From Candidatus Lindowbacteria bacterium RIFCSPLOWO2_12_FULL_62_27 (GTDB taxonomy: Bacteria > Lindowbacteria > 2-12-FULL-62-27), in the NCBI GenBank assembly GCA_001784175.1, contig MFPR01000030.1:62001-126000 (forward strand): a stretch of DNA of 64,000 nt, in the 5' to 3' direction. A program made the position numbers and the translations under genes. Below are positions 1 through 64,000 of this stretch, piece after piece (position 1 is the stretch's first letter; each line of letters starts with the position of its first letter). Under the pieces are notes generated by a model. It searched no databases, was not told the origin of the DNA, and worked only from the letters and a program-made list of their open reading frames with translations.

Positions 1-3000
1 TCGAGGCGGCGCCGCTCAGCGTCACGGTGTCGCCGGCGATGCGGACGGTGTCGGATCCCGCGACGGAGGCGAGGGGCGGCGTGTTGAGGCCGGTGCAGAT
101 GATGTCGTCCGGCGCCGAGGTGTCCTTGCCGTCGAAGACGCGGAGACGAAATACATACACGCCGTAGGAATCGATCAGGACGCTCGGCGTCGCCGTGTTG
201 GCGCCCAGAATCGCCGGGGTTGTCGGCCCGGACACCTGCGACCACGTGTAGGCGAGCGTGTCGCCGTTCAGGTCCGTTGAGGCGAGGCCGCTCAGGGTGA
301 TCGTGTCCGGATGAAGGATCATCGCGTCGGGGCCGGCGTTGGCGGCCGGCGGAACGTTGCCGGCGGTGACGCGGACGGTGTCCGGGGCCGAGGTGTCGAA
401 TCCGTCGTTGACTTCGAGCTGGAAGATGTAAGTGTCCATAAACGCGGTGTCGAGGACGAAGGTCGGACTCGCGACCGTGAAAGACGGCGTCAGGGCCACC
501 GTCGGGGCGCCGTTGGCAGTCTGGGTCCACCGGTAGGTCAGCGGGTCGCCGTTGGTGTCCATCGACGCGCTGCCGTTCAGCGTGTCGACCGATCCGGCCG
601 GGACGACGACGTCGAGGCCGGCGTTGGCGACGGGCGGGGTGTTGGTCGCGGTGATGAGGATCGTGTCGGTCGCCGTGTCCGTGCCGTCGTCGACCACCAC
701 CTGGAACAGGTACTGGGTCACGCTGTCGGCGGACGCGAAGGCCGGGTTGGCGGCCGACGGGCCGGGCACGAGTGACACAAGCGGGCCGGTGATCCGCGTC
801 CAATTGTACGTCAGCGTGTCTTCGGTGTCGGCGTCGGTCGAGGCGGCGGCGTTCAGAAAGACCGTGTCCTTCTTCGTCACGGTCGCCGTTGCCGGGCCGG
901 CGTCGGCGATGGGTTTCGTGTTGACCACCGTGTCCTGGACCGTGTCGGCGTTCGTGTCCGTGCCGTCGTTTACGACCAGTTGAAATACATACGTGCCTTT
1001 CAGCGTCATGTAGACGCTCGCGGTTGCGGCCGTGGGGTTATTGATCGTGACGGCCAGGCCGGAAAGTTGCGTCCACGAGTAGGTCAGGGCGTCGCCGGCA
1101 TCGCTGTCGGTCGAGGCCACGCCGACCAGGAGAATCGTGTCGTTGTTGGGGCGGGTCGTGTCGAGACCGGCGTTGGATACCGGGAGCGTGTTCAGGACCG
1201 TGACCAGCACGGTGTCGTACGAGGTGTCGACCGCGTCGTTCACGCGGAGCTGGAAGACGTAGACGCCCTTGTTGGTCATGAAGACGCTTGCGACCGCAGC
1301 CGACGCGTTGTTGATCGACGCGGCCGGGCCGGAAAGCTTTGACCACAAATAGGCGAGCGTGTCGCCGTTGGCGTCGGACGAGCCGGCGCCGTTCAGGGTC
1401 ACCGTGTCGTTGTTCGGGACGCTCATCGTGTCCGGGCCGGCGTTGGCGACGGGCGCGACGTTGCCGGCCGTGACGCGGACGGTGTCCGGGGCCGAGGTGT
1501 CGAATCCGTCGTTGACTTCGAGCTGGAAGACATAATCTCCGATGAAGGATGTGTCCAGGACGAAGGTCGGAGTCGAAACCGTGAAGGACGGCGTCAGCGT
1601 GACCGTCGGGGCGCCGCTCGAAAGCTGGGTCCACCGGTAGGTCAGCGGGTCGCTGTCGGCGTCGGTCGAGCCGCTGCCGGTCAGGGTGTCGGTCGATCCG
1701 GCCGCCGTGCCGTGATCGATACCGGCGTTGGCGACCGGGACCGCGTTGACGGCCGTGATCTCGACCGTGTCGGCGGCCGTGTCCGTGCCGTCGCTCACGA
1801 CCATCTGGAAGACATACTTGGTGACGCTGTCGGCCGACACGAAGGCCGGGTTGACCACCAGGCTGTTGGGCATCAGGGACACGAACGGGCCGGAAAGCTG
1901 TGTCCACGTGTACGTCAGGCTGTCGCCCGTGTCGGCGTCGGTGGAGGCGGCGCCGGAGAGGTAGACGGTGTCCTTCTTGCTGACCGTCGTGTCCGGGTTG
2001 GTGATCGCGACGGGTTTGGTGTTGAGCGCCGTGATCTGCACGGTGTCGAACGTTGTGTCCACCGCGTCGCTTACGCCGAGCTGGAAGACGTAGACGCCCT
2101 TGTTGGTCATGAAGACGCTCGCGACGGCGCTCGCCGGGTTGTTGATCGACGCGGTGGGGCCGGACAGCTTGGTCCACGAATACGTGAGCGAGTCGCCGTT
2201 GCCGTCGGACGAGCCGGCGCCGTTCAGCGTCGCCGTGTCGTTGTTCGGCACGCTCGTGTCCGGGCCGGCGTTGGCGACCGGCGGGATGTTGCCGGCGGAG
2301 ATGCGGATCGTATCGAAGGACGAGTCGCCGTAAACGTCCGTCACCGTCAGGCGGAACACGTAGGCGCCGGTGTAGGCCGAATCGGACGCGAACGACGGAT
2401 TAGCGGCGGTGGCGCCTGGCGTCAGCGTCATGACCGGGCCCGTCTCCTGGGTCCACTGGTAACTCAGCGAATCCCCGTCCGGATCGCTGGAGGCGGCGCC
2501 TGAGAGCGCCACCGTGCTGCCCGCCACGATGCCCGTGTCGGGACCGGCGTTGGCGATGGGCTTGCGGTTGATCACGCCGACCGGCAAGCCCACCGTGTCG
2601 TCGCCGCGGCCGGCGTAGGGGGCGTTGTTGAAGCCGATGTATCCGCCCGAGTCGCCGCCGGCGCCGCTTCGCGCCGTGGCCCGGATCGTCACGTCGATCG
2701 TGTCGTTCCGGGGCGCGGTGGGTTTCACGAAAATTGCGACTTTGATGTTCCCCGTCGAATCGGGCGGCAGGTTCAGAGACGATATCTGGGTCGCGCCCGA
2801 GGCCTCCCAGAAGCTGATGACCACGCTGTCGGACACGTCAAACCCGTTCGACCGGCGCTTGACGCTTGCCGCGCTGAAGAGCAGTGAGTCGGTGGCGTTG
2901 CCCGCGTTGGTGACCGACACGTCATGCCACGCCGTGTCGGGCGGGGGCATCACAAAGGTGTCGGGCGACAGGCGCGCCAGAGAATCGCCGTAGACGGCCG

Positions 3001-3229
3001 AGATCGTCGCGCTGACCGACAGGGGCGTCGTGGCGAACTTGGTGTCGTTGCCGGCCGGGCTGGTGACGGTGGCGACGATGTCGCCGGTTACATCCGCCAC
3101 GTTGGCCGCCCCGCCGTCTCCTCCAACGGCGATGACCGACCCGGCCAAAGCGCCTGCCGCGCGGACCTCGGAAGGACAGACCAGTCCCAGACTCGCCATA
3201 TATAATATGGAGAGGAGGAGAAGGGACAT
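1..3229 (-). CDS. Large secreted surface protein, partial (runs off the left edge): signal peptide, N-module shared with 3408-4514, then at least nine ~92-aa PKD/KIAA0319-like Ig repeats
   Basis: Absent from the ORF track, apparently because no stop lies in the window. Manual translation from ATG 3229 gives MSLLLLSILYMASLGLVCPSEVRA-AGALAGSVIAVGGDGGAANVADVTGDIV..., then repeats of PxANAGPDT..V.LxGxxSxDxxGDxLTYxWTQxSGP...YVFxLxVxD. The same frame still reads DTVTLSGAAS at positions 2-31. An in-frame GTG/TTG start slightly upstream is possible. Confidence 0.85.
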   Translation of the reverse strand, partial: MSLLLLSILYMASLGLVCPSEVRAAGALAGSVIAVGGDGGAANVADVTGDIVATVTSPAGNDTKFATTPLSVSATISAVYGDSLARLSPDTFVMPPPDTAWHDVSVTNAGNATDSLLFSAASVKRRSNGFDVSDSVVISFWEASGATQISSLNLPPDSTGNIKVAIFVKPTAPRNDTIDVTIRATARSGAGGDSGGYIGFNNAPYAGRGDDTVGLPVGVINRKPIANAGPDTGIVAGSTVALSGAASSDPDGDSLSYQWTQETGPVMTLTPGATAANPSFASDSAYTGAYVFRLTVTDVYGDSSFDTIRISAGNIPPVANAGPDTSVPNNDTATLNGAGSSDGNGDSLTYSWTKLSGPTASINNPASAVASVFMTNKGVYVFQLGVSDAVDTTFDTVQITALNTKPVAITNPDTTVSKKDTVYLSGAASTDADTGDSLTYTWTQLSGPFVSLMPNSLVVNPAFVSADSVTKYVFQMVVSDGTDTAADTVEITAVNAVPVANAGIDHGTAAGSTDTLTGSGSTDADSDPLTYRWTQLSSGAPTVTLTPSFTVSTPTFVLDTSFIGDYVFQLEVNDGFDTSAPDTVRVTAGNVAPVANAGPDTMSVPNNDTVTLNGAGSSDANGDTLAYLWSKLSGPAASINNASAAVASVFMTNKGVYVFQLRVNDAVDTSYDTVLVTVLNTLPVSNAGLDTTRPNNDTILLVGVASTDSDAGDALTYSWTQLSGLAVTINNPTAATASVYMTLKGTYVFQLVVNDGTDTNADTVQDTVVNTKPIADAGPATATVTKKDTVFLNAAASTDADTEDTLTYNWTRITGPLVSLVPGPSAANPAFASADSVTQYLFQVVVDDGTDTATDTILITATNTPPVANAGLDVVVPAGSVDTLNGSASMDTNGDPLTYRWTQTANGAPTVALTPSFTVASPTFVLDTAFMDTYIFQLEVNDGFDTSAPDTVRVTAGNVPPAANAGPDAMILHPDTITLSGLASTDLNGDTLAYTWSQVSGPTTPAILGANTATPSVLIDSYGVYVFRLRVFDGKDTSAPDDIICTGLNTPPLASVAGSDTVRIAGDTVTLSGAAS

Positions 3230-3235
3230 GCCTGG

Positions 3236-3300
3236 GATTTTAGATTTTGGATTTTGGATTTTGGATTTAAACCCAAAACCCGCAACCCGCAATCCGCATC
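3236..3300. repeat. Heptamer short tandem repeats (GATTTTG)n followed by (AACCCGC)-type units
   Basis: Sequence gattttagattttggattttggattttggatttaaacccaaaacccgcaacccgcaatccgc; the same unit recurs at 8858-8899. Confidence 0.8.
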
Positions 3301-3359
3301 CCACGGCGTTCAGTTCAGTCTTCCCGCCGTCAGGTCCGCGCATGCAGACTCCAATCTCT

Positions 3360-3394
3360 GTCGTCGTCATACCCGCGCAAGCGGGAATGACGAC
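3360..3394. repeat. REP-like hairpin (GTCATACCCGCGCAAGCGGGAATGAC), possible mRNA stabiliser or terminator after the major subunit gene
   Basis: Inverted repeat gtcgtcat-a-cccgc-gcaa-gcggg-a-atgacgac; same family as the element at 35120-35252. Confidence 0.7.
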
Positions 3395-3407
3395 CTGGAT
3401 CGCTGAA

Positions 3408-4514
3408 TTACTTAATGTAAACCCTGAATCTCACATACCCCGCGTCGACGTCCGGGGAGACCGCGTCCACCGTGCCGGCATTATCGCCGTTGGTCGGGCC
3501 CACGCCGAGGTTAAACGTCCACTTGATCATCGCCGCGGCCGGATCCGTGTCGCCCACGACAACGCCTGCGGTGTCCGTGATCGTGATTGTCGCCAGCGCG
3601 CCGGTGTGCGGGAACGCCGTCGCCGAATCGCCATTGGCGGCTGTCCCGAGCGTCGTGAACTGCGGGATACGGACCTTGATCGTGAAGCCCACGCCGGTGT
3701 CGTTTCCGTCGTTGTCGTAGCGGATCGTGTACTCGACTTTGGCGCCGGGAACCGTGTCGACCGCCAAGCCGGCATAGCTTGTCGGCGCCGAGATGATGGC
3801 CGACGTGTCGAGCGCCAGGCGGATATTCACATCCTTGACGTTCACGCCGAAGGTGACGTTCGCGTTGCCGTCGCCGGCGTACGAGTCGCCGTTAAAGCCG
3901 CCGTACCCGCCGGAATCGCCGCCCACGCCGTTGTTGGGCAGGGTCTTGATCACGGCGTCCGCCAGGCCCAGCGCGCCGGGCGTGTCGTGCGAGATGGTGA
4001 TCGTCACCTGCGTTTCCGCGCCGGGTGGAATCGATGAGAGGGTGAACGCGGCGTAGCTGTCGTTGCCGTTCTGGTAGATGGTCACCCCGTTGACCTTGAT
4101 GGTCACCGAATCCTTGGCCGCGCCGGTGACGGCGGCGGTGTCGGTCTTGATCTTGATGTTGTCCGTCACGTTGGCGTAGTTCGTGATGGCCAGCGTGAAG
4201 TTCGCAACGCCGCCCGGCGACAGGCCGAGGGTGGCCGCGCCGATGGCGCCGGCGGTGTCACCGAACACCGAGATGATGCTCGCCGAGAGGTTCGCGCCGA
4301 TGTTCGTCTTGAACTGCGTGTCGCTGCCGAGAGAGCTGGTATAGCTGGCGACGATGTCGCCGAAGACGTCGGCCTGGTTGGCCGAGCCTCCGTCACCGCC
4401 GACCGCGACGACCGAGCCGGAAGCCGCGCCGGAGACGTACTTGGCGTCCGCCGGAGCGCTCCAGACCAGTGCCAGGACCGCGATCGCAGCAATTGAAATC
4501 AGTAGTCTGTGCAT
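3408..4514 (-). CDS. Secreted 368-aa protein with N-module and DUF11-like C-module; putative major filament or surface subunit
   Basis: Signal peptide ending ADA; strong RBS GGAGGAGAAGGGAC-ATG; DUF11-like segment VPGAKVEYTIRYDNDGNDTGVGFTIKVRIP; ends DAGYVRFRVYIK. Confidence 0.85.
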   Translation of the reverse strand: MHRLLISIAAIAVLALVWSAPADAKYVSGAASGSVVAVGGDGGSANQADVFGDIVASYTSSLGSDTQFKTNIGANLSASIISVFGDTAGAIGAATLGLSPGGVANFTLAITNYANVTDNIKIKTDTAAVTGAAKDSVTIKVNGVTIYQNGNDSYAAFTLSSIPPGAETQVTITISHDTPGALGLADAVIKTLPNNGVGGDSGGYGGFNGDSYAGDGNANVTFGVNVKDVNIRLALDTSAIISAPTSYAGLAVDTVPGAKVEYTIRYDNDGNDTGVGFTIKVRIPQFTTLGTAANGDSATAFPHTGALATITITDTAGVVVGDTDPAAAMIKWTFNLGVGPTNGDNAGTVDAVSPDVDAGYVRFRVYIK

Positions 4515-4599
4515 GTCCCTTCTCCTCCAAAAAAGTTGTCGCTCAAACGAGTTGAGCCAGGATCTATGTCAAGGATTTCTCCTGAAATCTGTAACTTCG

Positions 4600-6801
4600 T
4601 CACTTGATGTAGACCTTATATTTTACGTACCCGGCGTCGTTATCAGACGTCACCGCGTCGACGACGCCGACGGCGTCACCGTTGTTCGGGGGCACGCCGG
4701 TGGTGAACGTCCATTTGATGCGCACGGCGTTGGGGTCGGTGTCGGCCACGACGTTGCCGGAATCGTCCATGACGGTGACTGCGGCTGTGGCGCCGACGTG
4801 CGGCATGAGGAACGCCGACGCGGCCGGGGAATCGGCGCCGGTGCCGAGCTGGGCGTTCTGCGGGATCTTGGCGGTCAGGACGAAATTGACGGCGGTGTCG
4901 CCGCCGTCGTTGTCGTAACGCAGGGTGATGGTCATCGCGGCGCCGGGGATCGTGTCGTTGGCGGCGCCGCCGTAAGAGGCCGGGGTGACGATCGTGTCCT
5001 GCGCGATCCCAATCAGGACTTTGGGCCGGCCGGAGATGACGCGCAGGACGCCCATCGAATTCATGTCGGTGTCCGGCGCGTCGCCCGTGAGGACATGGGT
5101 CGCGGCGGCTTTGAGTATCCTGGCGTCGATCGTGTCGTCCACCGGGGCCGTGTCGGTCACCTCCACCGTCACCATGAAATTTTTCGTATCGCCCGGTGCG
5201 AGGACCCGCGGCGCGAAAGTGAAATTGACCACGCCGCTCACCAGCGTGCGGCTGTCGCCGAGAATGTCGGCGGGTTCGAGGAGCCCCAGAATGCCCGTGT
5301 CCTCCCAGAGTTTGATGCCGAGCGGAACGAAGACGGTGTCCGGAGAGAGGATAATATTGACCTGAAGGCCGGTGATCGTGTCGGTCTGGCTGGCGTTGTC
5401 TTTCGGCAGGTCGTTCGTCACTGAAAACGCCATGATCACCGCCGTGTCGCCCTGCCGAACCTCGGTATCGGCGTTGCGGGCCTTGCCGTCGAGAACGGCG
5501 TTGACGACCGCGTTCACGATTTGCGAGTCGCCCACGTCGCCCGGGTCGGTGTATCGCATCCGGACGGTGTCGCCGGGCTGGATGTAAAGCTTGCCGCTGT
5601 TGTGCCCGTTGTCGGCGGAATTGCCGCTGAAGCGGAACTCGGTTTCGAAAATGGCGTTGTTGGTATCCTTTTCCGTCAACACGGGCGTTTCCTGCTCGCC
5701 GGAGCCGAGGTTGATCATCGTGATCGTGAACGTCTCCGCCACGGTCGGATTCGTGTTGACGCCGGTGTCGGTCACGCGGATCGTCATCGTCTCGCCGGGC
5801 GCGACGCCTATCACGCTCATCCCGCCGTGGATCGCCTGTAAAAGGCCGGCGGAGTTGGATGCGGGCGGAAGTCTATACCCCCAGAAGTTGGCGGTGTTGC
5901 CCGCAAAGGCATAAAGGGTGTCGCCTGAACCGGGATACACCAGCGCTCCGCCGTAAGACACGCCGGTCGGGGTGGCCGCCTTCGTGTCCCAGGTGTTCGT
6001 GCTGATGTGATAGGCCCAGAAATTGGTGCTGGTACCCCCGCGAAGAGCGTAAATGATGTCGCCCGAACCGGGATAGACCAACCCTCCGCCGTAATTCACG
6101 CCGGCCGGGGTGGATGCCTTCGTTGTCCACGTATCATTGCTGATGGAATATCCCCAGAAGGCGTCGCCCGTACTCCAGTTCCCCTCGAGGGCGTAAAGGG
6201 TGTCGCCCGAACCGGGATACACCAACGATCCGCCGTAATTCGTGTAGTTGGGCGCGGCCGCCTTCGTTTCCCACGTGTTGGTACTGATGGTGTATTTCCA
6301 GAAGGTGGTAGTGGTATTGCCCTGAAAGGCATAGATCGTGTCCGAGCCAGTAGCCACCAACGCTCCGCCGCGCATAACATTGCCTGAGACGGACGTCAGC
6401 GAAGTCCACGCGTTATTGCTGATGGAGTATCCCCAGAAGCCGGTGGTAGCGTTGCCGGCAAGAGCGTAAATGGTGTCGCCCGAGCCGGGATAGACCAACC
6501 CTCCGCCCTCGTCGACGCTGGCCGGGGTGGCCGCCCTCACGAACCATGAGTCGGCGGAAATGGAATACCCCCAGAAGGTGTTGGTGATGCCGCCTTGGAA
6601 GGCATAAATGGTGTCACCCGAAGCGGGACACACGAGCGACGCGCCATTACCCACGGAGGCGGGGGCGGACGCGCGGGTGTCCCAGGTGTCCGCCGCGTTC
6701 GCGTCGGGAGTGAAAAGTGCAAAGTGGAAAGTGAAGAGTGCGAGGATGAGGCAGACTTGGAGACAGGGGGACAAGGAAACAATGTTATTGACTTTTGCCA
6801 T
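4600..6801 (-). CDS. Secreted protein: six-bladed Kelch-like beta-propeller, Ig-like domains, and the C-module shared with 3408-4514; putative tip adhesin
   Basis: Start ATG 6801 after GGAG; signal peptide; six ~46-aa repeats W.TKAATP..V.YGG.LVYPGSGDTIYA..G....FWGYSIS; ends DAGYVKYKVYIK. Confidence 0.85.
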   Translation of the reverse strand: MAKVNNIVSLSPCLQVCLILALFTFHFALFTPDANAADTWDTRASAPASVGNGASLVCPASGDTIYAFQGGITNTFWGYSISADSWFVRAATPASVDEGGGLVYPGSGDTIYALAGNATTGFWGYSISNNAWTSLTSVSGNVMRGGALVATGSDTIYAFQGNTTTTFWKYTISTNTWETKAAAPNYTNYGGSLVYPGSGDTLYALEGNWSTGDAFWGYSISNDTWTTKASTPAGVNYGGGLVYPGSGDIIYALRGGTSTNFWAYHISTNTWDTKAATPTGVSYGGALVYPGSGDTLYAFAGNTANFWGYRLPPASNSAGLLQAIHGGMSVIGVAPGETMTIRVTDTGVNTNPTVAETFTITMINLGSGEQETPVLTEKDTNNAIFETEFRFSGNSADNGHNSGKLYIQPGDTVRMRYTDPGDVGDSQIVNAVVNAVLDGKARNADTEVRQGDTAVIMAFSVTNDLPKDNASQTDTITGLQVNIILSPDTVFVPLGIKLWEDTGILGLLEPADILGDSRTLVSGVVNFTFAPRVLAPGDTKNFMVTVEVTDTAPVDDTIDARILKAAATHVLTGDAPDTDMNSMGVLRVISGRPKVLIGIAQDTIVTPASYGGAANDTIPGAAMTITLRYDNDGGDTAVNFVLTAKIPQNAQLGTGADSPAASAFLMPHVGATAAVTVMDDSGNVVADTDPNAVRIKWTFTTGVPPNNGDAVGVVDAVTSDNDAGYVKYKVYIK

Positions 6802-6882
6802 CACTCCACCACCAGCCACGGAGGCAGACGGATCGGTGTGCGCGGGGCGGACCCATCCAATACTTAATTGGAAAGATATGTT

Positions 6883-6898
6883 TGTGATCTGGATCACA
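6883..6898. promoter_or_regulatory. CRP/FNR-family-type operator, TGTGA-N6-TCACA
   Basis: TGTGATCTGGATCACA, one mismatch to the CRP core consensus TGTGATCTAGATCACA, in the leader of the surface-protein operon. Confidence 0.7.
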
Positions 6899-7070
6899 TT
6901 GGCGAGGCAGGTTCGCACGAAAGGCCCTCCGACTTTTTGGTATTTGATCAGTCGGCCGGGCCTGTTTGGCACTTGACCGGGGTGGCTCCCTGCAGAAATA
7001 GCCTATTCATAAGTCCTATATCCATCCATATAATAGTCGGCAGGACCGACCCCTCAGTTAATACCTGCAA

Positions 7071-7099
7071 AGATTAACCGGCGGGTGGGGAAAAGTCAA
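7071..7099 (-). promoter_or_regulatory. Sigma70-type promoter for the surface-protein operon
   Basis: Minus strand reads TTGACT-17 nt-TAATCT. Confidence 0.6.
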
Positions 7100-7109
7100 G
7101 GAAAAAGAT

Positions 7110-7125
7110 TGTGATCTGGGTCACA
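7110..7125. promoter_or_regulatory. Second CRP/FNR-family-type operator
   Basis: TGTGATCTGGGTCACA (ATT/AAT flanks), just upstream of the -35 box and overlapping the pgl stop codon. Confidence 0.65.
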
Positions 7126-7858
7126 ATCCCGGAATTGCGGCGTCGACCAGCCACGTCAGGCGGCCATTCGTGGGGCGGACGCCTTGGGACGGGTAGAGGT
7201 CGGCGTTCGGGGCGCCGTGGAGGACCTCGCGGAGGGCGGCGGCCTTGTCGGCGCCGGCGACCATGAAGAGGACGTGGGCGGCGGCGTTCAGGACCGGGTA
7301 GGTCAGGGTCACGCGGTCGGCGGGGGTCGGGGTGCCGGCGAATTTATCGACGTGGGTGGAGACCACCCACCGCTTCGTCTCATTCAGGGCGGCCGTGCCC
7401 GGAAAAAGCGATGCGGTGTGACCGTCGGGGCCCATGCCCAAGAGGATGAGGTCAAACCGCGGGAATGGGCGGTCATCGGTTTCGCCGAAGATGCGGAGGA
7501 GCGTACCCTCGTACTCGGCGGCGGCGATGTTGGGCGGGGCCTCGCCGCGGATGCGGTGGATCTGGCGTTTGGGGATGGAGACGTTCATGAGGAGGCTGGC
7601 GTTGGCCATGCGGTAGTTGCTGTAATCGCTTTCGGGGGTGACACAGCGTTCATCGCCGAAGAAGATGTGGACCTTTTGCCAATCGATCCTGTCCCGGTAC
7701 ATGTCCGCCGCCAGGAGTTCATACATGCCCCTGGGGGTCGAACCGCCGGCGAGTGCGACGGTAAACCGATCGCCGGCGCGGCCGACGGCCTCAGAGAAGA
7801 GAGCGGCGGCTTTCTGGAAGATTTCTCCGGGCGACGGGCAGACGATCAGGTCGGGCAA
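7121..7858 (-). CDS. pgl: 6-phosphogluconolactonase
   Basis: Motifs ALAGGSTP, FFGDERCV, LLGMGPDGHTASLFP, RVTLT; pentose phosphate operon context. Confidence 0.95.
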   Translation of the reverse strand: MPDLIVCPSPGEIFQKAAALFSEAVGRAGDRFTVALAGGSTPRGMYELLAADMYRDRIDWQKVHIFFGDERCVTPESDYSNYRMANASLLMNVSIPKRQIHRIRGEAPPNIAAAEYEGTLLRIFGETDDRPFPRFDLILLGMGPDGHTASLFPGTAALNETKRWVVSTHVDKFAGTPTPADRVTLTYPVLNAAAHVLFMVAGADKAAALREVLHGAPNADLYPSQGVRPTNGRLTWLVDAAIPGL

Positions 7859-7873
7859 GGCTTTTCCAAAGAA

Positions 7874-8851
7874 TCACCGCGTGGCCGCGTAGTACGCGGC
7901 GCCGAGGAGGGCGGTCTTGTCGTTGAGGATGACCTTGACCGGGATTTTTTTCAGGAGGTTCTGAAAGCGTCCCTTGGCGAAGAAGGCCTGCATGAAGGTC
8001 CCGTCCTTGAGCTTGTCGATGATCTTGGGCCCTATCCCCCCTCCGATGTAAAGTCCGCCGGTGGCCATGGCTTTGAGGGCGAGGTTGCCGGCCTCGGCGC
8101 CGTAGACGGAGACGAAGAGATCGAGCGTTTTGGCGCAGAGGTCGGACTTGCCGGCGAGGCCGGCTTTCGTGATGGCCGCGCTCGGGTCCATCTTCTGCAT
8201 CTCCTCCGTCAGCCACGCGGGTTCGGTTCCGAACCGGCCGGTCGATTTGAGGAAGTCATAGACGTTCTTGAATCCCGGGCCGGAGAGGACGCGCTCGCAA
8301 CTGACGTGCTGGGGCCATTTGGCCAGGAGGAATTTGAAAAGCTCGATTTCGAGGTCGTTGCGAGGCGCGAGGTCGGCGTGGCCGCCCTCGATGCCGAAGG
8401 CGTGGTGCGTTTCGCCGTCGAAGAACATCATGGCTTCGCCCAGTCCCGTGCCCGCGGCGATGACGGCACGGTTGCCTTTCGCTTTCGCGTCGCCGTCGTG
8501 GAGGACGTGAAAATCTGTTTTTTTCAGGACCGCGACCCCCCAAGCGTTGGACTCGAGATCATTCAAGAGCCACACCGGCGCACGCTTCAGTTTCCTTGAC
8601 AGCGCCTTGCCGTCCACGACCCACGGGAGGTTGGTGGCTTCGCAGCGGTTGCCGATGACCGGCCCCGCAATCCCGAAACATGCACGGTCGACCTTTTCCG
8701 GAAATTTTTTCAAATAGTCAGTGACGATCGCTTCAAGGCTCGAATTTTCCTTGCTGGAATAGGTTTTAAGATTTCGGGGCGTGTAGCAGTCCTTGCTGGT
8801 GAAAAAGGCGAGATTGGTTTTGGTGCCCCCGATATCACCGGCGAGGATCAC
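7874..8851 (-). CDS. glk: Glucokinase
   Basis: ILAGDIGGTKT, FGIAGPV, LLNDLE, GTGLG, EGGH, ERVLSGPG. GTG 8851 is preferred as start; the upstream extension is heptamer repeat. Confidence 0.95.
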   Translation of the reverse strand: MILAGDIGGTKTNLAFFTSKDCYTPRNLKTYSSKENSSLEAIVTDYLKKFPEKVDRACFGIAGPVIGNRCEATNLPWVVDGKALSRKLKRAPVWLLNDLESNAWGVAVLKKTDFHVLHDGDAKAKGNRAVIAAGTGLGEAMMFFDGETHHAFGIEGGHADLAPRNDLEIELFKFLLAKWPQHVSCERVLSGPGFKNVYDFLKSTGRFGTEPAWLTEEMQKMDPSAAITKAGLAGKSDLCAKTLDLFVSVYGAEAGNLALKAMATGGLYIGGGIGPKIIDKLKDGTFMQAFFAKGRFQNLLKKIPVKVILNDKTALLGAAYYAATR

Positions 8852-8857
8852 GGTTTT

Positions 8858-8899
8858 AAATCCAAAATCCAAAATCCAAAATCCAAAATCCAAAATCTC
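8858..8899. repeat. Heptamer tandem repeat (AAATCCA)x5 plus a degenerate unit, between zwf and glk
   Basis: aaatccaaaatccaaaatccaaaatccaaaatccaaaatctc. Confidence 0.85.
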
Positions 8900-8902
8900 A
8901 AT

Positions 8903-10420
8903 CTAATCACGGGGGTTCCACCACATCCGGCCCCGCTTTGCCATCAGCTTGTCGGACTCCTCCGGTCCCCAGGAGCCGGCGGCGTAGTTGGGGAATTTGC
9001 GCGCGGGGATGTTCTGCCAGATGTCGAGGATCGGCGAGCAGACTTTCCAGGAGGAGTCGACCATGTCGAACCGGGGGAAGAGGGTGTTGTCGCCGATCAT
9101 GACGTCGTAGATGAGGGTCTCGTACCCGGTTTCGGGCGCGGCGTGAAAATAGTTTTCGTAATTGAAATCCATCCGTACCGTCTTGAGCTTGACGGTCGGC
9201 CCCGGGATCTTGGCCTCGAACATGAGCGAGATGCCCTCGGACGGCTGGATGTTCATGATGAGGCGGCAGGGCTGGATCGATTCGATGTTGGCGTTGCGAA
9301 AGAGCATCATGGGCGCGCGATTGAACTGGAGGACGGCCTGCGTCATGCGTTTGGGGAGGCGTTTGCCGGTGCGCAGATAAAAGGGGACACCGGCCCAGCG
9401 CCAGTTTTCGATGTCCAGTCTCATCGCACAGTACGTTTCCGTATTGGATTTGGGATTGACCGACGGATCCTCGCGGTATCCCGGCACCGGCTTGCCGCCG
9501 ACCATGCCGGCGCCGTACTGGCCCCGGACGGTGGTTTCGAGGATGGCCTCCTCGGTCAGCGGCCGGATCGCATTGATGACTTTGACCTTTTCGTTCCGCA
9601 CATCCTCCGGCCGCAGGCTGATGGGCGGCTCCATGGCGATGACGGAGAGGACCTGGAAGACGTGGTTCTGGATGATGTCGCGGAGGGACCCGGCGGTGTC
9701 GTAATAGCCGCCGCGGCCTTCGACGCCGAGCGTTTCGGACACGGTGATCTGCACGTGGTCCATGTTGTCCCGGTTCCAGAGCGGCTCGAATATGCTGTTG
9801 GCGAACCGGAACATCATGATGTTCTGCACGGTTTCCTTGCCCATGTAATGGTCGATCCGGTAGACCTGGTCCTCCTCGAAGACCGAACAGATCTGCTTGT
9901 TCAGGTCGCGGGACGTGTCGATGTCGCGGCCGAACGGTTTTTCGACCACGATGCGCCGCCATCCGGCGCCGTTTTGACCGTCCGACCGCTGAAGACCGAC
10001 CTCGCCGAGCATCTGGGCGATGGTGCCGAAGAAGGCGGGCGGGACGGAATTATAGTAGAGGACATTCCCGCCGGTCTTGCGTTCGGCGTCGACCTGCTTG
10101 AGGAGCGCCGCCAGTTTTTCGAACCCGGCGCGGTCGCTGAAATTTCCGGTCTGATAGTAAAGCCCCTTGACGAATTCGCCGGCCCGGTCCAGCGGAATCT
10201 TGCTGCCGGCGAATTCCTTGAGATTGTCCGCCATGTAGGCGCGGAACTCATCATGCGACATCTCGCGGTTGGCGAACCCGACCACGGCGAAATTTTCCGG
10301 GAGGAGATTCTGATTCATCAAATTGTAGAGCGCCGGGATCAGCTTGCGTTTGCAGAGGTCTCCCGATGCTCCGAAAATGACAACGGTGCAGGGATCGCCG
10401 GGCCGGCCCTTTTCGGACAT
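8903..10420 (-). CDS. zwf: Glucose-6-phosphate 1-dehydrogenase
   Basis: IFGASGDL, EKPFG, YRIDHYMGKETVQN, RWAGVPFYLRTGK. Confidence 0.97.
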   Translation of the reverse strand: MSEKGRPGDPCTVVIFGASGDLCKRKLIPALYNLMNQNLLPENFAVVGFANREMSHDEFRAYMADNLKEFAGSKIPLDRAGEFVKGLYYQTGNFSDRAGFEKLAALLKQVDAERKTGGNVLYYNSVPPAFFGTIAQMLGEVGLQRSDGQNGAGWRRIVVEKPFGRDIDTSRDLNKQICSVFEEDQVYRIDHYMGKETVQNIMMFRFANSIFEPLWNRDNMDHVQITVSETLGVEGRGGYYDTAGSLRDIIQNHVFQVLSVIAMEPPISLRPEDVRNEKVKVINAIRPLTEEAILETTVRGQYGAGMVGGKPVPGYREDPSVNPKSNTETYCAMRLDIENWRWAGVPFYLRTGKRLPKRMTQAVLQFNRAPMMLFRNANIESIQPCRLIMNIQPSEGISLMFEAKIPGPTVKLKTVRMDFNYENYFHAAPETGYETLIYDVMIGDNTLFPRFDMVDSSWKVCSPILDIWQNIPARKFPNYAAGSWGPEESDKLMAKRGRMWWNPRD

Positions 10421-10425
10421 GGAAC

Positions 10426-11370
10426 TTATTTGGCCTTGACGGGCGCCTTGCGCGGGCCGACGGTCTGGCCGGCGGCGGTCTTGACGGCGTGTCCGCCGAA
10501 CTGCTGGCGAAGCGCGGCGACGACCTTGTCGGCGTACTCCTCCTCCTCGCGGGAGCGGAACCGCGTGAAGAGGGACATGGCGAGGACCGGCGCGGGCACG
10601 TCCTCGTCGATGGCGGCCTGCAAGGTCCATCGGCCTTCGCCGGTGTCCTCGACGTAGCCCTTGATGTTGGCGAGTCCGGGGTCGGCCTTGAAGGCGTCCT
10701 CGAGAAGCTCGCAGAGCCAGGACCGGACGACGCTGCCGCGGTTCCAGACGGCGGCGATGGCGCCGAGGTCGAGATTAAACGGGGATTTGTGAAGGACGGC
10801 GAATCCCTCGCCGTAGGCCTGCATCATGCCGTATTCGATGCCGTTGTGAACCATCTTGACGAAATGCCCGGCGCCGGCCTTGCCGCAGTGGATGTATCCG
10901 TTTTCCGGCGCGAGCGTCTTGAAAATGGGATCGAGCCGCTTGAATATTTCCTTGTCGCCGCCCATCATCATGCAGTAGCCGATCTTGTAGCCCCAGATGC
11001 CGCCGCTGGTGCCGACGTCCATGTAATGAATGCCCTTTTTCTTGAGTTCCTCCGCGCGGCGCGCGTCGTCCGTGAACTTGGAGTTGCCGCCGTCGATCAG
11101 GACATCGTCCTTGTCGCACATGTCCGCGAGCGCGTAGAGCGTTTCGTCGGTGGGCTTGCCGGCGGGAACCATGACCCAGATGGCGCGGGGTTTTTTCATT
11201 TTTGAAACGAGTTCCTTGAGGGTGAAGGCGCCCTCGACGTTTTTGATTCTGGCGAATTCCTTGACGGTGTCCTCCCCGCGGTCAAACGCGACGATCTTGT
11301 GCCCGCCCTCCGCCAACCGCTTGACCATGTTGCCGCCCATTCTTCCCAAACCGACCATTCCGAGTTGCAT
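10426..11370 (-). CDS. gnd: 6-phosphogluconate dehydrogenase, decarboxylating (short type)
   Basis: GLGRMGGNM, IDGGNS, DVGTSGG, GHFVKMVHNGIEYG, QFGGHA. Confidence 0.96.
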   Translation of the reverse strand: MQLGMVGLGRMGGNMVKRLAEGGHKIVAFDRGEDTVKEFARIKNVEGAFTLKELVSKMKKPRAIWVMVPAGKPTDETLYALADMCDKDDVLIDGGNSKFTDDARRAEELKKKGIHYMDVGTSGGIWGYKIGYCMMMGGDKEIFKRLDPIFKTLAPENGYIHCGKAGAGHFVKMVHNGIEYGMMQAYGEGFAVLHKSPFNLDLGAIAAVWNRGSVVRSWLCELLEDAFKADPGLANIKGYVEDTGEGRWTLQAAIDEDVPAPVLAMSLFTRFRSREEEEYADKVVAALRQQFGGHAVKTAAGQTVGPRKAPVKAK

Positions 11371-11402
11371 CACTGTTCTCCTTTCGAGTGGGTGTTACGT
11401 TC

Positions 11403-14303
11403 CTACCGGGTGACCGCCTCGACAGACTTTCTCAGCCGCTCCAGATTTTTATCGACGTTCTTGCCCAGATGCACCCGGATGAGCCGGCGGCCGCGTTTGG
11501 TGAGCGACTGGAAATCGCCGAGGGCCTGGGCCTGCTTGAGGACGCCGAACGTGAATGATTCGCCGGGGATCGGCAGGTCCTCCGGGTCGTCGCAGGTGAT
11601 CTGCGTGAAGAATCCGGAGTCGGGGCCGCCCTTGTGAAGCTGTCCGGTCGAGTGCAAAAACCGCGGGCCGAATCCCACGGTGGTTGCGACCTTTTTGGTG
11701 TCGCGGACCGTCGCGCGGATCGACTGGAGGGCCTTCGTGTGGGCCGCGTTCATTTCGATGTAGGCGTTGAACGCGGCGTAATCGCCGGCCGTGAGCCGCG
11801 AGAAGTGCGCGTGGAGGACCGACTCGATGGAGCCTTTCGGGAAAGAGCTGCGGGATGCTTTGGTCTTGAGTTCCGCCGAGTTTTTCTTGTCGGCGAAAAT
11901 CGAAATCCCGTCCGAGACGAGGAGCGGTTCCTCCTCCGGGAGTTTCCCTTTTTTCTTGTACTCTTCCAGAAACGCCTTCGTGTTGTCCTTGCTTTCCTGG
12001 ACGTTGGGCTGGTCGAACGCGTTGATGCCGAGGATGGCGCCGGCGGTGGCGGTGGCGATTTCCCAGTGGAAGAATTCCTCGCCGAGGTCCATGGCCGCCC
12101 CGATGACGTTGCGGACGACCGGCTGGCCGGCCTTTTCGAGCGCGTCGACCATCTTGTCCTGTTTGGCGTCCGGCGCGGATGAGAGCCGGATGTAGGCAAA
12201 GACGCGGTCGGCGCCGTACTTGTCGGGCGCGCCGGGCGGCTCGTCGGCGACGGGGATCAGTCCCCGGCCCTCCTTGCCGGTGCTCTCCGCGATGAGCTGC
12301 TCGAGCCACGCGCCGAGGTCGCTGACGCCGGGCGACGCGATGATGGTGACCTTGTCGCGCCCCTTTTTCGCCAGCTCGCCGAGGATGGTTCCGAGGACGA
12401 CGCCTGGATTGTCCTCGGGCGGGACGCACGACGCGCAACTGTGGACCATGCGTTCGGCCTCGCGGAGGAACGCGGGCACATCGACGCCCATGGCGGACGC
12501 GGGCACCAGTCCGAACTTGGACAGGGCCGAGTACCGGCCGCCGATTTCGGGCACGCCGGAAAAGACATGCCAGAACCCTTTTTCGGTGACCTCTTTTTCC
12601 AGGGCCGAGCCGGGGTCGGTGATGGCGATGAAATTCTGCGCGGCCTTTTTCGCGTCGCCCTTGAAGGCCTTTTTCATTTTGTCAAAGAAGTAATGGTGAA
12701 AGACGTTGGGTTCCGTGGTGGATCCGGACTTGGAGGCGACGATGCAGAGGGTTTTGGCGAGATCCACTCTGTCTTCAAAGGACCGGACCTGGGCCGGGAC
12801 CGTGCTGTCGAGGACGAGGAGTTCCGGAAAGCCCTTGAGGACGCCGAAGGTCATCCGCAGGACCTCGGGACAGAGGCTCGATCCGCCCATGCCGAGAAGC
12901 AGGATGTGCTTGAAGCCGCGTTTCTTCACTTCCTGCTGGAAGTCGACGAGCCGGCCAACGCGCTCGAGTTCCTGTTCGACGATGTGAAGCCATCCCATCG
13001 CGTTGTAAATGATCGGATGGTGCTCCTTCTTCTTCGTCCACAGGGTCGGGTCGCGGTCCCAGAGGCGTCGGACAAAACCGGACTTGCGCATGCTGTCGAG
13101 CGCGGCCTTCACCGTCTCGGTGTCCTTGCCGATCGAAAAACTCTGCCGGTTGATCTCCTCGCCTTCGATGCCCTCGCGCTTCTTTTCGATCGCGCTCATG
13201 AGTTCGTCAAACGAATCGGAGAAGGCCTTGACGCCCTCGTCCATCAGTTTGGCCGTGGCGTCGGCAAGGTCAATGCCGGAGTCCGCGAGGAGTTTGAGTT
13301 CGCGTTCGGCCGCATCGACGTTTTTGTCGAGGGTCTGCGCGGGCTCGCCGTGGTCGCGGAAGGCGCTGAAGGTCGCGGCGGGCACGGTGTCGACCGTATC
13401 GGGGCCGATGAGGCCTTCGATATAGAAGACGTCGCGGTACTTGGGATTCTTGGTGCTGGTGGAGGCCCAGAGGAGCCGCTGAGGCCGCGCGCCCTTTTCG
13501 GCGAGTTTTTTCCAACGCGGCGAAGCGATGATCTGTTGGTAAAGTTTGTAGGCGATCTTGGCGTTGGCGATGGCGATGCGCCCTTGGAGTGCGGCGAGTT
13601 TTTCGCGTTCCGCGTCGGATTTGAGGAGCGGGAGGCGCAGGGCGATGCGTTTGTCGATTTCGGTATCAATGCGGCTGATGAAGAAGCTGGCGACGGACGA
13701 AATGTTGCGGATGTCCTTGCCGGCAGCCGCGCGTTTTTCGAGGCCGGCGATGTAGGCGTGGGCGGCTTGTTCGTACATGTCGACCGCGAAGAGCAGGGTG
13801 ACGTTGATGTTGAATCCGTCGGCGATGAGCCGCTCGATGGCGGGGATGCCGGCGGGCGTGGCGGGGACCTTGATCATGACGTTGTCCCGGCCAACTTCGC
13901 GTCGCAGGCGGTTGGCCTCCTTGATCGTGCCTTCGGTGTCGTTGGCGAGGTAGGGCGATACCTCCAAACTGACGAACCCGTCGCGGCCCTTGGTCTTGTC
14001 GTAGACGGGCCGGAGCAGGTCGGTGGCCATCTGAATGTCCTTGACGGCGAGGGTTTCGTAGATTTCATCGACGCCTTTTTCTTTTTTCACGAGGGATTTG
14101 ATCACGTCATCGTAATCGGTGCTGCCGGAAATCGCGTTTTTGAAAATGGTGGGATTGGAAGTAATGCCCAGAAGCCCGTCATGGTCGATCATGTTTTGAA
14201 GTTCACCGGATGTGATGAGTCCCCGGCGAATGTTGTCGTACCAGATGCTCTGCCCGAACTGCTGTACTCCGACCAGCGGATTCGCTTGCGTTTGTGTGGC
14301 CAC
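11403..14303 (-). CDS. tal-pgi: Bifunctional transaldolase / phosphoglucose isomerase
   Basis: N-half GQSIWYDNI, GITSNPTIF, VMIKVPAT, LLWASTSTK; C-half LLGMGGSSL, ASKSGSTTE, IGGRYSALS, EQLIAESTGK, FDQPNVQESK. Confidence 0.95.
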   Translation of the reverse strand: MATQTQANPLVGVQQFGQSIWYDNIRRGLITSGELQNMIDHDGLLGITSNPTIFKNAISGSTDYDDVIKSLVKKEKGVDEIYETLAVKDIQMATDLLRPVYDKTKGRDGFVSLEVSPYLANDTEGTIKEANRLRREVGRDNVMIKVPATPAGIPAIERLIADGFNINVTLLFAVDMYEQAAHAYIAGLEKRAAAGKDIRNISSVASFFISRIDTEIDKRIALRLPLLKSDAEREKLAALQGRIAIANAKIAYKLYQQIIASPRWKKLAEKGARPQRLLWASTSTKNPKYRDVFYIEGLIGPDTVDTVPAATFSAFRDHGEPAQTLDKNVDAAERELKLLADSGIDLADATAKLMDEGVKAFSDSFDELMSAIEKKREGIEGEEINRQSFSIGKDTETVKAALDSMRKSGFVRRLWDRDPTLWTKKKEHHPIIYNAMGWLHIVEQELERVGRLVDFQQEVKKRGFKHILLLGMGGSSLCPEVLRMTFGVLKGFPELLVLDSTVPAQVRSFEDRVDLAKTLCIVASKSGSTTEPNVFHHYFFDKMKKAFKGDAKKAAQNFIAITDPGSALEKEVTEKGFWHVFSGVPEIGGRYSALSKFGLVPASAMGVDVPAFLREAERMVHSCASCVPPEDNPGVVLGTILGELAKKGRDKVTIIASPGVSDLGAWLEQLIAESTGKEGRGLIPVADEPPGAPDKYGADRVFAYIRLSSAPDAKQDKMVDALEKAGQPVVRNVIGAAMDLGEEFFHWEIATATAGAILGINAFDQPNVQESKDNTKAFLEEYKKKGKLPEEEPLLVSDGISIFADKKNSAELKTKASRSSFPKGSIESVLHAHFSRLTAGDYAAFNAYIEMNAAHTKALQSIRATVRDTKKVATTVGFGPRFLHSTGQLHKGGPDSGFFTQITCDDPEDLPIPGESFTFGVLKQAQALGDFQSLTKRGRRLIRVHLGKNVDKNLERLRKSVEAVTR

Positions 14304-14394
14304 GCAGTACCACCCCTTCTCCCCGTTTCCCCTCTTCGACCGTCCAGCGCGGGCATCCTAGCTTGGCCGTTTGGGAAAATCCACAACTATTTTT

Positions 14395-14423
14395 TTGACT
14401 TTGGGATTGGCCGGGACTATGAT
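14395..14423 (+). promoter_or_regulatory. Sigma70-type promoter, probably giving a leaderless mRNA
   Basis: TTGACT-17-TATGAT with the ATG at 14430 and no room for an SD. Confidence 0.65.
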
Positions 14424-14429
14424 GAAGAC

Positions 14430-14960
14430 ATGGACCTCATGGAAATGTGGCAGGAGGCGGTCCGGACGACGCGGGTACGCCGGCGGCGGCTGGCCGGGCT
14501 TGAGACCTTCGAGAACACGCGGCTGCCCTACATTCTGGTCAGCGAGCATCCGCGCCTGCCGGCGCAATCGCATGTGCGGCAGGGTGCGGTGGAGGTGGCG
14601 CGGCCGAAACTCATTTTGCCGGAGCATCATCCGCAGTTTGAAGGATTCGACTTTCATGAAATGGCGGCGGACGAGAACAGCGTCAACACGCTGATGTTCG
14701 TCCGCGGCGTGCGCCTGCCGAGCCTCAAGTTCAAGAACCGCCAGCAGCAACAGGTGTATGACGGGACGGTGGAGGAGGCGCTGGCGCAGTACGGGCGGGA
14801 CCTGGCGCGGACGGAGGACGTTGCGACGGGTCTCATCACCGGCAACGAAGGCGTGTGGCCGTTTGCGCTCCTGTTCTACGTATCGCTTCTAATCGTGAAG
14901 AACGTCCCGAAGGACATCGAGCGGATGATGGAGGATTTTCGCGAGCACTTTCCAAATTAG
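14430..14960 (+). CDS. Hypothetical protein (176 aa)
   Basis: Protein-like tail of ORF 12441..14960 (MDLMEMWQEAVR...LPYILV...RGVRLPSLKFKN...) directly behind a promoter; the rest of that ORF is antisense to tal-pgi. Confidence 0.8.
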   Translation: MDLMEMWQEAVRTTRVRRRRLAGLETFENTRLPYILVSEHPRLPAQSHVRQGAVEVARPKLILPEHHPQFEGFDFHEMAADENSVNTLMFVRGVRLPSLKFKNRQQQQVYDGTVEEALAQYGRDLARTEDVATGLITGNEGVWPFALLFYVSLLIVKNVPKDIERMMEDFREHFPN

Positions 14961-14967
14961 CGCCAAG

Positions 14968-17862
14968 ATGCTGTACGCCCTCGGATTTGTTTCCGGCTGG
15001 TCCGCCATCCTTTACCAGATTTTGTGGATGCGCCGATTCGGGCTCCTCTTCGGCTCCACGGCCGCGTCGATGGGCGTGTGCCTGGCCGCGTTCATGGGAG
15101 GGCTCGGCGCCGGCGCGTGGCTCCTGGGCCGGCTGTCGGACCGGCTCCGGCGTCCGGAGCGACTGTATGGAGGGATCGAGCTGGCCGTCGGATTGTACGG
15201 GCTTGCGTCGCCGTACATCTTCGACGCGGCGTTTTCAGCGCTGCAGGCGGCGATGGATGGCGGAGCGGGCGGAGCGGCATCGGGGCGATTGATCCTCAAG
15301 TCCGCGTTGGGAGCGCTCCTGCTTTTGCCGCCGACATTTCTGATGGGCGGAACGTTTCCGGCGGCCATCCGGTATCTGTCATCGACGGCGCAGGATCGAG
15401 GGCGGCCCATGGGCCTCTTCTACGCCGCCAACACGCTGGGCGCCGCGGCGGGGGCGGTGCTTCTGCCGGTGGCGCTGCTGGAGCGATTCGGCATGAACGG
15501 CGTGACGTGCCTCGCGGCCGCGGGCAACGGGATCGCGGGGATCGGGGCGTTTCTCCTGCCTGTCGCCGGGGGGAAAACAGAGGGCGGGGAGGCGACCGCC
15601 TCTCCATATATATATAGGGGGGTTGGCGGGGCCTTTTTCCTGTCGGGGTTTGCCGCGCTGGCGCTTGAAACGCTGTACAATCGGGTTCTGATATTGACGT
15701 TCGGCAGTTCCATCTATTCCTATTCGTTCATCCTGTTCGTCTACCTGCTGGGCATGGGTCTGGGCAGTGAGGGATATGTGCTTCTGGAGCGGCGTCTGGG
15801 CGCGCGGACGATTTTTTTCGGCGCGCAGCTTTGCGTGTTCACGTATCTGGCGGCCAGCATCCCGTTTCTGGACCGGGTGGCGCTTGCGCAGCTCTGGATG
15901 TTCGACCGATGGGAAGGGCAATTTTGGGGATTTCACGCAGCGAATCTGGCGGCGGCGGCGCTGGTCTGCGGAATCCCGGCCCTCGGGTTCGGCGTGGGAT
16001 TTCCGGCGGCGTTAAAAGCGCTGACGGGCGAGCGGGACTTGGGCCGTCGGACCGGCGCATGGACCGCCGTCAACGGGATGGGGTCGGCGCTCGGGGGTCT
16101 CGCCGTCACGTTTGTTCTGCTTCCATGGCTCGGGAGTTTCCGATGCTTTGAGATCATCCTGGCGCTCATCGGCGTATCGCTGATTCTGATCGGCGGGTCT
16201 TTTTGCTCGGCGCGGCGGACATGGGCCACGGCTGTTGCGATCGGCCTGGCAACGGCCGGGATCATCGCCGTCACGCCGGCCTGGGACCTCCGGTACTTTC
16301 ACACCGAAATCAGCGTCCGGCCGAACATTGCGCTCGAAGCCTGGCGGGAAGGCGGGATGGACGCGAAAGCTCTCGACGACATGCGCGTCACGTCATTCAA
16401 GGAAGGCGCGGACGGAACGGTCAGCATCGTGGAATACCGGAACCCCGAGACGCCCGGCCCGGGCCGGCGGGCGTGGCGGCCGCGGGGAGACGACCGCATC
16501 GTGAGTCTGTTCGTGAACGGGAAGGTGGACGCGAGCGACCAGTACTCGGACATGGTCACGCAGAGTCTTCTCGGGCATCTGCCGATGCAGTTTCGCCCGG
16601 GGGCGCGGTCGGCGCTCCTGGTGGGACTCGGCAGCGGCGGCACCGCCGCCGCGCTGGCCCGGTATCCGCTCGAACGGCTGGACATCGTGGAGATTTCGGC
16701 CGAGGTCGTTCAGGCGGCGCGGGCGCATTTCGGGCACGTCCATCACGGCGTTTTGGAGGACACGCGCGCGCGCGTGATCATCGAGGATGGGCGAAGTTTT
16801 CTGTCGGGTCGCCGGTCGTATGACGTGATCGTGAATGAGCCGTCGAACGCGTGGGTATCGGGCGCGGCCAATTTGTTCACGCGGGAATATTTCGGGCGGG
16901 TCCGGCGGACCCTTGCGCCGGGCGGCATTTTTTGCCAGTGGTTTCAGTCGTACACGATGTCGTGGGAGAACCTCCTGGCGCTCCTGGGAACGATGCGATC
17001 GGAGTTCCGGCACCTGCGCGTTTTTCATTTTTCGCACGTCGATTTCAGCGGCGACCTCCTGATCCTCGCGTCGGAGGAGAGATTGGAGGTGTCGCCCGGC
17101 CAGTGGGCCGGGGTGGATCCCCGATTGAACGCGGATGCGCATCTCGGCTGGATCCAATCGTTCAACGACCTCATGCGCGGCTATGTCCTCGGCTCGGCCG
17201 AGCTCGACGCCGCGCTGGCCGCGCGCCGGATGCCCGCGACGCCGCACACGGACGACCGGCCGACGCTGGAGATGCGCGGCCCGAAGGATCTGTTTCTGAG
17301 GACGACGACGGCCAACCTGTTCCGGTTTGTGGACCTCGCGCCGGAATTGACGTTCGAATGGTCGATCGCCGGATCAGGGGCGCCGGAGGCGCTCGGACTC
17401 GAGGTGCGGCTGGAGAATCCGGCCGCCCGAATGTTTGAGGGGGGCGGCCTGCGGGTGGTGACGTTTTTGGACGAAAGCCGGACCTTCCTGCGCCGGCAGT
17501 CTTTTTTATACGGCCGATGGTCGGCGGGGGACGGAGGGCGCGGGAAGACGACCGAGATTTTCCGGCCGCTGCGAGGCCCCGTCGAAGAGGCGGCGCACGG
17601 GCTGACGATTTCGGGCTTTTGCGGCAAGTCTCCGGAATCGGCGCGAAGCGTCCGGAGCGAGGACGGCCGGAGGATGACCGTTGTTCAAACGGAGGACACA
17701 ACCTCCGTGACCGCCTATGCGGCCTGGAATTGCGGGCCGGCGGGCACGGGGCCGAAGACGTTTATTGTCCGGTACAGAGCGCCGAAGACGGATACCTCGG
17801 GCGCAAGGGCGAAGGACCTATGGTCCGCGGCGTCAAAAGAGTTCAGATGCCGGGGAGAGTAG
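14968..17862 (+). CDS. Fused membrane (MFS-like) / spermidine-synthase-like SAM-binding protein with C-terminal extension
   Basis: Many TM segments with PPTFLMGGTFP and YAANTLGA; LFVNGKVD, LLVGLGSGGT, VEIS, EDGR, DVIVNEPS, NLFTREYF, TDDRP. Confidence 0.9.
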   Translation: MLYALGFVSGWSAILYQILWMRRFGLLFGSTAASMGVCLAAFMGGLGAGAWLLGRLSDRLRRPERLYGGIELAVGLYGLASPYIFDAAFSALQAAMDGGAGGAASGRLILKSALGALLLLPPTFLMGGTFPAAIRYLSSTAQDRGRPMGLFYAANTLGAAAGAVLLPVALLERFGMNGVTCLAAAGNGIAGIGAFLLPVAGGKTEGGEATASPYIYRGVGGAFFLSGFAALALETLYNRVLILTFGSSIYSYSFILFVYLLGMGLGSEGYVLLERRLGARTIFFGAQLCVFTYLAASIPFLDRVALAQLWMFDRWEGQFWGFHAANLAAAALVCGIPALGFGVGFPAALKALTGERDLGRRTGAWTAVNGMGSALGGLAVTFVLLPWLGSFRCFEIILALIGVSLILIGGSFCSARRTWATAVAIGLATAGIIAVTPAWDLRYFHTEISVRPNIALEAWREGGMDAKALDDMRVTSFKEGADGTVSIVEYRNPETPGPGRRAWRPRGDDRIVSLFVNGKVDASDQYSDMVTQSLLGHLPMQFRPGARSALLVGLGSGGTAAALARYPLERLDIVEISAEVVQAARAHFGHVHHGVLEDTRARVIIEDGRSFLSGRRSYDVIVNEPSNAWVSGAANLFTREYFGRVRRTLAPGGIFCQWFQSYTMSWENLLALLGTMRSEFRHLRVFHFSHVDFSGDLLILASEERLEVSPGQWAGVDPRLNADAHLGWIQSFNDLMRGYVLGSAELDAALAARRMPATPHTDDRPTLEMRGPKDLFLRTTTANLFRFVDLAPELTFEWSIAGSGAPEALGLEVRLENPAARMFEGGGLRVVTFLDESRTFLRRQSFLYGRWSAGDGGRGKTTEIFRPLRGPVEEAAHGLTISGFCGKSPESARSVRSEDGRRMTVVQTEDTTSVTAYAAWNCGPAGTGPKTFIVRYRAPKTDTSGARAKDLWSAASKEFRCRGE

Positions 17863-17895
17863 CGACGGAAACGCCGTCGCGGCCCGGCCGGTTCC

Positions 17896-18093
17896 TCAGG
17901 CGCGGCGTTTTCGAGACCGGCTCTTGACGACGCGCGCCATGTCCTCCCGGCGGCGGCCCGGCGGCAGGGGCCGGTTCAATCCGGTCCGGACCATTTCGCG
18001 AACGATGGACGCCATCGACCGCTGATGGGTGAATGCCAGCCGCTTGAGCCGTTCGTGCACGGGCGCGTCAAGCTGGATGATCAAGCGTTTCAT
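17896..18093 (-). CDS. Small ribbon-helix-helix (CopG-like) DNA-binding protein
   Basis: MKRLIIQLDAPVHERLKRLAFTHQRSMASIVREMV has a beta-helix-helix pattern; SD GGAGG; large palindrome upstream. Confidence 0.75.
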   Translation of the reverse strand: MKRLIIQLDAPVHERLKRLAFTHQRSMASIVREMVRTGLNRPLPPGRRREDMARVVKSRSRKRRA

Positions 18094-18112
18094 CCGTTCC
18101 TCCCTTCCCCGA

Positions 18113-18160
18113 AGTGATATCATGATATCATGATAGCTATCATGATATCATGATATCACT
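18113..18160. repeat. 48-bp perfect palindrome built of TGATATCA units; likely operator of the RHH gene
   Basis: agTGATATCA-TGATATCA-TGATAGCTATCA-TGATATCA-TGATATCAct. Confidence 0.8.
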
Positions 18161-18178
18161 CTCGTTTGGCAAGGGGCG

Positions 18179-19057
18179 TCAGGGCGGGATCCAGCAGGTG
18201 GAGATCGGGTGGAGGGCGATGCGGCCGTATTTTTTCTTGTAGGCCGAGATGGGTCCCGCGTCGGAGATGCCCCAGTCGAGCCTCCGGACGCCGGCCGATT
18301 TGAGTTTTTTCATGAGTTCGTAGTCCATGAGTTCCTGGGACCGCCCGTGTTCCTGGAGGGTGAGGGCGAGGAGCATGTAGGCATAAGGGCCAGCGACGAA
18401 GGCCGCGCTGACACCCAGGACCCTTGTTCGCCGCACGGCGACGACCAAAATCAGTCCGGGCGCGCGCGATCCCGCCGCCGAGAGGAGGTTCGGGATCCAG
18501 AAGGTGGCGACGCGCGGTTTGATGGAGTTCCATTCCGTGAACACTTTCAGAGCGCGGTCCCCATGCAGGGCCGCGTCGTACGGTTCCACCGTGATACCCT
18601 CGCGTTCCGCGTGCCGGAGGGAATTGCGGAGTGATTTATACTGGCTGCCGCCCAGGTCGAGATCGAATTCATCGAGGTCGCTGAGTTCCACGTTCTGCGC
18701 GATCGGCGCCCGGGCCGTCGGGCAGAGTTCCCTGAGCCGCGCCAGCAGTTGCGCGTCGAGACCGGCCGCCAGAATCCCGCGGCGCAGGTAGGCCGACCGC
18801 ATCTCATCCTCGAACAGCCGCGGTCCGCCGGGGCCGAGCGGTTTCTGGATTCGCATCGATTTTTCGTCCGGCTCGACGATGATCAGCGCCGACCCATCCT
18901 CCACGCGTGCGCGCAGCCGCGCGGTCGGCTCGACAAAGAGGTCGAGGAGCCACGGGTGCTGCATCTGGTAGAAAATATTCTCCTCGACAATCCGGATCAG
19001 ATCCGGCCAGCCGCCCCCCTCGATTCGAAATTCGTGTCCGGGGGAGAATTTCTTCAT
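18179..19057 (-). CDS. GNAT-fold protein (DUF2156 / aminoacyl-transferase-like)
   Basis: LGGSQYKSLRNSLRHAE, VLGVSAA, RRLDWGISDAGPISAYKKKY resemble the MprF-C/FemAB-type GNAT pattern. Confidence 0.6.
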   Translation of the reverse strand: MKKFSPGHEFRIEGGGWPDLIRIVEENIFYQMQHPWLLDLFVEPTARLRARVEDGSALIIVEPDEKSMRIQKPLGPGGPRLFEDEMRSAYLRRGILAAGLDAQLLARLRELCPTARAPIAQNVELSDLDEFDLDLGGSQYKSLRNSLRHAEREGITVEPYDAALHGDRALKVFTEWNSIKPRVATFWIPNLLSAAGSRAPGLILVVAVRRTRVLGVSAAFVAGPYAYMLLALTLQEHGRSQELMDYELMKKLKSAGVRRLDWGISDAGPISAYKKKYGRIALHPISTCWIPP

Positions 19058-19139
19058 ATGCCCGCATCCTACCTCCGGGCGACCGCTCCGACAACGTCGA
19101 ATATTGACAGGTGAGGAGCCCAATGAAAAAGTAGCGCGC

Positions 19140-21104
19140 ATGGCGGAGAACCTGAGAGCCCTCGTGGTGGACGACGAGGAGTCCTACCGGCGATTTTTCA
19201 AACGGTCCCTGGAGCGCAGGGATTTTCACGTGCGCGTGGCGTCCAGCCCGGACGAAGCGGACAAGGTTCTGGAGCAGGAGATCTTCGACGTGATCGTTCT
19301 GGACATCCTGATGCCCGGCGAAACCGGGGTGTCGCTCCTGAAACGAATCAAGCGAAAAGACCCGTTTGCCGAGATCATTCTGATCAGCGGCCACGCGACG
19401 GTGGAATCGGCGATCGAGGCCCTGCGCGGCGGCGCGACCGACTACATCGAAAAGCCCTTCACCGACAGCGAGCAGGTGCTGGCCACCATCGAGCGCGCGG
19501 CCCAGCGGCGGAGGGCCCGAACCGGCCCGTGGGACATCCTGCTGATTTCCACGGACGCGGCCGGCGTTTCGACCATCGTCAACACGTTGAACCCTCACAG
19601 CGTGCTGGTGGTCGAAAACGGCGAGGAGGCCATGGCGTTTTTGACGGCGCGCGTTTTTCACCTGGTCCTCCTCGATCTGGACCGGACCGATGTTTCGGCG
19701 CCGGACACGCTGACCGAAGTGGTCGAGCGGTTTTCGGCCACCCCCGTCATCGCGCTGACCGCGGCGGGCGACGACGAGATGGCGGCCCGTGCGATCGAAA
19801 TGGGCGCGCAGAATTTTGTGAGGAAAGACGCCGTCAAGACCGAACTGGCCCAGTGCGTCGTGGAGGTGCTGGACCCGAACCGCGCGCTTCTGCCCCAAGT
19901 GCGCGCCGAGGAGGTGGAGGCGCTGATGGGCCCCTCGGGCGCGCTGCGGTTCGTTTCGGGCAGCGAAAATTTTTACCGGCTTCTCATCAATTCGATGGCG
20001 GAAGCCTGTTTTGTCGTCGACAGCGCCGGCACCATCACCTTTGCGAACGAGTCGCTGGAGAAACTGACCGGCCTCGACAAGGACAAGATTCTGGGCTGGA
20101 AGGGCCATGAGTTGTTTTCGGAGGATTCGCAGAAACGGATCCGGAAAATATTCGACAGCCTCGTTCATGAACGGACCTCGCGCACGTTCGGGGCCGAGGT
20201 GGAACTCAAGGCGGGCCGGGGCGATAAACTTCCCGTACTCCTTCGCGGCACGACCCTTCACACCAAGGAAAGCGGCTTTGAAGCCTCCTTCATCCTCATG
20301 ACCGACATCCGGGAGCAGAAGGAACGCGAGCGGAAGCTCCGGGAGCTGGTGGCGATGCAGAATGATTTCATCTCGATGACCTCCCACGAGCTCAACACGC
20401 CCCTCGCCGTCATCGCCGGGTCGCTGTCGCTCCTCAACGAGCGCGTGTTCGGCGAGGTCAGCGAGCAGCAGTCGAAGCATCTGACGATCATCGAGCGCAA
20501 CGTCGGGCGGCTGCAGCGGCTGGTGAAGGACCTGCTGGACATTTCGCGGATCGACTCGGGCCGGCTGAGCCTGCAGCCGACGCTGACAGATATGAGGAGT
20601 CCGGTCATGTCGGCCTGCCAGGCGCTGTACGGGATCGCCCAGGAGCGCGGGATCAAACTGATTTTCCCGGGCACCGACACGCCAGTCTTCAAGGCCGTGG
20701 TGGACGGCGACCGGATCGAGCAGGTGGTCCTCAATCTGGTGAATAACGCCCTGCGCTATGCCGCGAGCCGGGTGGAGGTCAAACTGGACGAGGTCGAAAC
20801 GGAGAACGGCGCCGAAGTGCGGGTCGCCGTGGAGGATGACGGGCCGGGGATCGCCGAGGAGGACCTGTCCCACCTTTTCACGAAATTCTATCGCGGTCTC
20901 AAATCGTCGCAGGCCGGCAAGGGCACCGGATTGGGACTTACCATCGTCAAGGGCCTGGTCGAGGCGCATGGCGGAAAGGTCACCGCCGGGAACCGCGCGG
21001 AGGGCGGATCGCGCTTCACGGTGCTGATTCCAAAAACGCCGGTGCCGGACGTATCGAAGGCGCGGAAACCGCCGGCCGCCGAGCCGGTGCCAACCCAGAC
21101 ATGA
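19140..21104 (+). CDS. Hybrid sensor histidine kinase (REC-REC-PAS-HisKA-HATPase)
   Basis: LVVDDE..LDILMP..KPF; second REC domain; PAS segment (ITFANES); SHELNTPL; NLVNNA, DDGPGI, GTGLGL. Confidence 0.93.
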   Translation: MAENLRALVVDDEESYRRFFKRSLERRDFHVRVASSPDEADKVLEQEIFDVIVLDILMPGETGVSLLKRIKRKDPFAEIILISGHATVESAIEALRGGATDYIEKPFTDSEQVLATIERAAQRRRARTGPWDILLISTDAAGVSTIVNTLNPHSVLVVENGEEAMAFLTARVFHLVLLDLDRTDVSAPDTLTEVVERFSATPVIALTAAGDDEMAARAIEMGAQNFVRKDAVKTELAQCVVEVLDPNRALLPQVRAEEVEALMGPSGALRFVSGSENFYRLLINSMAEACFVVDSAGTITFANESLEKLTGLDKDKILGWKGHELFSEDSQKRIRKIFDSLVHERTSRTFGAEVELKAGRGDKLPVLLRGTTLHTKESGFEASFILMTDIREQKERERKLRELVAMQNDFISMTSHELNTPLAVIAGSLSLLNERVFGEVSEQQSKHLTIIERNVGRLQRLVKDLLDISRIDSGRLSLQPTLTDMRSPVMSACQALYGIAQERGIKLIFPGTDTPVFKAVVDGDRIEQVVLNLVNNALRYAASRVEVKLDEVETENGAEVRVAVEDDGPGIAEEDLSHLFTKFYRGLKSSQAGKGTGLGLTIVKGLVEAHGGKVTAGNRAEGGSRFTVLIPKTPVPDVSKARKPPAAEPVPTQT

Positions 21105-22495
21105 CTTCCCCTCCGAACCGGCGGACGCTGCTGCTCGTGGACGACGAGGAGGACCTGCGCGAGGTCCTCCACGATCTACTGACGACCTCGGGGTTCCGGG
21201 TCGTCACGGCGGCCGACGGCCGGGAGGCGCTGTCGAAATGGCCGGCGGTGAATCCCGACCTGGTCATTCTCGACGTGATGCTGCCGGACCTGAGCGGATT
21301 CGAAGTATGCAAGAGCATCAAGGCGCGCGCGGCGGGACATCTCCCGGTGATCCTGCTGACGGCCCGCGGGGATGTGGAGAGCATGGAGGACGGCCTGCTG
21401 GTGGCGGCCGCGGACGACTATGTGGTGAAACCTTTCCGGCATCGGGAGCTGGTGGCGCGCATCCACGCGTGCCTGCGCGTGAAGGACCTGCACGACGTGA
21501 TCCGAAAGCAGAACGAGTTTCTGAACCAGCTCAGCATCACGGACGACCTGACCGGCCTTTACAACCACCGGTACCTGACGCGCAAGCTGGACGAGCGGGT
21601 CAAGGCCCTGCACCAAACGGCGGGCGCGCTGACGTGCGCGCTGATCGACCTCAATCAATTCAAGTCCATCAACGACCTGTACGGCCATCTGACCGGCGAT
21701 GAGGTCCTGCGGCGGTTTGCCGAATTTCTCAAAAGCACGCTTCCCGCCGGCCATCCGCCGGCCATCTGCGGCCGGTGGGGCGGCGACGAATTTTTGATTA
21801 TTTTTTCGGACGGCACCCCGCCCGCGTCCTGGGAATCAGGCCTCACGGAGCTTCTGAAAAAAAATCAGGACCGTATTCTCGGCAATCTGCCGCCGCCCAA
21901 GGCTTCGCGGGAGAAACAGCCGGCCATTGGGTTGAGCGGCGGGATGGCCGTCGTGAGCGGCCCCGATCCGGCGCTCGATGCCGTGCAGATCATGGCAGAC
22001 CTGGACACGCTGCTGTACCGCGCGAAGGACGGCAACGGCAGCCGGATCGAGACAGCGGCGCCGAACTCGATCGGGCGGCGGCGCGATCGGAGCCGGGCCG
22101 GACCCGCGCGGCCGACGGGTCAGGTGCCGCTGATCTATGTTCTGGAGGACGACCCCGACATCTGCTCGATCATCGGAGACATGCTGGCACGTCAAAAAGT
22201 GGAGGCGCAGATTTTCCAGGAAACCCCGAAGATGCTGGAGGCGCTGAAGGCCGCCGTGCCGGACCTGATTCTCCTGGACCTAAAACTTTCCGACGCCGAC
22301 GGCATGGACGTCTGCCGGCAGATCCGGCGGAAGCCGGAGTTTTCCGGAACCAAAATCAGTTTCCTGACGGCCTTTACGTCCGAAGACATCAAGCAGGAGG
22401 CGATGGCATGCGGAGGGGACGCGTTTCTGATGAAACCGTTCACCTACTCCAAATTTGTCCAGGAAATCCAGCGTTTGCTGGGACAGAAAATCTGA
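21101..22495 (+). CDS. Response-regulated diguanylate cyclase (REC-GGDEF-REC)
   Basis: LLVDDE/LDVMLP; DDLTGLYN, FKSINDLYGH, RWGGDEF; C-terminal REC; ATGA overlap with the kinase. Confidence 0.92.
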   Translation: MTSPPNRRTLLLVDDEEDLREVLHDLLTTSGFRVVTAADGREALSKWPAVNPDLVILDVMLPDLSGFEVCKSIKARAAGHLPVILLTARGDVESMEDGLLVAAADDYVVKPFRHRELVARIHACLRVKDLHDVIRKQNEFLNQLSITDDLTGLYNHRYLTRKLDERVKALHQTAGALTCALIDLNQFKSINDLYGHLTGDEVLRRFAEFLKSTLPAGHPPAICGRWGGDEFLIIFSDGTPPASWESGLTELLKKNQDRILGNLPPPKASREKQPAIGLSGGMAVVSGPDPALDAVQIMADLDTLLYRAKDGNGSRIETAAPNSIGRRRDRSRAGPARPTGQVPLIYVLEDDPDICSIIGDMLARQKVEAQIFQETPKMLEALKAAVPDLILLDLKLSDADGMDVCRQIRRKPEFSGTKISFLTAFTSEDIKQEAMACGGDAFLMKPFTYSKFVQEIQRLLGQKI

Positions 22496-22512
22496 TATAG
22501 TCGGCCGCGGTC

Positions 22513-22586
22513 GGCGGGGTAGCTCAGTCGGTTAGAGCGGGCGTCTCATAAGCGCCAGGTCGCGGGTTCGATTCCCGCCTCCGCCA
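22513..22586 (+). tRNA. tRNA-Met (CAT), elongator type (Ile2 not excluded); CCA not encoded
   Basis: GGCGGGG/CTCCGCC acceptor stem, TAGCTCAG D arm, GGCGT-CTCATAA-GCGCC anticodon arm, GGTTCGATTCC T arm. Confidence 0.95.
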
Positions 22587-22588
22587 TA

Positions 22589-22752
22589 CAGGGATGTATT
22601 GTCCCCGGAGCAGGGCAATTTTCGTACAGGAAGTACGAAAATTGCCCAAGGGTGCGACCGGGACATCAGGGATGTATTGTCCCTGCTGTCCCAGCTTAAG
22701 TTTCGCCATGGATGGCGAAACAGTCCGGGTCAAACAGCAGGGACATCAGGGA
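22589..22752. repeat. Composite REP-like palindromic array downstream of the tRNA
   Basis: CAGGGATGTATTGTCCC at 22589 and 22667; GGGACATCAGGGA at 22660 and 22740; perfect hairpins at 22613-22647 and 22700-22721. Confidence 0.8.
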
Positions 22753-22754
22753 CG

Positions 22755-23348
22755 TCACCCCTCGTTCAACGCCTTTTTCGCCACCCGCGTGGCGAATACG
22801 GTGACGGCCACCGTTGCGAGCAGACCCACGACGAACAGGATGTTTTGGCCCGGCCCGGCCTGAACGGTTCCTGTCAACACCTCGGCCAGGCTTTTCATGG
22901 CGGACCCCACGTAGACGATCATGACGGTGCCGGGGATCATGCCGATCCAGGACGCGAGGACGTAATCCCGGAACCGGACGCCCGTGATGCCGTAGGCGAA
23001 ATTCTGGAGGTTGAACGGAAAGACCGGCGAGAGGCGCGTGAGGAGCACCATTTTGAATCCATTCTGCGCCACCGCGCGGTCCACCGCCGAAAATCGCGGA
23101 TACGATTCGACCTTGCGGCGCACCCAGTCGCGCCCGACGGTCCGGCCGATCCAGAACGCCGCCGACGCGCCGGCCACGCTTCCGGCCGCCACGCACAGGT
23201 ATCCCTTCCAGACGCCGAACAGAAATCCCGCGGCCAGCGACAGGACCGTGCCCGGGAACGCGACCATGCAGGCCGCCACGTACAGAGCCGCAAGCGCGGC
23301 CGGCCCCCAGAGGCCAAGGCCGGCGACCGCGGCGAGTATTTTTTCTAT
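22755..23348 (-). CDS. TVP38/TMEM64 (VTT/DedA-like) membrane protein
   Basis: FPGTVLSLAAGFLFG, LLTRLSPVFPFNLQNFAYG, GMIPGT. Start is uncertain: ATA at 23348 behind GGAGG. Confidence 0.88.
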   Translation of the reverse strand: MEKILAAVAGLGLWGPAALAALYVAACMVAFPGTVLSLAAGFLFGVWKGYLCVAAGSVAGASAAFWIGRTVGRDWVRRKVESYPRFSAVDRAVAQNGFKMVLLTRLSPVFPFNLQNFAYGITGVRFRDYVLASWIGMIPGTVMIVYVGSAMKSLAEVLTGTVQAGPGQNILFVVGLLATVAVTVFATRVAKKALNEG

Positions 23349-24430
23349 TTCAGCGCCTCCGGCGCCGGTCGCCGAAACTCTCTGTCGAGAAGGTACAGAT
23401 ACATGACCGCCATGGCGTCCTGGTCGACGCCGGTGGTGTTGTTGTAAACGCTCACGATTTCGTAGTCGTGATCCTTGAAGACCGGTATCCCCCTTTGGCT
23501 GGAATACCGGTCGACGCGCGAGATGCCGATTTTGTCTTTGAACCCGCGGGCGCGGCTTTTGAAGAGCGACTTGCCGGTGGTGAGGTCCCGGAGTTCGAGC
23601 GATTCCGCGAATGGATGCAGATGCACGGCGATGTAATGGACGGTGCAATCGAACGGCAGATCCATGAGCCTGGTCGCGAGCGTCCGGCGCACCTCGCGGC
23701 CGGGCTTGACGACCCAGTGCCCGGTGAATTCGCGCGCGAAGGTGTCGTGGTAGATGTGCTGGTCGGCGTTCTGACCCGGCAGGCAGTCGGCCTCGTGGAC
23801 GGTTTCGTCGGGCTTGTCGATCCCGTAGTATCCGTCGCGGCCCTTCAGGAGCGCCAGCCCATAGGCGCCGCGCGTAAAGAGCGGTTTGAAGGGCGCCTTC
23901 AAGTCCCGGTCCCGGACATACTCGACTTCGACCTTGTGGCGCACGTGGAACGTTTCGTTTTCAATGTTATGGTTGAGGACCTGCGTGGTGAGGGACAGGG
24001 CCTCGGTCGAAAGAATCGGGATCCCGAATCCTTTCGGAAAATCGACCGACACCTCGCCCTGCGAGAGCGTGAAGAGGCGGTTGGAGACATTCCGCCCAAA
24101 GAGGACATTGTGGCGGCCGGCGTCATAATAATCGAGATTGCTGTGACACATGAATTCCTGCGACACCGGCGCCGTGTCTTTCGGGCCCACCACCACGGCC
24201 CGGTATCCGGTGATCCAGAGCAATTCCGGAGTCTTGCGGTCGGCCGGCCAGAAACTCTGGGTGCTCTGCGGCCCTTTCATCGACGGGTATTTCCGGTCGA
24301 TGGTGTAGACTTTCGACAGCACTTCGACCGTCCGTGTCGCTTCCTTTGCCGCGCGCGCCGACGCTGACACGCCCAGAAGGCCCAAAAACAGGATGACCCA
24401 TCCGCTTCTCCGTCTCATCGGGTTCTCCAT
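23345..24430 (-). CDS. Secreted protein, PHM/copper type II monooxygenase-like fold
   Basis: Signal peptide (ARA); EFMCHSN, VHYIAVHLHPFA, C-terminal YNNTTG..DAMAVM resemble the HxH...M copper site. Confidence 0.6.
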   Translation of the reverse strand: MENPMRRRSGWVILFLGLLGVSASARAAKEATRTVEVLSKVYTIDRKYPSMKGPQSTQSFWPADRKTPELLWITGYRAVVVGPKDTAPVSQEFMCHSNLDYYDAGRHNVLFGRNVSNRLFTLSQGEVSVDFPKGFGIPILSTEALSLTTQVLNHNIENETFHVRHKVEVEYVRDRDLKAPFKPLFTRGAYGLALLKGRDGYYGIDKPDETVHEADCLPGQNADQHIYHDTFAREFTGHWVVKPGREVRRTLATRLMDLPFDCTVHYIAVHLHPFAESLELRDLTTGKSLFKSRARGFKDKIGISRVDRYSSQRGIPVFKDHDYEIVSVYNNTTGVDQDAMAVMYLYLLDREFRRPAPEALK

Positions 24431-24442
24431 CCTATCAGTCGC

Positions 24443-25987
24443 TCAATTCTTTCGGAAGAGACGCACGAACGGCGTCAGCTCCATCACGGTACCCGCGGGG
24501 TGCGCCTGCTTCCAGAAGACGACGTATTCCTGGACGAACGGATCCTGGGGCGTCGTCGCGATGAGGACATCGTCGTAGAAGTCGAGAAACTCCCGGCGCT
24601 GATACGGCGCGAGGCGTGTTTCGAACAGGTTGGGAACCGGCCAGGGGGAGTTCGGCCGGATCCAGAAATGTTCCTCGATGAAAAGCCTCGGATCGTAGCT
24701 GCCGAATTCCGCCGCGTAATGCGGGAATCGATGAAGGCCCGGATACCCGGAGAGCGACGGAAAAACGACGCTGTAGAAACGCCGGCCCGGCCGAAGGGCC
24801 GACGGCCAGTCCCCGAACACCATGCGCTGGAGGCCCTGGTTCCAGCGGACGTATTTGGTCAAGCTCGCGCCTTGAACCGCCAGCGCCGTCACGATAAGCG
24901 CCGGCATCAGGATCCGCAGCCGAATGGTGCTGTCCGCCGGGAGGAGCACGCCCGAGTAGACGAGGGCCATCAGCAAGGCCAGCTCGAGCGCGCGGGCGTT
25001 GGCGTAATGGAGATAAACGGTCTTGGCCGGCCCGGGCCATTCGGTGATGTAAGGCAGGAGGACCGCGGCCGCGAGGAACGCCAGGACCTGCGCGAAATGG
25101 CGCCGCTCGATCTGCGCGTCGGCGCCGGCGGCTGCGGGCGGCGGTTTCATTTGAACCGCGCGCCACGCGATGTGCGCAAGGATGAACGCGAGTGTCAGGA
25201 AGAGACTCCACTGGAGCGCCGGGATCGTGTAGACGCCTCCGATCAAGGCGAGTTTGCTCCAGCTCCACGGAATCCAGTGATAGGAGGAGGCGCCCGACGG
25301 CCCGAGGTCGTCCGCGAGCGGATTCGGTTCGGGCAGGACCTGCGTCAGGCGGATGAGATGGTAGGCGAGCGGCACGACGCAGGCCGCAAGCGCCGGCCAG
25401 CGCGCCGATTTTCGGCTGACCGAGTCGACGGCGAGCATGAGGGCCCAGAAAGCGAACGCGATGACATGGGTGAAATAGAGGCAGACCGGCGCCAGCCACA
25501 GCCAAAGCGGGCGGGGTCGGTCCGGCGCCATGATCAGCCGCGCGTAGAAAATGAGGAGAAGCGTTTCGCCCATCCGCCACGCAAAATTCCCGAACTGCCC
25601 GGCGAAATCCCACCGAAGGAGACTTGCCACGAGGGGAATGAGCCAAAGCGGCGCGGCCATCCGAAGCATGCGTCCGATCCGCACCAGCGCGGCCAGGAGC
25701 GCCACCCACGCGACGAGGTCCACCGCGAGGATGACCCGGGTCGGCGACTGGCCCGTCAGCTTCGCCGCCAGCGCCACGAGCAGATCGTGGAGCGCGTAAG
25801 GCGGCGGAAGGACGAATCGGAACTGCTCCGCTTCAAACACGCGGCCCTCCCAGACGCGCAGTTCCAGCCAGATCCGGCCGGCCGTGCTGGGAAGATCCAT
25901 GATGGGCGGCGTCGGCGACGCGAAGATCGGCCAGGTGGAGAGTCCCGCCGCGAGCAGGATCGCGCACGTGATCCGATTCATCTTCAT
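24443..25987 (-). CDS. Multi-pass membrane protein, GT-C-like glycosyltransferase candidate
   Basis: N-terminal TM then PPIMDLP loop, many TM helices, soluble C-terminus; ATGA overlap with the upstream YfhO-like gene. Confidence 0.6.
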   Translation of the reverse strand: MKMNRITCAILLAAGLSTWPIFASPTPPIMDLPSTAGRIWLELRVWEGRVFEAEQFRFVLPPPYALHDLLVALAAKLTGQSPTRVILAVDLVAWVALLAALVRIGRMLRMAAPLWLIPLVASLLRWDFAGQFGNFAWRMGETLLLIFYARLIMAPDRPRPLWLWLAPVCLYFTHVIAFAFWALMLAVDSVSRKSARWPALAACVVPLAYHLIRLTQVLPEPNPLADDLGPSGASSYHWIPWSWSKLALIGGVYTIPALQWSLFLTLAFILAHIAWRAVQMKPPPAAAGADAQIERRHFAQVLAFLAAAVLLPYITEWPGPAKTVYLHYANARALELALLMALVYSGVLLPADSTIRLRILMPALIVTALAVQGASLTKYVRWNQGLQRMVFGDWPSALRPGRRFYSVVFPSLSGYPGLHRFPHYAAEFGSYDPRLFIEEHFWIRPNSPWPVPNLFETRLAPYQRREFLDFYDDVLIATTPQDPFVQEYVVFWKQAHPAGTVMELTPFVRLFRKN

Positions 25988-28218
25988 GCGATGGATCTCC
26001 GACCGATCCATGTGGACGCCGCGCACAGGAGGGCCGCGGCCAGACTCACACACAGGCCGACCCGGAAACTCGCGGGACCGTACGCCAGATCAACGACGTG
26101 AACACCGGCGGGAACTTCCACTGCTCTGAAACTGTACTGCGCGCGCCGAACCCCGGCGGGAACGCCATCCACCGCCGCGCGCCATCCCGGATAATAGACG
26201 TCGTGGATCACCACATATCCGGCGGCCGGCGCCGTAACCTCCAGCCGGACATGATCGGCGCCGTAGGACAGAAACCGGCAAGCGGACAGAGCAGCCGCCG
26301 GAGGCGCGGACCCGGACCCGGACACGCCCGCGGCGGCGGGAGGACCGCCGGTCAGGATCACGCGCGCGGCCGGATCAAACGCCCGATCGGTCACCGCGCG
26401 AAGCGCATCGTGTTCGGAAAGCGTGACCGCGTCGCGAATCCAGATCGCGCGCGGCAAGGGATCGGGCAGGACCCGGAGCACGCCGCGGTCGGCGTCGACC
26501 ACGGATTTGAGGCCGAGCATCCGGAATGCGGGATGATCAAACCGCGTGATGACCACGTGCGTGAAGAAATCCTCGCTCGACGGTGGCAGACCTTCCGCGC
26601 CGTTTATCAGGCGGAGCGGATGGGAAAGCATGAGCGGGTTGTGGCCGCGAACGGCGAATGTCCGCGACAGGAGCGTCAGATTACCAAGATCGTTCGGCGC
26701 GGTGGCGTAGACGCGCTCGAAATTGTCCGAGGGCCCGGCGAGTTCGTGAATCCGCCAGGCCGATGCGCGCGCCGCCGCGTATTTTTCCGTCGAGCGAATC
26801 ATCCCGTGTCCCGCGAGCCACAGGTCCAGTACCGTCAGGCTCACCAGAAGCGCGCGGGAGGCGCCGGCGCCGATTTTTTCCCGATGTCCTGCCGCGAGAA
26901 TCGCGAACGCGGCGGCCGCAAAAAGAGAAAAGCGGACCGCCGCATCCGCCGCCAGCCCCAGAACGCCGGGCGGCAGGTCAGAGACCACGGCGGACAAATG
27001 CAGATAGGCGGCGCCCAGCGCGATTCCCGCCGCGATCCAGCCGGCGATCATGCGTGCGGCATGAACCGGCAGGCGATCCTCCATGCGCCGGACGAGACCG
27101 GCGACCAGAATGGACTGGGCCGCCATCGCGAGAAACAGCGCTCGGATGGGGTCCCGGAAATGATCCACCCCGGGAATCGCATGGACGTATCCGAACAGCG
27201 GATTGTATTTACCCAGCGCGAGGAAGATCGACGCCGCGAAGATCACAAAACAATATCGCTCGAAGGCCGTCGCGGTTTTCCAGCCGAACCCGAGGAGCGC
27301 GAGCGCAGCCAGCGCGCCGGCGTGGGCGCCGGATTCCCAGAACGAATGCGCGTAGGAGCCGATCCAGTAGGTAGCGTCGAGCGGATTTCCGAACGCGAAC
27401 GGGAAAAAGAGATTGAGAATCTCCACGGGCCGCAGGGACCCACGGACGGCCGCTTCAAGAGAGACGCCGTCTCCCCGCGTCGTCCAGGACATGAATTCCA
27501 GCGTGGGTATCACCTGCGCGCCGGCCAGCGCGAATCCGGTCAGCACGCACGCGGCGAAAGCGATCAGGCTTTTGGAAAGCGAGGGCCTGTCGACCGGCCA
27601 CGGCCGGACTACGGCAAGACCCAGGAGAAATATCAGACCATAAAATCCCATGAGCGGGTGCCCGCCGAGCACCATCAGCGCCGTACACACCGCGACGAAG
27701 ACCCAGCCCCGCGGCGCAGGCAGAGACGCCGCCCGCGCGAAGGCCCACCAGAGCCAGGGGACCCACGCGGCGGACTGAAGATACGCCAGATGGCCGGCAT
27801 AGAGATGCCGAAGGATGTAGCCGTTGAAGGCATAGACCAGGCCTGCGAGAAACGATGCGGTCCGAGCGTAGCCCATCCGGCCGGCAAAGAGAAACATGCC
27901 GGCGGACGCGAGGATCAAATGAATGGCCACCGTCCAGCCATAGGCTGACTCCGGAGAGAAAACATAAAACAGGATTCCGCCCGGATACATCGCGAAGGCC
28001 TGGAGGTCGGCCACCTGCGGATACCCGCAGAGGAGATAGGGATTCCACAGGGGCAGGCGGCCATACTCCAGAACGTAGTCTCGGAGGAAGCAACGGATCG
28101 GATAAAAAAAGACGAGAAAATCGCCCCCGTAGAGCGGATGCGCCGGCAGGAGCGTCTTTCCGAAAAACGCGATGCAGGCCGCCGCGAATCCGGCGAGCGC
28201 GATCAGCGCGCGCGGCAT
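25984..28218 (-). CDS. YfhO-family membrane protein (GT-C-like)
   Basis: GGDFLVFFYP, LPLWNPYLLCGYP, YYPGWRAAVDG, FRAVEVPAGVHVV. Confidence 0.9.
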   Translation of the reverse strand: MPRALIALAGFAAACIAFFGKTLLPAHPLYGGDFLVFFYPIRCFLRDYVLEYGRLPLWNPYLLCGYPQVADLQAFAMYPGGILFYVFSPESAYGWTVAIHLILASAGMFLFAGRMGYARTASFLAGLVYAFNGYILRHLYAGHLAYLQSAAWVPWLWWAFARAASLPAPRGWVFVAVCTALMVLGGHPLMGFYGLIFLLGLAVVRPWPVDRPSLSKSLIAFAACVLTGFALAGAQVIPTLEFMSWTTRGDGVSLEAAVRGSLRPVEILNLFFPFAFGNPLDATYWIGSYAHSFWESGAHAGALAALALLGFGWKTATAFERYCFVIFAASIFLALGKYNPLFGYVHAIPGVDHFRDPIRALFLAMAAQSILVAGLVRRMEDRLPVHAARMIAGWIAAGIALGAAYLHLSAVVSDLPPGVLGLAADAAVRFSLFAAAAFAILAAGHREKIGAGASRALLVSLTVLDLWLAGHGMIRSTEKYAAARASAWRIHELAGPSDNFERVYATAPNDLGNLTLLSRTFAVRGHNPLMLSHPLRLINGAEGLPPSSEDFFTHVVITRFDHPAFRMLGLKSVVDADRGVLRVLPDPLPRAIWIRDAVTLSEHDALRAVTDRAFDPAARVILTGGPPAAAGVSGSGSAPPAAALSACRFLSYGADHVRLEVTAPAAGYVVIHDVYYPGWRAAVDGVPAGVRRAQYSFRAVEVPAGVHVVDLAYGPASFRVGLCVSLAAALLCAASTWIGRRSIA

Positions 28219-30485
28219 GCGAAAAACGCCGCCAGCGCCACACCGAGCATGCTGAGTGCGGCGCCGAGCGCCAGACTGACCGGCGCGAACCACATCTCGA
28301 CCCCATGCCGGCCCGCGGGCACGGGAACGGCGCGGAATGCGTAATTGGCGCGGAGAATCGAAACTCGAGCGCCATCCAGCGAGGCGCGCCAACCCGGATA
28401 GTAGACATCGTTGACAACCAGATACCCCGTGTCCGGCGCGTCGACTTCAATTTTCAGGCGATCGGGAACTTCCTCCAGAATCCGGCCTGTGGGCGGCGTG
28501 TCCGTGCGCGCCGGGGGGACCACCGCCGCCCCGCCCGGGCCGGACGCGCGGTCCGTCAGAAGGACGGTCCGGGCGGGATCAAACTCTGGCGACGCGATCC
28601 ATTGCAACGCCGAGTCCTCCGGGACGCCGGCGGCCGTTCCGACCCAAAAGGCTCTCGGCATCGCGCCGGGAACGGCGATAGCTTCGAATCGGTCCGGATT
28701 CACGGCGAGGCCGAGGCTCAGGAGCCGCTGGGCCGGCCGATCGATCCGCTCGATCGGCGGCACGAGGGTGATGAAATCCTCCCGTTCCGGCGACTGGCCC
28801 CATGTCGCCAGAAGAAACCGGACGTAGGAGGACAGCACCAGCGGGTTGTATCCCCGAACGCCAAGCTGGCCCGTCAGCATCGTCGTGTTGCCGAATACAT
28901 AGGAACCCGATACGCTGACGCGCCGCCCTCCGCCGCGTTCCGCGCCCGAGAGAGACAGAATCGCGTCGCGGTCGGCCTTGAGGCGCGCCACCGAATCCGT
29001 CGGCTGGATGAGGCGCCTTCCCTCCCAGTACATGTCTCCGAGCGTCAGCGCCGCGAGGAGCGCGCAGGCCGCCCGGACGCCGATTTTCCGGCGCTGCGCG
29101 GCGATCGCAAGAATCAGGATGCAAACGAGCCCGGCCACGCATACGGCAAGAGACCGGCTGAGACTGCCGGCCGCATACAGTTCGAGAACCTTCGGGAATT
29201 CCGCCCACGCCTGTGGAAAGGCGGCCAGCCCGACGACGGCGATGGCAAGCGCCAGAATTAAAAGCGCCATCCGCCTGAGGGGGATGGAAGCTCCGCCCGT
29301 GATCCGGTCCAGCAGGGCGGCGGCCAGGATGGAAAGCGCCGTCGCGGACAGAAACAGAATCTGCGAAGGCACGCGGAAATTCCTGACGATCGGCAGGGCA
29401 TGATAGGCGGGGAAGACCGGGTTGTGCTTGCCCATGGCAAGAAATACGGAAAGGATCAAAACGCCGAACGCATACCGCTCAATCCTCGACGCCGACCGCC
29501 ACGAAAATCCGAAGATCGCCGCGACCGCAAGCAGCCCCGTATAGGCGCCGGTCTCCCAAAAAAAGGTGACCGTCGGCGTTCCCCAGTAAGTGCCATCCGG
29601 AGGGCTGCCGAACGGCATCGGGAAAAACAGGTTGAACAAATCCACCCCCCGAAGCGAATCGCTGACGGCCGCCTCGTAGAGGATGCCGTCGGAACGCGTG
29701 GACCACGCCGTAAATTCCGCGGTCGGCAGGAGCTGAACGCCGGCGATCGCAAAGCCGGCGCCGACCGAGACCGCGAACACCGTCATGCGCCTTCGCAACG
29801 AAACGGCCGCCGCCGCCGGCGCATTAAAGACGGCCATGCCAAGCAGAAACAGGAGCGCGTAGAAGGCAATTTGAGGGAAGCCGCCGAGCAGCATGAGCGC
29901 GGTGAAGACCGAAGCCAACGCCCAGCCGCGTGTCCCGTCGGATGACCAGGCCCGCCGGCAGGCCCACCACAGCCACGGCACCCAGGCCGCGGTTTGAAAG
30001 AGGGTCAGGTGTCCGGCGTAGACATGGCGAAGCATGAACGCGTTAAACGCGTAGAGAACGCCGGCCGTCCAGGACGCAGGCCAGGACAATCCGAAATCGC
30101 GCGTGAAGGCGAACATGCCGAGCGCGGCCGCGAAAAAATGGAGCGCGACGGTCCAGCCGTACGCCTGTTCCGGCGGCATCGCATAAAAAAGCGCGCCGCC
30201 CGGATAGATCGCGGAAACCTGGATGTCGGCCAGAAAGGGCGCGCCGCAAAAAACGTGCGGGTTCCAGAGCGGCAGCCGGCCGTGGTCGCGGACCTGTTCC
30301 CACAGGAACTGCTTCATCGGATAAAAGAACATCAAAAAATCGCTCCCGAAGAGCACCCGGTCCGGCAGGAGGACCGGCCAGAAAAAGAGGGCGCAGACGC
30401 CGGCATACGCGATCAGCGCTTTTCGCATGAAGGCTGGGGCGCGCTGTTTCGAATCGCGCCCGGTGTCATCCGTCGACATTGTCAT
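28203..30485 (-). CDS. YfhO-family membrane protein, tandem paralog
   Basis: GSDFLMFFYP, LPLWNPHVFCGAP, YYPGWRASLDG, FRAVPVPAGRH; collinear with the neighbour. Confidence 0.9.
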   Translation of the reverse strand: MTMSTDDTGRDSKQRAPAFMRKALIAYAGVCALFFWPVLLPDRVLFGSDFLMFFYPMKQFLWEQVRDHGRLPLWNPHVFCGAPFLADIQVSAIYPGGALFYAMPPEQAYGWTVALHFFAAALGMFAFTRDFGLSWPASWTAGVLYAFNAFMLRHVYAGHLTLFQTAAWVPWLWWACRRAWSSDGTRGWALASVFTALMLLGGFPQIAFYALLFLLGMAVFNAPAAAAVSLRRRMTVFAVSVGAGFAIAGVQLLPTAEFTAWSTRSDGILYEAAVSDSLRGVDLFNLFFPMPFGSPPDGTYWGTPTVTFFWETGAYTGLLAVAAIFGFSWRSASRIERYAFGVLILSVFLAMGKHNPVFPAYHALPIVRNFRVPSQILFLSATALSILAAALLDRITGGASIPLRRMALLILALAIAVVGLAAFPQAWAEFPKVLELYAAGSLSRSLAVCVAGLVCILILAIAAQRRKIGVRAACALLAALTLGDMYWEGRRLIQPTDSVARLKADRDAILSLSGAERGGGRRVSVSGSYVFGNTTMLTGQLGVRGYNPLVLSSYVRFLLATWGQSPEREDFITLVPPIERIDRPAQRLLSLGLAVNPDRFEAIAVPGAMPRAFWVGTAAGVPEDSALQWIASPEFDPARTVLLTDRASGPGGAAVVPPARTDTPPTGRILEEVPDRLKIEVDAPDTGYLVVNDVYYPGWRASLDGARVSILRANYAFRAVPVPAGRHGVEMWFAPVSLALGAALSMLGVALAAFFACRAR

Positions 30486-30504
30486 GTAATAACACCCTGC
30501 AATC

Positions 30505-30535
30505 TTGACACGCAAGCCGTGTCCTTTGGTACAAT
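30505..30535 (+). promoter_or_regulatory. greA promoter (extended -10), probably leaderless
   Basis: TTGACA-19-TACAAT with TG at the extended position; ATG 6 nt downstream. Confidence 0.6.
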
Positions 30536-30541
30536 TCGCCC

Positions 30542-31021
30542 ATGGATAATTACATCACCAAAAAGCGGTACGACGCGCTGATGCAGGAGGTCAAGCATAT
30601 CCGGGAGGTGGAACTGCCGGAGGTGTCGAAGGCCAAGCTCTTGGCGGCGGAGGAGGGCGACCTCAAGGAAAACGGCGGCTATCACGCGGCCAAGGAACGG
30701 ATGGAGCTGTTGATGAAGAAGCTCGAGGATTACGAGGGCTTCGTGACCGGACCCAAATTCATCGACGATATCGCCATCAAGGGCGACGTCGTCACCCTCG
30801 GCACGGTCGTCCGGGTCCAGGACCTGCAGAACAACAGCGAGTCGGAATACTGCATCCTCGGCTCAGCCGACGCCGACCCCGACAAGAACATCATCTCCTT
30901 CCAAGCGCCCATCGCGCGCGGCCTGATACGCAAGCGGGTGGGCGACCAGTGCGACGTGCAGACGCCGCGGGGGACGAAACGGTACAAGATTCTCGAGATC
31001 AAGAGATTTTCCGGCGCCTGA
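30542..31021 (+). CDS. greA: Transcription elongation factor GreA
   Basis: EGDLKENGGYHAAKE, VTLGTVV, IISFQAPIARGLI. Confidence 0.95.
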   Translation: MDNYITKKRYDALMQEVKHIREVELPEVSKAKLLAAEEGDLKENGGYHAAKERMELLMKKLEDYEGFVTGPKFIDDIAIKGDVVTLGTVVRVQDLQNNSESEYCILGSADADPDKNIISFQAPIARGLIRKRVGDQCDVQTPRGTKRYKILEIKRFSGA

Positions 31022-31057
31022 CCCCGCTGCGAGATGGCGGAGGAGGAATAAGCGCCC

Positions 31058-32572
31058 ATGTTTGAACAAGCCTTCAAGAACATCGATGACGTCCTCTGGA
31101 AAGAGGCGGGTTGCACCACCGAACTCGACTACACCGAGCAGACTTCCTGGCTCCTCTTCCTGAAATACCTTGACGGGCTGGAGCAAGACCGCGCCGATGA
31201 GGCCGCGCTGAACGGCAAGAAATACGCCTACATCCTCGACAAACCTTACCGCTGGGAAATATGGGCCGCGCCGAAGGGCAAAGACGGCGCGCTCGACCAT
31301 AACGCCGCCCTGACCGGCGACGACCTCCGCGACTTCGTCAATCAGAAGCTCTTCCCGTATCTCCACAAGTTCAAAGAAAAGGCCACTGGGCCGAACACCA
31401 TCGAATACAAAATCGGGGAGATATTCGGGGAAATCAAAAACAAAATATCGAGCGGATACAACCTGCGCGAGATCATCGACCACGTCGACGAACTTCGATT
31501 CCGCTCGCAGACCGAGAAACACGAACTCTCGCACCTCTACGAAGCCAAGATCAAGAACATGGGCAACGCGGGCAGAAACGGCGGCGAGTATTACACCCCG
31601 CGGCCGCTCATCCGGGCAATCGTGCGGGTGGTCAATCCCAAAATCGGCGAGAGCGTCTATGACGGCGCGTGCGGCTCGGCGGGCTTTTTGTGCGAGTCGT
31701 TCGACCACATGAAGTCGTCGGGCAAGCTCACCACCAAAGACCTCACCACGCTCCAGACGCGCACCTTCTACGGCAAGGAAAAGAAATCGCTCGCCTACGT
31801 CATCGCGATCATGAACATGATTCTGCACGGCATCGAAGCGCCGAACATCCTGCACACCAACACGCTCACCGAGAACCTCGGCGACATTCAGGAAAAAGAC
31901 CGCGTGGACGTGATCCTCGCCAATCCGCCGTTTGGCGGCAAGGAACGCAAGGAGGTTCAGCAAAACTTTCCCATCCGCACCGGCGAGACGGCGTTCCTGT
32001 TCCTCCAGCATTTCATCAAAATGATCAAGGCCGGCGGGTGCAGGGATGCACAAGTCCCTGCCGGCCGCCATGGAAGGCGGTGCATCGGCGGGGGCGGGCG
32101 CGGCGGCGTGGTCATCAAGAACACATTCCTCTCCAACACCGACAACGCGTCGGTGAGCCTGCGCAAGCTCCTGCTGGAAAGCTGTAACCTACACACCGTG
32201 CTCGACTGCCCCGGCGGTACATTTCAAGGCGCGGGCGTGAAGACCGTGGTGCTTTTCTTTGAGAAGGGCGCGCCCACCCGCAAGGTCTGGTTCTACCAGC
32301 TCGATCCCGGCCGCAACCTCGGCAAGACCAACCCGCTCAACGACGATGATCTGGCCGAGTTTGTGAAACTGCAAAAGACATTCGCCGACTCGCCCAAGAG
32401 CTGGAGCGTGGCCGCCAAGAGCATCGACCCGGCGACATTCGACCTCTCCGTGAAAAATCCCAACGGCGGTGAGGAAGTGACGCACCGTAGTCCGGAGGAA
32501 ATCATGGATGAGATTTCACGCGGAGACGCGGAGTGCGCGGAGGTTTTGGGGAGGATTCGAAAACTCATATGA
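31058..32572 (+). CDS. hsdM: Type I restriction-modification methyltransferase subunit with a 20-aa in-frame insert
   Basis: GEYYTPRP, YDGACGSAGFL, LANPPFG. Confidence 0.95.
   Translation: MFEQAFKNIDDVLWKEAGCTTELDYTEQTSWLLFLKYLDGLEQDRADEAALNGKKYAYILDKPYRWEIWAAPKGKDGALDHNAALTGDDLRDFVNQKLFPYLHKFKEKATGPNTIEYKIGEIFGEIKNKISSGYNLREIIDHVDELRFRSQTEKHELSHLYEAKIKNMGNAGRNGGEYYTPRPLIRAIVRVVNPKIGESVYDGACGSAGFLCESFDHMKSSGKLTTKDLTTLQTRTFYGKEKKSLAYVIAIMNMILHGIEAPNILHTNTLTENLGDIQEKDRVDVILANPPFGGKERKEVQQNFPIRTGETAFLFLQHFIKMIKAGGCRDAQVPAGRHGRRCIGGGGRGGVVIKNTFLSNTDNASVSLRKLLLESCNLHTVLDCPGGTFQGAGVKTVVLFFEKGAPTRKVWFYQLDPGRNLGKTNPLNDDDLAEFVKLQKTFADSPKSWSVAAKSIDPATFDLSVKNPNGGEEVTHRSPEEIMDEISRGDAECAEVLGRIRKLI
32039..32098. 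repeat. Palindromic 60-bp element inserted in frame in hsdM
   Basis: Two hairpins, GCAGGGA..TCCCTGC and CCGCC-ATGGAA-GGCGG, flanked by GGCGGG direct repeats. Confidence 0.75.
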
Positions 32573-33702
32573 AACTCACGCCGTCATTTTTCAAAACGAT
32601 CCGCGAGATTATCCTCTCCGCCCGTGCCACGGTCTCGCGTGGCGTGGACCTGGTGCAGGTTCACACGAATTTTGAGATCGGCAGGCGTATTGTTGAGGAG
32701 GAGCAGAAAGGCAAACGGCGGGCGGATTATGGGAAGGAAGTGATCAAAGCGCTTGCGAAGAAATTGACGGGCGAGTTTGGAAATGGATTTTCTCAGAGAA
32801 ATCTTGAATACATGCGCAGATTTTATCTGCTCTATCAGGATAGGAATGCAATTGCGCAATCAATGTCTGCACAATTGGGTCGCGGCAAGATTGCGCAATC
32901 ACTGATTGCGCAATCGGCTTCAGATCAAAAAGGCCGGACACAGGCTGGGAAATTGGCATCCATTGAAAAACACCCTCCCCGCCCCTTTACTCTTAGCTGG
33001 ACACATTACTTTTTTCTCCTCGGTATCAAGAACCCCGATGAGCGCAGCTTCTACGAGATCGAGTCCGCCCAACAGGACTGGACCGTCCGTGAACTTAAGC
33101 GCCAGTTCGACACTGGCCTTTACGAACGGCTCGCTCTCAGTCGGGACAAGAAGGGCATCCGAAAGCTGGCGCGGGAAGGACAGACAATTTCTAAACCTGA
33201 AGACCTCCTGAAGGAACCGTTGGTGCTGGAGTTTCTCGGGCTCTCCGAACAGTCCCGCTATTCCGAGTCCGATCTCGAAGCCGCCATCATCAACCAAATC
33301 GAACGGTTTTTGCTCGAACTCGGCAGGGGATTTCTTTTTGAGGCGCGGCAGAAACGATTCACCTTCGACGAAGAACACTTCTTTGTTGACCTCGTCTTTT
33401 ACAACCGCCTCCTGCGGTGTTACGTGCTCGTCGACCTCAAGATCGGCAAACTCACGCATCAGGATATCGGCCAGATGCAGATGTACGTGAACTACCACGA
33501 CCGGAAAGTCCGCCGCCCCGGCGAGTCCCCGACCGTCGGCATTATCCTCTGCAAACAGAAAAACAAGGCCCTCGTCGAGATCACCCTCCCCAAAGGCGCC
33601 AACATCCACGCCGGAGAGTATCAGCTCTACCTGCCCAGCAAGGCGCAACTCAAAAAGAAGCTCATTGAGTGGACGGCGGGGAAAGACGGCGGCGATGAGT
33701 AA
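32569..33702 (+). CDS. DUF1016 / YhcG-family PD-(D/E)XK nuclease-like protein
   Basis: FEIGRRIVEEEQ, LSWTHY, FLLELGRGFLF, VDLVFYNR, VDLKIG, GQMQMYVNY; ATGA overlap with hsdM. Confidence 0.93.
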   Translation: MKLTPSFFKTIREIILSARATVSRGVDLVQVHTNFEIGRRIVEEEQKGKRRADYGKEVIKALAKKLTGEFGNGFSQRNLEYMRRFYLLYQDRNAIAQSMSAQLGRGKIAQSLIAQSASDQKGRTQAGKLASIEKHPPRPFTLSWTHYFFLLGIKNPDERSFYEIESAQQDWTVRELKRQFDTGLYERLALSRDKKGIRKLAREGQTISKPEDLLKEPLVLEFLGLSEQSRYSESDLEAAIINQIERFLLELGRGFLFEARQKRFTFDEEHFFVDLVFYNRLLRCYVLVDLKIGKLTHQDIGQMQMYVNYHDRKVRRPGESPTVGIILCKQKNKALVEITLPKGANIHAGEYQLYLPSKAQLKKKLIEWTAGKDGGDE

Positions 33703-33772
33703 GGTCGGGGTGGAGAATCTCACGCGGAGACGCGGAGAGCGCGGAGGTGCGGGGGAAGATCGGGGCGATGGT

Positions 33773-34960
33773 ATGAAGAATGGGTGGCCAACGAAGACGA
33801 TAGGCGAAGTTCTGCAAAAGACCGACACTGTTAATCCGCTGCAATCGCCACAAGTGGAGTTCGACTACATCGACGTTTCGAGCGTTTCCGATGCGACATT
33901 TCAGATCGAGACGACGCAGCGCCTCAAAGGAAAGGACGCACCGAGCCGGGCCAGAAAGCTCGTGAGAGCGAACGACATCCTTTTCGCGACGATTCGCCCC
34001 ACCTTGCAACGAATCGCCGTCGTGCCGGAACATCTCGACAAGCAAGTCTGTAGCACTGGCTATTTTGTTCTCCGGCCAAAGTCGGGAATTGACCACCGCT
34101 TCGTCTTCTACTTTCTTTTCACGGAGGACTTCACCGGGCAGATGGAATGTCTCCAGAAGGGTGCGAGTTATCCGGCTGTTACAGATGGCGACGTGAAAGC
34201 GCAGACGATTCCCGTCCCCCCGCTCCCCGAGCAGCGGCGGATCGTCGGGATTCTTGACGAAGCGTTTGAGGGCATCGCCGCCGCCAAAGCCAACGCCGAA
34301 AAAAATCTCCAAAACGCCCGCGCCCTCTTCGATAGCCACCTCCAATCCGTCTTCTCCCACCGCGGCGAGGGGTGGGTGGATCGCACGCTTGATCAAGTGT
34401 GTGTCGTCGAACGAGGCAGTTCACCCCGACCAATCAAAAACTACTTCACCACCGATCCAGATGGCGTGAATTGGATCAAAATCGGCGATACCGAAGAGGG
34501 CGGAAAGTATGTTTTTTCCACGGCTCAGAAGATCACGCCCGAAGGTGCCAAACAGTCACGATTCGTCAAAGAGGGTGATTTCATACTGACGAATTCTATG
34601 TCATTTGGTCGGCCATACATCATGAAGACAAGCGGCTACATTCATGACGGTTGGTTCGTGTTGAGGCTGAATATCTCAATTGACACCGATTATTTTTACT
34701 ACCTCCTTTCGTCGCGCTTTGTCCAATCACAGTTTTCTCAGTTGGCAAGTGGATCTGTCGTCAAAAACATCAGCGGCAATCTCGTAAAAAAGGCAGTCTT
34801 GCCGATTCCGCCGCTATCTCATCAGCATGTCATCGTTCAAAAGTTATCGGAGATATCCGCCGAAACTCAACGCCTCGCGTCCCTCTACCAGCAAAAACTC
34901 ACCGCGCTTGACGAACTGAAAAAATCGCTGCTGCACCGGGCATTCAGCGGGAGGTTGTAA
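33773..34960 (+). CDS. hsdS: Type I restriction-modification specificity subunit
   Basis: Two TRDs with conserved spacers IPVPPLPEQRRIV and LPIPPLSHQ..IV; ends LKKSLLHRAFSGRL. Confidence 0.95.
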   Translation: MKNGWPTKTIGEVLQKTDTVNPLQSPQVEFDYIDVSSVSDATFQIETTQRLKGKDAPSRARKLVRANDILFATIRPTLQRIAVVPEHLDKQVCSTGYFVLRPKSGIDHRFVFYFLFTEDFTGQMECLQKGASYPAVTDGDVKAQTIPVPPLPEQRRIVGILDEAFEGIAAAKANAEKNLQNARALFDSHLQSVFSHRGEGWVDRTLDQVCVVERGSSPRPIKNYFTTDPDGVNWIKIGDTEEGGKYVFSTAQKITPEGAKQSRFVKEGDFILTNSMSFGRPYIMKTSGYIHDGWFVLRLNISIDTDYFYYLLSSRFVQSQFSQLASGSVVKNISGNLVKKAVLPIPPLSHQHVIVQKLSEISAETQRLASLYQQKLTALDELKKSLLHRAFSGRL

Positions 34961-34968
34961 GAGAGATC

Positions 34969-35097
34969 ATGGCAGACGAAATGACCCCGCCGCAATCCGG
35001 CATCATCCTTTACCAGACCGAGTCAACTATTCGACAATATCGAACAGTTCGATCCGTGATCCCAACTTGTAAGTACGACTTATTACTGGGAGCATAA
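34969..35097 (+). pseudogene. Remnant of a RhuM-family gene
   Basis: MADEMTPPQSGIILYQTE joined directly to STIRQYRTVR; matches the N-terminal YxTE and palindrome-encoded motifs of the RhuM gene at 35326. Confidence 0.6.
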
Positions 35098-35119
35098 AAT
35101 GTTTGACACATCGGCAAGG

Positions 35120-35252
35120 CCGTCACCCCCGCGAAAGCGGGGGTCCAGTCGCCGTATCCGAGCGAGGGACAGACTCTGGATTCCCGCTGGAGCCTGCCCC
35201 GGACTGGATTCCCGCTTTCGCGGGCATGACGGAACCGGGGCGGGAATGACGG
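35120..35252. repeat. Nested REP-like element (GTCAYCCCCGCGAAAGCGGG...CCCGCTTTCGCGGGNATGAC)
   Basis: Long inverted repeats with a duplicated CTGGATTCCCGCT and a duplicated GCGGG(C/A)ATGACGGAA end. Confidence 0.85.
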
Positions 35253-35325
35253 AAGGGGCTGTCCGCACAACTTGTAAGGATTACTTACAAGTTCATCCGT
35301 TACGCTCTATTCTGGAGTTTACACC

Positions 35326-36381
35326 ATGAGAAAAAAACCCGATACCACGCCTCCGGGCGGCCAGTTCCTTGTTTATCGGACGGAGGACGGGAAGCTCAAG
35401 ATCGATGTGCGATTCGAAGGTGAGACTGTCTGGCTGACGCAGCAGCTTATGGCGGAGTTGTTTCAGACCACCAAACAGAACATCGGGCAGCATCTGAAAA
35501 GCATCTTTGAAGAAGGCGAACTCACCCGGGAATCAGTTGTAAAGGATTTCTTTACTACTGCCGCCGACGGTAAGAACTACAACACCAACTTCTACAACCT
35601 CGATGCCATCATCTCGGTTGGCTACCGCGTCAAATCTCGTGTCGCCACCCAATTCCGCATCTGGGCCACCCAACGCCTGCGGGAATACATTATCAAGGGG
35701 TTTGTCCTCGACGACGAGCGGCTTAAGAATCCGCCGGGCAAGGGCCATACGGACTACTTCGACGAGTTGCTGGAGCGGATCCGCGACATCCGCGCGAGCG
35801 AGCGCCGGGTTTATCTGCGCGTGCGGGAGATTCTCGCGCTGGCCGCTGACTATTCGCCGTCCGAGCCGGAAACGCAGGCCTTCTTCCAGGCGGTGCAGAA
35901 CAAACTGCACTTCGCCGCCACCGGCAAGACCGCGCCTGAGCTGATCGCCGGGCGGGCCGACTCCGCTCAACCCAACATGAACCTGACGGCGTGGAAAAGC
36001 GGCGTGGTTCGCAAAGGCGATGTGACCGTGGCCAAGAACTATCTGCGCGAATCCGAGATCAACTAACTGAACCGAATCGTCGTCATGTTTCTCGATTTCG
36101 CCGAGGATCAGGCACGGCGGCGCAAGCAGATATTCCTGCGCAACTGGCAGACTCGGTTGAATGATTTCCTGCGGTTGAACGAACGCGCGATTCTGCCCGA
36201 TGCCGGAAAAGTAAGTCGCGAACAGGCTGACGCTATCGCGGAGCAGGAGTATGACCGCTTCGCCGCACGCCGCCGCGCGCGACTCGAAGACGAAGGGGAG
36301 GCCGACACGCTCAAGTTGCTCGAAGATGATGTGAAGAAACTGCCGAAGCCGAAGAAACGGAGGAAGGGCGAACAGAAATGA
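35326..36381 (+). pseudogene. RhuM-family (virulence protein) gene with an in-frame nonsense codon
   Basis: VWLTQQLMAELF, YNLDAIISVGYRV, FRIWAT, KNYL. TAA at 36064-36066 is followed in the same frame by LNRIVVMFLDFAEDQA. Confidence 0.88.
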
Positions 36382-37068
36382 ACGAAGCCGAAACCCGCGC
36401 CGAGCATATCGACCCCGCGCTGAAGGCGGCGGGCTGGGGCGTCGTCGACGGAAGCAAGATCCGGCGCGAACGACGAGAGCAACTGGCGCGGCATTCTCGA
36501 CTACTTCGCCCCCGCCGTGCAGATGGGAATGACCGCCACGCCCAAACGCCGGGACAACGTGGACACCCACGCCTACTTCGGCGATCCGGTCTACATCTAT
36601 TCGCTCAAGGACGGCATCAACGACGGCTTCCTCACGCCGTTCAAGGTGAAGCAGATTTCCACGACGCTCGACGAATATGTCGCCACCGGCGTGGACGCCC
36701 GCAACATCCGCAACATCGTGCTGATGCGCCCGATCAACACGATGATCGAGTTCAAGCAGATCGACGTGCTGGCCCACGTGGCCTACGCCTTGCCGCCGGT
36801 CACTCGCGAAGAACGCGCCGGAAAAGCCAAGGTCATCATCAGCACACGTTTCAACAGCAAACAGCAGATATTTCTCGACTTTGTGCTGTCGCACTACGTG
36901 TCGGTCGGCGTAGAGGAACTTGACCAGGAGAAGCTCACGCCACTATTGCGGCTCATGTATCACGATTCCATCGCCGACGCCGTGGCGGATCTGGGCCGGC
37001 CGGATGAGATTGGGAAGGTGTTCGCAGGCTTCCAGAAATACTTGTATCGGCAGCAGGCCGCCGCATGA
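36378..37068 (+). pseudogene. hsdR: Internally deleted type I restriction subunit (hsdR remnant)
   Basis: Pieces MNEAETRAEHIDPALKAAGW / frameshift / NDESNWRGILDYF..MTATPKR..DGFLTPFK / TGVDARNIRNIVLMRP..EFKQI / DVLAHVAY..FQKYLY in only about 690 bp; nuclease, Walker A, DECH and GRGTR motifs are absent. Confidence 0.9.
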
Positions 37069-37096
37069 TCCAGAAGTCACACCAAGTGTTATAAGA

Positions 37097-37169
<73 letters not shown>

Positions 37170-37235
37170 TGAACGGATCACTTGTTACTACGCAACTCGA
37201 ACTTTAGTCAACGGGATGGTATATCCGAATCCATC

Positions 37236-39983
37236 ATGTTCGTGAGGGTCTCCACTTGGGGACTATTGATTGTCTGGATCATTGGGAACACCGCGTGGGC
37301 GGCGACGACGCGCCCGCTGGACGACTGGTTTGACCCGTCGCTGCCGCTGTTCGCCTCCGATCTCATCTACGACGCGCGCCGAAATCAAATTTATGTCGCG
37401 GACCAGATCTCGGCGCAGGTGTTCGCCTTTTCGCCCGGCGATTCCACCGCGAAGCCGCTCGGCCTGACCGGATTTTCTCCGGCCCGTTCGGAGGCGCTCG
37501 AGCTTCTGGGCAACGGTCCCTTCCGCGAAAAATTATTGGGCGGCGAGCTTCGGCTGGAGCTGGAACCGGACGGGCTGTTTTTGTACGACGGCCGGAAAGT
37601 GTTCGGCAGCGACCGGTGGATTCAGATGGATGTTTCCCGCGGCCCCGGTTCCGCCCAGCCGGTCCGGCCCGCGCGGCGGGACATGACGCCCGGCCCGCGA
37701 GACCAGGATCAGAGCCTGCTGGCGGAGGCGGTGGCCGATCTGGCCGGGCGCGGGCGGCGGGTGAAACCGTGGCGATGGTCGGCGCGAAACCATACGTTTC
37801 AACTGATCGACGCGGAGGGGCGCGCGTATGTGTTCAGCGTGGAGTCACGCGGGTCCGGGCAAAACAGGTTGCGGTGGATCGCCGAACTCGACAGCCTCTT
37901 TGCGCGTTTGACCAACCTCCTGCAGGCGGAACTTCGCCCGGAAAAATCGGGCGCCCTCCACATCCGAACCGGCCGCAACCGCTGGACAGCCACGGTCGCC
38001 GATGATCCGTTCACCGGGGAACGTGTCCTCAACGTGGAGCCGGACACGGCCGGATCGCCGGCACGCCCGTACAAACCGCCGAAGACGCCGGGCCGCCCGA
38101 ACCTGCCGCTCGGTTGGTCCGATTATTTCCAGCGGCTCAATCTGCTGGTGGAGGGTCCGGCCGGCCAGTTGATTTTCGGCCGGATGCGTCTGACGCATTC
38201 GGGCGACAAATCGTTCGTGATGATTTCCCAAGGGGGCCGGATTCGCCTGTTTCCCTGGGACGGCGCCGAACCCAGCCCGGAGGAAGTGGTGATTTTGCCG
38301 GAAGGCTTTCTGGTCCAAGCGCCGCCGTACTGGCTCGCCGCAGGATGGACGAGTGAATTTACGGGCCTCTTGGATTTGGGCAACAGCCGGTTTCAGCGGC
38401 TGGCGCCGATCGTGTCCGGCGCTCCGGGCGGATCGCCCTCGGCGGCCGAGCCGGACCGAACGGAGGCCACCGGCCTGACCGCCGGCCTTTTCGTTCTCGA
38501 CGCCGAAAACCCGGCGCTGACGGAGTGGCCCATTTTGGAATGGCCGAGACTCTCGCTGCCGGAAGAGATGCTGATGACGGCGGAGCCGCAGGACCTCACG
38601 GTCACCGGCGCGGGCGAGGTGTATGTTCTGGCGAAGGACGAAGACCGCGGCCTGCGGTTGTTCCGCATGGGCGTCGCGCCGGAGCCCGTTCTGGATCTGC
38701 CGGATGACGTGCTGCCGGAATTTTTGTCGGGCGTTGAAATCACGTTGAATTCGCAGGACGAAAAGAAGCGCACGCTGTGGACAGTGGCCGGCCATCCGCC
38801 GGCGCTGGTCCGAAAAGGCCGGCTGGACCTGGGCTGGCAGGTGGGACAGGGGATTTACTGGCGGTACGAGCCGGAAGGGGTCATCCTGTTTTCGACCGAT
38901 CCCACCGGCGAGAGCGACACGGCGCTGACGGTCCAGATCGAAGGCGCGGACGTCAGCCGGGCGCTGCGGCTCGGGGATGCGAATTGGGTTCTGGAGACCG
39001 AATCCGGAATTTTCATTCTGGACGCCGCCGATCCCACCGCGCCGGACATCCTGCCGGTGGACGAAGAAGGCCGGGGCCTTCGGCCGGCCGCCCAGGGCGC
39101 GATCTTTGAAGTCCCCGGCGCCGGCGCCGTCCAGGTGTGGGAGGTCGGGCAGGACGGGAACAAAAAATCTTTGGGCCGGTTCCGCGAATCGTGGGCCGCG
39201 CTTGGCGCCGACGCGCACCGGATTTTTTTCCGCGACCGGTCCGCGCACAAGTTGCATGTGGTGCGCCGGTCCGCGAAGCCGACCGAGGATGAGATCGGCC
39301 AGATGACGGGCCGGTTGAATTTCGATTACGACGATCCCACGCCCGTGCTGCTCGTGGCGGTCGGCGGCGAAGCCCACGCCATGCTGGTGCGCCCGAAGGC
39401 GCCGACGTACCTCTTGGGGCCGATGCCCTACGGAATGTATCGGATGGACGTCTCGGCCGGATTTTTCGATTTTCCGGGGCCCACCGTGTTTTCCCTCATC
39501 CAGCCGGAGATGTCGCCGCCCGACATGCGGCTCGTGAAAACGCTCGATTTCATTTACCGCCGCGCAATCCACTTTCACGAGTCCGGCAACCTGGAACTCG
39601 CGCGGTTCAATTACGAGCTGTATCTTTCGCTCTACCCCTCCGGCCGGTCCGTCCATGACGCGCGGTCGGCGCTCCTGGCGCTCTACGCCGACGAGGAGCG
39701 ATGGGACGAGATGATCGAGTTTTACCGCAAGTCGCCTCCCGAAACGCGCTGGACGTTTCCGGTCCTCCTCCTGCTGCTCGACCGCCTGCCGCGTCTGGCC
39801 GACCGGCTGGAGATCGCGAAGAAGAGTCTCACGATCGCGCCGCAGGACGAGGGCGCGGCGGCCATTTTGTTTTTTCTTTACAAGCACACGCTCGATGCGT
39901 CCTTCAAGTCCGGGCTGGACCGGATCGGCGTTCCGCCGGTCTACCGCAGATTTTTTGAAAGTTTCGACCGGAGCCGCCTGTGA
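37236..39983 (+). CDS. Large secreted hypothetical protein (beta-rich body, C-terminal TPR-like helices)
   Basis: Signal peptide ending AWA; long open frame; IYRRAIHFHESGNLELARFNYELYLSLYPSG is TPR-like. Confidence 0.7.
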   Translation: MFVRVSTWGLLIVWIIGNTAWAATTRPLDDWFDPSLPLFASDLIYDARRNQIYVADQISAQVFAFSPGDSTAKPLGLTGFSPARSEALELLGNGPFREKLLGGELRLELEPDGLFLYDGRKVFGSDRWIQMDVSRGPGSAQPVRPARRDMTPGPRDQDQSLLAEAVADLAGRGRRVKPWRWSARNHTFQLIDAEGRAYVFSVESRGSGQNRLRWIAELDSLFARLTNLLQAELRPEKSGALHIRTGRNRWTATVADDPFTGERVLNVEPDTAGSPARPYKPPKTPGRPNLPLGWSDYFQRLNLLVEGPAGQLIFGRMRLTHSGDKSFVMISQGGRIRLFPWDGAEPSPEEVVILPEGFLVQAPPYWLAAGWTSEFTGLLDLGNSRFQRLAPIVSGAPGGSPSAAEPDRTEATGLTAGLFVLDAENPALTEWPILEWPRLSLPEEMLMTAEPQDLTVTGAGEVYVLAKDEDRGLRLFRMGVAPEPVLDLPDDVLPEFLSGVEITLNSQDEKKRTLWTVAGHPPALVRKGRLDLGWQVGQGIYWRYEPEGVILFSTDPTGESDTALTVQIEGADVSRALRLGDANWVLETESGIFILDAADPTAPDILPVDEEGRGLRPAAQGAIFEVPGAGAVQVWEVGQDGNKKSLGRFRESWAALGADAHRIFFRDRSAHKLHVVRRSAKPTEDEIGQMTGRLNFDYDDPTPVLLVAVGGEAHAMLVRPKAPTYLLGPMPYGMYRMDVSAGFFDFPGPTVFSLIQPEMSPPDMRLVKTLDFIYRRAIHFHESGNLELARFNYELYLSLYPSGRSVHDARSALLALYADEERWDEMIEFYRKSPPETRWTFPVLLLLLDRLPRLADRLEIAKKSLTIAPQDEGAAAILFFLYKHTLDASFKSGLDRIGVPPVYRRFFESFDRSRL

Positions 39984-41170
39984 GATCGGCCTTTCGGTCG
40001 GCGATTCTCCTGGCCGTTCTGATCGCGCTGATCGCGACCTACCGGAAACTCAAGGTCGAAGAGCAACAGGCGCGCGCCGGGAAGGCGGACGCGCCCGCGG
40101 CGACGCTGGCAGATCGAATCCGGACGTTGCCCGAACCGCCGTCTACCTGGCGTCTTCTGGAAACCGCGCCGGACGAAATGAACCTCGACGACCTCCCGGA
40201 CGTTCGGGACGCGGTGATGGAGCTGCTGGAGTCGGCGCAGACGCGGGTGACATTCGAAAGTTATTTCCTGAAAAAATCCCTGGGCCGGCCCGCCCGGTGG
40301 TTGCTGGACGCGCCGGGCCGCGGCATCCACGTGCTCGGCGTCGTGCATCCGAACCCGATGAGCGACGCGCCGTTTCTCGACGAACTCCGGGCTGCGGGCG
40401 CTCAGATCATCGAACGCGATTTCGCGCCGCTCGGGGGCAATCCGGGAGATGGATACATCCACGCCAAATTCATCATCGCCGACGGCGCGCGCGGATATCT
40501 CGGCAGCGCCAACCTGGGCGCGGCCGCGATGACGGCCAACCGCGAGATGGGACTCTACTTCGAGGACGCCTCCATCGCCCAGACGCTGGAACTCATGGCC
40601 GGGTTCGACGCCGGCCAGATCAGCAAGGGCCTGTCGGCCGACATCCACACCGCCGTGCTGCTCCAGGGGGCGGCCGACGGATTTGCGGTGGAGGGCCTGC
40701 CGCGCTGCGAGGAGGGCATCGCGGCGCTATGCGACCTGGCCGAGCGCGAGATCGACATCATGATGTTCACGTTCAGCCACCAGTTCGGCCACTACGCGGC
40801 GATCGCCAGCCCCGTGCGCGCGGCGATCCGGCGCGGCGTGAAGGTCCGCCTGATCCACGAGTCTTCGACGATGCGCGAATTGCAGGGCGTCGCGCCGACG
40901 CTGAAGGACATGCGCCAATGGGGCGTGGAGATCCGCCTCGCCGACCTTTCGACGCTGGGCGGCCGGCCAAAAGGCCAGTATCACGCCAAGGCGATGCGGG
41001 TGGACGACGAGTACGTCATGATCGGCAGCAACAACTGGACCGACGCCGGCTCGCACGAAAACCGAGAAACCGCGCTGATCGTCCGGTCCAGACACATGAC
41101 GGGACAGTTCATCAAGCGCTTTAGCGCCGACTGGCGCGCCACGCACGTGATCAAGCCGTACGTGCATTAG
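39980..41170 (+). CDS. Phospholipase D superfamily protein with N-terminal anchor
   Basis: Two HKD motifs: HAKFIIADG..LGSAN and HAKAMRVDD..IGSNN. Confidence 0.9.
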   Translation: MRSAFRSAILLAVLIALIATYRKLKVEEQQARAGKADAPAATLADRIRTLPEPPSTWRLLETAPDEMNLDDLPDVRDAVMELLESAQTRVTFESYFLKKSLGRPARWLLDAPGRGIHVLGVVHPNPMSDAPFLDELRAAGAQIIERDFAPLGGNPGDGYIHAKFIIADGARGYLGSANLGAAAMTANREMGLYFEDASIAQTLELMAGFDAGQISKGLSADIHTAVLLQGAADGFAVEGLPRCEEGIAALCDLAEREIDIMMFTFSHQFGHYAAIASPVRAAIRRGVKVRLIHESSTMRELQGVAPTLKDMRQWGVEIRLADLSTLGGRPKGQYHAKAMRVDDEYVMIGSNNWTDAGSHENRETALIVRSRHMTGQFIKRFSADWRATHVIKPYVH

Positions 41171-42969
41171 GCGTATTCGATTGGGATGTCAATGTTACAT
41201 TGTTGCAGAATGACCCTCGGGTCGGCTTTCTCCGCGCTCACCCGTTTCATGTAGGTTTTCCCGTCGTCCAGCGTCACGGTGAATTCGATGACGCCGCCAT
41301 CCTGCGTCTGATGGGAGGCGGCGCGGATGGTTTGGATCTTCGATTTTTCTTTTGACAGCCATCCTTCGAAGGCTTCCGGCGAAACGCCCGTGTCGCGCCA
41401 GAACTCTATTTGGTCGAACGGCACTTCCTTGAACCGCGCGATCACGAACTCCCGGTCGAGAAACGCCAGGAAGCTGCCCGCTTTCGGGCCCGACTCGCGG
41501 TCCAGCAGCGTCCGGTAGATGGACTGGAAGGCCGGCGGCTGGTCGATCGGGGTCAGGCGCGCGGCGTCAAAGATTGCTTTCTGAAGCGCCGTGTCCGACC
41601 ACTCGGCCTTGGGCAGGGCGTCCGCCAGGACGCGCAAAAATCCCCGCTGGGCCGGCGTGAGCGACGCGGCGCGCGCCGGCAGAGTTGACAGCAGCCGCAT
41701 CTTCTCCTCCTCGGCCGCGTAGCGGTCCAGCCAATAGCGCGCGGCCTGGACGCGGCGGTCGAGATGCCGGCGCTCGGCCGGAGAGAGCGGCGCACCCTTG
41801 CGTTTTTCGACTTCGGCCACAAGATCCATGTGCGGCATCTGGACCAGCATGATGACGATGTGGAAATTTTCCGCGTAATAGTCATTCTCGGACTTGACCT
41901 CGGAGAGCCGGTAGACCAGTTTCTCGTCCTCGATCGCCTTCGGATCATGAAAGGCCCGGTGGTGGGCGCGGTCAAAGTCGTTGAAGAGTTTCACGATGAA
42001 TTCCTCATCCAGCGTCACGTTCAGCGGCCGGTTGGGTTGCGTTCTCAGGATCAAGAAGCGCAGGACCTCCGGCGGCAGGAAGTCCGCCATTTCGCGGGCC
42101 ATGGCGCCGATTCCCCGCGACGAGCTCATCTTGGCGCCGCCGACCAGGAAAAATTCGTAAGGGATGTTGACCGGCGGCGACAGGCCGAAAATTTCCCGGA
42201 GGCACGCAGACGAAACATCCCGCGCGCCGCCCCGGGTGTTGTGGTCCTTCCCCGCGCCCTCGATCGTCACCGGGAATGTCCGCCACTTGGCAACCCACTC
42301 GAGCTTCCACGGAAGTTTGCCACGGCCGTCGAACGGCGAGACTTTCCCGCGATGCCCGCATCCGCGCGCCCATTGGACGAGGTCGGGCCGGCAGACGTAC
42401 TCGACCTCCTTGCCGTCATAGGCCGTGACTTCCGTCGTGCCGAGCCGCCCGCACTTCTCACAGATCGCCTGAAACGGATACCACGTTTCGGACCGTTTCG
42501 ATCCGCTGACCTCGAGATAGACGCGGCGCACAACGTCCGCGCGCCGCAGGATCGCGTCGATCACTTCGTCGAATTTGCCCGAACGGTACAGGTCCCGCAT
42601 CCGATAGGGCTCGGCCTGAACGCCCAGTTCGGCGAACACGTCAAAGAATTCCCGGATGTAATGCTCCGCCATATCCGATGCGGCGGATCCGGGAGGCGGC
42701 GGCACGTTGCAGAGGGGCGCGCCCAGATATTTTTCAAAATGTTCCCGTTCCGCGTCGCCCGCCGGGATTTCGTCCAGCGGATCGTAATCGTCCACTCCGA
42801 ACAAAAACCGCGCCGGAACGCCGCGGCTCTTCAGGACGCGGAACACCGCATCGTGAATGATCACGCCCCGGAGCGCCCCGACGTGAACCCGGCCGGAGGG
42901 AGTTTTGGAGTCGTTGATGATCTGAGGTTCAGCGCCTCGGATTTTGGCGGCAATGTCGGAAAACCACAT
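41167..42969 (-). CDS. lysS: Class I lysine--tRNA ligase
   Basis: SKTPSGRVHVG (HIGH-like), CEKCG/CGH zinc motifs, GKLPWKLEW, GAGKDH, KMSSSRG, GPK. Confidence 0.95.
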   Translation of the reverse strand: MWFSDIAAKIRGAEPQIINDSKTPSGRVHVGALRGVIIHDAVFRVLKSRGVPARFLFGVDDYDPLDEIPAGDAEREHFEKYLGAPLCNVPPPPGSAASDMAEHYIREFFDVFAELGVQAEPYRMRDLYRSGKFDEVIDAILRRADVVRRVYLEVSGSKRSETWYPFQAICEKCGRLGTTEVTAYDGKEVEYVCRPDLVQWARGCGHRGKVSPFDGRGKLPWKLEWVAKWRTFPVTIEGAGKDHNTRGGARDVSSACLREIFGLSPPVNIPYEFFLVGGAKMSSSRGIGAMAREMADFLPPEVLRFLILRTQPNRPLNVTLDEEFIVKLFNDFDRAHHRAFHDPKAIEDEKLVYRLSEVKSENDYYAENFHIVIMLVQMPHMDLVAEVEKRKGAPLSPAERRHLDRRVQAARYWLDRYAAEEEKMRLLSTLPARAASLTPAQRGFLRVLADALPKAEWSDTALQKAIFDAARLTPIDQPPAFQSIYRTLLDRESGPKAGSFLAFLDREFVIARFKEVPFDQIEFWRDTGVSPEAFEGWLSKEKSKIQTIRAASHQTQDGGVIEFTVTLDDGKTYMKRVSAEKADPRVILQQCNIDIPIEYA

Positions 42970-43064
42970 ATGGACCGAACCTGTCTCCTTTCTACAGTTC
43001 TCCAGCGCCGCCATATTAATATTGTATATATATATAAGGAAAGCCCGATTTGGATCGTTTCTGG

Positions 43065-43093
43065 TTGCATCCCGGGCCTCCTGCTGGTACGCT
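43065..43093 (+). promoter_or_regulatory. Sigma70-type promoter for the candidate structured RNA
   Basis: TTGCAT-17-TACGCT with a TG extension; a GTACGC/GCGTAC inverted repeat overlaps the -10. Confidence 0.55.
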
Positions 43094-43099
43094 CCGCGT

Positions 43100-43326
43100 A
43101 CACTAGAAAGGAGGTGGTCCCAGCCTTGAGTAGAACAAACACGACCAGTGAGGTGCCTGAACGTTAGGCTTTCCACCTGACCTTTCACAACGGTAGCCGT
43201 CAGGTGGGTCGGCCGCGCAAGCGGCCGTCGCCTTGCGGAATTCAAACAGGTTACCGGACCCGGAAGCCCCCCGGCACAGGTCACCGGGGGCGGCCTCACT
43301 GGCCGAAAAAGCTTCTGGGTTTTTTT
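43100..43326 (+). ncRNA. Candidate structured RNA containing an extended anti-16S tract, a 13-aa sORF and a pseudoknotted domain
   Basis: Intergenic, bounded by a promoter and a T7 tract; five nested helices plus an 8-bp pseudoknot; G-U pairs and a GCAA tetraloop favour the + strand. Confidence 0.65.
43126..43167 (+). CDS. Candidate 13-aa small ORF, MSRTNTTSEVPER
   Basis: TTG start after AGAAAGGAGGTG; TAG at 43165-43167. Confidence 0.4.
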   Translation: MSRTNTTSEVPER

Positions 43327-43350
43327 ATGCCCGCAGGCAATTTCCAGCCC

Positions 43351-44610
43351 CTACCCCGGCAGGCGGCGGCGGATGATCTCTTTGATGCGATCCGGCACGC
43401 AGGGATTCAACACAAGCTTCTCCATCGCCTCCGCCTGGTCGATCTTGTCACGGATGAGCCACGCGACCACCGGCGGGTCCAGTTTCTGGCGCACGAGAAC
43501 CAGGAGGTCGGCCATTGAAATGAGTTTATACCGGACAGCCACGTTCTCGACCGCGGCCGCGTCCGCCAGCTCGTAACAGGCGACGTGGGGATCGAGCGCG
43601 GCGTCCTCCTCAGGCGCCACCGGTTCCGGCGCCGCGCTTTCGCGGGTGAGGTGATGGGCGTAATCGGTGACGAACTCGCCGAGCCGGGCGACGGCCACAT
43701 CGAGGAGTTCCGGTTTCGACATATCCGCGTATTCGGTTTCGATCTCGTTCAATTCGTCCTCCAGGTGCGGCTGGTCGGGGGGGATGCGGCCATGCAGGTC
43801 GAGGATCAGTTTTTTGCAAGCCGACCGTTTCATGTCCATCTCGCGCTTGACGATGCCCTCGATCAACATCTTGATTTTGTCGTCCGTCAAATCCTTTTCC
43901 GCCGCCGCGCCGATGAAAAAAACGTCCGTGAAAAACCGGAACGTCAGGAGCCGGATGAGAAAACGGATGATCTTGTCGAAGATCGGCGCGAACCGGTAAT
44001 CGATTTCGTCGATCGCGTCCTGGCAGAGCTTGATCCGCTTCAACTTCTCCTCCGGCGACATCGGCGAGAGCTCCAGGAGGCCCATGGCCTTGTTGAAATG
44101 CTTCTTGGCCAGCGCGAAGTTGTCCATCACGCCCTGTTCGCCGCGGAGGTACCGGAACACGCCGGCGTTGAGGTGGGCGTCGGCCGTGTTGGATTTGGCG
44201 GATTCGAAAAAAAACTGCTCGGCCACCGCATCCTTGCCCCACCGGTGATACAGCGCGCCCAGCATCTGCAGGTCCTCCGGCAAAAGAAACGTCGCGTTGA
44301 TTTCGTCGATGATGTAGAGGGGAATCTCGCTGATGAAATGGAGCGGCCGGCATTCGGGTTTGGTCCGGTACTTCTGCCAGATCGCCTTGTTCAGTTTCTC
44401 GTATTTCCGGATCAGAACATTCCCCAGCCCGTCCTTGACGGTCTCCACCAGCCGCGGCGTCTGGCCCTCCACGTTGATCTTCTTGTCGAGATAGGACCGG
44501 TCGGCAAGAATGAAGAGATTCACCGCGTCCTTCGCCGCCGGCGCCTCCTCGGGCGATTCCTGTCCCGTCGATTGTGGTGGCACACCTGGTTCCGCTGCTT
44601 CCTGAGCCAT
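43351..44610 (-). CDS. Hypothetical helical (TPR-like) protein
   Basis: Protein-like from MAQEAAEPG; LGALYHRWG..AEQFF and AHLNAGVFRY are TPR-like; the upstream part of the tracked ORF is antisense to the cyclase. Confidence 0.75.
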   Translation of the reverse strand: MAQEAAEPGVPPQSTGQESPEEAPAAKDAVNLFILADRSYLDKKINVEGQTPRLVETVKDGLGNVLIRKYEKLNKAIWQKYRTKPECRPLHFISEIPLYIIDEINATFLLPEDLQMLGALYHRWGKDAVAEQFFFESAKSNTADAHLNAGVFRYLRGEQGVMDNFALAKKHFNKAMGLLELSPMSPEEKLKRIKLCQDAIDEIDYRFAPIFDKIIRFLIRLLTFRFFTDVFFIGAAAEKDLTDDKIKMLIEGIVKREMDMKRSACKKLILDLHGRIPPDQPHLEDELNEIETEYADMSKPELLDVAVARLGEFVTDYAHHLTRESAAPEPVAPEEDAALDPHVACYELADAAAVENVAVRYKLISMADLLVLVRQKLDPPVVAWLIRDKIDQAEAMEKLVLNPCVPDRIKEIIRRRLPG

Positions 44611-44706
44611 GACAGAGGAGAGGATACCAAAAACCGGCGTCAAATGTGAATGTGCGCGGATATTTTTGACTTCCGCAGGACGCATCCGCATGGGATGATC
44701 GGTCCA

Positions 44707-47700
44707 ATGGCAGAGACACGCGTATTCAGTCCCTTCATTCCGCCTCATCTTCTGCGGGAGCTTTCGGCGGGTCGCACGGCCCTGGAAGGAGACCGCGTCC
44801 TGGAGGGGGCGTTTCTGTTTTCGGACATATCCGGATTTACGGCCCTGTCCGAAAAATTGTCGGCCGCAGGCGCGGAAGGTGCCGAACGGATCGCGCACGA
44901 GATCAACCGGTGTTTCGATCCGCTCCTGAACCTGATGGACCGGCATGGCGGCAGTGTTCTCCGATTCGGCGGCGACGCGCTCCTGGTCTATTTCCCGGAA
45001 TCCGACGGCCTGTCCTGCCGGCACGCCCGGGCGGCGGCAAGCGCTGTGGTTCGAACCGTCACGACCATGAAGCCGGTGGAGACGCCGGGCGGGGCTGTCA
45101 AGCTCGGCGTCAAGGTCGGGCTGCACCGCGGACGTATCTTGGGCTTCGTCGCCCGGCTGGACAACACGCGAACCGAATACGTGACGCTCGGCGCCGCGCT
45201 GAACCGGCTGGCCGAATGCGAATCGGCGGCCGAGCGTGGGCAGGTGGTCGCGTCGGCTGATTTTCGGCGTGAGATCGGCGCGGGGAATCCACAAGAGTTG
45301 GATCGGCTGAGCCGGCCCGCGCGCCGTTTGGGTTCGGCGCCGAATATCACGCCAGCGAAACTGACGGGGTTTCTCCCCGCCCCGATTGCGGCCCGGCAGA
45401 CGCTCCTCGGCGAGCAGGCGGCGTGGCTGGCCGAAATGCGGCGCGTGACGGCCATGTTCATCAATGTCGATGGACTCGGCCGGCTGGCCGACCGGGCGGT
45501 CGCGCAGATACGGAGTGGAGACATCAACGCCGGGCGTGCGATCGTCCGGCAGATGGAATCATACTTTGCGGCCGTTCACGCCATCGCCGCCCTGCACGGC
45601 GGGTTTTTCTTCTCCACGGATTTGTACGACCACGGGGACAAGGTCATTTGTGTCTTCGGCGCGCCCGTGAGTCACGAGCGCGATGAGGAACACGCTGTCG
45701 ACGCGGCGAGGGACATTGCGAAGCTGCCCGAAAAAATGGGAATGCCGATCCGACAGCGCATCGGATTGAACAGCGGCCAGGCGTTTTGCGGGCTCATCGG
45801 CAACCGGCAGAGACGCGTCTATACGGTCATGGGAGACACCATCAACACGGCCGCCAGATGCATGTCGGCGGCGAGATGGCGGCGCGACGGCGCTGAAATC
45901 CTCACGCACGAAAACACGCTGGCGCGAACCCGCGGGCGGTACACGGGAACGCGGCGCGCGTTTGCGGCCAAAGGCAAATCGAAACCGGTTCCCGTCATGT
46001 CCGTGCGGGGCGAGCGGCCGTCCGCCGACATGGGCGTCGATTCGGGGCTGATCGGGCGGGACGAAGAGCGCCGGCGGATCGAATCGATGTTCGCCTCCGG
46101 AAAAGGATTCATCCTCGATCTGGCCGGAGACGCCGGGGTCGGCAAGAGCACCCTGCTCCGGTTCGCCGCCAAACTCTGGCAGACCGAAGGCGGCCGCGTC
46201 ATCGCGGCGGATTGCCTGCCGGTCGGCGCGACCGCGCCTTTTTTCCCGTGGCGCCGGGCGCTGTGGAATTATTTTTCGTTCGGCGACGATCCCGATCCCG
46301 CCCGTGTCCGGCGGGCGCTCGGGGAACTCGGAGGCCTCGCGCCGGACGATGCGGCGCTGGTGGCCGAGATGATCGGCGTCGAGATCGGCCGCCGGCCGCC
46401 GCCGCTCGACCCCAAACAGGCGGTCGAACGCCGGCTCGCGATACTTCGCCGGATCGTCGAGCGCGACCCGCGGGCGCTCTGGGTCTTCGAGGACGTCCAC
46501 TGGCTCGACGCGAACTCGGTGGACCTCCTGCGCCGCCTCGCAAAGGATCGCGCGCCCTGCCGCGTGATGGTCACGCACAGGCCCGGCCAGGAGATTTTTG
46601 ACGCGGGAGCGCCGGCGACGTCCCTGGGATTAAAACCATTCGGATTGAAAGAGTCCGGCGAGCTGGCCACCCGGATGCTGGGCGCGCGCGCTCTTCGCGA
46701 GTCGACGCTGGAGTCGCTGCACGCCAAATCGGAAGGCAACCCTTTTTATCTGGTGGAGCTGTACCGCTGGATTCTGGAACGCGGTGCGGAGTCGAGCATC
46801 CCGGACTCGATCAGTGCCGTCCTGCAGAGCCGCGTCGACCGGCTGCCTGACATTGACCGCGAGACGCTTCGGGCCGCCGCCGTCATCGGCAGGGGTTTCT
46901 TTCGCGATCTTCTGGCGGACGTGCTGCCGGTACGGGTGACGCAGGAGAAATTGAGGGAAATTCTGGGCCGGCTGGAGACCTCGGATTTTGTGCGGCTTCT
47001 GGGCGGGAACCAGTATGAATTCCGCCACGTCCTGACGCAGGAATCCGTCTACGAATCGATGACCACGGACCTCCGGCGGCGCCTCCACGGGCAGATCGCA
47101 CGCAGGCTCGAACGGCGCAAACAGGCCAACCACGTTCTGCTGGCGCATCACTTCGATCGCGCGGGGGTCGGCCCCAGCGCCATCGAGCATTTGGAGTTGG
47201 CCGGGCGGCAGGCCCAGAAAGTGTACGGCAATGACGACGCGATTCGCTGTTATTCGCGGGCCATCGACTGGCTCCAAAAAGAATCTGCGGTCCGGCAGAG
47301 GCTTCGCAAGCTCGCGGAGATTTTTCTCCGCCGCGCGGATGCGCACAAGGCCATCGGGCGCTTCGCGCAGGCCCGGGCGGACTGCATGGCCGCGGAGCGG
47401 ATCCATCTGAAAACGGCCGACATGGTTTCCGCAGCGCTCGCCAGAGACGCCGCGGGCGTGTGTCTTCAGCGGGAAGGCCGGCACCGCGAGGCGCACGCCT
47501 GTTCGGAGCAGGCGCTCCGGAGACTGCGGCGCGCCGGCTCGCCGCCCGAGGCGCTCGCCCGATGCCTCAACAGCCTGACCATCGCCAACTGGTATTCCGG
47601 CCGGACGGCGCTCGCGATCGAATACGGCGAGGAATCCATCCGCATTCGCCGCCGGCTCAAAGACCCAAAGCAACTCTCGCTGGGACTCTTTGCCCTTGGA

Positions 47701-48552
47701 AAAGCCTATACGGTCGTCTGCGATTTGTCCCGGGCGGTTTCCTGTTTCGAGGAATTGCACGCCGTTTCAAAACGGACGCGGGACGTGCCGGGGATCGCCT
47801 ACGCGCTCGACGGGCTCGGCCAGTGCAACCGGAAGCTGGGACGGCTGGGTCTCGCTCTTCGACAGCACCGCGAATCGTTCCGGTTGCGGGAAAGCGCCGG
47901 CAACCGGCGTGCGCTCGCCTATTCGTGCCTGAACGAGTCCCTCACGTATCTGACGCTCGGCCTGCCGGTGCGCGCGCTTCCGCATCTTGAACGGGCCGAA
48001 CAGTTCTTGAAGGAGACAGACGAGGAAAATCTCGTGGGGGAATTGTGGCGATACCGCGGCATGGCCGCGCTCGAGTCGAACCAGCCGTATCGCGCCGCCA
48101 TCTGCCTCGAACGGGCACTGCGGATCGCCCAGTCGACGGGATTTCTGGAATCCGAAGTCAACACCCTCGCGCCGCTGGCCCGGGCGACATCGATTCTCGG
48201 CGATCAGGTGCGCGCCGCGGCGATTTGCGACCGGCTTAGCGACATGGCCCGGGCGGCAAGGATCGTGGACCATTGCGTGTGTGCCGATCTGATCGTCGGC
48301 GAAATCGCCGCGCGGCAGGGGGACACGCGCCTCGCGGAAGAGTCGCTGCGGGCGGCGGCCGAGGCCGCGGCCCGGCATGAATTCTGGCCGCTGTTTCTCG
48401 AGATTGCAGAGCGCTGGACGAAATGGTTTCCCGCGCTGCCGCAGCCGGACGGCCTGCCGCCGCTGGACGCGGTCCTCCGCCGGCTGAGCGACAGCCTTGA
48501 CGATTTCGACAGGAGAGCCTTCGAAGCCCGGATCAGAGTACTACTCGGTTAG
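44707..48552 (+). CDS. Soluble-adenylyl-cyclase-like protein: two class III cyclase domains, P-loop NTPase, TPR
   Basis: FSDISGFTALSE, RFGGDAL, VFGAP, YTVMGDTINTAAR, GDAGVGKST, FEDVHWLD, SEGNPFY, TPR repeats. Confidence 0.92.
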   Translation: MAETRVFSPFIPPHLLRELSAGRTALEGDRVLEGAFLFSDISGFTALSEKLSAAGAEGAERIAHEINRCFDPLLNLMDRHGGSVLRFGGDALLVYFPESDGLSCRHARAAASAVVRTVTTMKPVETPGGAVKLGVKVGLHRGRILGFVARLDNTRTEYVTLGAALNRLAECESAAERGQVVASADFRREIGAGNPQELDRLSRPARRLGSAPNITPAKLTGFLPAPIAARQTLLGEQAAWLAEMRRVTAMFINVDGLGRLADRAVAQIRSGDINAGRAIVRQMESYFAAVHAIAALHGGFFFSTDLYDHGDKVICVFGAPVSHERDEEHAVDAARDIAKLPEKMGMPIRQRIGLNSGQAFCGLIGNRQRRVYTVMGDTINTAARCMSAARWRRDGAEILTHENTLARTRGRYTGTRRAFAAKGKSKPVPVMSVRGERPSADMGVDSGLIGRDEERRRIESMFASGKGFILDLAGDAGVGKSTLLRFAAKLWQTEGGRVIAADCLPVGATAPFFPWRRALWNYFSFGDDPDPARVRRALGELGGLAPDDAALVAEMIGVEIGRRPPPLDPKQAVERRLAILRRIVERDPRALWVFEDVHWLDANSVDLLRRLAKDRAPCRVMVTHRPGQEIFDAGAPATSLGLKPFGLKESGELATRMLGARALRESTLESLHAKSEGNPFYLVELYRWILERGAESSIPDSISAVLQSRVDRLPDIDRETLRAAAVIGRGFFRDLLADVLPVRVTQEKLREILGRLETSDFVRLLGGNQYEFRHVLTQESVYESMTTDLRRRLHGQIARRLERRKQANHVLLAHHFDRAGVGPSAIEHLELAGRQAQKVYGNDDAIRCYSRAIDWLQKESAVRQRLRKLAEIFLRRADAHKAIGRFAQARADCMAAERIHLKTADMVSAALARDAAGVCLQREGRHREAHACSEQALRRLRRAGSPPEALARCLNSLTIANWYSGRTALAIEYGEESIRIRRRLKDPKQLSLGLFALGKAYTVVCDLSRAVSCFEELHAVSKRTRDVPGIAYALDGLGQCNRKLGRLGLALRQHRESFRLRESAGNRRALAYSCLNESLTYLTLGLPVRALPHLERAEQFLKETDEENLVGELWRYRGMAALESNQPYRAAICLERALRIAQSTGFLESEVNTLAPLARATSILGDQVRAAAICDRLSDMARAARIVDHCVCADLIVGEIAARQGDTRLAEESLRAAAEAAARHEFWPLFLEIAERWTKWFPALPQPDGLPPLDAVLRRLSDSLDDFDRRAFEARIRVLLG

Positions 48553-51054
48553 CGCAAACGCCTTCGCCATCCGCAACCGCACCGCCGGGCCGTAGTCGTA
48601 AAAGGCCCAGATTGACCGGCCCTTCACCGAGCGGATCTTCCATGCGGCCAGGACAATTTCTTCTTCGCCCAGCGCGACCGCGACACTCTCGTTTTCGGCG
48701 AAGGCTCCGCCGCCTTCCAGGATGCAGCCGCTGAAACTGAGTTCGGTCACGACTGCGTCAACGACTCCGGGCGCGCCGCCCGGCGTGCAGGAAACGAGGC
48801 GCGCCGCCACACGGCACAATTTTCGCCGGCCGGATCTGAAAGGCCGCAGATCCCAGCTTTCAGGGGCGGAGATCCGCCAGCCGTCGGCGTTTGATTTTTC
48901 CACCGCCAGCGGCGTTCTCGATACGGCCGCCTCCCGGCCGATCTCCAATTCCACTCGAACGCGGTCCGGCACGAGACGCGTTTCGGGCGCGGCGACGAGG
49001 ATGGCATCGCCGGTGATCTCCGCGACGGCCACCCGCCAGACGCGGCCGCCCGGCTCGCGCAACACGGAGGTTCGCAGGCGCGACCGGATGAGCTGCGAAT
49101 GGCGGACCGTTCGGGCGCGCCGGTGCGCATGAAAGGCGGGCTCCGGGGAAGCCCGCGGTTTCAACGCTACGTCGCGCGGGATTTCCCGCGAGACTTCCGC
49201 GAAGGACGGATGCGCCGGGAACCATCGGTCTGTCCATCCGCCCGGCCGCCGGCGGCCGATCCGGTAAATCCGCCCGCGAAATTTTCTCAAGAACGCGTCG
49301 AGCCCTATGAGGAGCGGCAAAAAAAGCGGCGACCGGTCGGCCTTGCTGTCGGCCACGACCGCGACCACGCCCACGTTTGATTCCAGCAGGCGCTCGACAT
49401 GCTCCACCGTCCTGCGCACGCTCTCCATATCCAGGGCGCCGGTCAAATAGAGCGCTGAAAAGTCCGGCAGGTTGTCCACCACCACCGTCTGCTTCTTCGC
49501 GCCGGCCGGGTCAGCGCCTCCGGCGACCCAAGTGCCGGCGTCTCTGACGCCGGCCGGCTCCCCCAACGCCGACAATGCCCGGCGCGCCTGTTCCACCGCC
49601 GCCGGCTCGAATCCTCCATCGACGGAGATCATCGACCGAAGGACATTTTTCGCCAGAGCGCTCCGCCCCGTTCGGGAGAGACACTGGGCCAGCAGAAAGC
49701 ATGCCGCCGCCGGCCCCTGTTTCCGGACCGAATCCTCGAAGCAGGTGATCGCCGGCTCGAACGCGTCGTTCCACCAGTGCCGCAGTCCCGCGAAATACGA
49801 TGCGAGCGCCGCCACCGGCCTCTGTTCCGCGCGCGTCGCCTGCCGGACCCGGGCGCCCAGTTGCCGGAGCGCCGGCGCTTCCACGTCGATCACTGTCAGG
49901 CCCTCGATCCTTCGAACGGGAAGAAACTTCATCATCTCTTTGCTTGCGTCAACGCAATGGTCCAAGTCCGGCTCCACATATCGCGGAAGCCCCTCCAAGC
50001 CGGCCGCGCCCTGCCAGACCAGCGGATGGCGGGCCGAGAACGATCGAAGCCCTCGCGATCGACGCCGACCTTCGACCAAAGACTCGCACGAATCGATCGA
50101 AGACCCAAGATCGCCGATGGACCCATCGCGCAATCGCAGCACGCGCGCGGCGTCGGCCAGCGCCATACGTGGCGAGATGGGAACGCGCCGGATGGGAAAC
50201 AGGGAGACGCGTGATCCGGAAAACGGACGCGCCCAACGCTGCGCCAGCTCTTCGTAGGCCGTGCAGGATTCGGCGATGCGCAGAGTCTCGTCCGAAAATG
50301 CCGCCGGGAAATCCATGGCGCGCATTTCGGCGGGCGTTTTCAAATAAAAACAGGTGGCGGTGTAGGCAAACGATTTCGGCTTCTTGTCGGCCGTCTTGAT
50401 GTACAGGTTGTGAATGAACCAGTCCCCGGAGGTCGCATAATGGCAGTCGTTCGTCAGCACCGGCCGAACGGCGAACCGCCGCGCATACGACAAAACGGCG
50501 CGGTTGATCGGCGCCTGCTCCGGAATCGGATGCCCGGCCACTTCCGAGCGGAAATCGGCGCCGAAGAGATCGTAAAGTTTTCGGTAGATCTCCTCGGCCC
50601 GCTCGTACCGGCCGCCCCGCACGGCGATGCCGACCGGCCCGCCCACGCACGCCGTCGTGCAGATCAGTCCCTCGCGGCAGCGCTCCAGGAGGTCCCACGT
50701 CACCACGGCATATCGCGGGGGCCGAAAGCCGCGCGTCCAGCTCTCGTTGTTGATTCGGATCAGATTTTGAAATCCTTTGAGATTCTTCGCCAGCAAAATC
50801 AGATGCGTCCGGTCCATCCGATCGATCGGCGCTTCGCCCTGCCGCGCGTCAAAGTATGCCTCGCAGCCGAACACCGGGCGCACGGGAAAGGACCGCGCGG
50901 CCAGATACAGCGGATAGACGGCGGTCAGGCACCCATGATCCGTCACCGCCTGGGCCGGAACCCCGGTCCGGGCCGCCCACGCGAGGGTCTGGGCGGGATC
51001 GAGGATGCAGTCGGAAATCGAGCCGTTCAGATGGCTGTGCAGATGGACAAACAC
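48541..51054 (-). CDS. DnaE-type PHP domain fused to TPR, STAS-like and PilZ-like domains
   Basis: FVHLHSH, AVTDHG, GCEAY, HLILLAKN, TNDCHY, YLKT..EM; remnant GLEGLPR; C-terminal RSGRR and ELSFSG. Confidence 0.75.
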   Translation of the reverse strand: MFVHLHSHLNGSISDCILDPAQTLAWAARTGVPAQAVTDHGCLTAVYPLYLAARSFPVRPVFGCEAYFDARQGEAPIDRMDRTHLILLAKNLKGFQNLIRINNESWTRGFRPPRYAVVTWDLLERCREGLICTTACVGGPVGIAVRGGRYERAEEIYRKLYDLFGADFRSEVAGHPIPEQAPINRAVLSYARRFAVRPVLTNDCHYATSGDWFIHNLYIKTADKKPKSFAYTATCFYLKTPAEMRAMDFPAAFSDETLRIAESCTAYEELAQRWARPFSGSRVSLFPIRRVPISPRMALADAARVLRLRDGSIGDLGSSIDSCESLVEGRRRSRGLRSFSARHPLVWQGAAGLEGLPRYVEPDLDHCVDASKEMMKFLPVRRIEGLTVIDVEAPALRQLGARVRQATRAEQRPVAALASYFAGLRHWWNDAFEPAITCFEDSVRKQGPAAACFLLAQCLSRTGRSALAKNVLRSMISVDGGFEPAAVEQARRALSALGEPAGVRDAGTWVAGGADPAGAKKQTVVVDNLPDFSALYLTGALDMESVRRTVEHVERLLESNVGVVAVVADSKADRSPLFLPLLIGLDAFLRKFRGRIYRIGRRRPGGWTDRWFPAHPSFAEVSREIPRDVALKPRASPEPAFHAHRRARTVRHSQLIRSRLRTSVLREPGGRVWRVAVAEITGDAILVAAPETRLVPDRVRVELEIGREAAVSRTPLAVEKSNADGWRISAPESWDLRPFRSGRRKLCRVAARLVSCTPGGAPGVVDAVVTELSFSGCILEGGGAFAENESVAVALGEEEIVLAAWKIRSVKGRSIWAFYDYGPAVRLRMAKAFALTE

Positions 51055-51098
51055 CGGGCCTCCTTTGTCTCCTGTCAGTCGACGGATCGTACCTCAAG

Positions 51099-51127
51099 TT
51101 GACATTTGCCGCCGCATTTTCTATTTT
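51099..51127 (+). promoter_or_regulatory. moxR operon promoter, probably leaderless
   Basis: TTGACA-17-TATTTT; ATG at 51136 with no SD. Confidence 0.55.
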
Positions 51128-51135
51128 CTTTCCCT

Positions 51136-52122
51136 ATGGTCGTCGATGTCAAAGGCGTCGAATCGAGAATTCGCGAAAAAGCGGCGGTCCTGCAGCGCCT
51201 GGTCGGCGAGATCGACAAGGTCATCGTCGGCCAGCGCATGCTCGTCGACCGGCTCCTCGTGGGGCTTCTGGCCGGCGGGCACGTGCTCGTCGAGGGGGTG
51301 CCGGGGCTGGCGAAGACGACGGCGATCAAGACGGTGGCGGCGGCGCTCAAGCTCGACTTCCGCCGGATTCAATTCACGCCCGACCTTCTCCCCGCCGACC
51401 TCATCGGGACGCTGATCTTCAATCCGAAGACCGGCGAGTACAGCACGCGCCGGGGGCCGGTCTTCGCCAACGTGATCCTCGCCGATGAAATCAACCGCGC
51501 GCCCGGCAAAGTCCAGTCGGCGCTCCTCGAGGCGATGCAGGAGAGGCAGGTCACGATCGGAACCGAAACATTTCCGTTGCCGGACCCCTTCATGGTGATG
51601 GCCACCCAGAATCCGATCGAACAGGAGGGCACCTACCCTCTGCCCGAGGCGCAGATCGACCGGTTCATGCTCAAGGTCAAGGTGACATATCCGTCGAAGG
51701 ACGAGGAGATGACCATCATGAATCGGCAGACGGAATTCCCGCCGGCACCGGTCGTGCCCGTTGTCACAGCCTCGGACCTCGCAGCCCTTCGCGAGCTGGC
51801 CGGAGAAATATACGTCGACGAGAAGGTCAAGCAATACATCCTCGACATCGTGTTCGCCACGCGGGATCCCAAATCCTTCAACTTGGATCTTGCGCCCCTC
51901 ATCTCATACGGCGCGAGTCCCCGGGCGACGATTTATCTGAACCTGGCCGCGCGCGCGCACGCCTTCATCGACGGGCGCGGATTTGTGACGCCGCACGACG
52001 TCAAGCGGATCGGGATGGACGTGCTCCGGCACCGGGTCATCGTCTCCTACGAGGCCGAGGCGGAAGGGATGGATTCCGAGGCGATACTGGGAAAAATATT
52101 CGACCACGTCCCGGTTCCCTGA
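51136..52122 (+). CDS. moxR: MoxR-family AAA+ ATPase
   Basis: EGVPGLAKT, RIQFTPDLLPAD, LADEINRA, ATQNPIEQEGTYPLPEAQ, GASPRA. Confidence 0.95.
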   Translation: MVVDVKGVESRIREKAAVLQRLVGEIDKVIVGQRMLVDRLLVGLLAGGHVLVEGVPGLAKTTAIKTVAAALKLDFRRIQFTPDLLPADLIGTLIFNPKTGEYSTRRGPVFANVILADEINRAPGKVQSALLEAMQERQVTIGTETFPLPDPFMVMATQNPIEQEGTYPLPEAQIDRFMLKVKVTYPSKDEEMTIMNRQTEFPPAPVVPVVTASDLAALRELAGEIYVDEKVKQYILDIVFATRDPKSFNLDLAPLISYGASPRATIYLNLAARAHAFIDGRGFVTPHDVKRIGMDVLRHRVIVSYEAEAEGMDSEAILGKIFDHVPVP

Positions 52123-53030
52123 TGCAGTCTCCGGGTGTTTCGGCGGAAGACCGCCAGAGAGACCTTCTTCGCAAGGTTCGCCGCATCCAGATCCGAACCG
52201 AACACCTTATCCGCGATCTTTTCGCGGGCCAATACACGAGCGCCTTCAAAGGCCGCGGCATCGCGTTTTCGGAGGTCCGCGAGTACATTCCCGGCGACGA
52301 CATCCGGATGATCGACTGGAACGTGACCGCACGGATGAACTCGCCCTATGTCAAACAATTCGTCGAAGAACGCGAGCTCACGCTGATTCTCCTCGTCGAC
52401 CTCAGCCGGTCCGGATGGTTCGGGTCGGGACACAGGAGCAAGCGGGACCTGGCGATCGAGATCGCTTCGATCCTCGCCTTCTCCGCCATCCAGAACAACG
52501 ACCGCGTGGGGCTCATCCTTTTCACCGACCGGATCGAATCGTATGTCCCGCCCCGCAAGGGATCGAGCCACGGGCTGCGCCTGATCCGGGACCTGCTGTT
52601 TTATGAGCCGGCCGGTTCGGGCACTCGGATCCGGGTGGCGCTCGATTTTCTGAATCTCGTTTCCCGCCGCCGGGCCGTCGTGTTTCTGATTTCGGATTTC
52701 CAATCGGCCGACCTCGAAATGGCGCTGCCGGTGACGTCCAAGCGGCACGATCTCGTTCCCGTGCGGATCATCGACCCTCTCGAGGAACGCTGGCCCCGGC
52801 TGGGCCTGGTGGAGCTGGAGGACCTCGAGACGGGGGAGCGGCTGGTGTGGGATTCCGGATCGCGAAAATCGGCGGAGGCGTTCGTCGCAGACTCGAAGAC
52901 GCAAGCGGACCGGCTGAAAAGGCTGTTCGCCTCTCTCAAGCTCGACACGCTGACGTTTCGGACCGACCAGTCCGTCGTGGAGCCGCTCCGGAAATTCTTC
53001 CTCATGCGGCGCAGGAGGCAGGCCCGGTGA
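52122..53030 (+). CDS. DUF58 family protein
   Basis: FSEVREYIPGDDIRMIDWNVTAR, EEREL, LISDF. Confidence 0.93.
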   Translation: MQSPGVSAEDRQRDLLRKVRRIQIRTEHLIRDLFAGQYTSAFKGRGIAFSEVREYIPGDDIRMIDWNVTARMNSPYVKQFVEERELTLILLVDLSRSGWFGSGHRSKRDLAIEIASILAFSAIQNNDRVGLILFTDRIESYVPPRKGSSHGLRLIRDLLFYEPAGSGTRIRVALDFLNLVSRRRAVVFLISDFQSADLEMALPVTSKRHDLVPVRIIDPLEERWPRLGLVELEDLETGERLVWDSGSRKSAEAFVADSKTQADRLKRLFASLKLDTLTFRTDQSVVEPLRKFFLMRRRRQAR

Positions 53031-54031
53031 CGGCGCGCGCGGTTCTCCTCCTGTTCATGGTGGCGATGTCCGCGCAGGCGGCGCAGTCGGCCGGACCTGC
53101 GTCGAAATCGATCCGGCGGGAATTCGGACCCGTCACGGCCATCGTGGAGGTTTCGTCCGACAAGATCACCATCGGTGACGTGATCGAATGCCGCTTCGTG
53201 GTGGAGGCCAAAGAGGGCGTCACCGTTCTGTCCATGCCGAACCTCCTGCAAAATCCGGGACAGTTCGCGGTGCTCGACTACTCGCCGGCACAGCCCACGC
53301 CAATTTCGGGTGGAGGATTTCGGCAGTCAAGCTGGTTCAAGCTCGATCCGACCCTTCCCGGCGAGTACGTCATTTCGCCTCAGGAAATCCGATTCGTCGA
53401 TCGCCGGCCGGGTCAGGACGGCGGAGAGCGGCGATTCGAGACGCCGGAAGTCCGCATTCTCGTGACGGGATTGGTGGATGGCAACGCCGAGTGGGAAAAA
53501 CTGAAAGACCTTCGCGGGCCGCGCCTTCGGCCGCTGCGGATTCCGTGGCTCTGGATATCGATTGGAATCGCCGCACTCGCGGCAGGCCTGCTCCTGTTCC
53601 GATTCAGACGCAAAAAACGCGCGATTGAACTTCCGAAACCGGCCCACCTCATCGCCGAGCTTGGGCTGGACCGGCTCATGCGAGAAAATCTGATCGATCG
53701 CGGCGAGATCGAAATCTTCGTCACGCGCCTGTCCGTCATCCTCCGGCAATATATTGAAAACCGTTTTCAACTGCGGGCGCCCCGTCAGTCCACAGAGGAG
53801 TTTTTTGAAGACCTCAAATCCTCGCCCGCATTGAGTCCGTCCGAAAAGCCGATGGTGATGAATTTCCTCCGACAAGCCGACCTCGTCAAATTCGCGGCGG
53901 AATGGATCGACCGGGAACGCGCGCTGGCGCTCCTCGATACGGTCCGTCAGTTCGTCCGCCTGACCCGGGCGCCGGAGGCAGTGGCGCCGGTTCGCGCCGG
54001 CGGCGGCCCCGACGCCGCCAAGGCCGCATGA
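53027..54031 (+). CDS. BatD/DUF4381-like membrane-anchored protein of the MoxR operon
   Basis: Signal peptide, Ig-like body, TM segment, then LRQYIE.RF..A..STEE and ADLVKFA. Confidence 0.8.
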   Translation: MTARAVLLLFMVAMSAQAAQSAGPASKSIRREFGPVTAIVEVSSDKITIGDVIECRFVVEAKEGVTVLSMPNLLQNPGQFAVLDYSPAQPTPISGGGFRQSSWFKLDPTLPGEYVISPQEIRFVDRRPGQDGGERRFETPEVRILVTGLVDGNAEWEKLKDLRGPRLRPLRIPWLWISIGIAALAAGLLLFRFRRKKRAIELPKPAHLIAELGLDRLMRENLIDRGEIEIFVTRLSVILRQYIENRFQLRAPRQSTEEFFEDLKSSPALSPSEKPMVMNFLRQADLVKFAAEWIDRERALALLDTVRQFVRLTRAPEAVAPVRAGGGPDAAKAA

Positions 54032-54046
54032 TCCTCCTCCAGAGAA

Positions 54047-55666
54047 TCAGAGGTCCCGGACAAATCCTCTCAAAGCCGCTGATTCCAGCGTTGCGCGGTT
54101 GTCGGAATAGACGGGAACATCCGCCGATTGGCGGATGGATTCGATCATCTCGTTTCTTCTCGCAAACCGGATGGCGCCGGGCGGATTCTGTTCGGCGGCT
54201 TTTTCCAGAATCTGATCGGGTGTCAGCCGGAGGGGCTGAAGCGCGCAGATGAAAATCACGTCGCCGATTCCGACATTCCAGATATGCATATACGGGAACA
54301 CGCCCGCCAGCGTCTTCAATACACCGTCGGTGTATCGTTCGTGGAGCAGATGCCCGGGCGCGTAGACGGCCGCAATCCCGTCCGGATGGAGATGGGCTTT
54401 CAGAGAAAGAAAGCTTTCGCGCGACAGAAGGGATGCCGTGGTGATGTCCGTCGGGTAGGAGGGTTCCATGGAGATGATGTCATATTTGCGGTCGGTCGTG
54501 CCGAGAAAGTGACGGGCCTCCTTGAAAATGTATCGGACGTTTTTGTTTTTGTCGATGTCGCGGAAAAAGAACTCCGTCACCGCCCGGTAGACGTTCGGGT
54601 CGATCTCAAGGCAGTCGACCTCCTTGACCAGGTTCGATGCGATTCGGACGGTGGTCCCGGTTCCGAGGCCGATGTTCAGAAACCGCAGGGGGCCGCCGGG
54701 ATTGGGGTGATAAAAATAGGGAAGATGCGCCAGCATGCTTTGCGTGGGGAAATCCTGGGCGAAGAGGCTGCTTTCATTTTTGCTGTTGATCTGGAGAAAC
54801 CGGATTTTGCCGTCCTCGAGAACTTTGACGATCCCGTATTTGTTTTCGTAGGATTTGAGAAGTCTGACGTCGCGTTCGATTTTACAAAACTGTTCGGGCG
54901 TCTGAAACCGTTTCTGGATGTAGATCGAAAATGGATAGACGGGAAATGACAGCCCGGCGCCGGCGCCGGCGAGCGAAACCAGAGCCAGTATCGAAAGGAG
55001 GGCGGCGGCCGAATGTTTTCTTGAAATAAAATACGCGGCGGACGGCACGCCCGGCAGAATTCCGCAGAGGAGCGCCGAATTCTTCAGCCCGAAGTATTCG
55101 ACGAAAACAAATCCGGTGAGAAGACACCCGGCGACGGCGCCCAGCGTGTTCAGCATGTAAAGCCGCGCCGTCACCGCGCCGGCCTGTTCGGCGTTCCGCA
55201 GAATCCGCTGGACCGCGATCGGAAAGACGGCGCCGGCGAAAAAGGACGGAACGAAGATCAGGACGAACACCGCCACGTACATCAGGCAAAAAGAAACTTC
55301 AAAAGAAACCGGCAGATGGAATTTCGCGAAAAACATCAGGTCGGACAGGTAGAGAAACGCAAAGCTGACCAGAATAGATGAGATCGAATACAAAAGAAGA
55401 TAAAGAAAAAAGACCGGGGGCGCCGCGGTCGGACTGCGTTTGCCGCCGTGGAAACTCCCGGCAAAAATGCCGCCCATCACCGACGCCAGCGTTACCGTGT
55501 AGGAATGGACCGAACTGCCCAGCGTCAGCGCCGTCATCCGGCCCCAGATGATTTCCAGGGAAAGCAGGGAAAATCCGGCGAGAAGATACCCGCCGAACAT
55601 CAAGACTTGCGCATTTTTCTCCACGCCCTGCCGGCCATCCGGCGGGCCGGCCGGAAAATCGGCCAT
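54047..55666 (-). CDS. Membrane spermidine-synthase-like protein
   Basis: TM region with LEIIWGR and YMLNTLGA; LNIGLGTGTT, LEID, DIISMEPS, YSDNR; TGATG coupling. Confidence 0.88.
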   Translation of the reverse strand: MADFPAGPPDGRQGVEKNAQVLMFGGYLLAGFSLLSLEIIWGRMTALTLGSSVHSYTVTLASVMGGIFAGSFHGGKRSPTAAPPVFFLYLLLYSISSILVSFAFLYLSDLMFFAKFHLPVSFEVSFCLMYVAVFVLIFVPSFFAGAVFPIAVQRILRNAEQAGAVTARLYMLNTLGAVAGCLLTGFVFVEYFGLKNSALLCGILPGVPSAAYFISRKHSAAALLSILALVSLAGAGAGLSFPVYPFSIYIQKRFQTPEQFCKIERDVRLLKSYENKYGIVKVLEDGKIRFLQINSKNESSLFAQDFPTQSMLAHLPYFYHPNPGGPLRFLNIGLGTGTTVRIASNLVKEVDCLEIDPNVYRAVTEFFFRDIDKNKNVRYIFKEARHFLGTTDRKYDIISMEPSYPTDITTASLLSRESFLSLKAHLHPDGIAAVYAPGHLLHERYTDGVLKTLAGVFPYMHIWNVGIGDVIFICALQPLRLTPDQILEKAAEQNPPGAIRFARRNEMIESIRQSADVPVYSDNRATLESAALRGFVRDL

Positions 55667-57288
55667 CAGCGAACCGGAACGCCGGCGGCGCCCATGTATT
55701 CGAGGACGGGACGGTCGGCCGTGTGAGCGGAGGCGGCGGCGTGCGATCCCATTTGGCGGATTTGAAATTCGTCCATGAGGACGTTCATCATTCCCGCGTG
55801 GCTCTTGTTGCCCGCTTTTTCGATGTCCTCGATGGCCTGCCTCCCGCCCCGCGCCAGGTGAGAGAGGCTTCCGAGGAAAACCGTCCAACCCGGCCCGACT
55901 TCATAGATTCTCGCGTAAGGGAAATTCCGCGAGAACGTCTTGATGACGACGGCTCTTTGCATTCCACCCAGCTCCGAAAATGAGACGCACTGGGCGAACA
56001 GCCCCCCCTCGCTCAATCTCGCGCCGATCAGCCGGTAAAAATCGTCCGTAAACAAAAATGCCGACGACGCGTCTCGATAGGGAGGGAGTGGCCGGGAAAG
56101 AACGACATCATAGGAGTCCGTCGTCACGCGGAGGAAATGTCCGGGGTCATCCGCAATGAGGCGGCCCTTGCCGATTTCGCCGAATCGGGGATAGAAAAGC
56201 TTCTCCACGACTTGCGCAAGCGCGGGGTGGTCGTCCACACAATCCACGTCCGATTCCGCCATCAGTGTCCGCATGGATGTCAGGGCGGTACCGGCGCCAA
56301 GCCCCAGCACCAGACACCGCCGGGCGCGCGGGTGGAGGACGACGGCGAGCATGGAGAGGGACTCGTCGATGAGTTGGCCGGGACCCAAAAAATCTCCGCG
56401 TATTTTGGCGCCCACGATCAATCTTTGGATCGCCGGCTCGTTTTCGGCGGGCTTGATCCAGTAAACCTGAATGGGCCCCGCGGCGTCGTTCTCCTCAAAA
56501 ATGAGCGTTGATTTTTGTCGCGCGGCGGCATAAGCCGCCTCGTTGGAATGGATATTCAGATTCGCGGCCGGCAGCCACCAGCCGCCAAAGGACAGGGCGC
56601 GTGTTCCGGGATAAATGAGAAATCCTCCCGCGAGCGCGAAGACCGCAAACAGGAGGGTGAACGATTTCATGGTCCTGGATCGTTCGGAAAGAAACAGGAG
56701 GCCGGCGCAAACAAAATCCAGCGCGGCGGCGGCAACGAGGGTCTTGCCAAGCCCGAGATTGGGAATGAGCAGGAACGCCGGCAACAGAGCGCCGATGGCG
56801 CCACCGGCCAACGTGACGGCAAGGATGCGGCCCACGGCGCTCGATGGGCTCTCCAGATTTTCCGCCGACGCCCGCCCCGCTGCGAAGATCGCGGCCCCCG
56901 TCGCCATCAGCGGGCCGGCCATGGACAACAATCCCAGAAAAAATGCGATTAACAACACAAGGCTTGGGTGATCCTTGACGGCATAATACGCGGGCGCGTA
57001 AAGAGCCGCGATGAAACCGAGAATGAAATTCGAAATGAGCCCGAGGACCCCGGCCAAAATCGCGCTGATAAACAATATCCGCTCCGCGCTCTGCGGCGCA
57101 CGCCCGCCGATCCATCCGCCCACACTGAAACAGATCAGCACGGCCGCCCAAAGAACGCTCTCGGTATAAACGCCCTCGCCGAAAACAAGCGCAAGCGTTC
57201 GCTGGAAGGCGCACACGTAGATCGCGCCGGCGCACCCGCAGAACGCCGCCGAGACAGTGATGGGCCAACCGCGTTTGCCGGCGTCCAC
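55666..57288 (-). CDS. Membrane spermidine-synthase-like protein, degenerate paralog
   Basis: TM region; LVLGLGAGTA, YDVVLS, FLFTDDFY, HTADRPVLEY. Confidence 0.82.
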   Translation of the reverse strand: MDAGKRGWPITVSAAFCGCAGAIYVCAFQRTLALVFGEGVYTESVLWAAVLICFSVGGWIGGRAPQSAERILFISAILAGVLGLISNFILGFIAALYAPAYYAVKDHPSLVLLIAFFLGLLSMAGPLMATGAAIFAAGRASAENLESPSSAVGRILAVTLAGGAIGALLPAFLLIPNLGLGKTLVAAAALDFVCAGLLFLSERSRTMKSFTLLFAVFALAGGFLIYPGTRALSFGGWWLPAANLNIHSNEAAYAAARQKSTLIFEENDAAGPIQVYWIKPAENEPAIQRLIVGAKIRGDFLGPGQLIDESLSMLAVVLHPRARRCLVLGLGAGTALTSMRTLMAESDVDCVDDHPALAQVVEKLFYPRFGEIGKGRLIADDPGHFLRVTTDSYDVVLSRPLPPYRDASSAFLFTDDFYRLIGARLSEGGLFAQCVSFSELGGMQRAVVIKTFSRNFPYARIYEVGPGWTVFLGSLSHLARGGRQAIEDIEKAGNKSHAGMMNVLMDEFQIRQMGSHAAASAHTADRPVLEYMGAAGVPVR

Positions 57289-57291
57289 GTC

Positions 57292-58119
57292 CTACCTGCC
57301 GCTTTCGTAAACCATATTGTGAACGCTGTCGACCCATATCTGGATGCCCCAGAACGTGATCAGGATTCCGATCAGGCCGATGACGGCCAGCGCGGCCAGG
57401 ATTTCTTTTTTGACGTTGAAATGTTTTCGCAGGTGCAGATAAAATCCGTAAAAAAGCCACGTGAACAAAGTCCAGGTTTCGACCGGGTCCCAGCTCCACC
57501 AGCTCCCCCACAGATAGTGCGCCCACAAACTGCCGGCGGCGAGCATGAGGGTGTGGCAAACGAATCCGGCGAGAATCCATTGATAGGCTAATTTTTCCCA
57601 GGCGGCCTTCCCATCGCCATTGGCCCCGCGGGTCAGAATTATCACGGCATATCCCGTTGCGACGATATATGCCGCGTGGGACAGCCAGGCGAAGAAGACA
57701 TGCAGATACAACCAGCCGCTTTTGTAAGGCGGGCTTAGGGGTTCGACGCCCGTGTCCTGCAGGACTCCGTATCCCATGAGGCACATCGCAGCTGCCAGAA
57801 CGAACATCGTGACGAATTCGGACGAAATGCCCGCAGGCGAACCACGCTTTTTCGAGTAATGGCCGGCCGCCAGATATGACACCATCAAAATCAGGGACAG
57901 CGAAAGGGTGTTTTCGTAGGCCATCAGATACGGCAAATGGCCGGATTCCCATATCCTGACTCCAATCGCGCACGCCTGAAAAATAACGCCGGCATGGATG
58001 AACCCGTCGGGCCGGACGCCCGCAGGTTTCTGAAAAACGGCCCTGGACAGGGTCACAAGCCACGCCATGGCAAAGGCGCCCACCGCACACCAGAAACAGA
58101 CCGCCTCGATCTTCGTCAT
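57292..58119 (-). CDS. ccsA: System II cytochrome c biogenesis protein CcsA/ResC
   Basis: WLYLHV, WAHYLWGSWWSWDPVETW (WWD domain), C-terminal His. Confidence 0.93.
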   Translation of the reverse strand: MTKIEAVCFWCAVGAFAMAWLVTLSRAVFQKPAGVRPDGFIHAGVIFQACAIGVRIWESGHLPYLMAYENTLSLSLILMVSYLAAGHYSKKRGSPAGISSEFVTMFVLAAAMCLMGYGVLQDTGVEPLSPPYKSGWLYLHVFFAWLSHAAYIVATGYAVIILTRGANGDGKAAWEKLAYQWILAGFVCHTLMLAAGSLWAHYLWGSWWSWDPVETWTLFTWLFYGFYLHLRKHFNVKKEILAALAVIGLIGILITFWGIQIWVDSVHNMVYESGR

Positions 58120-58135
58120 ATCAAACCAGCTCGGG

Positions 58136-58408
58136 TCAAGCAGCTTTTTTCGCGGTCTCCGTCAGGATCTGGCGCGCATAGGTGGAAGCGCCGCGGAGGC
58201 CCTTGGTTTCGGCGAGTCGTTCGAGAATGCGCTTGACGGAGCGTGACAGGCGAATGTTGAGCATGGCATTGTTGGTCTCGTCCTCCAGATCGACGATGTC
58301 GCGTTCGTCGATATACAGGCCGGTATCGTGCGTGTCAAACCATTTGACGACCTGCACGGAGGTCATTTTCTCGAAGTCGGGCCAATTTCTTTTTTTAATC
58401 TGTTTCAT
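58136..58408 (-). CDS. BrnA/CopG-like antitoxin
   Basis: WFDTHD motif and C-terminal RHH (LNIRLS..LERLAETKG..STYARQIL). Confidence 0.8.
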   Translation of the reverse strand: MKQIKKRNWPDFEKMTSVQVVKWFDTHDTGLYIDERDIVDLEDETNNAMLNIRLSRSVKRILERLAETKGLRGASTYARQILTETAKKAA

Positions 58409-58679
58409 CCTCTCTCCTCGTTTTCCGTTTTTTTCTGTAGAACCGTTTTTCCCAGGGCGCCATATCACGCGCCGTTATCAAAAACTGCCCGGCCGGGCGT
58501 CGTTCGATCACGATCACGAGCAGGCGGCCGGCATGAGTTCGAGCGTAAACAATATTGAACGCGGCGCGGGATCGGGCTATGACGCGGACCGGATCCCGTT
58601 CGGCCTGACGTATTTCCTGCGTGGACACTGCGTGTTTCAGTATGTGCATGGCCGCATTTCTTGTGATAATGATGGTCAT
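58395..58679 (-). CDS. BrnT-like toxin (RelE-fold ribonuclease)
   Basis: HILKHAVS..E, ARTHAGRLLVIV, LITARDM...EKRFY; overlaps the antitoxin gene. Confidence 0.8.
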   Translation of the reverse strand: MTIIITRNAAMHILKHAVSTQEIRQAERDPVRVIARSRAAFNIVYARTHAGRLLVIVIERRPAGQFLITARDMAPWEKRFYRKKRKTRREDETD

Positions 58680-58748
58680 TCACACGCCTCTTTGAACCAT
58701 GGCACAGCATTCCACAGATGTGTGACAAAGTCAACACATGTGTGTCCA

Positions 58749-60017
58749 TCATAGCACCAGATCGTCAATGGATGAGTAGCCAAAACGCCGGGGGGCGCTG
58801 GTCTCGCGGGTGTCGCGGCCGGCCAACCGGCCATTCGCCAGCAGATACTCCCTGCCCATCTGCTTCTGCGCCCAGTGCAACAGAAAATCAATGGTCGGCG
58901 TCGGAATGCCGGCAAGTTCGGAGATGCCTTTCCAGACGCACAGTCCATAGGGAATGTCCTCCGCGAAATAACGGTTCGAGAAATCCGGCGCCCAACCGCC
59001 ATCCACAGGCTTCAGGGGGCATTTGAACCCCTTATATCCGGGGCTCTTGGCGAACAACTGGTCGGCCGTTTTGCAGGACGGGTCGGGAAACGAGATGTAC
59101 TCGCTTTCATAGATCGTGGGCACATGCATTTCCAGACCATAGCGGGTTGACAGCAGTTTGACCAGTTCCTGTATCTCCGCGCTCGTGTGCTCCATTAAGG
59201 CGCCGGCCTCGGCGTCCATCTCCTCATAGAAGAGAGGATTTCGCGGCAAAACCTCGCCCGGCTTCCAGTTCTTCAGGACGCAGTACATCCTCTGCGGATG
59301 GATGTTGGCGTTCAGCGGAAAGAGTGTGCAGGAAAGAAAATGTCCCCCGTTCAGGCATTTTTTCCCCAACAGACGCGCTACAACCCTCATGGCATCCGGC
59401 GTTCGATCCTGCGGCACGGCGCAAATCGTGTATTCATCCTCGAATTGCTGGACGTGGACCGCCTTGCCGAACTCGGTAATCCGGCAATTGAACGGCATGG
59501 ACATGATGGAGAAGATGGTGACGCGGCGAAAGGCGTCGCCGAGAATTCGGCGGGCGATGTAATCAAACCCGCCCTGGCCGGGAGTTGCGCCGATGAATGT
59601 GCCGGGCGCGATATGGGGCGCGATGGCGGTCAAAACGTCTACATAGGCGAATGACGGCAGAGGGATGAGGATGACGTTGGCGTCGGGGATAGCCTCCGCC
59701 GGATCGTCCGTTACCCGGACCGGCGTCCCCCGAACCACGCCTGCCGGCGAGTTATGGGTCTCGAAATCCGCGACGATTGACCCTTGCTCGGCCAATCCCT
59801 GACGGATCCGCGCCGCTTCATTCCCGAAGGACGTGAAGACGCTCGTAGGCAGCCCTCGTGAGGGCAGCAGCGCCATCAACGCATGCGCCGCATGTCCTCC
59901 GCCGACCACGCAGACACGGATGTCTGCGTATCCGGAGTCGGGAATTCTGCGAAACAGGGATGTTGAGCAGCCGACGGAGGATGCGCAGACTTTCAATTCG
60001 TCCGGCCTCTCATCCAT
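58749..60017 (-). CDS. NAD/NADP opine (octopine/tauropine) dehydrogenase family protein
   Basis: VCVVGGGHAAH, TPGQGGFD, IHP, PLFYEE, PDFSNRYFAEDIPYGL, WAQKQMGREYL. Confidence 0.9.
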   Translation of the reverse strand: MDERPDELKVCASSVGCSTSLFRRIPDSGYADIRVCVVGGGHAAHALMALLPSRGLPTSVFTSFGNEAARIRQGLAEQGSIVADFETHNSPAGVVRGTPVRVTDDPAEAIPDANVILIPLPSFAYVDVLTAIAPHIAPGTFIGATPGQGGFDYIARRILGDAFRRVTIFSIMSMPFNCRITEFGKAVHVQQFEDEYTICAVPQDRTPDAMRVVARLLGKKCLNGGHFLSCTLFPLNANIHPQRMYCVLKNWKPGEVLPRNPLFYEEMDAEAGALMEHTSAEIQELVKLLSTRYGLEMHVPTIYESEYISFPDPSCKTADQLFAKSPGYKGFKCPLKPVDGGWAPDFSNRYFAEDIPYGLCVWKGISELAGIPTPTIDFLLHWAQKQMGREYLLANGRLAGRDTRETSAPRRFGYSSIDDLVL

Positions 60018-60060
60018 TCGTCATGGCCTATTCCTCATCTGATCTGGCCGGCGTAATATT

Positions 60061-61053
60061 TCAGCAGGTCTCGGCGGCTTGCCTTCTCTTGGCCGCCGGA
60101 AACAGCCGCATCAGCATTCCGGCGAGGACCCCGACACACCCGGCGGCGGCGTAGCCGAATCCGGGGTCGCGCACGACGCTGAACTGCGCCCAACGCCGAA
60201 CCTCCGGAACGCTCACCGTCATCGACCGGCCGATGCCAACCGGGATTCCGGGCGATGCCATGTCAGGCAGAACATGCGCCCCCGCGTCGTCTTCGACCAA
60301 CAGGCGGAAAACCGAGTCGTCCTTTGACGTCTTTCGGGCTTTGATGCGGATCCCCAGCGCGGGGACATCGAGAAAATCAGATTCGTTGAGGATCAGGTCG
60401 AAATTGACGAACGACTTGAAAACGACGTTGCCTGCCGCATCGTCGATCTGAATTTGCGGAGATATTCCGTAACGCTTGATGTACACCCACGCGCCGCCGA
60501 CCTTCGCCGGATGGTTTACCCTGCACTCGGCCGGCCGGTCCGCGCCGCCGACGGAACGGACCGTGAAGCGGGCGGCAAGATCGAGCACGTTGCCGCACGG
60601 GCCCCGGACAACCTTCATTTCATCCAGCCCGATATTCAGATTCGGCAGGAGCGCCCCGCCCGCTCCGCTCTGGCCTTCCGTGAGAAGAACGCCCGCGTCC
60701 GTCTCCCGGAACTTCGCCGACAGGATCGCCCCCGTCAACAGGATCGCCATCGACGCGTGCATGATGAGCGATCCGGCCATGACGCGGCTTGGACGCATCT
60801 CCCTGTAAAAATGCCGCCACAAAACGGCGCCGAGATTGGCGAAAAACAGAACGACGCCCGCAATGAACGCGCCGCTTTTGACAAAGGCGGCCACTTTATC
60901 TTGAGGCATGAGCAGAATAAGGAAAATGAGCATGATCAGAGCGCCGAACATGACCATCGTGGATATTCTGGAGGACAGAGCTGTGATCAACTTCGCTCGA
61001 CCATCGGTGGGAGACGGGTTCGATATTGAAAGCGGCATTTTGTCTGTGTTCAT
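60061..61053 (-). CDS. resB: ResB-like cytochrome c biogenesis protein
   Basis: Three N-terminal TMs with GSLIMHASM, LTEGQ, RVNHPAK, VVRDPG plus a C-terminal TM. Confidence 0.85.
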   Translation of the reverse strand: MNTDKMPLSISNPSPTDGRAKLITALSSRISTMVMFGALIMLIFLILLMPQDKVAAFVKSGAFIAGVVLFFANLGAVLWRHFYREMRPSRVMAGSLIMHASMAILLTGAILSAKFRETDAGVLLTEGQSGAGGALLPNLNIGLDEMKVVRGPCGNVLDLAARFTVRSVGGADRPAECRVNHPAKVGGAWVYIKRYGISPQIQIDDAAGNVVFKSFVNFDLILNESDFLDVPALGIRIKARKTSKDDSVFRLLVEDDAGAHVLPDMASPGIPVGIGRSMTVSVPEVRRWAQFSVVRDPGFGYAAAGCVGVLAGMLMRLFPAAKRRQAAETC

Positions 61054-61054
61054 G

Positions 61055-62692
61055 TCAGTAATTGAAATTATAATTTGCGGCCTTGTTGCCCGAGTGGCCT
61101 GACGCGCAACTGAGGTCATAGGCGGTCGGGTTGTTATTGGTCCAGCAATCGATTCCGCCCGATCCATCGTCGTAATCGAAGCCGGTCATCGCCGCGCCGT
61201 TCATAAAATGCAGGCCCAGGTAATCTTGACCGCTGCCGACGCCCGCGTTGGAGCCGTGGATGCCGCCGTTGGCGCCGCCGCCGTGACAGTTCAAGCACCA
61301 GATCGTGAAGGCGTTGTCGGTGTTGACGTCATGATTGGTATTGATCGGATGCGTCACCCGGCTTCTTGTCCGATTCGCGCCGCTGGCGTGATAGACGTCA
61401 TATCTATGGCACTTGAAGCAGAGCACATGCTCCTCGTTGGTGGCCCCGGCGCCGGCCGGGTTGTAAGTTCGAAGCAGATAGTCAATCGTGTAGTAGTTCC
61501 CCCCTGTCGGCTCGCCGTGGACGTAGTGGCAGTCGCTGCAGGTCACGTAGCTGGTTTCGGACCAGCCGTCCGTGAAAACGGTGTCGCCGATGTTGCCGCT
61601 TTGAAGTTTCCCCTTTTTGACGATGGGATGAATGGCCAGGTTGTTGGGATTGATCTCCCTCGATATGTCCGTGATGATATTCGGCGCCGCGCCGGACGGA
61701 ATTCCGGCGGAAAAGGACGAATGGCAGCGCAGGCACAACTCATACTCGTAATTCGTCCGCGCCGTCGAAAACTGAACCTTCGTCCAGTTGGTCGGCGCCG
61801 CCGGAAGGCCGGCGCCGCCGCCTCCCGAGTCGGGCCAGGCGTTGACCTGCACGCCGTACGTTCCTAGGAGCACGTTGCCGGCTTTCGTGTCGCCCACTGT
61901 GTGCGTGCCCCCCTGCGCATAATGCGGATTATGGCAGTCCTCACATTCCACGTGCGGATTGCTCGACCAGTTCAGCGTGTCTCCGGCCAAGCCGTGGTAA
62001 AACGGCGTGCGGTCGTTCGCCGCCGCGTCCTCATTGACGGGATGGTTGTAGAAGTTCGTCCCGTCGTTCAGAGACCTGAACTCGTCCTTGATGTCCGTCG
62101 CCGCCGGCGCGCCGTCGTGGCATTCATAGCAGAGATACTCCTCCTGGCGGATCGTGAGGTCGCTCGTGGGCTGGGTATTGGAGGTGTAAGGCCCCCCCGT
62201 GAGATTGTCGGCGTCGACGATTCTCACGCCGTGCGGATCATGGCAATTGACGCATTCGCCGGTGTTGTTGCCCGAGGCCGGATAGACGACGTTGGCGCTC
62301 GTCCAGTGCGAGGACAGTTCGAACTTGGCCTGGCCCGGCCAGCCCGGAAGATTGGCGTTGGTGTCGGTGTGGCAGACGAAACAGGTCGAATTGACCCACG
62401 GAGACGCGGCGGAGGGGGCCGGCAGCATTTTCGGATAGCCGGCGCCGGCGTTGGGCGTGTCGGTCGAATCCAACGACGCATGCTGAATGTGGCAGTTGCC
62501 GCAAAGTCCCGTGTCCCTGACGTCCGACGCGTAGCCTCCGATCCATCGAATCTGCGCGCCGGTGTCGGGATCGCCATGCGCGACGTTTTTGATGATGTTC
62601 GCCGCCCAAATATCCCGTACGGTCAGAAAGCAAACCGCCAAAGAGATCAAGGCCGCCGCCGGGAGGGCGAATTTTTCCCACGACGAATTCAT
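61055..62692 (-). CDS. Secreted multiheme cytochrome c (nine CxxCH, paired-CXXCH type)
   Basis: CGNCH, CFVCH, CVNCH, CYECH, CEDCH, CLRCH, CSDCH, CFKCH, CLNCH; signal peptide. Confidence 0.95.
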   Translation of the reverse strand: MNSSWEKFALPAAALISLAVCFLTVRDIWAANIIKNVAHGDPDTGAQIRWIGGYASDVRDTGLCGNCHIQHASLDSTDTPNAGAGYPKMLPAPSAASPWVNSTCFVCHTDTNANLPGWPGQAKFELSSHWTSANVVYPASGNNTGECVNCHDPHGVRIVDADNLTGGPYTSNTQPTSDLTIRQEEYLCYECHDGAPAATDIKDEFRSLNDGTNFYNHPVNEDAAANDRTPFYHGLAGDTLNWSSNPHVECEDCHNPHYAQGGTHTVGDTKAGNVLLGTYGVQVNAWPDSGGGGAGLPAAPTNWTKVQFSTARTNYEYELCLRCHSSFSAGIPSGAAPNIITDISREINPNNLAIHPIVKKGKLQSGNIGDTVFTDGWSETSYVTCSDCHYVHGEPTGGNYYTIDYLLRTYNPAGAGATNEEHVLCFKCHRYDVYHASGANRTRSRVTHPINTNHDVNTDNAFTIWCLNCHGGGANGGIHGSNAGVGSGQDYLGLHFMNGAAMTGFDYDDGSGGIDCWTNNNPTAYDLSCASGHSGNKAANYNFNY

Positions 62693-62694
62693 CG

Positions 62695-64000
62695 TCAGAC
62701 GGCCTCATGGACACTGTGCGCGGAAATGTGACGCGGAAGTTCCCCAAGCCGCAGGAGGTGCGATTTCAGGAATGAATTGTGCATCATGACCTTCATGGAA
62801 CGCATCATGTACTCGCGTTTGAAATCGTTTTTCAACGCCCGGACCTCTGACAACTTGTCCATGTAAAAATCCCGGTAACAGCGCAGGACCGCCGTGAAAA
62901 TTTCATCCCGGGACATGTTCTTCGGCCGGATGACCGGCTCGACCAGATTGTATTTGCTGAAATCCCATTCCTCGATATGGGGTTTGACCTGCGCGTAGAT
63001 GTCGCTGTAGGGCCAGGGCGTAAGAAGCAAAAAATGCGCGAAGTCCGGATTGAACCGTTTGGCCTGCTTGAGTGTGAAGGCGATGGACTGCGGGGTTTCG
63101 TCCGGCGTGCCGAGGACGAATGAGGTTTCGCTCACGATGTCGGCGGCGTTGATCAGCCGCAGGGCCTCCTTGGACTCTTCGACGGACAATTTCTTGTTGT
63201 AATCGTCGAGCCGGTCCTGTCCGGCCGCCTCCACGCCGACGTAGATGTGGATGATCCCGGCTTTGCGGTATTTCCAAAGGATGTCCGCGTCGCGAAGGAT
63301 GTCGACGACGGTCGTCTCCATGAGGAACATCACGTCTTTTTTCAGGCCGATCATCCGGTCGATGATTTCCTCCCATCGGCCGCGGTCGGTGGTGGGTCTT
63401 TCGTCGGGGATGAGAATGACGTTCACACCGTGCCTCTCGATCAACTCGCGCGCCAACTGCTCGAATTTGTCCGGTGAGATCGCCCGCCATGTCCGGTTCC
63501 AGAATTTTTGCTGGGAACAGAACGAACAGCCTTCCGAACAGCCGCGCGAGGTGCTGATGGAGCCGAGGGTGGAGTTCGGGATGACGTGATATTTGTAGAT
63601 GCTCCAATCGAGAAGACCGTAATCCGGCGAAAGCGTGTCCAGATCGCGGACGAATTCCCGGCGTCCGCCGGAAACGATCCGGCCGTCAACCCGGGCCCCC
63701 ACGCCGCGGGGCAGGCCGCCGTTCATTCCACCATCAAAAATCTGATTGAGCATGTCGCGAAACGGCAGTTCGCCCTCGCCGACGATGACATAATCGACGA
63801 AGGGATTTTCCGCGAGGATGTCCCGCCACATGAACGTCGCGTGGACGCCGCCGCATACGGTCACGACGCGCGGCGACATCTGTTTGACCCGGCGGAGCAT
63901 GTCGAGAGCGGCGGGAAAACTGGCGGTGTAGCCCCCGACGGCGATGAGGTCGGGATTGATTTCGGCGATCCTGCGGACCGCGCCGTCCAAATCCGCGCCT
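62695..64000 (-). CDS. Cobalamin-binding radical SAM protein (class B / BchE-like); 5' end outside the window
   Basis: GGVHAT, IVGEGE, TSRGCSEGCSFC, YVGVEA, LGTPDET. Confidence 0.93.
   Translation of the reverse strand, partial: GADLDGAVRRIAEINPDLIAVGGYTASFPAALDMLRRVKQMSPRVVTVCGGVHATFMWRDILAENPFVDYVIVGEGELPFRDMLNQIFDGGMNGGLPRGVGARVDGRIVSGGRREFVRDLDTLSPDYGLLDWSIYKYHVIPNSTLGSISTSRGCSEGCSFCSQQKFWNRTWRAISPDKFEQLARELIERHGVNVILIPDERPTTDRGRWEEIIDRMIGLKKDVMFLMETTVVDILRDADILWKYRKAGIIHIYVGVEAAGQDRLDDYNKKLSVEESKEALRLINAADIVSETSFVLGTPDETPQSIAFTLKQAKRFNPDFAHFLLLTPWPYSDIYAQVKPHIEEWDFSKYNLVEPVIRPKNMSRDEIFTAVLRCYRDFYMDKLSEVRALKNDFKREYMMRSMKVMMHNSFLKSHLLRLGELPRHISAHSVHEAV

Follow-up and report, generated by a model that had tools for sequence, protein, structure and literature searches.

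The locus examined here, from an uncultured groundwater bacterium, carries three adjacent, co-oriented genes (A, B and C, all on the minus strand) within a 64,000-nucleotide stretch of DNA, hereafter the window. It raises the question of whether the three products belong to one structure, and by what kind of joint they would be held together. The initial annotation had proposed an undescribed filament, built head to tail by the binding of an N-module to the C-module of the next subunit. The features of the three genes are listed in Table 1.

Table 1. Positions of genes A, B and C and of their features, counted from the first letter of the window.
Feature	Position	Strand	Basis or remark
Gene A	4600-6801	-	733 aa from ATG; longer GTG start possible at 6972
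Gene A putative signal peptide (residues 1-36)	6694..6801	-	hydrophobic N-terminus by eye
Gene A variable head, six ~46-aa propeller-like (Kelch-like) repeats	5872..6693	-	repeat spacing
Gene A Ig-like middle part, perhaps with a degenerate N-like sandwich	5035..5871	-	similarity to C25 giant and G001 ortholog
Gene A C-module, DUF11/CLIPPER ending after penultimate strand (putative acceptor)	4603..5034	-	sequence and complex model
Gene B	3408-4514	-	368 aa
Gene B putative signal peptide (residues 1-24)	4443..4514	-	translation, AlphaFold helix
Gene B N-terminal two-strand segment (residues 25-62), candidate donor strands	4329..4442	-	DUF11 column mapping (weak), Asn co-variation
Gene B N-module beta-sandwich with Gly-rich GGDSGGY...YAG loop	3831..4328	-	AlphaFold
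Gene B C-module, shortened DUF11/CLIPPER (putative acceptor)	3411..3830	-	hhalign
Hairpin after B stop codon	3363..3394	-	13-bp stem, no U tract
Gene C	start 3229, continues past window edge	-	1715 aa in contig
Gene C putative signal peptide	3158..3229	-	translation
Gene C N-terminal donor segment (predicted)	3050..3157	-	predicted interface
Gene C N-module beta-sandwich with Gly-rich loop	2564..3049	-	B/C match; N-module HMM E 1.5e-39
Gene C PKD (K319L-like) stalk; ~585-aa conserved tail beyond the window	2..2563	-	Pfam; tail ends in T9SS type A sorting domain

Results

Module sharing among A, B and C

As judged by eye, A, B and C each start with a hydrophobic stretch and then a cleavage-type motif of small residues, and residues 2-18 of B were modelled as a helix by AlphaFold, in keeping with the earlier description of three co-oriented secreted proteins. 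Residues 229-368 of B matched residues 595-733 of A (55% identity over 142 aa, E 3e-41), and residues 1 to about 228 of B matched the start of C (33% identity, E 2e-27). The layout first proposed was thus recovered, with an N-module and a C-module in B, a C-module lacking its N-module partner in A, and an N-module ahead of the PKD stalk in C. By sequence comparison, this sharing among the three proteins is far beyond chance.

A GGAGGAG Shine-Dalgarno sequence was found upstream of B at about 4520-4530. The hairpin reported behind B is also present; its stem had a folding energy of -27.1 kcal/mol (z -3.6), and none of 200 shuffled sequences was as stable.

The head of A, described as a Kelch-like propeller, contains six repeats, but all Kelch and propeller Pfam matches were below cut-off (Kelch_6, 21.2 bits against 25.3). 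The head differed in the G001 ortholog of A, and propellers paralogous to it were found on contigs C24, C6, C34 and C7. The middle region of A was 47-51% identical to the C25 giant protein and the G001 ortholog, and its hhalign comparison with the N-module was not significant (E 0.055).

The C-module as a shortened DUF11/CLIPPER domain

PF01345 (DUF11) matched 23 of the 37 family members at E<=0.01. B by itself scored 13.9 bits, below the cut-off of 24.6, which was exceeded by P0030 (39.5 bits), P0136 (32.1 bits) and P0114 (28.2 bits). The profile of the C-module aligned with 21 canonical DUF11 repeats at a probability of 98.7% (hhalign, E 3.3e-16). When the final 51 residues were aligned with a canonical repeat, the end of the protein fell at column 86 of 119 (hhalign, E 0.0057), so that, unlike in a complete DUF11 sandwich, no closing strand follows the penultimate one. 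In the genome of B, 16 of 17 C-module matches ended at most 5 aa from the stop codon. On these profile matches, the C-module is a DUF11/CLIPPER domain that ends after its penultimate strand.

The N-terminal segment of B mapped to DUF11 columns 87-100, contiguous with the end of the C-module, at an E of 0.23 that is not significant alone. Three N-termini of the family matched columns 85-115 (iE 0.02-0.05). We also compared a Lys in strand A of the C-module with an Asn in the N-terminal strand across the 37 members; both residues were present in 20 and neither in 13, with Lys alone in three and Asn alone in one. The joint absence requires at least three changes on the tree. Both residues of this Lys-Asn isopeptide pair are absent in A, B, C and the 11-member B clade, and the available text of a recent preprint states that the pair is not universal among DUF11/CLIPPER domains (bioRxiv 10.1101/2025.04.25.650565). 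The missing strand motif at the mature N-terminus of B and C indicates that the proposed binding of N to C is most likely strand complementation of a split domain.

Structure models in trans and in cis

To model the hetero-pair, we combined the N-part of C with the C-module of A. The complex scored 0.78 while the best of three controls scored 0.00, although the same N+C proteins occur in both input alignments, and the score may therefore do no more than reproduce how B-type proteins pack internally, as halves of a split gene would. The model passes a mark that 58 of 80 solved complexes attained, as did 2 of 110 mismatched pairs. Three runs shared at least 96% of contacts, with partner pLDDT of at least 82. 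The predicted interface was formed on the A side by strand A, the PG-motif strand, the next strand and the last four residues of the C-module, and on the C side by the N-terminal strands (donor segment residues 1-3, 7-12 and 21-34) and the Gly-rich loop of the N-module. The motifs listed in the initial annotation lie in this interface. The claim that N binds C therefore stands as a predicted fit in trans, but not as the docking of two whole modules; it is best read as completion of a split domain with participation of the Gly-rich loop.

The monomer model of B was closed and confident with its N-terminal strands included (pLDDT 90.2, pTM 0.76, blocks 31-60 at 86-90). B may therefore complement itself in cis, and its head-to-tail polymerisation into a filament, as first put forward, is unproven.

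The B N-module gave only generic beta-sandwich fold matches (Z up to 9.6). The pilins CfaB, CooA and EcpA were among them (Z 7.8-8.8), no better than unrelated beta-sandwiches, and the S-layer domains of SbsC and Sap (Z 7.4) were within the same generic noise.

Gene C and its T9SS context

The stalk of C matched K319L-like PKD repeats in nine stretches (Pfam, E 1.5e-109). Its C-terminus scored 30.7 bits against TIGR04183, the T9SS type A sorting domain (cut-off 23), and 26.0 bits against PF18962 (cut-off 27). Gene D, the next gene after C, matched NF033709 (PorV/PorQ) with 82.3 bits (E 4.7e-23), just below the cut-off of 90. The sorting domain and gene D are both encoded immediately beyond the edge of the window and so could not figure in the initial annotation. 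Together, the sorting domain and this PorV/PorQ-like gene make C the likely anchor, which agrees with the suggestion that the stalk protein anchors one end. The proposed polarity, with the C-only protein A distal and the N-only protein C proximal, fits the module layout and the sorting domain of C.

Across the genome, the SprA model gave one weak match (69.9 bits against a cut-off of 200), and the 32 ORFs matched by the PorU model did so in its sorting-domain part only, none of them in the catalytic part. The T9SS sorting domain is absent from A and B, so their crossing of the outer membrane is not accounted for, which counts against an assembly.

Gene order across loci and genomes

We assembled 13 loci with a free N+C gene from four genomes; all belong to one family and are not independent. 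An upstream ORF ending in the C-part was present in 12 of 12 assessable loci, and a large downstream ORF starting with the N-part in 11 of 11 (seven N-only and four N+C plus an extension). The order of C-only, N+C and N-only genes, predicted to be conserved, recurs in paralogous loci as well as in related genomes, and the seven-gene order is also kept at the G001 ortholog locus.

Two loci (C19a and G002:C35) contain two different N+C genes, and in three instances an N+C unit forms part of one giant chain (P0036 and P0133). The sharing of the C-module between neighbours held for the class of A and B, but in locus classes II and III the relation is at family level only, where the C-parts of C-only proteins form their own subfamily (49-73% mutual identity), not close to the adjoining N+C protein. 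The C25 giant has the C-module closest to those of A and B, yet no N+C gene lies downstream of it.

Discussion

We favour, with a probability of about 0.55, the reading that A, B and C form one cell-surface assembly joined by a split DUF11/CLIPPER domain, an Ig-like domain of adhesin stalks. In B and C the missing strands would come immediately after the signal peptide and precede an additional beta-sandwich with a Gly-rich loop, and the N-terminus of one protein would complete the C-terminal domain of another in a donor-strand-type manner with no chaperone or usher. What the analysis shows is the sharing of modules, the mapping of the shortened domain, the order of the genes, the presence of a sorting domain in C and the fit in silico. 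If the same fit occurs in trans within the cell, C would be the base and, given its sorting domain and the PorV/PorQ-like gene, would probably present its N-part at the far end of the long PKD stalk. A would be the distal piece, with only an acceptor behind its propeller-like head. B, with both halves, would serve as a linker, or as a shaft if it opens and chains. Because the isopeptide Lys and Asn were both lost in this lineage, the joint would be non-covalent. The three proteins thus probably join at the cell surface, by a mode for which we found no published account.

A true filament would be a special case of this assembly, in which many copies of B chain head to tail between the anchor C and the tip A as a T9SS-anchored, adhesin-tipped pilus. 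We consider this doubtful. B carries both a donor and an acceptor half, its ribosome-binding site is the strongest and its stop codon precedes a hairpin, as would fit a major subunit made in excess, an N+C gene always lies between C-only and N-first genes, and the halves of A and C were modelled in trans. Against this, the B monomer is closed and confident in its model, the loci with two different N+C genes look more like ordered adaptors than a repeating shaft subunit, the isopeptide lock is absent in the lineage, and no chaperone for holding subunits open was found among genes A to G. The closed monomer and the passing A:C model would suit a simple plug and socket, in which the C-module of A docks on the N-part that tips the anchored stalk of C and rebuilds a B-type fold with no filament. 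B would then complete itself as a closed monomer and act otherwise, for instance as a soluble competitor, as a cap or as an adhesin in its own right, and giant adhesins in the other loci would dock likewise. Only A and C are without a partner half in cis, and the N+C units inside P0036 and P0133 behave as ordinary domain pairs. However, this account leaves unexplained why an N+C gene is retained between the partners at 13 of 13 loci and why B is apparently the best-translated gene, and we regard it as unlikely.

We judge it improbable that there is no assembly. The three would then be independent products, secreted or on the surface, put together from shuffled Ig-like domains in the way often met where a genome encodes much T9SS cargo; the C-terminal module would be a domain for sorting, secretion or wall binding that they have in common, and the N-module a common cap. 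Such a view is consistent with the occurrence of DUF11 in fibrillar adhesin stalks, of which it is a common domain according to the available part of the preprint (bioRxiv 10.1101/2025.04.25.650565), with the finding of ~380-aa DUF11 proteins across many phyla, with the family-level similarity in classes II and III, and with the C25 giant standing alone. A and B also have no known outer-membrane export signal, and the C-terminal beta-sandwich could serve as one. Against it stand the cut, which falls at one and the same strand in 16 of the 17 cases that the genome offers, the missing motif at the N-termini, the co-variation of Lys and Asn between the two ends, the strict gene order, and a complex model that passes with controls at zero. 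A two-dimensional surface layer of B in place of a fibre is very improbable; B is small, secreted and abundant-looking with Ig-like domains only, and the SbsC and Sap domains appear among its fold matches, but these are within noise, and the polar donor and acceptor logic with tip and anchor partners points to linear assembly.

The most far-reaching form of the split-domain assembly, which is speculative and distinctly improbable, is that B opens and chains by runaway strand exchange. A non-covalent fibre would then grow from the N-terminus of the T9SS-anchored stalk and carry at its end an adhesin head that can be exchanged; in this locus the head is the propeller protein, in sister loci it would be giants of 2000-5500 aa. 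With the sorting domain on the anchor only, the distal subunits would assemble in the periplasm and hitch-hike out on the anchor. Such a system, if real, would add a type of pilus and a use of the T9SS that are both new.

Comparison with known systems

No published description of a split-DUF11 assembly was found, and the term 'undescribed' used for this system stands as far as the papers searched are concerned. T9SS cargo can have a dedicated outer-membrane partner, as SprB has SprF, and PorV/PorQ act with cargo sorting domains; C resembles such cargo in having a type A sorting domain and a PorV/PorQ-like barrel gene next in line. The T9SS adhesins known so far consist of one chain each, whereas the distal parts proposed for this locus are proteins of their own that lack a sorting domain.

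In chaperone-usher pili (type 1, P and CFA/I), an incomplete Ig fold is filled by the N-terminal strand of the next subunit, the tip is acceptor-only, the terminator is donor-type, and the major subunit gene is followed by a hairpin. The sequence mapping and the A:C model would fit such an incomplete Ig fold here, which B may complete in cis; A would be acceptor-only, and a hairpin lies behind B. The domain family differs, however, the base here has a T9SS sorting domain, and Pfam and NCBIfam scans of genes A to G showed no PapD-like chaperone or usher in the operon. Type V pili (FimA/Mfa1) were rejected as an identity, with no lipoprotein Cys at the predicted cleavage sites of A to C and no FimA/Mfa match in Pfam or NCBIfam. 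TasA/BsaA fibres were rejected likewise, with no Peptidase_M73/TasA fold or SipW-type peptidase matched in A to G (Pfam, NCBIfam).

As mechanisms, BsaA of Clostridium perfringens, a TasA-family protein for which the available text describes 'donor-strand exchange and lock' (bioRxiv 10.1101/2024.11.04.621531), and the archaeal threads (PMC9715654), comparable chaperone-free fibres, have an N-terminal segment that enters the sheet of the next subunit, as proposed here. The Asn/Lys pair could lock the joint in relatives of the A/B/C family much as in BsaA, but the class I proteins here are without lock residues. Both systems are unrelated in fold and family, are Gram-positive or archaeal, and have no T9SS-type anchor. 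The tafi of Haloarcula hispanica, as set out in the accessible part of PMC11821415, comprise a TafC tip, a TafE adapter, the TafA major subunit and a TafF terminator; they share with this locus an ordered tip, adapter or major subunit and terminator in one cluster, with donor-strand exchange and no chaperone-usher pathway. They differ in being archaeal and Tat-dependent, in their domains (DUF1102-like relatives) and in a membrane-anchored terminator.

The CLIPPER/DUF11 stalks are of the same sequence family as the C-module, an Ig-like sandwich of surface proteins, and distant N+C relatives keep the first-strand Lys and the Asn in the would-be closing strand. As described in the available text on these stalks, their bonds are intramolecular, in tandem complete domains (bioRxiv 10.1101/2025.04.25.650565). 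In contrast, neither Lys nor Asn is retained in A, B and C, the domain here stops short behind the penultimate strand at the protein C-terminus, and the strands predicted to close it form the N-terminus of another protein or of the same one.

Genes A, B and C share two modules

The window spans positions 62001-126000 of contig C30 of the source genome (G000). Three neighbouring genes for secreted proteins, A, B and C, lie at one end of the window, the last of them running past its edge (table). The initial annotation held that A and B have a C-terminal module in common and that B and C have an N-terminal one in common, and BLASTP bore out both parts of this claim. Residues 229-368 of B aligned with residues 595-733 of A at 55% identity over 142 aa (E = 3e-41), and the first ~228 residues of B aligned with the start of C at 33% identity (E = 2e-27). 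The middle region of A gave no significant match to the N-module (hhalign E = 0.055). The strong ribosome-binding site noted for B is GGAGGAG, and the hairpin noted 3' of its stop codon is stable and has no U tract. At least nine K319L-type PKD repeats account for the PKD-like stalk described for C. The Kelch-like head described for A also stood, with six repeats of ~46 aa and Kelch/propeller matches only below threshold.

Upstream of these genes the window carries housekeeping genes, named by eye from their translations, and the ~320-bp intergenic gap 5' of A suggests that the operon starts at A. A G-rich and then A-rich repeat that translates as '..FGFWILDFGF..' lies between B and C (window 3235-3300). 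The same repeat was also seen at ORF starts (window 8893 and position 9058 of locus L001), so that it occurs both in intergenic DNA and at apparent gene starts.

Genes and loci considered in the analysis (G000 is the source genome; C followed by a number is one of its contigs)
Feature	Location	Strand or orientation	Description
Gene A	window 4600-6801	minus	733 aa
Gene B	window 3408-4514	minus	368 aa
Gene C	starts at window 3229, continues past window edge	minus	1715 aa in contig
Gene D	after C, outside window	co-oriented	PorV/PorQ-like barrel; NF033709, 82.3 bits, just below cut-off of 90
Gene E	after D, outside window	co-oriented	alginate-export-like barrel
Gene F	after E, outside window	co-oriented	173-aa protein
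Gene G	after F, outside window	co-oriented	FecR-domain protein
6-phosphogluconolactonase-like, glucokinase-like and glucose-6-phosphate dehydrogenase-like genes	within window 7121-10630	minus	named by eye
Cassette of C tail, E, F and G	G000:C30:54705-61842, outside window
Cassette paralogs	G000 contigs C20, C14, C18, C28, C43, C19, C1, C2
Class II loci L003 and L004	G000:C19:52443-69068 and C23:753-7313		ORFs of 5542 and 2187 aa, respectively

A DUF11 domain apparently divided between proteins

Close relatives of B were few (nine). An exhaustive profile search for the family of proteins carrying both modules (N+C) returned 369 proteins, among them many N+C proteins of ~350-400 aa, proteins ending in the C-module, proteins starting with the N-module, large tandem DUF11 proteins and two giants with internal N+C units. 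These giants, P0036 (2277 aa) and P0133 (1799 aa), have T9SS tails, and each repeats a unit of CBM-like domain, N-module and C-module three times per chain. Pfam DUF11 was matched by 23 of 37 N+C members. DUF11, recently renamed CLIPPER, is described as a domain of the stalks of fibrillar adhesins, in which an intramolecular Lys-Asn isopeptide bond is often present (bioRxiv 10.1101/2025.04.25.650565).

We compared parts of the N+C family with a canonical DUF11 profile made from 21 tandem repeats of four of the profile-search matches. The C-module aligned with columns 2-73 of this profile (probability 98.7%, E = 3.3e-16), and its last 51 residues placed the end of the protein at column 86 of 119, directly past the penultimate strand (E = 0.0057). 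Columns 87-100, the strand with the bond-forming Asn, were matched by the mature N-terminal segment and adjoin the end of the C-module; this segment is too short for significance alone (E = 0.23). Three N-termini gave weak hmmsearch matches to columns 85-115. Sixteen of the 17 C-module matches in the source genome end no more than 5 aa from a stop codon, and a canonical DUF11 domain that is both complete and internal turned up there just once. The form that defines the family, a complete CLIPPER/DUF11 domain in a single chain, is not the form present here.

Across 37 proteins, Lys in the first C-module strand tended to be accompanied by Asn in the N-terminal strand. Both residues were present in 20 and both were missing in 13, with Lys alone in three and Asn alone in one. 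On a quick tree, a minimum of three changes was needed to explain their joint absence, and the clade of A, B and C is one in which both are lost.

Gene order at sister loci

Gene order was surveyed in four genomes of the phylum, which are not independent because all come from one family. A free-standing N+C gene was present at 13 loci, five in the source genome and three, four and one in the related genomes G001, G002 and G003. The upstream same-strand ORF had a C-part at its end at 12 of 12 assessable loci, the remaining locus being cut by a contig end. Downstream, a large ORF with an N-part right behind the signal peptide was found at 11 of 11 assessable loci, two others being cut by contig ends; seven of these ORFs were N-only, and four were N+C followed by an extension (and a sorting domain where tested). 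The initial annotation had proposed a search for conserved C-only, N+C, N-only synteny, and the survey gave a positive answer, with two cautions.

At loci of classes II and III, which are distinct from the A/B/C type (class I), the C-part of the upstream protein formed its own subfamily and had only family-level likeness to the C-module of its neighbour. On contig C25, the giant with the C-module most similar to those of A and B is not followed by an N+C gene. The distal proteins of class II are adhesin-like giants ending in a truncated DUF11 part, and the presence of giant adhesins as distal pieces at several sister loci of the source genome suggests an exchangeable-head system. Class II acceptors, the DUF11 domains cut after the penultimate strand, keep Lys, and the neighbouring donors, the N-terminal strands, keep Asn or Asp; L003 and L004 are a better place than A-B-C for examining a covalent lock between proteins. 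In the class II loci of the source genome, the gene for the giant adhesin and the N+C gene also have between them one for a separate protein of ~420 aa, whose C-terminal motif is similar. The repeats of P0036 and P0133 are a possible fusion link between these components.

Modelled fit of the halves

From an alignment of 37 N+C proteins, AlphaFold produced a confident model of the B monomer (pLDDT 90.2, pTM 0.76); a model from ten sequences was discarded as poor (pLDDT 51.9). Fold searches with the B model (Foldseek against the PDB, a wide VIA search and a second VIA search) returned only generic tandem Ig or beta-sandwich folds (Z of 9.6 or less), with no CLIPPER structure among the fold matches listed. 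The fold matches to the pilins CfaB, CooA and EcpA were no better than those to unrelated domains. When the family profile was run against PDB sequences, the only match (E = 0.05) was the WxL-interacting protein of Enterococcus faecium, which belongs to a cell-surface complex of several proteins. The B N-module (residues ~92-203) resembles it weakly in sequence and also in structure (Z 8.0-8.4), but not significantly.

The complex modelled was that of the C N-part (210 aa) with the A C-module (149 aa), A and C being the two proteins in which the partner half is missing. The complex scored 0.78 (0.79, 0.77 and 0.78 in separate runs) against 0.00 for the best of three controls; in calibration, 58 out of 80 solved complexes reached this mark, compared with 2 out of 110 mismatched pairs. 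Contact agreement between runs was at least 96%, and partner pLDDT was at least 82. The modelled interface comprises, on the C side, the first three residues, three strands (the two N-terminal ones and another), the N.GN-motif Asn and the Gly-rich loop and, on the A side, the first strand, the PG-motif strand, the next strand and the last four residues. The motifs first picked out as shared between the proteins are essentially those that meet in this interface. As a prediction, the models support binding of the A C-module to the C N-part.

The same score may only reproduce the packing inside B-type proteins, as it would for the halves of a split gene, because both alignments contain the same N+C proteins. 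B itself may be self-complemented in cis, since its N-terminal strands are confidently placed in the monomer model (pLDDT 86-90 for blocks 31-60), and N+C units are also present within single chains. We give a probability of roughly 0.55 to a strand-complemented assembly of A, B and C in trans on a T9SS-anchored base. Within the trans-assembly reading, a real multi-copy filament is unlikely.

The probable anchor end

Past the window, gene C has a conserved tail of ~585 aa, with a T9SS type A sorting domain at its end (TIGR04183, 30.7 bits; cut-off 23), and four more co-oriented genes, D to G, come after C. The order of all seven genes was identical at the sole independent ortholog locus found (L007, on contig C10 of G001), where the head of A is not the same and PKD repeats are missing from C. 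L007, L009 and L010 gave identical match statistics, are apparently one sequence and were counted as one ortholog locus. The cassette of C tail, E, F and G occurs in ~10 copies in the source genome at 35-58% identity; because of this recurrence the anchor end is generic, the N-module alone being specific to the A-B-C locus type. The cassette appears to be a generic, undescribed unit that displays or anchors very different passengers at the outer membrane.

A T9SS-type sorting domain was present in at least 32 ORFs of the source genome (contigs C2, C40, C6, C19 and others), some of them open frames of 10,454 and 22,286 aa. The same genome yielded no PorU catalytic domain and only a weak SprA-like match, and the secretion and attachment machinery of the lineage may differ from that of Bacteroidota. 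A T9SS sorting domain is missing from both A and B; that they cross the outer membrane by hitch-hiking on C is speculation.

Implications and comparison with known systems

If assembly in trans is correct, Gram-negative bacteria can make surface structures of several proteins from an ordinary adhesin-stalk domain divided into halves, and these would join without a chaperone, usher, sortase or ATPase. Many of the '~380-aa DUF11 proteins' known from various phyla would then have a function, and the halves would provide a natural tag/catcher pair. Particular to the A-B-C locus is a proposed base formed by a T9SS sorting-domain protein and not by a giant barrel, and particular to its lineage is that the covalent lock has been given up. 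The system also raises the testable question of how T9SS organisms export proteins that have no sorting domain.

In the main-text literature searched, we found neither a published split CLIPPER domain nor a fibre whose anchor is a T9SS sorting domain. Chaperone-usher pili, BsaA, archaeal threads and tafi are donor-strand-complemented fibres and have this principle in common with the proposed A-B-C assembly. Domain scans of A to G found none of their defining components or folds. The CLIPPER/DUF11 adhesins have a domain family that includes the C-module of A and B; the A-B-C system differs from them in that its domain is not complete in one chain.

Follow-up and report, generated by a model that had tools for sequence, protein, structure and literature searches.

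In the RNA phage MS2, ribosomes translating the coat gene open the replicase site that lies downstream of it (the Min Jou interaction), and in rRNA operons the sequences flanking 16S and 23S rRNA form a long-range helix that is cut by RNase III, an enzyme whose substrates are usually cited as comprising about two helical turns. At the level of DNA, invertons and invertible promoters, such as fimS, Hin, and the Bacteroides capsule promoters, carry short perfect inverted repeats that flank a segment located beside surface-structure genes.

In RNA phages, among them MS2 and Qbeta (PMC2978339), a start site is governed either by base pairing with a distant part of the polycistronic RNA or by the state of that part, with ribosome traffic on one cistron altering initiation at another approximately 1.3 kb away. 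In Staphylococcus aureus, the icaR transcript is reported to carry, close to its 3' end, an anti-SD motif that pairs with its own Shine–Dalgarno (SD) sequence and controls translation (PMC3868564). According to a preprint on distal anti-SD-like sequences in Bacillus subtilis (Gill et al., bioRxiv 2025, PMC12697547), 8–12-mers of this kind lying hundreds of nucleotides downstream pair with the ribosome-binding site (RBS) and lower its accessibility, thereby shortening mRNA half-life and cutting translation. As described there, such tracts act within the coding sequence independently of frame, their effects are strongest at shorter range and can be blunted by flanking hairpins, and they are depleted from coding regions.

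The locus described here lies in a genome of Candidatus Lindowbacteria, a candidate phylum with just four genomes in the reference set, and was analyzed within a 64,000-nt stretch of one contig (hereafter the window). Like the B. subtilis sequences, it has a far-downstream pyrimidine tract complementary to an SD; whereas the cases given in the preprint are engineered 8–12-mers acting over up to approximately 500–830 nt in reporters, with depletion as the natural signal (PMC12697547), the tract here is a natural 17–18-mer that covers SD, spacer, and AUG at 1.28 kb, sits in the cistron that follows, and is conserved instead of being purged. Whereas the icaR partner is reported in the 3' UTR of a monocistronic mRNA (PMC3868564), the partner here is part of the translated 5' region of the next gene, and ribosomes on this gene should therefore open the pairing. 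Compared with MS2, the arrangement is reversed, the site that would be masked being in the upstream gene and its partner in the downstream gene, and it belongs to a cellular operon rather than a phage. In contrast to invertons, it shows neither a second orientation in any assembly or contig nor an adjacent recombinase, and the repeats coincide with an SD–AUG and a coding tract on a predicted single transcript. The stalks of rRNA operons are longer and surround a stable RNA, whereas one strand of the helix here is an mRNA ribosome-binding site.

The inverted repeat and its operon

The sequence GGAGGAGAAGGGACATGC is found at 3214–3231 on the plus strand of the window and its exact reverse complement at 4511–4528, with 1279 nt separating the arms; the perfect 18-bp inverted repeat noted in an earlier, sequence-only reading is therefore exactly as described. 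Its extension stops at a U.U on one side and an A.G on the other. All genes of the operon are located on the minus strand, co-directional and with gaps of 64–71 nt, and the features around the first arm are the following:

4600..6972, minus strand: gene 0, an open frame with a signal peptide or TM segment, Kelch-like repeats (weak Pfam matches), and a C-terminal module as in gene 1
4511..4528, minus strand: 5' arm on the mRNA, the gene-1 initiation region, with SD GGAGGAG (4528..4522), spacer AAGGGAC, AUG (4514..4512), and the first base (C) of codon 2
3408..4514, minus strand: gene 1, whose secreted product of 368 aa (P0001) has a signal peptide, a central Ig-like beta-sandwich, and no Pfam family
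3363..3394, minus strand: stem-loop just past the gene-1 stop, with 14-nt arms, one mismatch, a 4-nt loop, and no U tract

The earlier claim that one arm holds the SD and AUG of a 'major subunit' gene is borne out for the site, since the arm comprises the SD, spacer, and AUG of gene 1. Given that the 16S tail of the organism is the canonical CCUCC, this SD is of a functional type. The names 'major subunit' and 'stalk', on the other hand, are guesses. A Pfam search of gene 1 returned no family, a DUF11 match is weak (E 0.026, below the cut-off), and the AlphaFold model, built from 10 sequences, is of low confidence (mean pLDDT 58.5), with Foldseek retrieving just generic Ig-like matches (TM <=0.33). 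Gene 1 has its N-terminal module in common with gene 2, and at its C-terminus a module of about 135 aa recurs in gene 0, whose stop codon lies 71 nt ahead of the gene-1 SD. We infer that gene 1 and gene 2 are co-transcribed. A consensus scan for promoters and terminators from gene 0 to gene 2, which assumes E. coli-type signals, gave nothing relevant; between gene 1 and gene 2 it called no terminator-like site, the hairpin without a U tract being all that is found there, and this stem-loop, which turns up in the computed folds, has no counterpart seen in the relative G002. A search of Rfam with 2900–7300 likewise yielded no family, just one sub-threshold chance match.

Within the 4.39-Mb genome the repeat exists in just these two copies, plus one match with two mismatches elsewhere, and none of 100 dinucleotide shuffles of the window produced a match with two or fewer mismatches. 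Perfect inverted repeats of at least 18 bp within 3 kb are by no means uncommon, numbering 63 genome-wide, but nearly all come from dispersed AT-rich tandem-repeat families. When 3404 crude SD+start sites in the genome were scanned for a perfect complement of at least 15 nt on the same strand no more than 3 kb downstream, the gene-1 site was the sole one to have such a complement outside a dispersed repeat family: the 18-nt class is this pair counted twice (gene 1 and its mirror, a shadow ORF on the plus strand), and the 21-nt and 15-nt cases are dispersed repeats. In a control with the reversed, uncomplemented sequence, a length of 17 was reached once and 14 three times. The idea of a design recurring throughout the genome was rejected, as no other initiation site has such pairing.

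The second arm and its conservation

The second arm falls in the 5' part of the next gene, where several elements are crowded together:

1..3343, minus strand: gene 2, of 1752 aa counted from AUG 3343, continuing beyond the window edge to its end at G000:C30:60085
3341..3352, minus strand: probable true initiation region of gene 2, with SD GGAG (3352..3349), a 5-nt spacer, and AUG (3343..3341)
3232..3305, minus strand: palindromic heptamer-repeat insert, (AAAATCC)n on the mRNA with degenerate GGRTTNN units before
3214..3231, minus strand: 3' arm on the mRNA, GCAUGUCCCUUCUCCUCC, codons 38–44 of gene 2 (G-M-S-L-L-L-L), an anti-SD-like pyrimidine tract
3196..3210, minus strand: AU-rich hairpin CCAUAU-UAU-AUAUGG, 3 nt past the 3' arm
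3174..3228, minus strand: conserved block of 55 nt, 92.7% identical in nucleotides to G002, encoding SLLLLSILYMASLGLV, with the rare codons ATA and TTA kept

The earlier reading took this arm for the start of the next gene, and an in-frame AUG followed by MSLLL is indeed present at 3229; however, this AUG has no SD, the position is GUG in G002 and Ala in a third lineage, and a homologous SD+AUG is located 114 nt upstream at 3343. Judging from these comparisons, the 3' arm probably lies inside gene 2, in the signal-peptide core, and not at an initiation site. The start at 3343 is homologous to GGAAGGAG N6 ATG of G002 at L017:6433 (MRGPDGGK in the source genome, MSGRIGRK in G002), and the gene-2 homologue of the third lineage, a protein record, begins MSG, 38 aa ahead of SLLLL. 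The distance from start to arm is 37–39 codons in three lineages, with unrelated sequence in between, and the heptamer insert, whose in-frame reading yields part of the N-terminal extension (KSKIQNPKSKIP) and which comes within 4 nt of the 3' arm, is absent from G002. A small hairpin, which forms in G002 as well, has the gene-2 AUG in its loop, and local pairing of the gene-2 SD with the 3' arm, examined by eye, is poor in both genomes. In layout, gene 2 consists of the gene-1-like N-terminal module, at least nine PKD-type repeats, and a T9SS-type C-terminal sorting domain.

Searches of relatives and of the whole phylum found the operon in one of three other genomes. The comparison at DNA level covers one independent lineage, G002, to which L019 and L020 are 100% identical; a metagenome scan gave, besides the contig of the window itself, two contigs 100% identical to G002, a 20-mer scan of genome contigs gave G002 and three unrelated matches, and protein searches gave 8–10 further lineages, known as proteins, with gene-1 homologues (P0005–P0012) that are 46–81% identical and gene-2 homologues P0014 and P0023. 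Identity of the gene-1 protein to that of G002 is 52%, and the 17 nt from its SD to its AUG are identical; across the 14 nt preceding the AUG, 14/14 are shared, while the five other syntenic start sites compared are only partly alike. The arms in G002 are GGAGGAGAAGGGACAUGA and AAGUGUCCCUUCUCCUCC, which form 15 Watson–Crick pairs, one G–U, and one new A–U at the far end, 17 bp in all, with 3214–3228 as the conserved core of the 3' arm. Helix length thus stays at 17–18 bp, one end losing what the other gains. As regards compensatory conservation in orthologous operons, proposed earlier as a check, pairing is kept in the single lineage with DNA, and no pair shows a double compensatory change. 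The one A-to-G difference inside the helix leaves a G–U pair in minus-strand RNA only, and the AU-rich hairpin reads CCAUAU-UAU-GUGUGG in G002, where two A-to-G changes are accommodated in the same way. The A-to-G differences at positions predicted to pair thus number three, one from the helix and two from the neighboring hairpin, and each is G–U-compatible in minus-strand RNA and there alone.

The 55-nt block, of which the 3' arm supplies the opening 15 nt, is the best-conserved stretch of the 7-kb comparison with G002, the other eight HSPs being 72–87% identical. Codon by codon, TCC CTT CTC CTC CTC TCC ATA TTA is the same in both genomes, and TTA accounts for 1.2% of Leu codons and ATA for 11% of Ile codons; the probability of an all-pyrimidine SLLLLS is 0.012. 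At the protein level, SLLLLSIL is invariant in 4/4 lineages, over which the signal peptide of gene 1 varies freely. It should be noted that conservation of both arms is also expected if each is constrained separately. Distant gene-1 homologues in genomes G003 and G059 have no significant downstream anti-RBS (p ~0.77, 0.27, 0.23), and a device of this kind, if real, would therefore appear restricted to a narrow clade. In G003, a bulged 10-bp candidate picked out by eye was unremarkable in the same test.

Predicted folding and a possible long-range duplex

In both the source genome and G002, the helix is present in the MFE as well as the centroid structures, with pair probabilities of 0.85–1.0 and 0.57–1.0, respectively. 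The duplex is computed at -36.8 and -32.7 kcal/mol, structures in which the helix is forbidden are less stable by 26 and 20 kcal/mol, and none of 60 shuffled initiation regions reached the observed duplex energy in either genome. These folds are predictions for equilibrium and take no account of ribosomes or kinetics. Two predicted hairpins stand at the flanks of the 3' arm.

The reading favored here, held with about even confidence, is a long-range anti-RBS duplex in the operon mRNA that limits or couples gene-1 translation. A long-range mRNA duplex was one of the two options raised by the sequence-only reading, which supposed both initiation sites to be hidden; as modified here, a single site, that of gene 1, would be hidden, the other arm being some 38 codons inside gene 2, in a stretch that ribosomes would open as they translate it. 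In favor of the duplex are the single sense strand of co-directional genes, the pairing kept in G002, the minus-strand-specific G–U, and the dominance of the helix in the folds; against it, the pairing has to span 1.28 kb of translated RNA, whereas the strongest effects described in the preprint are of shorter range (PMC12697547).

On transcripts running from gene 1 into gene 2, GCAUGUCCCUUCUCCUCC, a mimic of the 16S rRNA tail located 112 nt into gene 2, would pair back across 1.28 kb onto the SD, spacer, and AUG of gene 1, giving a 17–18-bp helix that encloses the entire gene-1 cistron. With the helix closed, 30S subunits would be blocked from the gene-1 site, leading to less gene-1 translation and probably faster mRNA decay. 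Ribosomes loading at the exposed start of gene 2 itself would melt the helix at codons 38–44 and briefly free the gene-1 site, and the output of the shaft-like protein would thus be tied to transcript length and to translation of the giant anchored protein. The complementarity, its exact place on the SD–AUG, its conservation in one relative, and its dominance in the folds are shown, whereas formation of the duplex in the cell, as well as the direction and size of any effect, is inferred; if the duplex forms, the As in GGAGGAGAAGGGA should be protected, in a manner dependent on the distal arm.

A stricter form of the proposal is reverse translational coupling, in which the RBS of a polymerizing, shaft-like surface subunit is shut by the helix with the signal-peptide codons of the anchor and opened only by ribosomes translating the anchor. 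The geometry resembles that of MS2 with the gene order reversed, the start site being complementary to gene-2 codons 38–44, past the conserved gene-2 SD+AUG. Although this strict form is unlikely, its consequences would be specific: shaft subunits would be made in proportion to anchors from one mRNA and with no protein regulator, and the fixed distance of 37–39 codons between start and arm in the anchor gene would be part of the device.

Very few natural cases are known in which long-range pairing shuts a bacterial RBS, and the preprint argues for a general purging of distal anti-SD tracts (PMC12697547). If the favored reading is true, the locus, a natural, conserved, near-perfect case of 17–18 bp, would be a test case for cross-regulation of neighboring cistrons by mRNA folding, spanning a whole cistron and with its second strand in the translated start of the next gene. 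It would further carry a warning for annotators, namely that where signal-peptide codons are unusually conserved, an RNA element can be the reason.

Alternative explanations

Instead of a functional duplex, the complementarity could be coincidental, with a purine-rich initiation region (GGAGGAG...) and a pyrimidine-rich signal-peptide tract (TCC, CTC, CTT) conserved separately and the helix absent or inconsequential in the cell, a possibility that is rather doubtful. Consistent with it, G002 has no compensatory double substitution, the 3' arm belongs to a longer conserved block, start sites across the operon are fairly conserved in general, and the same 21-nt ATGTCCCTTCTCCTCCTCTCC opens an unrelated lipoprotein gene in a Hydrogenedentota MAG, indicating that MSLLLLS in a GC-rich genome easily gives rise to such a tract. 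An i.i.d. estimate puts chance 18-mers within 3 kb at about 0.3 per genome, and a few of this kind are therefore expected in a scan of very many windows. However, the match falls exactly on the SD–AUG; with the i.i.d. calculation restricted to initiation sites, the expectation drops to about 0.004 per genome, and among the 3404 sites gene 1 is the sole non-repeat case. Also against coincidence are the conserved synonymous sites and rare codons, the scarcity of homopurine or homopyrimidine runs of at least 18 nt (just 88 in the genome), a helix length maintained by offsetting end loss with end gain, and the negative selection against distal anti-SD tracts described in the preprint (PMC12697547). 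Should it be coincidence nonetheless, the locus shows how closely a switch can be imitated by Leu/Ser codons together with a purine-rich RBS. Alternatively, the helix may act not mainly as a ribosome block but as an RNase III processing stalk, a cleavage site around the gene-1 cistron that separates the messages of gene 1 and gene 2 or inactivates them, a role that is improbable. RNase III is encoded in the genome, a perfect 17–18-bp duplex enclosing a whole cistron would suit such a role, and RNase III is named alongside the 5'–3' UTR pairing of icaR (PMC3868564); the helix is nevertheless shorter than the approximately two turns usual for substrates, and a cut within the SD–AUG would destroy the start of gene 1 itself.

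The other option of the sequence-only reading, a 1.3-kb invertible segment in which a recombinase flips 3232–4510 between the 18-bp repeats and turns gene 1 off, finds no support and is very improbable, even though perfect inverted repeats do flank the segment, their core is conserved in G002 as expected of recombinase sites, and the genome has 14 tyrosine recombinases and one serine recombinase. Logan contigs of four DNA runs, compared with 2300–5500 for signs of both orientations, show the reference orientation only: no strand-changing joint was found, with the left arm bridged in 2/4 and the right arm in 3/4 runs, although a rare minor orientation can be missed in contigs. The contigs break only in the heptamer tract at 3235–3274, and all other assemblies, L018 for the source genome (G000) and L017, L019, and L020 for G002, have the same orientation. 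As for recombinases, of which the sequence-only reading saw none, the nearest PF00589 match is at C30:18421, 47 kb away, and the single PF00239 match is on another contig. In G002, the DNA repeat is just 15 bp, and the neighboring change is tolerated only as an RNA G–U pair. The ORF that would land behind the SD–ATG (the plus-strand frame at the 3214 arm) is unconserved, G002 having no ATG and a different ORF there, and inversion would leave gene 2 without its conserved start at 3343. The slightest chance is given to a plus-strand element, in which a conserved AT-rich box followed by GGAGAGGAGGAGAAGGGACA serves as promoter and leader of an antisense RNA or a small ORF opposite the 5' region of gene 2. 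TATAAT at 3201–3206 (+) does stand out in a coding region that is GC-rich elsewhere, most of it persists in G002 (CATAAT), and a strong SD+ATG follows it in the source genome, but the consensus scan calls no promoter and there is no -35-like hexamer. Furthermore, G002 lacks the ATG, the plus-strand ORFs differ between the two genomes (270 aa versus about 20 aa), and the two A-to-G changes would break the hairpin on the plus strand.

The inverted repeat and the genes it joins

The sequence GGAGGAGAAGGGACATGC on the plus strand at 3214-3231 recurs as its exact reverse complement at 4511-4528, which confirms the perfect 18-bp inverted repeat described in the sequence-only reading; neither end is extendable. 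None of 100 window shuffles gave a match to it, and the 4.39-Mb MAG searched (94% complete, 61% GC) holds these two copies only, plus one match with two mismatches elsewhere. Perfect inverted repeats of at least 18 bp within 3 kb are not rare as such, with 63 in the genome, but nearly all belong to dispersed AT-rich tandem 7-8-mer families, outside which the 3214/4511 pair stands. When 3404 crude SD+start sites were scanned for their longest perfect complement in the 3 kb of same-strand sequence downstream, gene 1 (18 nt) was the sole site outside the repeat families with a complement of at least 15 nt; a control with reversed sequence gave a single match of 17 and three of 14. Every gene here lies on the minus strand, and the arms are named along the mRNA.

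4528..4511, minus strand: 5' arm; in the mRNA, SD GGAGGAG, spacer AAGGGAC, and the AUG plus next base of gene 1
3408-4514, minus strand: gene 1, a secreted protein of 368 aa
4600-6972, minus strand: gene 0, with Kelch-like repeats and a C-terminal module common to gene 1

No Pfam family was found for gene 1, and the DUF11 match here is weak (E 0.026). Its predicted model, of low overall confidence (pLDDT 58.5), has a central beta-sandwich and unstructured residues 1-84, and Foldseek returned only generic Ig-like matches. The C-termini of genes 0 and 1 are 57% identical; genes 1 and 2 have an N-terminal module in common (34% identity), and gene 2 carries at least nine PKD-type repeats and a C-terminal T9SS-type sorting domain scoring at the Pfam cut-off. 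Given these searches, the names "major subunit" and "stalk" proposed from sequence are guesses. The shared modules, across window 1-6972 and G000:C30:54702-62000 of the source genome, suggest end-to-end assembly of the products. The neighbours are glk, zwf and tal-pgi upstream, and genes for an alginate-export-like barrel (Alginate_exp) and a FecR-domain protein downstream.

The second arm had been read as the start of the next gene, a placement that does not hold. No SD precedes the AUG at 3229, which is not kept in relatives, being GUG in G002, the one relative carrying the operon, and Ala in a third lineage, whose gene-2 homologue P0023 reads ...HGQASLLLLSILYMASLGLV. An upstream SD+AUG is homologous in both genomes (GGAG N5 ATG at window 3343; GGAAGGAG N6 ATG at L017:6433, the G002 locus), with encoded starts MRGPDGGK vs MSGRIGRK, and P0023 begins with MSG, 38 residues ahead of SLLLL. 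The 3' arm thus appears to be codons 38-44 of gene 2, at the point where a long signal peptide enters its hydrophobic core. The extension of 37-39 residues is kept in length, not in sequence; in the source genome it is mostly a palindromic heptamer-repeat insert (3232-3305), in frame. In each genome a small hairpin carries the probable gene-2 AUG in its loop (window 3336-3351, GUCUGC-AUGC-GCGGAC; L017 ~6425-6441, UCCGC-AUGA-GCGGA), a U-G pair of the first stem being C-G in the second.

Conservation and predicted folding of the arms

The reference set holds four genomes of the phylum, and the operon was found in one other, G002; a metagenome scan added nothing beyond the contig of the window itself and two that match G002 at 100% identity, so that there is one independent comparison only. 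Gene 1 is 52% identical between the two genomes. The G002 arms, GGAGGAGAAGGGACAUGA and AAGUGUCCCUUCUCCUCC, form 15 Watson-Crick pairs and a U-G (U-A in the source genome), and gain an A-U at the opposite end; in this one orthologous operon the complementarity is kept, at 17 bp. No compensatory double change was seen in the helix between these genomes, and distant gene-1 homologues in two further genomes (G003, G059) gave nothing significant in a downstream anti-RBS duplex test.

The 14 nt preceding the gene-1 AUG are identical in both genomes, against partial agreement at five other syntenic start sites. A 7-kb comparison gave nine HSPs, and the highest in identity, at 92.7% (the others, 72-87%), is a 55-nt block that begins with the 3' arm. 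Both genomes use the same codons, TCC CTT CTC CTC CTC TCC ATA TTA, including TTA and ATA, which are rare (1.2% of Leu and 11% of Ile codons, respectively), and SLLLLSIL is unchanged in 4 of 4 lineages, whereas the gene-1 signal peptide is freely variable. Directly 3' of the 3' arm, a small hairpin, CCAUAU UAU AUAUGG, keeps its pairing in G002 through two A-to-G changes to G-U; the G-U pairs of this hairpin and of the long helix are possible only in minus-strand RNA.

In predicted folds of the 1.39-kb RNA, the long-range helix is present in the MFE and centroid structures of both genomes and dominates thermodynamically, with pair probabilities of 0.85-1.0 (G000, the source genome) and 0.57-1.0 (G002). 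Its duplex energy is -36.8 kcal/mol in G000 and -32.7 kcal/mol in G002, folds in which it is forbidden lose 26 and 20 kcal/mol, and in neither genome did any of 60 shuffled initiation regions reach so low a duplex energy. The 16S rRNA 3' tail is the canonical CCUCC, and the 3' arm therefore mimics the ribosome's own anti-SD.

A strong stem-loop (3363-3394; 14-nt arms, one mismatch, no U tract) lies directly 3' of the gene-1 stop codon; no counterpart was seen in G002, and the stem-loop may act as a partial terminator or be a further insertion.

RNA pairing, inversion and chance

We give an even chance to pairing of the 3' arm with the gene-1 initiation region as a regulatory helix. Presuming that genes 1 and 2 are co-transcribed and that the helix forms in the cell, the 3' arm of read-through transcripts would fold back and shut gene 1; ribosomes that initiate on gene 2 itself, 112 nt ahead of the 3' arm, would then melt the helix and leave the gene-1 site transiently open again, how large the effect is and in which direction being likewise predictions. 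Of the mRNA duplex proposed earlier, the arms, conservation and predicted folds agree, but it would hide the gene-1 start only, not that of gene 2. Precedents exist: in Bacillus subtilis, anti-SD-like 8-12-mers placed hundreds of nt downstream base-pair with the RBS, with a shorter mRNA half-life and less translation as the outcome, and protein still fell by 44% when a 12-mer lay over 500 nt downstream; coding sequences are depleted of such tracts, whose effect can be weakened by hairpins beside them (PMC12697547). The icaR 5'-3' UTR pairing (PMC3868564) and the Qbeta case (PMC2978339) offer others. If real, the arrangement would be a variant of long-range anti-RBS pairing: a natural, conserved, cistron-spanning anti-RBS helix with its second strand in the next gene's translated start.

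Complementarity without function is a less likely but serious alternative. It draws on the single comparison and its missing double change, the long distance through translated RNA, the hairpins flanking the 3' arm, the longer conserved block to which that arm belongs, multiple testing across a very large scan, and the occurrence, on its own, of an identical 21-nt MSLLLLS start in a Hydrogenedentota gene that is unrelated. Function is favoured by the exact fit to SD-AUG, by conservation that extends to the spacer, the rare codons and the synonymous sites, by G-U changes specific to RNA, and by a helix length kept at 17-18 bp. That the helix is instead a stalk cleaved by RNase III, a variant of the pairing mechanism, is improbable, although the genome has an RNase III gene, and an element of the plus strand is very doubtful. 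The invertible 1.3-kb segment suggested earlier fares little better. The genome encodes 14 tyrosine recombinases and one serine recombinase, but the nearest is 47 kb away; contigs of four DNA runs bridge the reference orientation (left arm in 2/4 runs, right arm in 3/4) and contain no strand-changing joint, and no assembly of either lineage departs from that orientation. Contigs of all four runs break in the heptamer tract, where summed depth exceeds 1000. The plus-strand frame that follows the 3214 arm is not conserved, and inversion, which was supposed to leave the stalk ORF intact, would cut gene 2 from its conserved start. Because contigs can miss a rare orientation, inversion keeps a slight probability.

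Heptamer arrays and tandem families

Arrays of (GGATTTT)n, mostly of 3-5 units, occur at or just inside gene 5' ends throughout the 61%-GC genome (42 regex matches).

3235-3274: heptamer array in the window, no more than 4 nt from the 3214 arm
8852-8900: heptamer array in the window

Besides the array next to the 3214 arm, another lies 6 nt ahead of the likely GTG start of glucokinase. Arrays can run in frame within N-terminal leaders, as KSKIQNPKSKIP in gene 2 (window 3232-3305) and MKKTEILDFRFWILDL in gene Y, the alginate-export-like gene (G000:C30:59043). The G002 orthologues of both have no heptamer arrays; in P0023 the equivalent position of gene 2 reads RFEVRGPRFEVR, a hint of a 7-nt array of another kind. 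Since a one-unit change would shift the frame, phase variation is conceivable. A lipoprotein-like gene on a Hydrogenedentota MAG contig (L024 2498-2518) opens with the same 21 nt ATGTCCCTTCTCCTCCTCTCC (MSLLLLSACG), preceded by a CATCCCT heptamer array.

Other dispersed AT-rich tandem 7-8-mer families, among them ATAGACTT, AGAAGAC, TTGACTTT and AAGTTATT, adjoin GC-rich boxes. Inverted pairs spaced by about 1 kb are frequent among them, and these families supply most long inverted repeats genome-wide. Example loci of the families:

C6:117432-120189: AT-rich tandem 7-8-mer family
C4:215045-219396: AT-rich tandem 7-8-mer family
C11:14981-16020: AT-rich tandem 7-8-mer family
C24:13738-14686: AT-rich tandem 7-8-mer family

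Follow-up and report, generated by a model that had tools for sequence, protein, structure and literature searches.

The closest described relative of the RNA reported here is Ms_IGR-5 (Rfam RF02471), a family labelled 'Actinobacteria sRNA' and defined in 2013 in a paper that, to judge by its title, reportedly identified the RNAs using heterologous Hfq. Later work records the IGR-5 transcript in M. smegmatis, where it is named ncMSMEG15794c (PMC10454040), detection of the RNA in S. lividans (PMC8079986) and S. avermitilis (PMC8780764), and significant ribosome-profiling reads on the MS_IGR-5 homologs of M. abscessus and M. smegmatis (PMC4974804). A search of main texts in the literature returned no study of Ms_IGR-5 function, of a micro-ORF, of anti-Shine-Dalgarno complementarity or of ORF-embedded helices, and the main text of PMC9094748 has zero occurrences of 'sRNA' or 'small RNA'. 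A second family, the Caulobacter sRNA CC2171 (RF01867), is validated by Northern blotting in Methylorubrum, where no inducing condition was identified (bioRxiv 10.1101/2022.01.24.477521).

The window analysed here is the whole stretch of 64,000 nucleotides from Candidatus Lindowbacteria bacterium RIFCSPLOWO2_12_FULL_62_27. At 43100-43326 on its plus strand lies a real stand-alone RNA gene that runs from a candidate promoter to a terminator (Table 1). In a family known since 2013, the micro-ORF, the complementarity to the 16S tail and the set of helices embedded in the ORF appear to be new.

A divergent relative of Ms_IGR-5

At Rfam's curated thresholds the element gives no match, and the sole matches in the window are two tRNA genes at 22513-22586 (+) and 37097-37169 (-). 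In a permissive scan, RF02471 aligns to the element over its full length and on the same strand (model positions 1-184 of 184 over 43100-43328, +) at 31.4 bits and an E value of 1.9e-5, below the 45-bit cut-off. Relatives from the organism's own family score 40.4 and 37.5 bits and three Actinomycetota loci 175.8, 98.5 and 95.2 bits. Bridging homologs above 45 bits come from other phyla, namely a Methylomirabilis MAG (L100, 67.7 bits), a Gemmatimonadota MAG (L121, 57.5 bits) and G153 (L039, flagged unpublished, 51.6 bits), and L121 shares with the window's element an ORF ending in ...TREVPER and the GACC/GGUC pairing. The element is a divergent, sub-threshold relative of Ms_IGR-5 and not a member by Rfam's cut-off. 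The initial annotation had recognised no known family and had named a strong hit to one as evidence against its reading; the former statement is overturned by this full-length, sub-threshold relationship, which also touches on the latter. In the same region, a weak CRISPR-DR28 match at 43209-32 (-) was rejected as merely a GC hairpin.

The element and RF02471 have in common the ACAC start, the Shine-Dalgarno block, the GUGAGGUG block, the position of the stop codon five codons past GAG, the long-range helix, the GAAUYC...CAG.YCACC block and, at the end, a branched hairpin whose loop contains GUC. They differ in ORF length (13 codons in the element, 12 in RF02471) and in the pseudoknot, which is GACC/GGUC in the element and GGAC/GUCC in RF02471; the element, unlike RF02471, has a bulged long-range helix, ends in a U-tract terminator and carries P5, an additional hairpin that complements the ORF. 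Its host belongs to a candidate phylum with four genomes in the set.

The organism's taxonomic family, which is the whole phylum in the set, has a homolog in two of the three other genomes (G001 and G003); the one left over is 91% complete. Scanning one genome per species with a pattern returned at least 120 loci, two of them judged false by eye; among the matches listed, nearly all are from Actinomycetota, with one each from Methylomirabilis, Gemmatimonadota and Polarisedimenticolia MAGs. A clade-specific pattern found 30 contigs in metagenomes, one of them the organism's own. In an even sample of Actinomycetota, under strict filters, RF02471 matched 45 of 151 genomes at E <= 0.001 and 23 of 151 above the cut-off, with four of the matching genomes flagged unpublished. 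Only one of 121 Gemmatimonadota genomes in a similar count matched, the query genome itself, and the occurrence in that phylum may reflect horizontal transfer or a mis-binned contig. Beyond Actinomycetota the RNA occurs sporadically in at least four phyla or candidate phyla, and the copy number was one per genome in each of five genomes searched. Weak RF02471 and RF01867 signals in Caulobacter, Thermus and other controls (E up to 1) were gone at E 0.001 and are taken to carry no information. All counts of relatives are inflated by relatedness, and some of the supporting genomes (G153, G156, G173, G203 and G275) are flagged unpublished.

RF01867 itself matches the element at 16.5 bits (E 0.3-0.56; cut-off 75), through the Shine-Dalgarno block and a GC hairpin only, and none of 151 genomes around the source organism scored above its cut-off. 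One further, simpler relative is worth recording: L133:110-284, from G038, scores 28.8 bits with the CC2171 model. It has the same Shine-Dalgarno sequence, a plain terminator, the long-range helix GGTGGCG/CGCCACC and an ORF of 14 codons that ends in ...VEVASP-stop, and is without both pseudoknot strands.

Three sequence sets are used below. The 121-sequence set consists of the window's element, G001, G003 and 118 loci among the matches listed. A2 is a MAFFT alignment of 71 representatives sharing at most 80% identity, drawn from among the matches listed, and A3 is a 21-sequence clade alignment that includes the window's element. The collection patterns fixed the Shine-Dalgarno sequence and GAC..GTGAGGT for the A2 set, and GTGCCTG in addition for the clade set, so that conservation of the Shine-Dalgarno and ORF bases is partly built in.

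Table 1. Features of the RNA gene, in coordinates of the window
Feature	Position	Strand	Description
RNA gene	43100..43326	+	inferred start ACAC to T7 end; RF02471 match and G001/G003 homologs
Candidate promoter	43065..43093	+	TTGCAT 43065-70, spacer 17 nt, TACGCT 43088-93
Extended Shine-Dalgarno, SD1	43105..43120	+	AGAAAGGAGGTGGTCC; complements last 16 nt of own 16S rRNA, one G-U
13-codon ORF, TTG...TAG	43126..43167	+	reads MSRTNTTSEVPER
Pseudoknot 5' strand GACC, ORF codons 6-7	43143..43146	+	partner GGTC 43279-82
Internal SD-like GAGGUG, codons E-V	43150..43155	+	6 nt 5' of last sense codon
Long-range helix LR, 5' strand GGTGCCTG, ORF codons 9-11	43152..43159	+	partner 43247-55
LR 3' strand CAGGTTACC, anti-SD-like	43247..43255	+	one bulged U
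P2 5' strand AGGC (helix weakly supported), takes in stop-codon AG	43166..43169	+	partner GCCT 43230-33
Variable insert	43170..43229	+	hairpins 43173-81/43199-207 and 43210-16/43221-27, from computed folds
Conserved unpaired GGAATTC	43237..43243	+	family consensus GAAUYC; relatives' alignments
Terminator domain	43258..43320	+	three-way; outer stem 43258-67/43311-20 around P4 and P5
P4	43268-74/43284-90	+	GGTC 43279-82 in loop
P5	43292-95/43301-04	+	inside outer stem
T7 tract	43320..43326	+	sequence; T-rich tails also in closer clade

The promoter proposed in the initial annotation is plausible. Its TTG and TA...T are kept in G001 and G003, and a TAnnnT hexamer lies 4-8 nt 5' of ACAC in 69 of 70 representative relatives, whereas a control window has one in 1 of 70. 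Against it, a scan tool called no promoter and no plus-strand terminator; neither TTGCAT/TACGCT nor a branched terminator is caught by the rules of that tool. The T7 tract was read correctly. In the insert that separates the ORF from the 3' module, neither length nor sequence is conserved among relatives, and the 3' module itself is present in 118 of the 121 sequences (among the matches listed).

The element is intergenic, in the interval 42970-43350 between two minus-strand genes. On one side a class-I lysyl-tRNA synthetase (LysRS) occupies 41167-42969 (-; Pfam PF01921, E 2.3e-87), this being the less common LysRS type in bacteria; a (TA)n-rich stretch at 43015-43037, between the LysRS start and the RNA promoter, is probably a shared divergent promoter region. 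On the other side an unassigned, convergent minus-strand ORF (43351-45294) ends at 43351. The next plus-strand gene starts at 44650, beyond this convergent gene, and the original remark that there is no downstream gene to regulate is borne out. That gene (44650-48552, +) encodes a protein of 1300 residues with adenylate/guanylate cyclase, AAA_16 ATPase and TPR/MalT-like repeat regions, and its start overlaps the 43351-45294 ORF, so the true start of the latter must lie further downstream.

With the LysRS gene start only 130 nt away, and a terminator placed behind a leader ORF as in an attenuator, one might suppose that the RNA is a cis-acting leader of the minus-strand LysRS gene, a possibility named at the outset as one that would count against a stand-alone RNA, or of a downstream plus-strand gene. 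We consider this very improbable and the reading largely refuted. The Rfam scan gave no T-box or other leader family down to E 10, and the conserved promoter, ORF and terminator all lie on the plus strand, where the next gene is the one past the convergent gene. LysRS was found by tblastn near none of six relatives, and Pfam assignments around five other relatives differ from locus to locus (MsrA with an RNase-Z-like gene, aminotransferase, subtilase, cyclophilin, Fpg/GNAT, FAD oxidase). In Micromonospora (e.g. L018:6474-7529) the RNA stands directly 5' of a metallo-beta-lactamase-fold gene resembling RNase Z, a linkage not seen in other genera.

Complementarity to 16S rRNA and the micro-ORF

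The organism's own 16S gene (L005) has the 3' end ...GGATCACCTCCTTTCT, with which SD1 forms 16 contiguous pairs, one of them G-U, that extend to the extreme 3' terminus of the rRNA; positions 43121-43125 are unpaired with it. The complementarity noticed initially therefore stands, at 16 nt; the earlier figure of about 20 nt was too long because it assumed a generic 3' end for the 16S. Across the genome (4.39 Mb), the only matches to the 16-mer with at most one mismatch are SD1 and the antisense of the 16S gene, and two mismatches admit three further sites; within the window, 0.03 chance matches are expected at up to two mismatches. The calculated SD1:16S duplex has -27.8 kcal/mol, versus -8.7 for GGAGG alone. 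The internal GAGGUG, which gives a duplex of -9.3 kcal/mol with the 16S end, is invariant in A2 and A3, two alignments whose search patterns had already fixed some of its bases.

The start codon lies 5 nt past the end of SD1 and 11 nt from the Shine-Dalgarno core, a core-to-start spacing that looks long. The pseudoknot strand GACC also complements GGUC within SD1. An alternative hairpin between the 3' end of the Shine-Dalgarno sequence plus spacer and codons 2-6 is modestly supported, at -9.05 kcal/mol versus -7.94 for cross-paired sequences. It is the better of the two in 51 of 71 sequences (Wilcoxon p = 1.8e-5, with kinship uncorrected) and amounts to only 4 bp in the window's element. Within the variable insert, CCACCTGACCTTTC (43173-43186, +) is anti-SD-like and pairs with the Shine-Dalgarno sequence in the unconstrained minimum-energy fold; it is not present in G001 or G003, and may thus be chance or a strain-specific self-mask.

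The 13-codon TTG...TAG ORF recognised in the initial annotation is confirmed, and proves to be a feature of the family. A start and a stop in the frame of GAG-GTG are found in all 121 sequences (118 of them among the matches listed), compared with 18 and 0 of 121 for the two alternative frames. In the same set, which is again mostly from among the matches listed, the start is ATG in 40, TTG in 66 and GTG in 15, placed 7-13 nt past AGGAGG, and the stop falls exactly five codons past GAG, as TAG in 107, TAA in 9 and TGA in 5. That all 14 codons other than TAG are still stops argues for a working stop. Within the closer clade, start and stop are kept in 21 of 21 sequences with ORFs of 10-18 codons. 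Genes of GC-rich bacteria ordinarily start with TTG far less often than the 66 in 121 seen here. AT-rich codons, which are rare in genomes as GC-rich as these, occupy positions 2-4.

Could the RNA be an mRNA for a functional 13-residue peptide, with a fold that merely stabilises or tunes it? Every relative has an intact ORF and the C-terminus ...T-x-E-V-x-x-x recurs, yet the conserved residues coincide with paired nucleotides and the length of the N-terminal part varies, giving ORFs of 10 to 18 codons. Variation falls on the N of NGG, ACN and NGT codons: among the matches listed, codon 5 (NGG) encodes R in 51, W in 8 and G in 5, and codon 7 (NGT) R in 54, C in 5, S in 4 and G in 1, while the third base of the Thr codon (ACN) is variable and covaries with a loop base. 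Residues that vary as N-GG and N-GU codons would point to constraint on nucleotides and not on amino acids. Judged from these substitutions, the peptide itself looks unconstrained, and we hold a functional peptide to be doubtful. The SEVxxR motif, named earlier as a peptide by which to collect homologs, is kept mainly through the pairing of its nucleotides. The codon table of this leader ORF has no repeated amino acids or runs of regulatory codons.

An ordinary base-pairing sRNA is a second alternative, in which the SD-like and anti-SD-like stretches would be seeds or self-masks and the ORF incidental. The filing of Ms_IGR-5 as an sRNA in Rfam, the heterologous Hfq in the title of the defining paper and the resemblance of the LR 3' strand to the anti-SD seeds of some sRNAs all speak for it. 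It is nevertheless improbable in our view, since none of the 121 sequences (among the matches listed) has lost the start or the stop, every stop variant being still a stop, and since the promoter-proximal Shine-Dalgarno sequence is unpaired in the family fold.

Fold and covariation

The plus strand folds better than its shuffles (z = -4.43), and the minus strand less clearly so (z -2.54). Applied to A2, RNAalifold found, unprompted, the LR helix between codons 9-11 and the downstream CAG.YCACC, together with the outer terminator stem. When the named structure, i.e. the LR helix, the outer stem, P4 and the pseudoknot that joins ORF codons 5-6 to the P4 loop, was counted in A2, 86.6% of cells were paired versus 77.3% in shuffles (0/500 as high), and sliding it by 1-3 columns left 29-50% paired. 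The corresponding figures for A3 are 87.6% and 81.4% (0/500 as high). Covariation among homologs, set beforehand as a test of the proposed RNA, supports this fold. Both alignments come from MAFFT, so the register of helices in variable regions is imprecise.

The LR helix is paired in 95.9% of A2 cells, with five of its nine pairs compensatory, and in 94.6% of A3 cells. The pseudoknot is paired in 95.2% of A3 cells, 20 of 21 rows pairing at each of four positions. Neither the LR helix nor the pseudoknot can covary in A3, because the search pattern fixed their 5' strands, and in the element's own lineage the pseudoknot has only 4 bp and is invariant. Its Actinomycetota counterpart, GGAC/GUCC, has a covarying flanking pair, which in A2 is GC in 24 sequences, UA in 14, AU in 7, UG in 4, GU in 2 and other in 20. 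A blind mutual-information scan returned, in its top 12 pairs, pairs of the terminator stem and this pseudoknot pair (54-260), and placed an LR-extension pair (69-218) fourteenth. The outer stem has compensatory changes at eight of ten pairs in A2 and five of ten in A3. P4, one of the helices originally drawn and retained here, has them at six of seven pairs in A3, with 67.9% of its A2 cells paired, and P5 at three of four in A3. P2 is weakly supported: it was seen by eye in the window's element, G001 and G003, and its assigned columns are 50% paired in A3.

Other helices of the initial annotation fared less well. The pairing 43167-72/43263-68 clashes with the covarying terminator stem, and an 8-bp pseudoknot at 43191-98/43249-56 clashes with the family-wide LR helix and is not kept in G001; neither is supported. 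The 9-bp pairing 43145-53/43294-302, between the ORF and the P5 loop, is plausible as a lineage-specific feature of three sequences: it is identical in G001 and is replaced in G003 by a different 8-bp match to an adjacent segment of the ORF. In the other 15 clade members scored, complementarity of the P5 loop to the ORF is absent.

The family fold is not the most stable one calculated. The unconstrained minimum-energy fold reaches -103.4 kcal/mol and hides the Shine-Dalgarno sequence, versus -98.9 kcal/mol for the family fold, such that forcing the LR helix costs +4.5 kcal/mol with the pseudoknot left out of the count. The Rfam consensus for RF02471 differs again, leaving the LR 3' strand unpaired and pairing the Shine-Dalgarno sequence with GCUGYC; we rejected this helix, which can form in 91.5% of cells and has no covariation beyond shuffles (98/500 as high). 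Taken together with the distribution, the comparison shows that both the 'Actinobacteria' label and the consensus structure of RF02471 are too narrow.

Three helices, namely LR, the pseudoknot and the more weakly supported stop-codon helix, draw on nucleotides of the ORF, from codon 6 to the stop, and the anti-SD-like strand of LR lies about 90 nt downstream of its ORF strand. The final two thirds of the ORF are thus paired with elements further downstream.

A proposed ribosome-gated RNA and its comparison with known systems

The reading that we favour, and to which we would give an even chance, is that this is a translated, ribosome-gated, stand-alone RNA that can be loaded with a ribosome or folded, but not both at once. 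A 30S subunit would dock on the unpaired, extended Shine-Dalgarno sequence at the transcript start, and the ribosome would then translate 13 codons, for which all three ORF-embedded helices must be melted. At termination on UAG, the P-site codon would have the internal GAGGUG 6 nt behind it, after which the RNA could refold. As the ribosome must melt the fold, two states of the RNA are expected, one ribosome-loaded and unfolded, the other ribosome-free and folded. Our best guess is that this would couple the supply of free ribosomes either to the availability of the GAAUYC and anti-SD strands or to the decay of the RNA itself. The output may be the RNA, through strand exposure or decay, or the ribosome, through sequestration or protection of the 16S end; either fits. 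The earlier suggestion of a ribosome-binding RNA or translation-gated switch agrees with the conserved start and stop and with the placing of the ORF in conserved helices, although part of the helix set on which it was drawn was wrong.

Another possibility is that the RNA acts on the ribosome and not on itself, as a ribosome trap, holding 30S subunits or 70S ribosomes through the 16-bp SD:anti-SD helix and a structured ORF and thereby buffering or storing ribosomes or covering the 16S 3' end. Pairing that reaches the 16S 3' terminus in a duplex of -27.8 kcal/mol, a weak TTG start in 66 of 121 relatives (among the matches listed), a structure that begins a few codons into the ORF and the ribosome-profiling reads reported on relatives (PMC4974804) are all consistent with such a trap. 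Titration of ribosomes from a single gene copy, however, would require that copy to be expressed very strongly, and the invariant placing of the stop, like the conserved motifs in the 3' part, suggests a role beyond docking. The pseudoknot lies at different distances from the start in different clades (about +13, +17 and +22 nt), which implies no fixed roadblock geometry. We rate the trap, in which translation to the stop would serve release only, as rather unlikely.

If ribosome gating is taken further, Ms_IGR-5-type RNAs might form a multi-phylum class with the ribosome as ligand, acting as a gauge or buffer of free ribosomes; we put this forward tentatively. Their sole 'coding' content would then perhaps be to have one ribosome load by way of its entire anti-SD tail and unfold them, a notion held with similar reserve. 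By analogy, they might conceivably play for the ribosome the part that the 6S and Ms1 RNAs play for RNA polymerase, and this too is offered with no great confidence. A role in tuning SD-led versus leaderless translation in lineages rich in leaderless transcripts is speculative.

Provided that the anatomy holds, ribosome loading is what this conserved RNA is built around, and it would be a new type among the few RNAs by which a core machine is sensed or sequestered. The RNA is present in about 15% (Rfam cut-off) to 30% (E <= 0.001) of the 151 Actinomycetota genomes sampled, and M. smegmatis and Streptomyces are tractable, harmless hosts that carry relatives, the one in S. lividans being SLIV_16488.

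Several known systems invite comparison. SgrS, RNAIII and SR1 are dual-function small RNAs in which a functional peptide is separable from the base-pairing part. The element resembles them in being a short transcript with a small, putatively translated ORF and a conserved RNA structure, and is unlike them in that its ORF and structure share nucleotides and its peptide appears unconstrained. In trpL-type attenuators and ribosome-sensing uORFs, translation of a tiny ORF competes with helices near a terminator. Here, too, a tiny ORF overlaps helices beside a terminator; the element differs from those attenuators in having no regulated downstream gene or regulatory codons and in the variety of its neighbours. 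CC2171 begins with GAAAGGAGGUGAUCC followed by GUG, and its Rfam consensus pairs a stretch past GUG with a segment adjacent to the terminator, a likeness that may reflect homology. The simpler G038 locus hints that CC2171-type and Ms_IGR-5-type RNAs belong to one superfamily.
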